Numbered from the stretch's first letter, positions 1 to 47,799 are shown. The stretch is DNA of 47,799 nucleotides from Amoeboaphelidium protococcarum X5 (GCA_023515725.1 JALDTO010000223.1:1-47799), one strand, 5' to 3'. Numbers and translations: made by a program. The notes: generated by a model not told the origin, from the letters alone.

Positions 1-369
1 TTTTTTTATATTTTTAAAGAATGAAAATTTTGGTTGGTGGAGGGTGGTTTTGAGATTCTTAACATTTTAAAAACCCATTTACTCCTTAAAAGTTTGGTTG
101 GTTTACTTGGAGGTTTTTTTTTTGGTTGGGGGCTACTAAAAATCATTTCCCCGGAAGTGAAAGGTGTAGTAGGAACTTTTTTCTCCTTTAATACTTTAAT
201 ATTTTAACAACCAACTAAACCAACCAAACCAACCAAAATATTATATAGTATAAAATCAAAACTATTACTTCTTTTTTTTTTTTTATAAACTTGTTTTTTT
301 ATATTTTTAAAGAATGAAAATTTTGGTTGGTGGAGGGTGGTTTTGAGATTCTTAACATTTTAAAAACCC
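1..369. repeat. AT-rich, homopolymer-rich region with a 76-bp exact direct repeat (1-76 = 294-369, period 293 bp)
   Basis: tttttttatatttttaaagaatgaaaattttggttggtggagggtggttttgagattcttaacattttaaaaaccc occurs twice; also (ggtt)n/(aacc)n tracts; no coding signal. Confidence 0.85.
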
Positions 370-439
370 GCGATTATTTTTATTTTTAATTGAGCTTTTG
401 AAAAAATAAAATTGAGTAAATGTTATTTTTTTTGTAGAC

Positions 440-493
440 TGACTCAGTCCGATAGTCAGTTTGTATATACAAACTGACTATCGGACTGAGTCA
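440..493. repeat. Perfect 54-bp palindrome (hairpin/cruciform)
   Basis: tgactcagtccgatagtcagtttgtat|atacaaactgactatcggactgagtca; 27-bp arms, no spacer. Confidence 0.95.
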
Positions 494-714
494 ATGACAT
501 TTCATTATGTAAACTATAACTATACAAATGCCCTCTTAATATTTGGAGATTGAATGTGTTTAACCATCTTTCATCAGAATTTGAGCGTACAGTCTAAAAT
601 TTTTGATTTAAAATTTGACTTTAATGAACACTGTGATAACAATGAAACAGGGAGCTGATTATTAGATTTTTTACATCTTGCAACAATCTTTAATCGCTAT
701 CGTAAGCAATTCTA

Positions 715-2032
715 ATGAGTTCGCGTTTAGGATCTAAGTTTGCCTTTTTAGCTGGTTCGATTGGAACTTTGTCTGTGGGCAGTATACTCTATCTATATGG
801 GACAGATTCACGCGCTGCTGTCCACAAGTATGTCTCCCTTCCGATCATGCGGAAGCTATATGATGGCGAAGAAGCTCATGAACTTGCGATCAAGCTGGCC
901 AAAATGGGTCTATTTCCAGTCGACCGCGTTAAAGATCAATCTGTACTCTCAGTAAAGGTGAGATTCTATTTTATTTTACTAATATAAATGTTGACTTCTG
1001 TAAAGACCTCTTTGTAGTTATTTGGAAAGAAAGTGGACAATGTCGTTGGTCTGGCCGCAGGATTTGATAAGAATGCGGAAGTGGTTGATGCAATGTTCAA
1101 TGTTGGATTTGGCATTGTAGAGGTTGGAAGTATCACACCTTTGGCTCAGGTATGTCGCGCTATAAACTTTACATTATACATAATGCTTATTTGTGATCTA
1201 AGTGTAGGAAGGTAATCCACGTCCGAGAGTATTCAGGCTGGAATAGGAGCAGGCAGTGATTAATCGATATGGCTTCAACTGTAAAGGATCCGATTTTGCA
1301 GCTGAATGTTTGAGGCAACGTTCCATACAGAAGGACACTGGATATAAAAGTGGTGTCCGTGGGAAAGTATTAGGCATCAACCTTGGTAAGAATAAGATTT
1401 CTGCCGAGGCTTCCAATGCTGATTACGTTGATGGTGCTATCAAATTTGGCGACTATGCTGATTATCTCGTTATTAATGTATCATCCCCGAATACTCCGAA
1501 TTTACGCGCCCTATAGAAGAAGGATACGTTGAGGAGTCTTATTCATGATGTGAAGAAAGCTATTGATCAGCTCAAGACTAAGCCTGCTTTGGTTTTGAAA
1601 GTGGCTCCAGATTTGAATGACCAGGAAATCGCAGATATATCTCAAGTTCTGTTGGAAGAGAAAGTTGATGGACTTATAGTATCAAATACTACTGTTTAGA
1701 GACCGGGTGCTATAGCAAATCAGAGCGGCGGCAAAGAAGCTGGTGGCTTATCTGGTAGGCCTTTGAAAGAACTGAGTTTGAGTGCTTTAAGGAAATTTTA
1801 TAAGAATACGAATGGAGGAATAACTATCATTGGATGTGGTGGTATATCAAGCGGTGAAGATGCCTTGGACTTTATTCTCAATGGAGCCTCTGCCATTCAA
1901 CTATACACTGCCATGGTGTATCAAGGACCGGCATTAGTTAGAGAGATTAAAGATTACCTCGCTGAAGAATGTAATTAACGTGGAGTTAAGAACATATCTG
2001 AACTTGTTGGGTAAAATTTGAAATTAAAATGA
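715..2032 (+). CDS. URA9: Dihydroorotate dehydrogenase (quinone, class 2, mitochondrial); 3 exons (715-957, 1018-1149, 1208-2032)
   Basis: [71 protein letters not shown]; GT-AG introns 958-1017 and 1150-1207; in-frame TAR=Gln; ends TGA. Confidence 0.95.
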
Positions 2033-2079
2033 ATATGAGTAAGTTATATATAATGATAAAACTATAATATTTTGATCAT

Positions 2080-4047
2080 TCAAAGAAGCAGTAATGATAA
2101 CGAAACAGCTATAGATGCTGATAGAATGGAAATTGTACAATGATTAGAACATCCGGAGATGTCAGCTTGAGTTATGGTCAGAGGACCCCTCTTTCTTTCA
2201 CCAGTCTTCTCATCCTTGACAAGTCCGCCAGCAGATGATACTCCAAAAGACGCAGGAGCTTGTTGTCCAGCTTCTGATTACTATTGAGGCGACGCACGTC
2301 TAAAGTTTGTCCATCCTTAGGTTGGGAGCCTCTTGATACGTTCTGCAATGACCTGAGGACTGGGAGGCTTTCCGGTAACCGCATCAACATCGTCAATAGA
2401 TGCCGCTTTAAATTAAACATTTTACTATGAAGAATCTTATGGCTAAGGTTGATTGACGCGCTGAGGCTGATTTACAGAAGGCTAAGGCTTGTCAACGTCT
2501 TTCTTCTCATCAACTTTTACAGCTGGAGGAGGTGGGGGAGTAGGAGGTGGTGGCGGCAACTGAACTTGAGGCACAGCTTGAGGCTAAGGAGGAGACGGCT
2601 GAACAGTAGGCGGTTACACTGGGGGAGGAGGAGGAGGACGGGGTGCCGCGATAGGCTCCCTAATAGCAGAGCCCATTGCTTCACCATTAGCAACATCTTG
2701 CTATGCAAGACCAGACGCATCGGATGAGGCAGCCGATTTTGGCACACTATCGCCTTGATTCTATGCAACAGTAGTGTTAGCTGGTTACACCTACGATGGT
2801 GGCTACGCCATCTGTGCTGGCGCAGGATTGTTGGATTGTTATGGTGACTATAGCGGCTGATTTTCTAACGGCGCAGCGACCTATCCTTGAGGAGCCTCAT
2901 TCGCTACTGGCATATCAGCGGTTGGTTACTACTGCTATCCACCATTAAGGCCACCAACAGACGATTCAGTGTTAGATGTCTCATTTCCACTCATCGGAGG
3001 CGCTGGATTATCAGGCTTCTAAGCTGCGGAGTCTTTGGGCTTTTGATCATCTCCGCTTTAGGTAGGACTAGGGGCAGGTTTAGAAGGAGGCTCAGCAACC
3101 GGCGGACGCGTCTCAGTTTTATTATTACCATTAGCGGACAAAGGTGGATCAACCTGTCTAGGTGAAGGAGGTGAAGGAGATGACTTCTTCTACTCAGACT
3201 CTTTAGGCACTTACGAACTAGTACCACCTGCGGCGCCAGTCTCGTCCACTTTAGGTGTTAATTGGTTAGGCTCTTATTTTGCCTCTGTTTCCTCTTAGAC
3301 AGATTGATCAGCTGTAGCCATTCTCTCTCTTCTATCATTGCCAGTAGGATTTTAAGGCTATGGCTTTGTAGCTTCAGGCGCAGCTTACCTTTCAACAGCT
3401 TTATCATCGCTGACGGCCTATCCTTTCATCTCCTATGTTTCAGCTCCAAATGAGCGAGCTCTATTTTCAGGTCTGGCCTGTACGGAAGGAGCGCCTGCAG
3501 GCTCGGGTATATTAGTAGGCTTTTGTTACTCTGGCGCTTTAGGTTGATCAACGACTGGCGCAGGTCGAGCATTGGCAGCAGCTGGTTAAGCAACAGGCGC
3601 GGGTGCACTAGACTAAACTGGGGGTGGCTGCTGAGGATTCGCAACTTTACGCGCAGGCGCAGCTTGGGGACCCTAAGACGGCGCACGCTTGTTGTCATTA
3701 CTACCACCTTATCTATCTGCAGAAGGTTGTGGTCTAGCTGCGGAATCTTGGGCAGGCACAGACGCGTTGACAGGTGCTTGTCTCTGAGCGAGCATTTGCG
3801 GCTACGCTGAATGATCAGATACAGGCGGTCTAAGCAATTGTTATTATTATTATTGCTATTGCTATGGACCGGCAGCAACTTACGCTCTCCTTGCAGGAGT
3901 CACGCTTTGAGCAGGCTTTTAGGCTGGCGCTTGCTTTTGCTGCACCGGACCTGCCTTGTTTTAAGCAGGAGGATTAGCAGTTTGCGCATTAATATCGCCC
4001 TTCAATAAGCAGATAATCAGTATTCCAATCAATAATCGTACATGCAT
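2080..4047 (-). CDS. Secreted, probably GPI-anchored Pro/Gln/Ala-rich low-complexity surface protein (~655 aa)
   Basis: One ORF under TAR=Gln; signal peptide MHVRLLIGILIICLLKG; P/Q/A-rich body; hydrophobic C-terminus ILSASIAVSLSLLLL*. Confidence 0.75.
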
Positions 4048-4708
4048 TATTTTATATGATATCTCTTGACCAGATTTAGGGATTTCAAGATGAAGAATAA
4101 ATATATAACACATTCCAAAAGATTGGTATCATGTAGGTGCAACTTCAAGCCTGTTACAGCCAATCAATCTTGGCACAGAGGTCACGCAGGTTACAATTGA
4201 ATTTAGCGTGATCTAAAATGACTGTATTACATAAAATCCAGGCCATTTGCGTGATTGTAAGACACGTCATGAGAATTTGCTTACGGTATTTCCACAGGAC
4301 TGTCAACATTATGTCACTTTATAATTAAAAGAGATATACAGTATATTTTGAAAACGTTAATGTTCTCTGTTGCCCAAGCAAGATTTCTCTCTTTCTACAA
4401 GACTCGTACCTCATTCGCCCACAGATTTCAATTTCAAGATCCGTTTTGGACTTCATTATTCGAGAATTATCAATATTAATTTTATGATAAAGCATTGCAT
4501 TACAAACGTGTAGTATTAGAATAAATTCGGTCTTTAAACAATGTGCCTGAATGGTCAATTCCCAGTGATCAGTCGCTTGCAATGCTGTTACAGACGGCGT
4601 GCTCTGATTAGACGATCACATTTATTAAATCTCATTGCTTGCCTTTACCTTCTTCTACAGCAACACTTTTAATAATTTACAACAACTAGTTGCACCACTC
4701 GATAAATA

Positions 4709-7700
4709 ATGAAAGATTCAAATCTAAATTACCGGTCAGGTGTCCCTGCATGGATACTGAAAGTATTCGCGTTTATCATATTATCCGCGGTGTTGATCGC
4801 TGGACTACAGCTGGGCACTTCTTATGGTTGTAACAATGGCGACATGTTATTGAGATAGGCGTAGTAAGTTAATGACCGCATTATTGCTAATGGCAAAATC
4901 ATACAAACCAGTAAATTATCTGATACAGCCATATAATCCCTTGCTAGTCAGAATGGAGGCAAAGATTTGAGTGACAATTTCCCAGCTTTCACGCTGCTTG
5001 GACGTCTACCAGAATCGAACACGTATACTGATCCTGATATTCAAGAGTGTGTCGGTGGCAGTCAACCAGTCGCTGATGAATGGCTTCGTAGGAAATTAGA
5101 GGACTCCAAATTTCGTGTCGCTGGCTCTGGACTGCTTCAGAATTGTCCTCTACCAAATGGCTCCAGTGGACCGTGTTTCTTCAGCGCTGCTGCGCGTCAT
5201 GCCGTCTCAATGGCCACTGTGGGACGCGTTGTTATCACGTCTGACATTTTGGCTTAGAAATCCAATGGAAGCGGTGGGAAGGAAACCTCATACATTGTGC
5301 TCAATGGATACGTGTATAATGTTGCACCATATCTATAGATTGCTCTTCAAGATGGGAATTCTTTCAACGAGTCTACTGGTTTCTTCGGTCAGCAGGTGAC
5401 TCAATTGTTGTAAAGCAATATTGGATAGGATGCTTCTGCTCAATTCAATTCTGTTCCTAAGGCTGACCAGATCTAGAGGTGTATGTCTAAACTATTTCTC
5501 GCTGGTGTCACGCAAAACACGTCATTAATGTCATCTTGCGCTTTGATAAATCCGGTGCTCTATGGATTTGCTGGCTTGATCCTCTTGTTTTCACTTCCTA
5601 AATTTATTGTTGGTCTATGCTGTTTCTCTTCTAAGAGTAGAGGCTAAGCAAAATCTAGTGTGGTTGTGTTGATGCATTGTTATGGTTAGTCAACTGAATA
5701 ACTTTAAAAATCAGTATCATCCATTGCTCAATAGTAGTCTGCAGGTGGATAGAGGTGTTTTCTGTTTGCGGTCAGCGATGGAAATCCTAACACTGAGGAC
5801 AATCTATTGGATGCTCTTGGTTATGATGGCCCGGATGGTCAGGTGAAAGAGTACACATCTCTTGGAAATGGTTCTAGAAGATTAAATGCTGGATTGGTAT
5901 TCACCGGCGTTTACAATTCTAGTGGAATAAAGTTGCCTTACTGCGTTGTCACCAAAGTTGGCAATAGAAGTGAACAATATAAACCGGGTCACCGCGGTAA
6001 GCTCGACTCTACCGTTCTGATTCTCTCGCTGTTGAACAAGCTAAGTAATGCTGGAACCTCAAAGTTGTCTGCACTTGAGTTTGAAATCTTTGAGCAGATT
6101 GATTCAAAGCTTAATATTGACCTGCTGCAACTAAGTTGTATGCTATCTTTGGATGCTGATTGTTTGCTTGGCTAAAGCGCGATATCAGATCTAGCTCTTG
6201 CTCTTGAGAATGACCATCGCTTGCTAACAGTATCTCCAATGGTAAAACCAGAGGCCTCGTTATCTTCTTTTGGTCAAGCATTGAGCACCTTCGCTAGTCT
6301 GGACGAGCATCATATCAATCGTCTACTCCGAAGTTATCTAGGAGTTTTGTGCATTCAATCTGATAAGGTAGTGATGTACAAATTGAATAATTCTGATGGA
6401 TCTCCTTGCCTATTGCATCAACGCGTCTTGTCCATGGTCAGTAATGGGTATCAAGATTTGAGCTCCTTCGATAAAAGAGTACGTCACTGGAAAGGTGAAG
6501 AGTAGGCCTTAGTAGCTGCTTCCATGAAGTAGTTTTCACAGATGCATCATCGTTACGATCCGTCCATAAAGGTGACTGACTGTGGAAAATTGTCCTCAAT
6601 TGCTGTAATAAGAGATTACGCATCTCAATGGAAGGTTCAGTTTCATTAAAAATGGTCTCTCTTGTCATCCAGTATGGACAAAAATGCTTCATTTGGTGTA
6701 AGATTATGGGCATTCTTTGACGCTATATCCATGCTGTTACTTCCCGCTGCCACAGCGTACTGCTACTACCTGCTGGCGTAGTTTTTCTTTTAACCTCAAT
6801 ATTTTTCAAATGTGATATCTGTTGGATGTATTGCGCTAGTTTCTATCATTTTGATGATAATCATGATACTTAGAGGAAACTTCGTCGACGGTCTGGTGGT
6901 TCCACTTCACTTGACGATTGGATTCCCGCTCTTTGGAATTGTGATACCACTGGTAAGTATTTTCTCAGGTACTGGCATTCGTGTTATAGACTGTAATGCA
7001 TCTAATGGATGGAAATGTGCTGTTGGTAGGCATGGGTGTGCAATGGAAGACTCACCAGATTCGTAGCAATATATCAACAGACGGGCTGAAGCAAAGACAT
7101 TGTAACAATGGCAAAGCTTTGTCTTATCTGAACCACAATAATATTTGGCGCGTAAAGTTGCATCCCGTAAGCAATCAAATGTAAATCCGGGTGGTTAAGA
7201 TCAAGTGGCGGTTCAGATGCATGCATAAGATTTTGAGTCTTACAATGGTGCCCCATAATAAGATTACCGTATCAGTAACAACAATTATACCATGTCCTCT
7301 GCGAGTGATTTTGGAAAACTTCTACCGACACCACCTGAGGCGATTAACCGCGACAGTATGTTCACTGTGAAATCTTCTCCTCGTAAACGGTCTGATGCTA
7401 GCCACAATCAAGGTCCTGAAAGTCCTGCCTTGCTCAAGCCGACTAATTTCAGAGAAGACAGAACCCCAATCATCCCAAAGTCACATTTTACTCCTACGTC
7501 ACCTGGTGTGTCTAATCAAAGTCGTGCTACGTCTATGGCTAGATCTGACTATTCCTCAAAGTACGCGCCGTCTTCTAATGGCAGATTCTCAAAGTATACT
7601 ATGTCTTCGCGGCCAACTACTGCGGCCATGTCTGTGTACTCTGATGAGACTTTGAAAATGATGTCTGGCATTGGAAAAGAAGATTTGAAAGAAGAGATCA

Positions 7701-7855
7701 AGCTGTTACTGCACGAAGCTGATCTTAATACTGTGACTCGACGGGAGATCAAGGATCATCTTGTGGCAGAATTTGGCGATGCTGTCGACTTTTATAACGA
7801 TTATGTGGATGAATGCATCGAAGAGATCACTCTTGAAAAACTGGCATTAATATGA
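4709..7855 (+). CDS. Chitin synthase class V/VII-like protein (cytochrome b5-like, CS2-type core, TM helices, C-terminal DEK_C) with degenerate catalytic motifs; start approximate
   Basis: All ORF-track fragments lie in one frame; HIVLNGYVYNVAPYL (b5-like); PYCVVTKVG..KPGHRGKLDS (cf. KPGNRGKRDS); LDADC; DEK_C ADLNTVTRREIKDHL. Confidence 0.8.
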
Positions 7856-7912
7856 AGAAGTTAAATAATAAAGCTCATAACAATATAAGACTTCTCGGTT
7901 CACTTTAAAACA

Positions 7913-8707
7913 TCACAGTTCATTTAATGTGCACTCAAAGTCTTCTGCATCCGTGCTCTCAATTGCATTAGCTCTCAACAGACAAGACTCAAGATCTTGA
8001 GCATCGAAACCTTCGCCAGATTTGTATGACGGAATATAATCAATTAATCTTGTCATATTAACAACCAAATCACCATCTTGATAAACTAAAATAGATGGAA
8101 TAGCAATCAAATCATAATCAGGATCCGCGTCCAGAGCATCAATAGACAGGAATTTGGCAAAACAATACTTTTTGGCAATCAACTACAGCATCTAGCTTAT
8201 TTCTTGGCATAGCTGATTACGTACGCGCAACAATACCAGCACTTTGACACCATCATTACAATCTTCGACTTCTTTAACATAAGATGACGCTCCAATGATC
8301 CTCAAATCGCCATATTTGACCCTTTGACGCGGCTGACTTTGTTGTTGTTTCAAGTCGCGCAATCTCTTCTGCCGATATTCCTCAATGAACTGCTGGTCGT
8401 CGTCATTCAGTGACTCTTACTATTAGCCTTGATAGACATCTTATAGCGGCAAAGTCAGGGCCATAGAATACTTATAGGCCTACTAAACTATAGAACTCTA
8501 CTCGCTAAATCTTTAACGGTGCTCCTCTCTTTAATGTTCATGATAATCAGCCAGCACTCCCTTCGGACCGGTTCTCTTTCCGCTGCGCTGCAACTCTTCT
8601 GGCAATTCCGATGCATATTGACTTTATCCTCCAATCTGCTGTTCCGACTCTTCGTCCACAAACTGAACAGCATTCAACAACTATTAATCTAACGGTGAGT
8701 AATTCAT
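7913..8707 (-). CDS. PDCL: Phosducin-like protein 1 (PhLP1), 264 aa
   Basis: TGPKGVLADY motif, EEYRQKRL helix, thioredoxin-like C-terminus IPSILVYQDGDLV. Confidence 0.85.
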
Positions 8708-8874
8708 AATTTTGTAACACTATTTGAAATATATGTTATTAACGGAAGACAACAAGACAGAGGATACACCGGGCAGAATCAGACCTTGTTTGAATCTCGC
8801 TCGTTTTTCAATGTCTTTCCTCTAAGCAAAAGAACGGCGCTCAGCGTTATCAAAGCTTCATCAGAGCAAAAGAG

Positions 8875-9783
8875 ATGGCTGACAGTGATCGACTGTTTGA
8901 ATTGGCAGAATTGAAGCGTTAGATTAATACATCAGTTAATGCATAGAGGTATTGGTAGTTATTGCACGTGTTTTTTAATGGATCTATTGGTAAGACTGAG
9001 TTTGATGCGCAAGTAAAGGAGATTCTCGGTAGTGATGATCTAATTACCGTTCACAATAAATTGATGCTCAATCTCATACACATCACTCTTCCTGATGTCG
9101 GTGGTGGTACTTTAGATGCGGATCAATAATTACTAGAATGGTAATAAATTGTTCGCAGTGGTGGAATAAAGAGTGATGATAATACCGTTATCAACATAGA
9201 TCCGCTGTCTAATGCAGAAACTCTAATGTATCAGACTCTACTCAACTTTCCCACACTGGATGAGTTGAGGAGGTCATTGGATGAGACTACTATATAAACT
9301 CTCCCGGCAGTAGACAAGAAGGTTCAAAATACGCAAGCTCTAATAAAATCTGGACTTTTGAGTGATTGTGAATTTCTGGATCTTTCAGTCATTGAACATA
9401 GATTGGCTAGTGTGAGTGAATCTGAAGGTGTTAAATATTCTGATGATTGTACAAGGTATATAGCTGATGCTCTAAAGTTGTACTTATTGAACCTCATTGA
9501 TAGACTGGTTGACTAAAAGACTCTTACTAGGCCAGGTGCTTTGATAGACTCCACTACCAAGTACAATTTTCGGCGCGTGGATCAACACACCACTACAGAC
9601 GATCAAGCATCACTGTCAACTGCTGCAAGTCTTTAGAAGTAACTTGGTATTATAGATTTACAGCTGGCTCAGTCCTGCGATAGAAACTTTCTTGATCGAT
9701 CCTATCAAGAGCAACTGCTTCTAATTGGGCCTTAACACGTTTCCAAAAATATTCTCCGCCAATCAGGATTGAGAATTAATTGA
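8875..9783 (+). CDS. TADA1: SAGA subunit Tada1/Ada1-like
   Basis: N-terminus LKRQI..RYWQLLHVFFNGSIGKTEFDAQVKEILG..HNKLMLNL; C-terminal histone-fold-like segment; absent from the standard-code track. Confidence 0.7.
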
Positions 9784-10222
9784 CGTTATAGCGTTTGTGA
9801 TCTTTAACATGGTGAACTTCAATTCCATTTTCTTATTTACCAATTTATAATCGTTGAATTTGTGTAATTATATTGACAGTTAAATAATTTGAGGTAAGAT
9901 TTTGTATTGTTTAGAGTGAGAGTAATGCCTATTAATCTGAGACCGGAGATTATGTAACATTGGTGGTAAGGGGCGTGGAAAGTGTGGAATGAATCGCCGA
10001 AAATTTGATCAGTGGACGCGACTTTGTTTTGAAACATACGGTCTGTTGTTACAGAGGACTGTATATAAAGTCGCGTTAATGTTATGGCGATCATTGCTCA
10101 GTATCATATCATATCATCTGTTGACTCGGGGAATCTATCGGATTAGGCTGCTCTCACTCTAACTCATTTCCATATTCAGTATACTAATAATAATAGTAAT
10201 AATAGTGTGTAGATTTAATCCA

Positions 10223-11893
10223 ATGTCTCAAGTATCAACATCGTAAAACAGAAGTAGCGTCATGTCTCAGAGATAGAGCTAAAATACGAGATTAAGTAAT
10301 GGAAACAACATGTCATTGTATTAACGTTGTGTTTTGCTGACCGAGCGACTCTCTTAGGTGCGTGGCTTCAAGGAATCGCTGGTCGCGTCTCTGCCATAGC
10401 TAGATGGTGGTGCTAACGGTCATGATGATAATGATAAAGAGAACATGAATGATGGTGGTAAACGCCGCTCGTCTCTTCCCATGGACCCAGTCAGTTCGCT
10501 GTGGACTTGCTTTAGACACGGCGAGGCGTTATGTCTTTTGGTCAATATCATGGTGCCTAATGCTATTCCTATTGTTCATCCATGTCGCAAAGTGGTTGAG
10601 ACTCCCAAATTGGGCCAAACTAATGTCTATAACTTTTTGCGTGCTTGCAAAGACGATCTTCACATTGATAGCTCCCGCCTATTCACCACTAGCGATTTGT
10701 ATCGCGATGACACTAATGCGTTCATCAAGGTGCTGGATGTTGTTGAAATAGTTGCTGAAATGCTGACTGCTCAAGGTTTGATTGATGACAAATTGCAGAC
10801 GCCAACTACGGCTAGAACATCCTAAAGACTGAGTAGCAACGCTAAAGATAATCGCGACAAGGTTGTTGTGGAGCTGCTGGATACAGAGTAGAATTATGTG
10901 CAGGATCTCGAGTATTTGCAGCTGTATATGAACACAATAAAGTAGAGTGGTTTGCTGACTGATGAAGAGGTGCGTAAGATGTTCAGTAATTTGGACCAGC
11001 TTGTAGATTTCTAAAGAACATTTCTGGTCGTGCTTGAAGACACCTGTCTGAATGGAGAATCTAATGGTCAAAATGTTGGTACATTGTTTAGTGATTTCGA
11101 GAATGCTTTTAAAGTTTATGGTCCATACTGCTCGAATCACTCTAATGCAACATAGATGGTCGCTGAAATTGCTGATAAATTGAAGCCTTTTGAAAATGTA
11201 ATGGATCCACATCATCAACTACCATCCTATCTCATTAAGCCAATCTAGCGAGTGTGCAAGTATCCGCTGCTTCTGCGTGAACTGCTGAGAATGAGCGATG
11301 ATTAGCCATAGACTGTGAAAACGTAGTTGAATCTGGGCTTTGAGGCTGCATCGCGCGTCACCAGGATGATCAACGAGATTTAGCGCAGAAATGAGAATGA
11401 AGTCAAAGTGAAAGATTTGGCTTTCTAAGTTGAAGACTGGCGTGGTCATGATCTATCTACATTCGGTGACCTGCTGCTAGATGAGAAGCTTCTTATGGTC
11501 AGGCGCGATGTAGAGAAGCCTATGCATGTTCACCTATTCGAGAAGATACTGGTCTGTTTGAAAGAGGTGCCAAAGAAGGAGAAGAAGACATTCTCGATAC
11601 CTCTGTCATCTAGAAAGAGTCATGACACGTCATCAGTATCGGTCAGTCAACGTCGCTAAAGTCTGGTGTACTAGTTTAAGGGAAAAGTGTCAATAGCAAG
11701 TATGGAAGGTATTGTTGCCAGTAGCAGAAACTCTGATTATGAGATAAAAGTGTTTTATAAGGATGGCAACTCTGGCGAGATGGAAAGCTTTGTGTTGAAG
11801 TTTCTGCACGAGGAGAAGTTTCAAAAGTGGCGCGATGAGATTGAACGTCTGATGGCCATCTCTGAGCTTAGCCGTCGCAGAAGAAAGTCGTGA
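10223..11893 (+). CDS. CDC24: Cdc24/Scd1-like Rho GEF (CH + DH + PH)
   Basis: SLYQRC..ERL, DPVSSLWTCFRHGEALCLL (CH), VVVELLDTEQNYVQDL, YLIKPIQRVCKYPLLLRELL (DH), FGDLLLD..HLFEKILVCLKE (PH). Confidence 0.9.
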
Positions 11894-12167
11894 TAGTAGT
11901 TGAGTATAAATAATGATTTCAATTGCCGTAGAGGTATTATTTTTAAGTTTTGTATCTCTTTATTCAAAATCTTGCGTACAACTGCAGATAAATATATTCA
12001 ATTAACTCCCGTGGATTGCTTTCATAGGCATATTACCGCAACCGGTAGCTATATTTAGACTTCCATTAGTAATTGGTAACTCTGCTTGACCAGTAACAGC
12101 TACGTCTTCTTTTATGCTAATGTCTAATGCTTTAATTTATAAACTGAATTTAAGGAGCATCTTGATT

Positions 12168-14606
12168 ATGAAACTTTTCGGTGTATTCACTTTGTTTGCG
12201 TTAACCGCAGATGGCGTGCTCTCTCAATCAATTAAAGTCCCCATGGCACCTAATCAGTCTATGACAATCAGGATTGTATCGAATGTCTTGGTAAATTGTG
12301 GCCATGATGCGTCATAGTGCTCTATATTTTCGTTGGATTCTGCGACAGGTGCCCCAAGATTGATAACGAATGTCACAACGGGAAGCTATCCGTATTAAGA
12401 AATGGTGCTCGACAGCGTTAATCAGATTGTCTATCTTTATGTTGCTGCTACTCAGCCCAATGATTATGGTAGTCCTAGACTCTAATTGTACTCAATCAGG
12501 TTGCCACTAACGTCTGCCGCTAACGTGTCATCGGTTGGTGCATTAATCCCCTCTATAAGTGGTGCATTAATCATGGCCATTGATTACTAAGACCGTTTCT
12601 TGTACCTAATTGCAGATTCTAAACTTTTGAAATATGACATTAAGAATTATGTTCCGGTTTTAATGAATTCAAGATATTCAACTATGCTTAGTGGCGTTGA
12701 ATAGTGGGGTCCTAGAATGGCTGGCGTGAGCAATGGGTATCTATATTACGCATCATACTCGTCTGCTGCAAAATATGTTTGGGACTTGACCTCTGATGTG
12801 ATCTTAATGAAACAGTTGCAAAATGATAACAACCCTACGCGCTGTGTTGGCTTCTTCAATGGGCAAGTCCTCTTCTCTACAGAGTATTATTCAGGTGGTA
12901 ATACTGGTTTTGCCTTCAGTAATTTTACTTTGAACTAAAATCAAGTGAATAATTATGTCTCACATGTGCCATCGGTCATTTCAGAGCCTGTTGAATTCTT
13001 AATGTTGGATGAAAATGTAATGCTCTATGCTGACCGAGACTTGTAGAAAGTCTAGCTGATTAGAATAAACAATGGTCCTAACCAGGCACCTGTGACGGTA
13101 TTAGCGTCTGTACCAGCTCAAGTACCACACGGTGTTGTATGGTATGGAAATTACGTTTATGTCTCCACTTGGGGTGATGCATAAGCCTCCGGAATATTGT
13201 ATTTCCGTGTCAGCTCTAATACTACTGATGGTATGGGATAGTTGCGTCAATTTGCTAATCCTTCCCGCTTTTATGGCATGTGGATGAGATAATTTGCTTG
13301 GTTATAAAGCTTGATTACCCAAAACATAACTGTTGGCACTACGAGATCTTTAATCGATTTGACAAAAGGTGTTGTCGTTTACCGAAGTGGTTTAAAGTAT
13401 GCGATCACAATATAATCATAATCAATGGTAATCAATTGCGGTGATGTTGTCGCATATAGCTTTGTAAATGGATCGCTAGTAGCCTCTTAGCTATTGTTTA
13501 ATTAGTCGGACTTAAACAGTAATCCGTAAATTACGATTCAAAATGGCAATTCTGGATTGGGCTCAGTCAAACTAGGAGTATCTTCTGGTGATACTTCTGC
13601 TGTGTTGAAGTTTGTTGCGTTCAATGAAAGAGGCACTGAGCAGGTGGTGACACTGGCTATTTAGGGACAAGCCGCTCCAACTACCTCCGCGGTATCTACT
13701 GTAATTACGACTACTTCTACTACCAGGCCTACTACTTCTACTACCAGGCTTACTACTTCTACTACCAGGCCTACTACTTCTACTAGTACTAGTACTACGA
13801 CAACTAGGCCTACTACCACCACTACGACAAAGTCTACCACTACTACTACGACTACTACCTCCTAGATATAAACTTCCACTATTGTCCACATAGCAACAGG
13901 AGTTAAATCGATGGTGAATACGACGTCTATTACTTCTTCGTCCACCGCCAGTTCTACCTTGAACCATTTAGCCTCGTCGTCAGTTACTGAAGTGAGCACA
14001 TAATCTTCTCCTCTGCCGTCCACTAGCTCATCAATGTCATAACAGTTCACCAATGCCACGTCTTAAACTTAAGACTTATCAGATTCAACTGCATCCTGGA
14101 CGATTAGCTCTGCCTCTCCACTATCTGATAATACGTTGCAATCATTAGCTCCAATAAGTGCAACTGTATCGGTGGCTTCAGTTTCTGATTCACTCTCTCA
14201 GGTATAAAGTCAAACAAGCTCATACGCTAGTAACATTTAATTCAATGCTTTTACGGGTGTCAGTTAGTTCTCCTCGTCTTTGGTATAGAATGCCGTTACA
14301 ACATCTCTAGTGTCTGTTAATCAGTAACAGCAACAGGTTCTCAGCTTTGATTTGTAACTAATAATCATACTGACAGCAAGTCTGATCGCTATTCTGACTC
14401 TTGTTGCTATTGGATGTGCATACAGAAAGCGTCGCGCTACAAAGAGGAAACGTATGCAGCTTGAAAATTTGTACCAAAATGGCTCCATGACCAACACCAC
14501 CACTTTTCCGATGGCTGACGTGAATAGTGCCACTGTTTTGAATGCAACTATTCCTTACAGCGGAACTGTCATGGGAAATGAAACGGCAATATTGTCTCAG
14601 TATTGA
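12168..14606 (+). CDS. Type-I membrane surface protein (~812 aa): signal peptide, beta-rich ectodomain, Ser/Thr mucin-like stalk, single TM, basic stop-transfer tail
   Basis: MKLFGVFTLFALTADGVLS; TTSTTRP repeats; LIIILTASLIAILTLVAIGCAY-RKRRATKRKR; continuous under TAR=Gln. Confidence 0.8.
13710..13785 (+). repeat. 21-bp coding tandem repeat (actacttctactaccaggcct, TTSTTRP), about 3.5 copies
   Basis: Directly visible within the Thr-rich stalk. Confidence 0.85.
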
Positions 14607-14668
14607 ACTCAATGTGGAACTCTCCTTAAAGAAAAACCATGATAAATTAACAACAATGTATCTTAAAA

Positions 14669-15625
14669 TCAATCTCCTCTCTCACTCATTTTAATAAAAC
14701 CATTTTGACCATTAGCGGCACCACCTTTCCACATCTAATCACAATTAATGCCAACCATGGCCTCACCCAAACCTTCACTAACTTGAGCCAGAATTTCAAA
14801 GTTGTCAAAATGACTTACTGCCTGTACAATGGCGCGTGCACGTTTAGCTGGATCTGCAGACTTGAAAATACCCGAACCAACAAAGACGCCGTCCATACCC
14901 AAGTGCATCATCATGACCGCATCTGCTGGCGTAGCAATTCCACCCGCTGCAAAGTTCACCACTGGAAGTCTACCTTCACGCACAGTTTAATGCAACAACT
15001 CTTCAGGTACGCGATACTCTTTGGCAAGATCATGGAATTCCTGAGGTAGTTTCTACATAGGATAATCCGCAATCATTTAATCTTATTTAAGCAGAGACTG
15101 CGCTTTCTTGATATCATTCTGCAGATTTCTTGCATGTTAAACTGCATTGATTACATCTCCAGTTCCAGCTTCACCTTTAGTTCTAATCATGGCAGCACCT
15201 TCATTGATTCTACGAAGAGCTTCGCCCAAATTTCTACAGCCACACACAAATGGTATCTGGAATGGGTGCTTGTCAATATGTAGATACGGATCCGCTGGAG
15301 TCAAAACTTCACTCTCATCAATGTAATCCACACCGATACTTTCCAACACTCTTGCCTCGATAAAGTGGCCGATGCGACACTTGGCCATGACGGGGATAGA
15401 CACTGCCTTCTAAATCTCTTTAATCATCTTAGGATCAGACATCCGGGCAACACCACCATCTTTACGAATATCAGCAGGTACACGTTCCAAAGCCATAACT
15501 GCGCACGCACCTGCCTGTTCAGCAATCTTGGCTTACTCAACATTGACCACGTCCATGATAACGCCGCCCTTCAGCATCTGCGCTAATCCTCGCTTCAAAA
15601 CCAACTATTCGGATGAGTTTGTCAT
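14669..15625 (-). CDS. PDX1: Pyridoxal 5'-phosphate synthase subunit PDX1/SNZ
   Basis: [67 protein letters not shown]. Confidence 0.97.
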
Positions 15626-15971
15626 TTTGAAAGGCCACACTAAAAAATCAATCAAGATGATGCTATGATTATAAATGATAAAGGTGCACAATTAAAATAA
15701 GAATATTAATGAGAGGAAACGAAGTGAAATGTGACGTATGACGTTTATAAACCGCTGTGGCTTCAACAATCTTCAAACGCGCCGAGCCGAGCCGATTGAG
15801 AATTGTTTCAGCGTCGCTGTCATCAAAGCCACATTTGAAATTGTATTGATCACACTGTACTGTAATTTAAATATGCAGAAAAAGACAAAATAAGTGTGAA
15901 GACTGTAAATTTTAAGATTGTATTCATTTAATTTCTTATTATTATCTGGCAGTGACATTCATGCATCACGT

Positions 15972-16229
15972 TCAGAGTAGAGTCACAGTACCATCCGGAT
16001 TATTCTTTGCAGGATATGGCTTGTTGCCAATGTAGCAAACGGAAGCTGCCGGACTCAAATTACAGGATGCACCGTTTGCGTAAGTACAGACGGTACCACT
16101 AGCCCCTTTCTACTGCAGCGTTACTCTACCAGCGTTGTAGTGAGACAAGTTAGGACAGTACAGAGGAAGTTGCGCGGAGACGGTCATCACCGCGACGACA
16201 CCAGCCAGAATAGTATTGATCAATTGCAT
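15972..16229 (-). CDS. Small secreted Cys-containing protein (85 aa), candidate effector
   Basis: MQLINTILAGVVAVMTVSA signal peptide, 4 Cys in the mature part, one in-frame TAG, TGA stop. Confidence 0.7.
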
Positions 16230-17145
16230 TTTTATAGAGATTTATATTAAGGATTATTTCAGATAAGTATGATTTAGATAATTATAATATAGTTATAGAA
16301 TAACTTTCATGTCTAGGACCAGCTTTTAAACCGATTTGCCGCGGTTACATTGCTCACGCTGTTCCAATCAAGATGCAGCGATAGCGTTACTCTGAACCTT
16401 GATGTAACATCCAGTCAGCCTGACCATTATTAGACGACTAAAATACGTGCTTGGTAACACGTAATGTAACTCTTTGTATCACGCGTAATTAAGAGTCACT
16501 TCATAGAGGACGTTAACTACTAATCAGCAGAGGGGTCATGCAATGTATAGTTTAGGATCAGCTTACCCAGATGATACTCTTTCCATTGACAATACGAGCA
16601 CTAGAGCCGACGAAGTTTTCAATTTATTTATTACAACTTACGTGATAATCTAGCTTTTGTGTTGACTCAGTCTAAAATTTGAAGTCTGCGCATATAATTG
16701 TCAATTCCTTCAGAGCATTAGATCACCCACCAATCTGAGTCAACAATGCCACATTTCATATTGATTTCATACAGGACTCTTATCCAGCAATTTTCTCGGT
16801 AGGGCAGACTCAAACAATTTTAGAAATAGTGCCAATCCTTTTGAGCTGCTCTCTATGACAAAACGTTCATATCTGATAAAATCAGTCCAACGAGCAACAA
16901 CTTGATCCGGGTCAAACTAGCCACAATCAAAGTTTTAAATGTCCTATAAATCTGCAGGCCATAAATTTTACAGAACACTCTTATTATTAGTAGCCTGAAA
17001 CTCACCGGATCGCACGCGTCTAAGCCTTTTCCCTTGTGTGTGAAAGAAGTACTCTTTGTCGGATGAAACACGACGCGCTTGTACCTAACGATCATCTTAA
17101 GTACTGGATTGATTTAAAAAAACTAAGCTTGGACTCCCCGCTATC

Positions 17146-18343
17146 ATGGTAAGTACGTTTTGATCTTCACCTTCATATAGACGTTATATTTTATATTGTA
17201 GCTTTCAACTTTTAAATCAGTGAAAGAAGGTTGGCTTTGATCGTGTACTTCAACGAACAACTCTCATTTATGAACGTGCCTGTATGTAGCTCACACCAGT
17301 GGAATTTGGTGTGCGAAATGGTCTACCAGAGTGAATAAGATTATCACGGCTGGGGTTGGCTCTGAAATTAAATTATGGTACGTTATAATGGGGATAGGTG
17401 AATCTGAATTGTAGTACTATACTTACTTTTGGTGTAGGGATGGAGAGACGATGGAATGTGAGTAGGTGGTAAAGAGTTCTGATCTTGGTGTTGTATCAAT
17501 GGACTTGCGCGATTTGACCGACTCAACTCGTATGACTTTAATATATGCCAAGTGTAAATAACATACATTTTATTGCAAATGAAATGTGTAGTGTTAGTTA
17601 CAAATACTGCGGATGGTCAATTATCTGTGTGGGAGTTGACTGACGCGAAAAGTGGCCTCAAATTGTAGAACAGGTTCAATTTTGGTCCCTCTAATGCGTG
17701 GTGTGTTTCGATTTCGCCGTAAGGTGACCAGATAGCATCTGGTACTCATCGCGGAGTGCTGAATATATATTCTGTATCCGATGGCAAGTGTTTGCGCAAA
17801 GCAGAAGTTGGCAAAGGTTAGTTTATTCAGAGTGTCGCGTATAGTCCCGATGGTGCCATGCTAGTAATCGGAACCGTCACTGGCCTTGTACAGATATACA
17901 ACTCTTCTGACATGCAGTTGATGCACACTCTTCCATCGCATCAGAATGATCCTGTGAGGTGTCTTGGGTTCTCTAGGGATTCATCGCTCTTTTTGACTGG
18001 CAGTGATTCTGGAAAAATTGAAGCGTATGACCCAGTGAATGCTGATAAAATGGCCTCACTGGTGTCACCAGCTACTGTATCAGCCTCTTCATCAGCAGCA
18101 GCGCAAAGTGCTGTAAAGAAACCGTGGATTCTTTCACTTTAAATGCTGGCGGACGGTGTGCATTTTATCAGCTCATCTTCAGACAAGACTGTACGCGTAT
18201 GGAGTTTAGGCACTAAGAGCTGTCTATTCACATTGTAAGAACATTATGACCTTGTGTGGCAAGTCGCTCTCAATGAAAAATAGGATAAACTGGTGTCTGT
18301 CAGCGATGATGGTCATTTGATCTAATACTCGGTCCAATTATGA
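17146..18343 (+). CDS. WDR61: WD40 protein Ski8/WDR61-like (4 short introns)
   Basis: Spliced N-terminus MLSTFKSVKEAHTSGIWCAKW; SVAYSPDG, SSSDKTVRVW, EHYDLVWQV, LVSVSDDG. Confidence 0.8.
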
Positions 18344-18462
18344 TTGAATTGGCTGATTTCAAGATACTAGTATACTTTAAACTATAATCTGTGGAAGATC
18401 CCTTATCGAATTACAATACCAAGAATTCTTAAAGGCAACAGTATGAGAAATAATGATAATAA

Positions 18463-19246
18463 TCAACAAATAGTACATTATGATGAGCCATCTTTACTTC
18501 CGTTCTTTGAAGTGGATATATTACCCGTCGATGATCCACCAACTTCACTCTTTTCAATCTCACGGAGAACCATCTCAAAGGCACGATCCACGTTGATATC
18601 CCCTTTAGCGCTTGCCTCAACAAATGCGCATCCCCATTAACTGGCCAACTGCTCACCTTATTACTTGGTCACTTTTCTACACTTTTGATACGGAGAATCA
18701 TCAGAATAGAAATAATGATTAGATTCAACAATTTGCATCTACAATCAAATGTTACCTATTAGATTCGAGATCGCATTTATTGCCAACTATGCAGAAGGCT
18801 ACTGAATTACTACCGAAATTGAGAACTTTATCGCGGATAACATTGAGCAGTTCAAAAGACTCTCGATTGGCAATACTATATACCAGCACATATCCGTGGA
18901 TGCCAAAGTTGTGAGATGAACTCATCAGCGTGTACTCGTCCTGACCAGCAGTGTCTATAATTTCCAAATTGTAAGTCTGCGGGCCTCTCTATCGTTACAA
19001 TGCAGATTTTTGTAGTACAAACTTTTTACTGAATGTATTCTCTATAGTGGGATAGTAGTCTTGTACGAATCTATTCTCGACAAATTGAAGTGTCAGCGAA
19101 GACTTTCCTACACAACATTACAAGATAGTATACATAGATTCAACATCTACAGTATAAAGAGAGTGCATATACATACCGACAGCACGGGATCCAACCACCG
19201 CTATTCTGCGGGTCTTTTCCTAATTCTAACCAAGAGGTGTCGCCAT
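18463..19246 (-). CDS. RHEB: Rheb small GTPase (several short introns)
   Basis: RIAVVGSRAVGKSS, YYPTIENTF effector loop, IIDTAGQDEY, GIHGYVLVYS, VGNKCDL, C-terminal CTIC*. Confidence 0.92.
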
Positions 19247-19380
19247 AATTGGCTGAAGTGAGACAATTCTATTCAAATACAAGCTTATTGTCTGGTATAA
19301 CAACGCGGCAAAGTATTTCCAGCCGCGGTTCTCTCAATAAGGCCGAATGAAAATCGATCCGAGCGCCCAAATGAGCGTTG

Positions 19381-20208
19381 TTGAAATTAAGGAATTTTTA
19401 CTGGCAACAGTCATGCGCGCATAGTTGTTACACCACCTCGTAAATAATCAGGTATCGTACACTTGGACATTTCTCAAAGTTCTCAGCGTGAAATAATTTT
19501 TCATCTATCACGCAATGCCTATTCAGTGATGACATATCGTTCGGTGATTGCAATCACCGTTTGAACAGCTGTCACTGATACAATTTTGCATCATTGTTCA
19601 CTGAACACTTTGATACTTCTTTCCAAATTGAACAAAGTGACACAAGTGGTGCTTTGATGTACCATATTGACCGTATGGTTCTACTAGACCATAATGTGAC
19701 CTTATAGGAGCTGAAAATTAATAATAATAGCCTACAAAGGTCATGTACCGTTTTAGGAAAAATAGGTAATTACATTCAAAGCCGTGATTTAATCAAGGCA
19801 GCGAATGACAAGCTGAATTTGGAATTCGGAGACGAGTATAATTGAGGCAAGTCTCAAGAGAGAAGATTGACCTTAGTTCGAAAACTCTAAGGGAAATTGG
19901 AATAGGGCGATATCCGGCTATCTCCAGCGATTGTTAAGCTGAAACGATCCTAAATCAAGGCTGGTGCAAATGAATTGGCACACAGCATTAAAAAGTTTTT
20001 GAAGAAGCGGACCCCAGATCAGAGAGACGCCATTTAAATTAAGTCTATGATCTAGGGGGCATCTTCTGAGAAGCTTGACGCCCTTGAAGGGGATGTCGAC
20101 TATCTTTATGCAGGTGACTGGTTTCCTCTTAAGGATGACTTTTCTCGACCATAAAGCCGAGCTCCTAGCTCACAAGCGTCTCCAGTCTTATCGCGCCGGG
20201 CCTCATGA
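19381..20208 (+). pseudogene. Degenerate orphan ORF with 3 in-frame TGA codons; possible relic cargo of an older GAPDH-targeting element
   Basis: One frame stays protein-like for ~275 codons but has TGA at 19489, 19576 and 19843; converges on the GAPDH 3' remnant. Confidence 0.45.
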
Positions 20209-20278
20209 CTAGATAATGATAATATAAGATCACATTTAAGATACTTCACTTACTTTCATTTTAATCTTCATATTTCAA

Positions 20279-20338
20279 TCAGTTCTTACCATTCTTCCTG
20301 GCGACGAACAGCAGCAGGTCAATGACACGGTTTGCGTA
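20279..20338 (-). pseudogene. GAPDH: Displaced 3'-terminal fragment of GAPDH ([19 protein letters not shown])
   Basis: 57/60 nt identical to 22852-22911, including the TGA, plus ~15 nt of similar 3' flank. Confidence 0.95.
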
Positions 20339-23944
<3,606 letters not shown>

Positions 23945-25460
23945 TTAAGTTTAGAGCGAAGTTAAGTTCAATTTATGATTATGATGTGATGTTACTCAAC
24001 GTGCAAGTAATAGAACTGACCAACTCTGATCGCGCGAGTGTGTCGTTACATTGATTGCTTACAGTGAGTGAGCGGCTTGGGTTGATCGCCCGAGATCAAA
24101 CACGAACTTTGCGACTCCGCTCAATGAGTGTGGCGTTTGAGAGTTCAGGTGCATCAACATCAATGTCGAACCTCAAAGTATTGACGAAAGCTATTTACAA
24201 CATCGCCTCAGTATTGGCCAAGAGTCAAGAAATGAAATCGCGGTTAAAGAGTAAAACTCTACATAAGTAACCAAATAATTTTAACAACTTTTACAATCAG
24301 ATGACACCAAGTTATGATGTATTTACAAGTTAGTTCTTGATGAAACGTTACGGCCGAGACACCCGTATTGATGCCGCTATCATTCATTATCTCTTAGAGT
24401 CTAACTCTTTATCATTCCAGCTTGATATAGATTCAATGAGTCCAGCCAACTATTGCATATATGCATCTTGATAGAAATTGTCACGTCTTTTGCTGCACCT
24501 CACTTAAAACGAGAGGTAGTTCATCCAACATCCTAGAAATCAGCAAACTCACTTTTACTGCAATCAGCAAAGATTTATCCGACACATCTTCTTTATTACA
24601 AGGGGGCGTTCTATTATTGAACTTCACTCTCTCAATGCTATAATGTATGGGCTTTAAAGATCGCTTCCTCGAAGATTTCATAATCTATGACTATTTCAGC
24701 GAAGTTTGAAGGACATTGGCAGCAATTGGCTTCGAAAGACGCGACATCTAGACTTTCTGCCTCTCAGATGGCTTTCTTATTAGGCAGGTAATGAGCGCCT
24801 TCACCAATCGATCATCTATAGGCTCTGATGCTTATGCACCGTACACTGTGAATGGGTACGTATATACTTTAATTCGTGTCCCATTCTCAACAAAGACTTT
24901 AAAGCATTCAGAGTGTACAGTGTAGTAGACATCCAAGCCGGTCTTGAATCCTGATACCAATGATGATAGACAGGAAATGCATTGATCACGCTGAACCATC
25001 GCGTTTTGTTACAGTTTCATTGGGGAATGTATACGTAGATGCAATCGTACAGTGTTCATTCATATATTACGATATTTATACCAAACTCTTAACATTTTTT
25101 TACAGAAGAGAAGTGATATGCCAATATATGTTCGTTTATAGCTCCAATGTATGAATTACTAACACTTCCAGGTAAGATCACGTAACGATGTGTCATGAAT
25201 TCGTATCAATTTTCAATACTCTGACTAAACGTAACAATGAACATACGACGCGTTATTTAAAAGGAAGCAGTAGAAGAAATGAATAATATCTTGACACAGA
25301 AAGTGATTTCGAGTTTACCTCTAGTGGGATTAGTAAAACTGTATCTCAAAATGTTCAAAAAGAGCATTTGAAGACATTGTTGTTGTGCTGAGACGCGAAT
25401 TGTTAAGTCTCTGACTGTGAGTAAGATAGACGCGTTTAGATTATATATCAAAATGTTCAT

Positions 25461-26301
25461 TCATTCACATAGTATCAGCGCCTGCATAACGCGGTCAATA
25501 TCAATGTTTAATGATCTAAATAATGCAGCCATTAAATCGTACGCAATAGTCAAAAGTGGTATAAGGAAGGACCGTGACAAGTATCGAACGTAGATTACGC
25601 ATGAGATCACCCCAATCAGGAAACCAGCCAGAACTTACAGAGGTGTATGGTAATTCAAGTAAATTCTACACACGCTGATATACACAATTATATAACAATA
25701 ATAGTAAGAGTATTTTTTATAGATTTGTCACGGCTATAAAGTCTTACCGAGAATAGCACACTAGTAAACTAATGCTCCCATAAAACAACATGCGAAGTAC
25801 ACGGCACACGATATTAGTCCGATATTACGAAGTAGATTGATTCTTCTTATCTTTTAGCTTTGTTATACCAGCATTAGAGTTCCCCTACAAGAGAGCAAAC
25901 ATAAACCAGAATGCCATAAATTGTGCATGACTAGACGGCATTCCAAATCCATCGTGTCTCTTAATGGAGTCCATGGAGGGCGATGATGGAGGAGAACCAT
26001 GAGATGCAACATTCACACCGACAGCAAAAATATTCTCCTGCACCTGATCCTCTGCTCGACCGTGAGAGACACCAGAGAAGGGAAAGTCTGGGCGTGGTGC
26101 TTATATATAATGTTTGAGCACGTAATTCACAACTTCATTTAGGATCAAGCCGATAAGCAGTAGTAATACGTTCATAGATCGCCTGACTGTCAGACACGAG
26201 AACACCAGATGAAACATATACCATATGGGAAATAGCGACGACACTCCCATAATGACAGATACGGTGGATTTATCCGGAATTTATACTTGGAACAACTTCA
26301 T
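25461..26301 (-). CDS. DOLPP1: Dolichyl-diphosphatase (PAP2 family), one intron
   Basis: LNEVVNYVLKHYIQAPRP, GFGMPSSHAQFM, VCYSR|IYLNYHTPLQVLAG. Confidence 0.88.
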
Positions 26302-26507
26302 TTCGATACTACGCTCTAAGTATAAGAGCTTATCGTGGGCCAAAGTTCTTTATATGAATTGAGAACGCGGTTATAAATTTCACTGAAAGGCTGAAGCGCC
26401 TAAAGTAAGATCAGTCAAACTGCAGTGACTAAAGTCGAAGAATAAAAGACCAAAACTAAGAATGTGCATATAATAATAATTATTGATTTGTATTCATTGC
26501 TACTTGG

Positions 26508-29500
26508 TCAATCGGAGGATATCATTGTAGATTCATTAACTTTTTCTGCCATAGGTTCTTTATCTTTATTCAAATCAGGCTACTCCAGGTCGGTGATATC
26601 AATGAGACGAATGCTTGAATTCAAGACGTTCTCTTCCTCCTAATCAAGCTACTACTCCTAATCTGGATCAACTACATCCAAGAACTCTTAACCGCCAGAA
26701 TCATAATCGCCCGAATTAGATTGATGCTGAGTCTCCGGGTCACGTTAGAACAAACTGTCAGGATCGGCGTTATCATCAGCCATATAAAGTGGTAAAGCAC
26801 TGTCACTACCATCTCTACTGACACTTCCTTTCGCCGGCTATACAGAAGGAGATTAAAGAGCTTGAAAGCCTGGAGGAGTGGAGACGCGCGATGTCGAAGC
26901 ATTCCCATGTTCTTCTCGCATTGTCTCTCTGATATCTCCTTGTACGTGTAGTGGACTACCGGGCCGCATTCTGCGAGGTTATACAAATGTAGACACAGAT
27001 TCAACGCTCTTTCTGTCTTGTCCACCACAACTTGGTGCAGAGTGCGTGATACTGTAGCACTTCCAGCAGGCATGAACGAAATCGCAATGCCAATCAGACA
27101 AGATACATCCCTTCTTCTCATTGAACGCCGGACAAATGTATCGCTTACTACCTGAACTCTGCAACGCGGACAATGCATCACCATGATTTGAGCTAGACAG
27201 AAGAGGATTCAGCCGGAATAACTGAGACATGTTATAGCGCCCCTGAGGCATAGGTAGAGATACTGCGCTGATTGAGCCTGAGCAATTGATGGCAGGATGC
27301 TCTGGACTCTTACAGATGGAGCACAGATGAAGTCGAAGGCATGGAGCATACATTTTAGAGACATCTTGGAACTGATCGCTATCATTCTGATCCACCAAAT
27401 GTTCATCATGCGCACGAGGACATTTTCCTGTATTGTTCCACTCTGAACACAATAACAACACGCCATGCTATTACGATGGATGTGGCTGCAGACATAAGGA
27501 AATCTTATACTCGTATTAACACGAGTCTCTGCGACCAAATTTATTCAACTGTTACAAATTCTCATCATTAAGACTTGCAATAGTCTTTGGAGCAAGACGT
27601 CGATAGATTATAGGATGATCGCATAGATGAGCTCTTCGACAATGCAGCGGATCATTACAGATGAGACGATTAAAGTTGAGACAAAGCTCTGCATTTCCAA
27701 GTCGCGGTGGTGATGGTTATTCTGGCACCAACTACTGACCAGACTAGAGAGACGACGTATCATTTATACTACTGTTCCTGTTAGGTGTCACTGCTCTTGG
27801 CATAGCATCTCTAGACATGGGGGATGTCAACAACGACCTGTCAATATATCCCATCTACTGTAGAAGCTTGAACGCTTATGGTAAAAGATGAGGGCGAATA
27901 CCGTGACATTAGATCAAAGTATGACCACTGCTGAAGCAATAAGCACACGAATGCACCTTCGGACATTAAACGGCAGTATATTAGCACAAACCCTGATGAT
28001 CTAGATCAGCCATGATATTGGATTTATTATAATCAAGACAAAGGCGTCGCTATGCCAGCGGCACAGTACACTCATGACTTCGATGATTGCCTTTGCACTT
28101 GTTACAGAGATGAATGTACGGGCAGTTACTAACCATGCAATTCTTACCAGCATTGAAATTGTTGCAGAACCCAATGGCCTAAGGAGGCTTCTTAGATAAA
28201 GGAATAACGCGGCTATTACGAAGCGGCATATAATTGGTCATGATATAAGTCTACTCCATCTTTCTATCAGAATCCCTTGATCTTTCAGGAAATCGCGCAC
28301 GTTGACTCGGTGCGGAATTCGTGTTATTGTATTCATGATCAATATTCACATCGGATAGCTCTGCGTTGCTATTATCTTATCCCCATCCGTCGGTACCATC
28401 ATCACAATCATCAATATCAGAGTGGCTAGACAATGTAGATGCAGAATTATCATCTTTCTTGCTACTTTTATCAGGAGAATGTGCTACACTGTTATTCTTT
28501 GAAGAAAGAAGAGGCTAGGGATAGCTTGATGCGTCGACATTTGGAATATTGGGCGCCATTGGTTCTTCATCTTCATTCTCGTTCACAATCATCTACTTGA
28601 AAGCATCAACACCCTTTTCAACATGAGACTTGGGGCCATTGACTTCAACATTCCAGATCAATTTACTTCCATAGCTATCATGCATGACAAAAGAATACAC
28701 CTTGAAATTAGCCAAATGTTCACTGCTCAGCGTAACAAATATATGATCATCCTACTGCAGAAGCTGTACTAAATTCTTGCTTGTTATCATCACAGAGACT
28801 CGCTTATCAACTTCCTTTTACAATTTCTTATCCGCAGGAGATTCTGGTAGAGATTCTTCATCGACGACTTTAGTATTTTAGCTAATCTCATTGACTACGG
28901 CAGACTTAGCGTCATCATCCTATCGCGACACCTCATCAGTCACAATTCTATCCGATTCAATTTAGGCAGGTTCCTAGTCAATTGGCTCTATATTTTACGC
29001 AAGGCTCTCTTAAGTAACTTCATCCAGGGATACAGAGCCCTTCTACTATTCAATATCAACAGAGAGTTAAGGTTGGAAATCATACTCATTAGATACTATA
29101 ATTTCTGGCTTAACATTCTCGATATCACGTTAAGATAAAGATTACGTGACCACAGGAAGCGCCGGAGGAGGTTCAATGCTAAGTTGGCTTATATCAACAG
29201 GTTACAACAGATTCTCAGTTACTGCAGCAGATGAAGCCAACTATTCAGATTAAACTAGCATAGTTTTCTCTAGATCGGAAGAGGAGGAGGAGGAGGTAGA
29301 TGAAGAAGACGGCGTAGTATTCGAGCTCATCTCCGATCCTTCATCACTCGCAGAACTCTATTGCTATCCCCAACCTTCAGCATTCTGATCATCATTAACA
29401 TCAATCTCATCGGCAGGAGATACTGCCGCTTCTTTCACAACATTACCGTGATCTGAAGGAGTATGTTAATGCCACTAATCTTCATCAACATGCTACTCAG

Positions 29501-30377
29501 TAATCTGCATCGTTGAATTCTAAAAATACACAGATTAAGTGTCCCAGCCGCTACTAGTATTATGTCGGGCCACTTCAGAAGTCACAGAACGCTGACCACT
29601 TAAAGGACTCGTAGCATAAGCGACTTCGCTTTAGTTGCTACTAAAATAGAAATTAGTGGAAGATGCGGGAGGTCGATCCCACCTATTCCAACCCAAAGAC
29701 ATGTAATCACTTTTTACGTTGCTTCTACTGACGCATTAATAAGCCATATGATAAGGAGAGCCACACTTGAAGCAAACTCTCAACTTTGGGCATCTGTCAA
29801 CATAATGACCTCTTTAATTGCAGTTGGAACATAGACGAGAACTCAGTTCCGGACAATCTCCATATTCATGACTGCCACGACGCTTGCAGAATTTACAAAA
29901 TAAATTTGATTTATCGCACCCCTTTGCCGGCAATATATCCGTCATTCTATCCACATTCTCATAGTTCTGAGATTAAGACGCAGAGTTGGTAGAAAACAGT
30001 TCTGAGGATTAGATAGAGGATTATGAAAACTTTTTCTTCTTCTTACTCTTGCTCTTCTTCTTCTTCCCTTGACTGGTGACACCATTCTATCCAGCGTCTT
30101 AACCAGAATTCAACATGGACTATCCATTGCCAGTGCTATCATTACTTCCTTGAATTCCTTGAACATTTACAACCTTATCGTCAATATCAGTAAAGAGGAG
30201 AGTAATCAGTGCATTGGACCCCTTCAATTGATCCTTAAAGAACTAGTACGGACTAGAACCAGTCTTGGCAAAGTCCTTGAAGAACTGCCTCAATTGCTGC
30301 AATTCAGTAGAAGAGGCATCATCAATCCTCTTTTTCCCTTTCAAATACGGCATGCAAACATTATCACTTGAAGTCAT
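26508..30377 (-). CDS. Large intronless multi-zinc-finger protein (~1289 aa): 3 N-terminal CCHC knuckles, acidic/low-complexity middle, ~5 C-terminal CCCH+CCHC composite units
   Basis: CSNCNQRGHYVDRC, CFKCGSPYHMAYQC; FCNNFNAGKNCMVSNCPYIHLCNKCKGNHRSHEC; ICPAFNEKKGCILSDWHCDFVHACWKCYSITHSAPSC. Confidence 0.75.
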
Positions 30378-30768
30378 TTGGAATATAGAATTGAATCCCC
30401 AATATACAAACGAATGAATGAATGAGTGAGTAGGTGTAAGTGATAGATGATAATGATAATGGAATGGAATGGTGAGAGTTTTATCAGATCAAAAGAAGAA
30501 GAAGAGCAGAGAAACGACGCGACAAAAAGATTTTGTTTTCAAAAGGGACAGAATTCGTGACGCGTCGCATCGCTATCTAAAACGTGATACTATGTATGGC
30601 TGTCGCTTTAGTACCCAGCTATACTACCAAAGTCACAAGGGATAAAGTGTTGGTATCTAATTGCCCATGACCCCGGACAAGTAATGATGCTAAACTAGCA
30701 AAATTAAGAGCAGCGATACAAAGCGACGAGAATGTGTATGTAAAGAGTAATTTTATTTCAAGCTCAAA

Positions 30769-31904
30769 TCAGTTCATCTGTCTGATCAAGTTGTTGATGA
30801 ACAGCTCGCGGTTACCAGTGTCACCACCCTCGATAAAGTGCAACACCTTCTTCTTGCTCCAGCCACCAGTTGGGTTGGACAGCTTGAATGGCCACAGGAA
30901 GTTGTTCACCTCCTTGAAATGAGGACCGACAGTGTAAATTTCGTGCACCAGATCCTCAACACAGATGATGCCAAGCTTGCCCAGGCTCTTCTCCACAATG
31001 GCGTTATCGGAGAGAGGGATACGCTGCTTGCTCTGTGCATCCTTACCGAAACCACGCTTGTAGATCAGCTCTCTGACGCTCTTCAAGTTTGGAGTACCGT
31101 ATGCAATGTATGGCTCAACGAGCTTCAGCATCTGCATTGTGCAGTTGGTCAATCTGATGAATACACCATTGTTGATCTGACGCAGACGCAACAGCTGCAA
31201 AATCTTTCTAGGCTTTGGAGCAATCTTGTTGATACCCTTGATACGGATGACGAATGCCAACTTTGGCTCAGCAGGCACGTAAAAGTTACCAGCTGCCTTG
31301 GCCTGACGACGCAAACGGATCTCCTCCTTCTCAGCCTGGACATACTCCTTTGCGTACTACTCTGCGCGCTTGAAGATGACTTTACGGTTCTCCTTCTTGG
31401 CCTACACACATGGTTACAATATATATTATCAAGTTAGTACATGTATCGAATACAGAGGTGTTATGACGCGCATTTATATCACTCAAATGTCTAGACATTA
31501 AAAGCTAGACAAGTATAGCAGCACAAATCATGATAGTCAGCCCCGAAAGATGGTATAACTGGTAGCTTCATCGCATTTTACCGCTAGCTTTCCAAATATA
31601 ACGTGTCATCAATCCATCATGAAGAAGTGTTGCTTTACTTTATTTTCTATTATATATAATCTAGCCATTAGATTGATGCCAGTCCACTGGTTTTGATTAT
31701 TGACATAATGCACGATTCCATTCCATTCCATTGTCTGTCTGTTTGTCTGAGTGAATGCAATTGATTACGCGACCCAACACTTCCATATAAATCAAAACTT
31801 ACTTTTCTAGCCTGGACAAGAGCAGCCTAGCGCTCAGCAGCAGTCTTCTATGTCTACTTGCGCTTCTTTAATACGGATTCTGGTACAGTCTTAACGTCAG
31901 TCAT
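30769..31904 (-). CDS. RPL7: 60S ribosomal protein L7 (uL30); intron 31402-31802
   Basis: [10 protein letters not shown] exon 1; [45 protein letters not shown]. Confidence 0.98.
31530..31620 (-). ncRNA. snR39B: Intronic box C/D snoRNA, snR39B/SNORD2-like (guide for the LSU rRNA CCCGAAAGAUGGU region)
   Basis: Minus strand: stem catgatgg, C box ttgatga (31612-31606), guide accatctttcgggg, D box ctga (31540-31537), stem ctatcatg; lies in a 401-nt intron versus ~55-85 nt elsewhere. Confidence 0.85.
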
Positions 31905-32293
31905 ACTAATTTTGGTTTATTTTCTCTTTTCTCCACTGTAAGAATGGTAATTAGACCGGTAAGATTTCTCAATGATTCGCGAGAAAACGTTCTCGTCTCG
32001 GTTAAGGTTTTTGATCTCTCGCCGCGTTGACAATGATGATTTCGTCACTCCAACTGAGAAATAGAGAGAATGAAAGAAAATCTCTCACGCTAAGCAAAGG
32101 CGAGAAAGATGTTGTCGCGATTCAAGGGCGGATCCGCTCGCACTTTCTTAGAAGGACTTCCTAGCGTTTCAATATTATGAGAGCATTTTATACGAATTCT
32201 TTACATGCGTCAGTAAGAAGATAATTGCTTAAAATCAAAGTGTAAAAGAATTTTGAAATTACGTCCAAATTAAACCGCTATTATTACCATCTG

Positions 32294-33691
32294 TCAATTA
32301 TATAAATGTTTCTACTTTTGCGTCATGACTGTGAATAAAGTGAGAACAACATCGTATGACATGTGAGACTCAGAGTCTGCCACACCAGATAGTCGCCTGT
32401 AACCTTTCAATCTATTCCAGACTCCGGTAACACTATGCCATAGTCCAATTCTTTCCCTTTTCGCGTCATGCATCGGAATGAGAGCATCAAGTAGCAATTC
32501 CAGGCGCGTTTCATAATTCATTTGATGTTGGTTCTTGAAGATCTGTGAGGGTACCAAAGGGAGTCCACCAGCAAAGTCAAACTTCTTTCCAATTGATGAT
32601 ACAAATTGGTTCCAAATTTTGAATCTCTATTTCAACGACTCCATAGTGACAGAGTTATCAAATAGCTGTTCGTCTAAGATTAATAACGCGTCTTTAACTT
32701 GCTATCGCACAGTGTCAGAGTAAGGAGCAGGCTTTTGTTCATAGGCACCACTTCTAACCAACAATTTGATCCATCTTGATTTGAACCAATGTGAAATCTT
32801 CTAGTACCACGTACGCTTAGATTAAGTAATATCTAACAGCTGACGGATATCAAAACTATTCTATGCACCTTGCGCGTTAAGTACCTAAGGTTAAGACGTC
32901 TGCAAAATCAAAGAGACTTATTTCTCGAATGCTTTAATCTAATCAAGCATTGTAATGACGCGGTGTATGCCCAGCTCGCGGCAGTACACAAGAGCATTTA
33001 TGCCACTGATACAAATCCTAGTCAACTGATCCCCATTCGGAATAGCTAGCTCACGAGTCGATAACCCAATAAGCTTAGAATACCCCAAGTTTTAAAATAC
33101 ATTCACAATATCACCACCGACTCTGAGCCATTAGTAATCAATTTCGTGAGATACTTGGATGCTGGCAGGCTTAATCTCAAAGGTTGGAGATTTCCATGGC
33201 CCAATCACAATTCTATAACGGTAATCAACATCCAGGGTATAATAGTTACGTTCATGCGTATCTAGTGGAATCAAGTTAATAGGAATCTTCCATTTCACCG
33301 ATACTTTGCGGCCCACAATCTCTTAACGTACGATTTATTGAAGAGTGAGCAGGTGGAATGGGCAAACAATGGTTGTGTGATCATATGTATTAGCAACGCG
33401 TTCAATATACACCTGCAAATGGGATGACGTAGACTGAGGGCCATGACTAGGTAGGAAATCCAGAGATCTTTTACCAATAGTGAGCGGTTTATTATATCTG
33501 ATTCTATTTGACGCGTCATTAGTATCATCAGCATACGGGTTAATATATGAACTGACGACATCAAACTGCAACTCCTGCCCAGCAATATATTCACTGTGCC
33601 TTGATTAAATTGACAGCTAGAAAGTAAAAGCTGACACGCTTTAAGCAATCAACAGAGCAAATATACCAAGTGATACTGAATACTTTTTCAT
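32294..33691 (-). CDS. Secreted hypothetical protein (465 aa)
   Basis: Signal peptide MKKYSVSLGIFALLIAQSVSA; the ORF-track fragments 33571, 33316 and 32557 share one frame. Confidence 0.75.
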
Positions 33692-33913
33692 TTTCTATTT
33701 GCAATATTCAGTAAGATTACGCATAGAAACTCCGCTGAGGTTTTAACAAAAGAGCAAATCTCGCACTTAATCTCCTTTTGAGCCCCTTATAATTCAATTT
33801 AAGGACGTTCATGGACTATGATGTAATAAAGGAACGAGTACAAACTGTAGAGAAAATACTATATATAAATGTAATATCACTTTATAGATATACTAAAAAT
33901 GAATGAATATATA

Positions 33914-36061
33914 TCATTCCAGCTAAAGAGTTACAAATTTGCCAAAAAGGACGCCATTAGACATTGATTCAAGAGCCTTGTTAGCAGAGGCAGCGTCAAA
34001 GAACTCCACCACACCAGATAACACCGTTCTGCCATTGATCACAGTATCCTCGATGTTTACAAATAGAATTTCACCATAGCGGGCAAACAACTTGTACAAA
34101 TGAGCAGATTTGACTTGCGGAGTGACTGGAATGATCCTGACACAGGTGGCATCTTCAGCACTTGGAGCATTCATTGTCACAGTGGCTCGGGTGGCAATGC
34201 TAGATACAACTGAATTTGAACGCATCGTTCCATTGTTATCATTATTATTATTATTCTGATATCCGATTTAAGATGTATGGATGTGTTGTTGATGATGACT
34301 ATGCAATTACTAAGGCTAATCATTCTAACGACCAAAACCAGGAGGATATTGATTCAGACGCTTCACAGACGATGACCGACCTCGTAGGTACTCCTAATCC
34401 GTGTTATTTACAAGAGGAGCGCTATTCAAAGCCATCCCACTCTAATGCCTTTACGCATAGCTATCCACCCGCTAATCACTAAATGATGAAGCATTGTTAT
34501 CCTATGGCACATGACGTGACTAGGTATCAGAAATCTAATCTTCCAGTTCAGAGCCACCCCAACCATCTGCTTCTAATGGAATATCCTCCGCCTCTCCATT
34601 GTCATCATCACCCCAGCCGATATCATCATCTAAAGCAACATCCAAGTCATCTTCTTCTTCCGCCACTCTATAATCTGCGGATGGCTTAAACTTTATTGAT
34701 GCAGAAGATTATCCGCTACTAACACCACTATTACTAGCAGCATTTCCAGTTGAAATGTGAAAATTATCGTTCGGCTTGCTCTGCGAATCCTGAGACTTGA
34801 ACCTGAACTTTGGTGCCTGAGAACTATCACTTTTGTGAACCTTCTTTGGCTTATTACTGTAACCGCCATTGACCAGACTGGATGCAAATGCCCCGGCAGT
34901 TGATGGATAGAAAGAGTTACTTCTAGCCTATGAAGAATTGCCAGTAACTTGATCATGATTGGCAATATCTTTCTGATCCTCTATTGGAAAGTCTTTTTAG
35001 CTATCCTTCTGATCATCCATTGACGGTTAAGATTCGATTTATCCCATCTCCTCTGCACCCCATCCACTGTTCGACATAGACTCTTCATTATCCAAGTTCT
35101 GATCATTTTCCACTTCATTGCCCCATTCTACATCTCCCTTGCCATCTGACCAACCGTCCAACTCCAGTTCTGTTGAATTTCCATCTTTATCCACTCCATC
35201 CTAATCTTCCTGATTATCACCTCCCCAGTCTACATCTTCCGCTGCTTCAAGATCATCCTCTTACTCCATCTACTCCTCCTCAGCTTTAGGCGATGTCTCT
35301 TCATCAACATCCGTACCATCATTCCATGAATCAGCTTAATCTTATCCCCAACCACCAAGAGTATCAGTATTATCTTAATCCTCCGGATCGAGATCGCTTT
35401 AAAAAACGATAGAATTAGCATCGAGGTGGACATCTTCTTCCACCAGATGATCAACGGTATTGAGTGAATCCTAATCAATCGCCGCATTATCACCAGATTA
35501 CAGAGATTCAGCGCCTTCCAGTAGTGATTAATCTGAAGTATTATCAACCACCTCTTCAGCAAATCTAACATCTCCTTGCATCTCTGTAGAATACGATTTT
35601 GTTTTAGCACTAAGAAAATCTGGTGGAGCAGAGAGCCATTCTAGATCAACTTTTAATTATCGAGATCCAGTATCATCTTAATCCTTCTACTACTATTCAG
35701 CATTGGGTGAAAGCTCCGACTACTCATATCTCTCCTCGGCGGCGGACTTGTATCTCAGATCACCACTCCAATTGTCTTCAACCATATTCTCGATTGCCGC
35801 CTACTACTACTAATTCGCCAAAGATGCGCTCTGGGCGCCCAACTACTATTTCTGAGCGCCATTACTAATCAACTTATCGCGTCGAATCTTGGCTTCCAGT
35901 AATACCTCCTTGGTGCCTTTCAATTAGATTCCCAACATCACGGGAGACAGGCCGCGTAACTGCAGATTAATCAGCTCAGTGGCCAACATTGACAATTCTG
36001 ACGGCGAGAGTTCATCCAGAAGAATATTGCCAGACAGCGCCGCTTAGATTCTAGAAGTCAT
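33914..36061 (-). CDS. Acidic/Gln-rich disordered protein with GW/WG motifs, PPGF and a C-terminal RRM (715 aa)
   Basis: GGWG, DWGG, DGWS, EWG, SGWG, IGWG, DGWV; YPPGFG; RRM LYKLFARYGEI..GVVEFFD..ALESMSNG. Confidence 0.75.
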
Positions 36062-36622
36062 TACAATGTCAATTTGATTTGGTTCCTTAATTTCTCCCAG
36101 TTGATTGATGGAGGGAATATGAAGTGCCTTCCTTATTTAACACTGATGGCGATCCGATAGAAAAGTTCGCGCGCGCGGTCAAGTCAAACAGAGAACGATA
36201 ACAACAGCGAGAACTGAAAAGCTAATTGAAGGAAGCGAATAGAGAGAAAGACGGCGAGAGAGAGAGAGAGAGAAGCCAGACGAGACTAAACATGCTTCAA
36301 TAAGTATTTAACTAGCATTATAATCGCGTCTAACTTGTAAAGACTAGACTTTAAAAAATTGGTGTTCAGCGGGAACTGTCGTCAAGTTTTTCTCTCATAC
36401 AGTTGGCTACATTTGAATAACCTAGTGATGTTTCGTAATATTTTATCGAATTTTGGACCGCCTTCTGTAAAGGACTATCGCGCGCAACTAGATATTGTAA
36501 TCTCAAAGTGAAAATATGCCACAGGGTGATCAATTTAGTAAGAGTTTGTTAATCAAAAACAATAAGTTATACAGCACATCACAATTCTGGATGAAGCATT
36601 AATATCTCCAAACAAGAAACTT

Positions 36623-36988
36623 TCATTGTTGAGGGGATGTAGCTTGTGGTGGATGATTCTTCACATGCTCTTCGAACGACGGTGGGAACTAATAATCTGG
36701 CATTTTCTTGTAATCTCTTTACACTTGAGGAGGTGCAGCAGCAACAGCAGCAGCAGGCGAACCAGTAGAGCTTTATTATAAATTAGCTGGTATTCCAGAA
36801 GCGGCTATGTCTGCAGCAGCGTCACTCTTCTTTTATGAACTTTGCTATTACTACTACTTGCTACTATCACTTGAATCAGTCGCAGGGGCTGGATGAACTC
36901 TAGCCTCTTTCAAAGCTTTACTCTTTGCAGGACTTCTAAACATAATTCCTACAACGGCGATACACACTACAGCCAATATCTCAATCAT
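36623..36988 (-). CDS. Small hypothetical protein with N-terminal hydrophobic anchor (121 aa)
   Basis: MIEILAVVCIAVVGIMFR followed by a Q/A/P-rich tail; TGA stop. Confidence 0.6.
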
Positions 36989-37222
36989 CTTGCAATATGA
37001 ATTTTGCTATTTGTCAGAATAATGTAAGAGCGAATACAAAGTGGCAAAGGTAGTTAGATTTTAAACAACATGAAACTTGATCAGAGAACGAACAAAAGTC
37101 AGACAGTTGAAACACTTCTCTCGACTCGGGCGGTGAAACTAAGCAGATAGAGTGAGATGATATCTATTTAATGATATTTATTACTGTATCATTATTATCT
37201 GACAACAAGAATTTATGGCTTG

Positions 37223-39493
37223 TCAGTTTGCAGACGTGTCATCATCACTTGCAAATCCAAAATTTGGCCTGTATTGATCGTAAGGACTTTCTTGTTGCTA
37301 TTAGGACTGAAAATATTGCGACATGCCAGATTTCCGCCGGACAGTACCTAGAGATTGCACGGAGTCTGTACGATTCATATTCTCATTCTTACTACTATTT
37401 CCATTATTCGGATGATGAGCATCACTTTAACTATTACCTTAACCATAGTTCTATTCTGTATTGTCTTATTCATTGTCAAAATCTTTCAATCCGGAGAACA
37501 AGCCTAACTGCGCGGACATTGAAGGCTTCAATTTTGTCTCCTTAAGATCATTGGCCTGATAAATGCCACCCAGTAAAGAGCTCTAATCGTTATGAAATGT
37601 CGAGCCTTTTCGCTTGGTCTATTATTTTACATTTTCATTTGAGCCGCCATCCTGAGATTCCATTTCAAGCTCATCCAAATCTTCCTGACTTCGGCTATAC
37701 TTTATTGGTTAACCAACAAAAATGGGCCTCATAATCTTGTCATCGATCCACTTTAACCATTTTAGATCGCGTTCGTACTTGTAAGTGTCTTCATCGTCAT
37801 CATTGTCATCTCCATAGTCATTACTTTCATAATTGCCATCAATTTCATTATCATTGTTGTCAGGTAAACCATTAGAGGGCCGCCTCATTTACCTTCGATC
37901 GTTCTCAGATATCCATCGAACCACGAAACCAATACTACCACCCAGGATTAATATACTGAGTACGCACACTGCCAGAGTTGTGGTTCTTATCTCCTCAACA
38001 GGAGTTCTATCTTTCATCAGTGTAGAATTGGTGGCAGTTCCATTAACAGTAAGAGGTATCTAAGATGGCTTCATGTCCATACTCAAAGCAAACGCTATAG
38101 CTCCACGAAGACCAGCGAACCATAAAATAATTTAATGCGCCATTGGAATCGCTGCTCTAAGATTGGGCTATTATTACTGTTATCCATTGGTATCGCTGAG
38201 CTGTTGCGGCAAGATAACCGAAGAATTGGATCGATCTGATACTCTACTTCTAAGCCACTTATAAGTCACCATTGCCCACTATAATCCATCTTTAGACGCT
38301 CGATAAATTCCAACTTTCCTAGAACTTCGATAGAAATTAACCAACCATGAGAGTGGAAATACCACAGCTCGGGCAGTCAGTACTCCAATAAAACACAAAA
38401 ATATCTCTGCAGGCTTCCACACCATCACTTAGACATCTCCATTATTGATAAGTCCACCGTCAGCATCATTGCCTTTACTACTTGCATCATTATTACTTTC
38501 AGAATTACCACGGTATGAGGAAGCGAATAAAGTAATTCCTAAATAAATGAATATAAAAGTCTCAGATAACTAACTAGTCAACTAGAACAATGAACCCAGA
38601 GTCCTCTTTGTTCTACGAGAAAGAGTAGGCTGAACATAATGCTTAAGAGTAATGCCACAGAACAGTAGAGAGACAATACCACTCAATTCGAGCGCGTTAG
38701 ACAGAAAGTAGCTGGAATAAGCAATTAATGCAACTATACAAGTCTCCAGAGTGCCATATTACGAGCTGCCAATGCCTTTCAGCACACGACCGATAATGAA
38801 AGCACAAGACAGCGCTACTCCAACACCAAGTAGAAAAGATGTGGCAAACGAATACAGAAAATGAAGCAATGCCTTGCCAATAGACTCGCCAGTTATCGGA
38901 TGACCTCTAAATGATTCTAGTGTCTGGTAGAGGACAATACTAACCGCATCATTAAGAACAGATTCTCCAAAAATCACAGCATACAATGATTTATCCAGCG
39001 ATAGATTCTTTAACATGGCCAGCACCGTGACAGGATCCGTAGATGACAAGATACTTCCATACATGAAACATTCAATGATGGTGAGGTTGAGCGATCCAGT
39101 CATAACCAGCAGATACATGAAATATCCAACGATGAATGCAGATATGAACGTGCCAAGGAAAGCGAACAACATTATGCGCCAAAAGTAGAATAAGAACGAT
39201 GATACTTCCATTTCCCATCCACTTTATAGAATGATGGGAGGCAAGAGTAGATTGAAAAAGTACCTATTATCAAATGCAACGCTCAACTTTCCAACAGATA
39301 TCAGACCGACAATCATCCCAAGAACGAGTCCAACCAGTGTCTCATGCACAACTTTAATGCGAAACTTTTTCAGTACAAATGATGCCACCAGAGTCAGGAT
39401 AAGCAATTGTATGAGCAGAAATACAGACACATTACTCGGATCTGACTCCAACTTTAATGCATCGCTATCACTACCACTATCTGAATTTGTCAT
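37223..39493 (-). CDS. NHX1: Endosomal Na+/H+ exchanger (CPA1; NHX1/NHE6-8 type)
   Basis: FFNLLLPPII, ILSSTDPVTVL, IFGESVLNDAVSIVL, LSGIVSLLFCG, LWFAGLRGAIAFAL. Confidence 0.93.
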
Positions 39494-39941
39494 GATAAGT
39501 GATGAACTTAATATTATACGGTAGATTATGAAAAGATATTTGAATTATGTGCGATAACCGGAAAGGAATGATCAATACATTGAGATCAGTTGAAAAAGCG
39601 GACCCGCTTAGAATAATTTCACACAGAGCAAGTAGGAAGGAGCTGATTGATGGGTGATGATCATCGTCTGAGTCGAGTGTGCGGAGATGGAAAGAGCCGC
39701 GATCGACGCGTGCGTTGAAAATTGTCATTGATCGTCAGGTGGTTAACTGGTACATTTAGAAAAGCTCACCTTATTAGAATTTAGGATTTGGGTATTGAGG
39801 GTTTTTTTGGTGTAAGATATATTCATTGTTTCTTATAGGCGTTATCCTTCAAAAATCACATGTGTCTCCCTCACTGAACACTGCAGTCAATTAAAATCGT
39901 GGCTTGAATTCATCAACATGCAATGAAAAATTAAAATAAGG

Positions 39942-40573
39942 TCTCCTTTATTCAACCAAGCGACTTGGGTATCAACTTCCATGCTCTGAGTTTGTTCATT
40001 ATAAGATAGCAGATCTGCATGCGCATCATTTAATAACTCATCAATGCGAACACTAAAATGCCTCAAAGTCACGGCACAATCTCCAGCTACACAATCACGC
40101 TCCATCTCTCCCACTCTCAATCCACCGTCACGACTTCTACCTTCCAATGGCTACCGAGTCAACACTGATCGCGGACCACGAGAACGAGCATGCATTTTAT
40201 CCATGACCATATGTTTCAACTTCTAGTAGAATATAGGACCAAAGAATATATAAGCTTCCAACGGTTCCCCAGTGATACCACTTGTCAAGTAATCTTTGCC
40301 GCCATAATTGAATCCATGATCCACCAGAATCTTGCCCATATCCTCGATTCTACTTCCACCGAATGCAGTACCATATTACAGCTCACCCTTCAATACACCA
40401 GCTTTACCAGCCAACAGCTCAATCATCTTCCCGACTGTCATTCTAGACGGAAAACCATGCGGGTTCATCACGATGTCAGGCGTAATGCCTTAATCGGAGA
40501 ACGGCAGGTCGGTCATCGGGGTAATCAGTCCGCATACACCCTTCTGACCGTGACGACTGGCGAATTTATCACC
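39942..40573 (-). pseudogene. RPC2: Displaced, truncated fragment of RPC2 ([12 protein letters not shown]...GEMERD + first ~50 aa of the intein)
   Basis: Colinear, indel-free 632-bp match to 45257-45888 (offset 5315); no start, no upstream RPC2 sequence. Confidence 0.95.
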
Positions 40574-41395
40574 GAGTCCTGATGGTCGTAACTTGATAAC
40601 AATATGGCTCAATTAGGCAGCAGGTACCCCTTCGTGACCCCTTGAGCACGATGAGTGGTTGTTTAATTACGGCTGGTCTTTCTGTGGCGTATACTGTACC
40701 TTTAAAGTTTGGCGCGATGGTTCCCGCACATACATCCACCCAACTACCTCCCCAACACTGTGAACAAATATGATGGTTGTGAAATCAAATATTTAAGGCA
40801 AATACAACTTCGATGAAGCGGTGTGTTATTGAGTTGTATACTGGGGTCCTGTCATTGTGCTCTGTATGGAAATTGGACCATTACAGTAGTTCTATTAAAT
40901 GTGCGTAGGTACATCCCAAAATGGTAGAGTTATGAGATAGCTCTAAGTGAATGTCAGTCACTGCGTTAATAGTTCTAATTAGATTAGTTCTGGGTGAATA
41001 GCTTTCCACTGTAGTTAAACTCGCTTAATGATATATTAACGCATACGTACAACTCTTCTTCGGTATGTAAGACTTTGGCAGCAATAAAGAGTTCGTTTAA
41101 CTGGATATGAATTTTGAATAAGGCACATCTAGTTCTGTAGAACTGTTGCTGCGTGTCAATTTGGCATAGTTTTGGTGCAATGAAGATGGAGCTATAATGC
41201 CGCTGTAAGCAAAAAGTAATATTGTACCGCACAGGAAGTCTAACTATTCCACTGAATACTCGAAAATTGGCGTTTTGATATCGTATCAATATTTTGTCTT
41301 AAAAATGCGTAAATAGACTCGATTAGCTTGTTACGTGCATCACTAGTGTAATCTCTATTAGTAGACCGTTTTTCGGAATACACCACAGTGAATGA

Positions 41396-43720
41396 ATGAC
41401 ATGTTCTAAAAACATAGCTAGATACGCCAATGAAAATATAGGGCTTTATGTAGTGATTACGTCGGCCGCCGTATCCACTAGACTCTAGCCGTATTTCAGC
41501 TCTGCGAAGCTGGGGATATCGAAGATAGGCAGGAGTTCTACTTTGGCAAGTCCGAATTCAGGCGTCGAGAGCTATAGTCTGAAATACTTACCGTCAATTA
41601 ACGCGGGTCCCACGGTGTATGGTACGCTTGAAGGACTGGAGAATAGAATCACTAGTGTCGAATGCAAGGTGGACTCCCTAAAAGCAAAAGTGGATTCCTT
41701 AAAGATAAATGTGTATTTGGACTGATCGTTTGTTAGTATATGATTTTGATAAAATGGAGTCAGACATAATATATGAGACATCACGTTAGAAATGCTATGC
41801 GGTAATATTTGATTAATCACCTTCAGACGTAGCAAGCTTTGATGAACGTTCTTCTATACATTTGTGATGACTATATTTATGTTCCATACTTTCATGGATA
41901 CCCCACAAGTCATTTCTGATTGATGATGACCATGATGAACAATTATAGTTAGAAAGGATGGCAGAAGATCTGGTCAAGTATGAACACTCTTTGAAATTCT
42001 CATCGCGTCTTTTATGGTCTCCCTTTTAGCGATCTGGCGCTAAACGCTGTAAATGTTATTATGTTAATATTTTCTACTAATGAAGAGAGAAATTACTTTC
42101 ACTGGTTTGGTGTTTTTGGGACGCGACATAATCGTGAGGTTGAGCTTTCTGATAGAGAGGAGGATGATATTTTGATTCTACTTACCGGTGATGTGTCGAC
42201 GCCAACAGTCGCGTCTGTTGATAATGCTCCTGATGATGAATAAGTAAGGTGGTCGATGATGCTGTTTAGGCTGGAGCTTTGAATGTCAATTCACGTATGT
42301 CTACAAGGTTCCACCCTTACGTTTTCCCGGCAGTGCTCAAAAGAGTCATTTTATAATAAAGACATCAGCTGGTTTGTGCGTTCCTCTCCATCTGCGACTC
42401 GACCAGCAGAGCAACTAAAATCTGCCTATTATAATTTTCTGGATACGCTGTCTCGTAAATTTTAGATTCCATGTGTCTGCATGGCGGCGTATCCATCAGC
42501 TGAACCTTTCATCTATTGCTTGCACACTTGTCAATGTCTCTGATGATATATCCTTAGTACCATGCCGGATGTATGAAGAGGGCTCCAGTTTTGGCAGAAG
42601 GTTTGGGCGAAAGCTAACCAGGCATGATGCTAGAAGGTTGGGCGATTGACAGTGGAGCTAGTGAGCATTTCACATCTAATAAATAGTGGTTCTCTTCTAG
42701 CCGCGGATGAAGAATCATAGTTCATCTTTATAGATTATATGTTTCGCCCATGTAGTTTGGGAATTGCTACGTCTCATTTCGTCTCTGAGATGCTGGGATA
42801 GACGTTTTAATTGTAGGGGGTCTCTGAAGACCTCATAAAAATAAGGTTGATGGAAATGTTGACCACTAAGTGTGGTCTGCGTCAAGACGACCTCATTGTG
42901 AAGAGAGGAAGGCGCTGGTACTTTTTGCTGATGAAAAGGCGAGAAGAGTCCCTGCATATCTATCGCCGCCTCCGTCGTTTGTATGCCAAAAGTAAGAACG
43001 TATCTTGGGTGACGCATACGATTCCGAGTGTACCGTGCGCATACTAGGCGAGCAAGACCGCCTATGAAAGTGTTTTGGGAGCTTTGTCCGCTGAGTTTGG
43101 AATGCGAGTGGCTCCAATGGAATAGAGGTCTCACCTCCACCGCATAAATTTGCTCTTAGGATCCCCAGAAGATCACTCTTCCCGCCTTCTGCTGATGCCT
43201 CCTACTCGCCTGAATTCTAGCGGCTTGTAGAGATTGCTAGAGTAAAGAAGAATTCTGTGCTGGTGTTCAACTCCTTGGCTGGCTTTACTGATAACTTTGC
43301 ATTTCTTCTGTGTGCTTGCCAGCATTTTGACTTTTTGGCGTTTTTTTGACCTCAATGCTACAGACAGACAAGTTTCTGCGGCAGTAGTTGGTTCGCGTCG
43401 ATTGTGGCAGATTAAAGGCTCTCTTACGTCATCTGCAATTGCATGTTGGTAGCTCTATTTGCTCAGACTTACTGAGCTTTGGTGATTTTGCTTCTGAAGA
43501 TGAAATTAGGATGAAGCTCGGCAGATTGGGCTGGGAAGTTTCTGGATAGCATTTCAATGATAGGAGAGAATTTATCCGTCGCTTGACTTAGTAGCTTCTC
43601 TATATCAAGGAACGAAGTATCCACCGATCATTGCTCTTATGCATTCTTTCTACGCTCATGGTTACGCTAATGTGATCATGGAAAACGAAGGAAACGAAAT
43701 AGATGCTTAATGTAGATGAA
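41396..43720 (+). pseudogene. Frameshifted, degenerate orphan coding region (cassette cargo), N-terminal coiled-coil-like heptads
   Basis: Chain of protein-like segments in shifting + frames (LEGLENRITSVECKVDSLKAKVDSLK; RPAEQLKSAYYNFLDTL; long segment ~42630-43480); no motif recognised. Confidence 0.4.
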
Positions 43721-43851
43721 GTCAATAGCCATGTAATGGAAAAAGGTACCAGAATTTAAGACCCGCACTTATACGCGTTGGTAGTCTAAATATTTTTTAA
43801 ACTTATACATGATATTTCAATATTGCATTCTACTTATTCTCATTACTTATT

Positions 43852-46800
43852 TCATTCAAGTCTTAGACGCGGTGCAACGTTCATAGCCAACAATTCTTGG
43901 AATAAGAGTTTAGTAGCATACGGCATCTTGAGCGACGAAATATGTTAAGCAGATTTGCAAGTGGAACACCATCCTTCGTATACAATCAGACCGCAGCCTT
44001 CACACACATGAGCGGTGAACTCATCACTCGACTTCATCAGACGCTCATTAAGAAGTCGCGATGCACCATAAGCAACAAGACAATTGTGTACCACAGTTCC
44101 ATTAGCAAGGAAATTGTGATTCTTATGCACCTGAATATCAAAGACGTCTTTCGAACCAATCTTCTACACATCAACAACCTTGACATTCATCACTGGTAGC
44201 ATTTATTATTCACACATTATACCATCTTCAGTGAAATAAACGTTCGCTCCAATATCCGAAAGATACTTTTATGCATCAGCGGTAAATTATTTATCGCCAG
44301 ACGCAATAGGACTCTTACACTGACATTGATCGACTTCTTCGCTAATCTACTGCCTCATAAATTCCACGTGACGTTGGTAGGATACAATAGCCTACAGCTT
44401 CATGCTCTTGAGCACACAGTATCTGAATCCAACAATCTCGTGGAACTTTATTAATTGCGACTCATCAATACAAATACCAATCTTATAGCAATCGCTACCC
44501 ATTGCGGTCAATACTTTGTCGCGTTGTGAATTAAACTGACTGTTATCTTCGATATGAACGTCTTACTAATCCAAACCAAGCCTAACAAGCACTGATCTGA
44601 TATTACTCATGGAATATTACAGAGACTAGACATGTCCCATACTAACTGATTAATTGAACGTAATAGATGTCAGTGAATCCATTTTGCCATCAATATTAAG
44701 CTATAAAGTAGAATCACTACCGCCAAATAATCCAGCCACAAATTCACGTAACAAGGGCATTGGGTATCCTGGATGCAGCATTATGGACGGTATGACAATA
44801 GAAGAGCTTGGAGTTTAATATCTAATCCCTGGATATATAAATGACAATTGACGCAATACTTATTCAGGCACAATCAACTAAAAGCCTTTCTAATCCACAC
44901 AGATATTTACCAATTAACCAGAGATATCATACAAGTCTTGCTGCATATTCGTTGCATCCATCCAATGCTACATGCTCAACGTGTACGTAAACTAGTCAGA
45001 AAGTGCACCTGCAGCCATTAAATATCCCAGTATGCGATGCAGAATACAAAGATTCTGATATTTATCTACAGAGCTAACATTACATTAAAGCATTTCATCG
45101 CTAATAGAGACAAGAGGCAGTTCTAGACTTTTACAAACCCGAATTCCATCAATATCCTACGCAGCTCTCCACTAACCATCAGAACACATGACTTTATGAT
45201 CTGGGGTCACGTCAAGATGAGTACCATCTTCAAACTCCACACGCACACACTCACGCTCTCCTTTATTCAACCAAGCGACTTGAGTATCAACTTCCACGCC
45301 TTGAGTCTACTCATTATAAGATAGCAGATCTGCATGCTCATCATTTGATAACTCATCAATGCGAACACTAAAATGCCTCAAACTTACGGCACTATCTCCA
45401 GCTACACAATCACGCTCCATCTCTCCCACTCTCAATCCACCGTCACGACTTCTACCTTCCAGTGGCTACCGAGTCAACACTGATCGCGGACCACGCGAAC
45501 GAGCGTGCATCTTATCCATGACCATATGTTTCAACTTCTAATAGAATATGGGACCAAAGAATATATAAGCTTCCAACGGTTCCCCAGTGATACCACTTGT
45601 CAAGTAATCTTTGCCGCCATAATTGAATCCATGATCCACCAGAATCTTGCCCATATCCTCTATTCTACTTCCACCGAATGCAGTACCATATTACAGCTCA
45701 CCCTTCAATACACCAGCTTTACCAGCCAAGAGCTCAATCATCTTCCCGACTGTCATTCTAGACGGAAAACCATGCGGGTTCATCACGATGTCGGGCGTAA
45801 TGCCTTAATCGGAGAACGGCAGGTCGGTCATCGGGGTAATCAATCCGCAAACGCCCTTCTGACCGTGACGACTGGCGAATTTATCACCCAATTCAGGCCG
45901 TCTAGTCTACCTGATATTCACCTTGATATTCATACTAGACTCAGTATTAGCGGACACCATAACTTTATCGATGTGGGCGCTTTTCAGACTCTTGAATGAC
46001 ATTGGCGAATTCAGATACGTGATAGATGACGGTCCACTATCATTCGCTGCGAAATCTGATCTCTTCTCCTTCGGTTCCTGTTTATTCAAATACACTTGTC
46101 CACTCTTAATCTCACATCCGACATGTGCTATACCGTCACGGTCGAGACAGGCAAATTTCTGCGCAACGTTTCCATTGGCATCAGCGACAGGACCAACAAG
46201 CCTGTCATAGCTCTACTAGCTATACTGCTTCAGACTACACTAAAACTTTTTGGACACTACACAACGCCCAAAGCCGCGATCCAAGGAACTTTTACTCAGA
46301 ATCAAAGCATCTTCAATATCATAACCTGAGTAGGACATGATGGCCACAATGGCGTTCTATCCAGCAGGAAGCTTGTCATAGTTAATCAACTCAATTGCCT
46401 TAGTCTTCACCATAGGTTGCTGAGGATAGACTAAAGCTTAAAGGAGAGTATCGATTCTTGCAAACTGATTATAAGCTAATATAGACTAAGACTATTTAGC
46501 CATCGCGCACGTAAAAGTAATACGCGCACACTAATCATGATGAGGATATGGAATTATACCAGCGACAGCTCCTAATAAAGTAAAAGGCTCAATTTCCACA
46601 TGAGTGGTCTCACCAGGTATAATCTCACTTTCATACATGGCAATCAGGGAATCGTTCTCTTCATTGACATCCAAATACTCCACCAGGCCATCCTTGAGAA
46701 AATCTTAGAATACTCTTTTTCCACTGGTGAGCTCTTTCATATGCTTATCTTTCACTAAAGGCTGACCTTTCTTGTCAACAATAATAAGTGGGCGGCAAAT

Positions 46801-47799
46801 ACGACCACCATCAGCAGATATGTGAACACTCTTCTAATTAGGATTCAGCGAGATGCTCACAAATTCATTAATCTTTCCATTACGTCTCATAGTGCGCAAT
46901 TTTGCGGCAAGAATATCTGGCCTAACATGAATACCGATGAGCGTACCATTGACGAAGACCATAAACGGTTGGTGGCCATTTACAGGAGCATGGATCTCTA
47001 AGCCATTGAGTAGAGAGATATCCTCAACACCCAGTGAGTATGCATAATTCAGTAACTCATCTTCATCCTGGTCAGTCGTCACATGAGTCATCAGAGCTAA
47101 ATTCTTCACCAATCCACACGCTTCACCTTCTGGAGTGTCGCTAGAGCATATCCTACCGTACTGGGACATTTGCAGCGAACGCGGACCACTAACCTTTCGC
47201 GTCTTCTCAAACTGAGAGGTGATACGCATCATCATGCCCAGGGAGGAGATATAAGACAATCGAGACAACACCTGCGTCACACCAGCTCTCTCCATCTTGA
47301 ATCGCTTCAAAGTCCAATTCCCAGTGGATATAGCACGTACCAGACCATCAGTTATAGTGGACTATGCCAACGGCAGGAAGCGAGAAGCATCAAACTCGGT
47401 GGCTCTCGATGGTTTCTACAAAGTCTTGTCGATAAGCGACTTCAATTGATGCTGGAACGTTTTAAACAAATCTTCAAAGAGGAGAGAGAGTAACTATCCG
47501 GCCAATTCCAATCGCTTATTACCCACGTAATCTCTATCATCAATCTGAGTCTTATCATGCAGAGCCAAGAGAACGCGTCTAGCCATTAGAGCCAGATAAG
47601 CGGCCTTGGGCTTAAAATTAGTGTCATTCACAGCAACGTGTGCCAGTACCAGGTCAGCTAGAGCATTGTAAGCCTCTTCAGCAGGTGGTTTCTTGATACT
47701 CATAGACTTATTAGCCCATCCAGTACCGCGCGACAACTTCACTCTCGTGCCCACATACTCCAAGCACTGATTGCGCGTATGAAGGTCCATCTAGGAGGA
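43852..47799 (-). CDS. RPC2: RNA polymerase III second-largest subunit (5' end outside the window), intein-containing
   Basis: [79 protein letters not shown]|[19 protein letters not shown]; Pol III-type residues. Confidence 0.97.
44083..45408 (-). mobile_element. Intein (442 aa) with a degenerate LAGLIDADG-type endonuclease domain, inserted at GEMERD|CLVAYG
   Basis: Block A CVAGDSAV, block B VTPDHKV, LAGLIDADG-like [10 protein letters not shown] and [10 protein letters not shown], blocks [23 protein letters not shown] followed by +1 Cys. Confidence 0.95.

Follow-up and report, generated by a model that had tools for sequence, protein, structure and literature searches.

A displaced 3′ end of RPC2 in the duplicated genome of Amoeboaphelidium protococcarum that looks like an old partial duplicate under gene conversion

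Partial tandem duplicates can undergo concerted evolution, that is, non-allelic gene conversion between a gene and its pseudogene. The lambdoid prophages e14 and phage 21 replace the 3′ end of the E. coli icd gene on integration and, according to standard repair models, homing into an empty allele leaves the complete distal end of the recipient as a displaced copy. In fungal mitochondria, C-terminal replacements have been described for Allomyces atp6 and for Glomus atp6, atp9, cox2 and nad3; an endonuclease frame lies between the copies and the in-line end is foreign (PMC3630166). Inteins have been described in second subunits of nuclear RNA polymerases (PMC1635734).

We analyzed a stretch of 47,799 nucleotides from A. 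protococcarum X5 (GCA_023515725.1, JALDTO010000223.1:1-47799), hereafter the window, in which RPC2, an essential RNA polymerase III gene, is followed by a second copy of part of its 3′ end. The assembly comprises 23.6 Mb in 346 contigs and includes homeologous contig pairs; genome-wide duplications of this organism have been mentioned (PMC10608142). The homeolog of the window is an independent 921-kb contig (G000:C192), which carries the same RPC2 junction and the same filler between the copies, with a different internal deletion. A literature search found no description of this RPC2 locus.

As in partial tandem duplicates under concerted evolution, the RPC2 copies group in cis, show a tract-like refresh, have decayed or deleted distal parts and are accompanied by an old flanking duplicate. 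Unlike in such duplicates, the presumably converted block begins at an invariant polymerase motif and includes the start of a putative intein, and the window copy is synonymous-only at a dS of 0.12, which implies a diverged functional donor allele. With the mitochondrial replacements, the locus shares the order of gene, foreign DNA and second gene 3′ end, so that an insert is flanked by a duplicated host-gene end, and the differences between the copies can be synonymous in both cases. In contrast to them, the RPC2 case is nuclear, has no LAGLIDADG or GIY-YIG frame between the copies, involves a duplicated end of about 2 kb and has shown no empty allele, either in the homeolog or in the joints listed for four runs; moreover, its in-line end is 97.5% identical to the displaced copy, versus 64–81% in Glomus, and is not foreign. 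The locus looks like a C-terminal replacement element, but departs from one on three defining points. As with e14 and phage 21 at icd, a displaced gene end with synonymous differences lies downstream; in contrast to these prophages, the RPC2 filler is without integrase, att-like core, sign of excision or related element elsewhere.

The displaced RPC2 end in the window and in its homeolog

All RPC2 frames were translated reading TAA and TAG as Gln (code 6), as the long frames are open only under that reading. The features of the locus are the following:

37226–39493, − strand: NHX-type Na+/H+ exchanger, as judged from its sequence; downstream neighbor, syntenic in the homeolog
39942–40090, − strand: displaced RPC2 copy, first 49 codons of the putative intein; ends at a deletion
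40091–40573, − strand: displaced RPC2 copy, polymerase codons 1–161
40574–40600, − strand: possible unconverted, diverged edge of the duplicate; 6–8 weakly RPC2-like codons upstream of GDKF
40574–43851, no strand assigned: decayed filler common to window and homeolog; 11% substitutions, 26 alignment blocks, no intact gene
40733–40969, no strand assigned: segment X1, 62% identical to X2, the sequence right after the Fic gene in the homeolog (C192:535300-535528)
41780–41927, + strand: relic that is 74% identical in DNA to the 5′ part of L008, a copia-like element at another genomic place; tblastx E about 1e-12
42639–42674, + strand: relic of a copia-type aspartic protease motif, WAIDSGASEHFT, from six-frame translation; aligns with the protease motif of L008
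43852–47799, − strand: in-line functional RPC2 gene, 3′ part; open frame of 1315 codons, 5′ end beyond the window
43852–43854, − strand: TGA stop of the in-line gene
43855–45888, − strand: RPC2 segment that was duplicated, from GDKF to the last codon, about 2.0 kb, as judged from the equivalents in the homeologous displaced copy
44083–45408, − strand: putative 442-aa intein at GEMERD/C of RPC2

When the window was compared with itself by BLAST, positions 39942–40573 aligned with 45257–45888 over 632 bp without gaps (96.2% identity, 24 differences). Both copies lie on the − strand and start at the GDKF motif; the sequence-only reading had already placed the start of the copy at an invariant motif. 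Within the 161 polymerase codons, all 12 differences between the in-line and the displaced copy are synonymous, including the codon examples given earlier (dN 0, dS 0.12); the neutral probability of 12 synonymous differences out of 12 is below 1e-6 at every transition bias tried. The last 149 bp, corresponding to the start of the putative intein, contain 12 further differences, six of them amino-acid-changing, a ratio resembling that between two functional inteins, those of the window and the homeolog. The three differences that had been pointed out in the 50 bp next to the junction are present, but their clustering does not go beyond chance (p = 0.12).

The Pfam model over the displaced copy extends to 40597, and the weak RPC2 similarity upstream of GDKF suggests that the true edge of the duplicate may lie 6–8 codons upstream of this motif. 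In anchored alignments, the score of the homeolog edge was reached by 1–5 of 100 shuffles; that of the window edge was not significant. In the in-line gene, PF00562 scores above cut-off at 45445–46566. Within the − strand interval 46435–46540, a conserved RPC2 motif that usually reads NQSPRNTYQCAMGKQ is altered in both homeologs; a distant RPC2 gene (L070) keeps the usual NQSPRNT. The 46 bp adjoining the deletion junction (39896–39941) have no match among the other fetched loci.

The insert in RPC2 is predicted to be an intein: it is in frame, begins with Cys, ends in His-Asn, is followed by Cys at position +1 and is similar to splicing domains. The Rpb2_7 domain of RPC2 is split around it, and PF14890 matches its C-terminal end with a score below cut-off (E 6e-6). 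A Cys…His-Asn/Cys intein at a conserved site is a likeness to the described polymerase inteins (PMC1635734), and domain position suggests that the site is the "anchor" site of Chlamydomonas RPB2-a; unlike in those cases, the putative intein lies here 161 codons inside the duplicated segment and not at its edge. In the outgroup search, the intein piece gave four weak matches.

The homeologous displaced copy keeps the equivalents of 45161–45894 and 43855–44026: it starts at GDKF, extends about 80 codons into the intein and, after a deletion of 1134 bp, picks up again for the final 57 codons of RPC2. As these last codons are kept, the duplicated segment was the whole 2-kb 3′ end of the gene. The displaced copy is followed by a Fic gene (L006:3-1211; G000:C192:534200-535275) and then by NHX. 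The Fic gene is apparently intact, with PF02661 above cut-off, and has three matches in the genome including itself, none of them on the contig of the window. It begins directly after the displaced RPC2 end and in frame with it, with a possible 75-nt intron past the first ATG. By comparison with the homeolog, the window has probably later lost by deletion both the distal part of its displaced copy and the Fic gene.

The 3.3 kb between the copies had been described as foreign + strand cargo. Such a filler is present; it is, however, decayed, and its sole recognizable content consists of the copia-like gag and protease relics, which are on the + strand. Neither an intact nuclease or integrase frame nor a Pfam nuclease match was found in the stop-free pieces scanned of the decayed filler of either homeolog. 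At the filler ends no att-like core or integrase was seen, and the ends are absent elsewhere in the genome searches. Rfam gave no matches over 39500–44200, and no Fic remnants were found in the window filler. A coiled-coil frame at 41543–41722 matches the homeolog only, and the filler is not clearly less diverged between the homeologs than other intergenic DNA.

Segments X1 and X2 (240 bp) were matched by blastn (E 3e-13 and 2e-15) and by nhmmer (E 2e-12 and 8e-14), and a search with the X core pattern gave three places in the genome, all at the RPC2 locus. Their identity of 62% compares with roughly 75–90% for intergenic DNA between homeologs; the duplication of X is much older than the split between window and homeolog. 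The duplicated unit is not cleanly reconstructed, because X1 is not preceded by a Fic remnant and the 160 bp that follow it have no clear counterpart after X2.

Duplication and gene conversion at RPC2

The dS values between window and homeolog are 0.22 for RPC2 upstream of the junction, 0.26 for the copy and 0.29 for the C-terminus, without any break at the junction. Over the 632 bp, 20 sites group the copies by homeolog, none by position (in-line versus displaced) and one crosswise, and no base sets both in-line copies apart from both displaced copies. Because the junction and the filler predate the split and yet the copies group by homeolog, each displaced copy appears to have been rewritten from its own lineage since then. 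A search with RPC2 and intein pieces for a close outgroup found none (best match 73%); L070 is intein-free and without duplicate.

In its polymerase part, the window displaced copy has five private changes, and every one of them is synonymous (p about 0.002 under neutrality); together with the 12 synonymous differences, these support its derivation from a functional allele. Three of the five lie within 16 bp, pointing to a short tract, and codons 12–13 of this copy are those of the in-line gene of the homeolog. The homeologous displaced copy carries replacement changes, namely A70V and, within the conserved GG(L)R motif, L152S. Its private changes number 8 in the junction-near 630 bp versus 25 in the distal 270 bp (p = 4e-8), and the distal piece has eight changed amino acids and a frameshift. 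A neutrally decaying tandem duplicate had been expected to show replacement changes; the homeolog copy does carry them, which speaks against displacement of the whole end, and the polymerase part of the window copy has none.

We consider it probable that the RPC2 structure is an old partial duplicate maintained by conversion from functional alleles; a new mobile element seems a poorer account of the locus than duplication combined with gene conversion. The anatomy, its presence in both homeologs and in other samples, the grouping in cis, the gradient from fresh to decayed and the X duplicate are observed; we infer that the structure arose by tandem duplication, that conversion acts on it and that the donor allele was unlike the present in-line one. 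An old tandem duplication would have copied the last 2 kb of RPC2, intein included, together with downstream sequence through segment X; the duplicated X flank, at 62% identity and unique to this locus, points to such an event. One 3′ copy would have remained in line with the gene and the other would have become a headless pseudogene, the interval between them gaining insertions (the copia relic and, after the homeolog copy, the Fic gene) as well as deletions. Given the 5.3 kb between the copies, the junction-near part of the pseudogene would repeatedly be replaced, through gene conversion or unequal exchange, by that of any functional RPC2 allele encountered, so that the pseudogene would differ from its present neighbor at synonymous sites only. 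Tract-wise conversion would explain both the synonymous-only private changes of the window copy and the onset of decay in the homeolog copy.

The sequence-only reading took both copies for functional alleles, one of which displaced the other. Its first part stands insofar as the window copy appears to come from a functional allele. Displacement of the whole end is not the best reading: a single displacement would give the whole end one age, whereas the ages are patchy, and there is neither recoding nor a break in dS. Patchwise conversion fits better, also because the copies group 20:0 by homeolog although junction and filler predate the split. Against tandem duplication, a random event would require neither that the refreshed block begin almost exactly at the invariant motif nor that the older block stop at the last codon. 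Against conversion, the lack of amino-acid changes at a dS of 0.12 calls for a diverged allele as donor and a very recent tract; no such donor was found. Also against this explanation, the similar layouts at GAPDH and HEM2 need separate origins.

If duplication followed by conversion is the right reading, a dead gene fragment looks selected here because conversion imports functional alleles, which is a warning for scans that take synonymous-only divergence as proof of displacement or function; allele exchange would also continue within each subgenome of the duplicated genome.

Cassettes, insertions and the ends of other genes

A less likely, though still conceivable, explanation is that the locus is the relic of a nuclear homing or integrative cassette which cut at the GDKF codons and brought a replacement 3′ end. 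In that case, X would mark the end of the cassette and the Fic block would represent one that had come before, as in a serial replacement; the nuclease would have decayed beyond recognition and conversion would have come later. In a fuller form of this proposal, the locus would be what is left of a nuclear selfish cassette that cuts an essential gene at an invariant motif and supplies a new 3′ end; the copia-invaded filler and the Fic block would be serial cassettes with X as their common end, and the whole a nuclear counterpart of the mitochondrial C-terminal replacement elements. We likewise hold this form to be rather unlikely. The layout does match that of the endonuclease-borne replacements in fungal mitochondria (PMC3630166), a cassette is somewhat favored by block boundaries that coincide with an invariant motif and with the last codon, the window displaced copy is a functional-type allele, and gene-end duplications recur at GAPDH and HEM2. 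On the other hand, the filler bears no nuclease trace, and the genome searches found neither X nor the filler end at any other place. No site sets the in-line copies apart from the displaced ones, nor is there a cut-resistant recoding common to both in-line genes. The in-line end is not foreign compared with the rest of the gene, although this comparison could not reveal a break that predates the homeolog split. Standard repair models also predict that a homing event at an empty allele renews the displaced copy in its distal part, whereas the observed gradient runs the other way. Finally, neither the homeolog nor the listed joints of four runs contain an empty allele, contigs of this kind showing presence and not absence. 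A cassette that had come in ahead of the homeolog split and had since decayed would escape these tests. Should the cassette reading be true, the locus would represent a natural nuclear cut-and-rescue drive. To our knowledge, natural drives of this type have been described for organelles and prokaryotes only.

A retroelement or other insertion at the GDKF codons, with a very long target-site duplication and subsequent conversion, we regard as quite improbable. RPC2 would have survived such an insertion because the target duplication happened to include the stop codon. A copia relic is indeed present in the RPC2 filler, but it is internal and not at the filler ends; the junction at 40574 has no LINE-like 3′ end or A-T tail, a 2-kb target duplication is far above the 14–16 bp seen for the LINE-like repeat of this genome, and X1 and X2 are left unexplained. 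The neighboring GAPDH structure, which looks like an insertion, also speaks for this reading:

20339–20700, − strand: 3′ end of a LINE-like repeat abutting the displaced GAPDH copy; also in L020, L021, L025, L030 and L034

The duplication of the GAPDH end was confirmed (72 bp), and the homeolog is without insert. A dispersed, 5′-truncated repeat with 16 matches has its 3′ end exactly at the junction 20338/20339; two of the matches have flanking repeats of 14–16 bp and one a CCHC-like frame, and the repeat reads as a putative LINE. Non-LTR retrotransposon insertion with target-site duplication fits this locus, where the repeat end abuts the displaced copy, and GAPDH may represent an insertion with a target duplication of 85 bp or so that includes the stop codon; no such end exists at RPC2. 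A homeologous pair, L018:1501-2552 (C264) and L019:1501-2089 (C98), holds, upstream of a PP2C-like gene, a 70–72% copy of the LINE-like end plus the GAPDH tail. L018 matches window positions 19756–20810, and the fetched flanks of the pair contain no GAPDH gene. This pair suggests that the GAPDH structure is older than the homeolog split and was lost from C192.

Also near GAPDH, a + strand frame of 554 codons (20911–22572) combines a PD-(D/E)xK-like stretch with a kinase-like domain. The genome contains 25 further matches to it, and some of these form tandem or inverted pairs. A nuclease-kinase family travelling with gene-end duplications was considered and rejected, as none of these 25 matches, some of which lie at contig ends, has a comparable repeat pair within 1.5 kb.

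At HEM2, the last 59 bp and part of the 3′ flank are repeated 1.8 kb downstream (G000:C213:128318-128525; 82–85% identity), and no such match is listed on the homeolog C179. Recurrence of the gene-end-duplication layout is real. The further proposal of a genome-wide element family was not borne out: GAPDH and RPC2 share neither cargo nor end sequence, the fetched HEM2 flank matches neither of them, and RPA2 and RPB2, which share the GDKF motif, are without displaced copy. The gene-end duplications at these three essential genes apparently arose by different routes, and they suggest a survival filter by which, in a gene-dense genome, an event inside an essential gene would persist only if the 3′ end is regenerated. 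An extra Rpb2_6 fragment (model positions 290–373) was noticed near a contig edge at G000:C77:318-563.

Coding potential of the displaced piece and integrity of the contig

That purifying selection acts on the displaced piece itself, which would then be an alternative exon or encode a small protein, is very improbable. The window copy has no amino-acid change in 161 codons and its open frame continues upstream of the junction; the homeolog copy, however, has A70V and L152S and is without upstream open frame, inspection found no conserved in-frame splice path, the product would miss both ends of RPC2, and a search of RNA runs found none that contains the stretch.

The structure was also searched for in other samples, where the evidence consists of short-read contigs, none covering the entire stretch. 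A contig of run X4 crosses the 39941/39942 junction without differences and one of sample X8 does so with 18 substitutions and 18 gap letters; X8 also shows the homeolog-type 1134-bp deletion joint (44026–45161). In an independent metagenome from 2013 (X5), a contig crosses 40573/40574 with a short side of 30 letters, one below the bridging threshold. The possibility raised earlier that the duplicate is a mis-joined haplotype or homeolog can be dismissed as extremely improbable: although the contig is chimeric nearby (47200–47799 is identical to the homeolog, and the true continuation follows the gap at 47800), the same structure lies, with another internal deletion, on the independent 921-kb contig, and the contigs from X4, X5 and X8 carry its joints.

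The local chimera itself comprises window positions 47200–47799 and L013:3802-4787, the last 600 bp being those of the homeolog and the continuation following a single N, and it is unrelated to the repeat. The 97% overlap past the gap at 47800 was considered as a second allele and rejected, as it corresponds to this assembly switch. At the start of the contig, positions 1–76 are repeated exactly at 294–369, possibly as an assembly edge effect.
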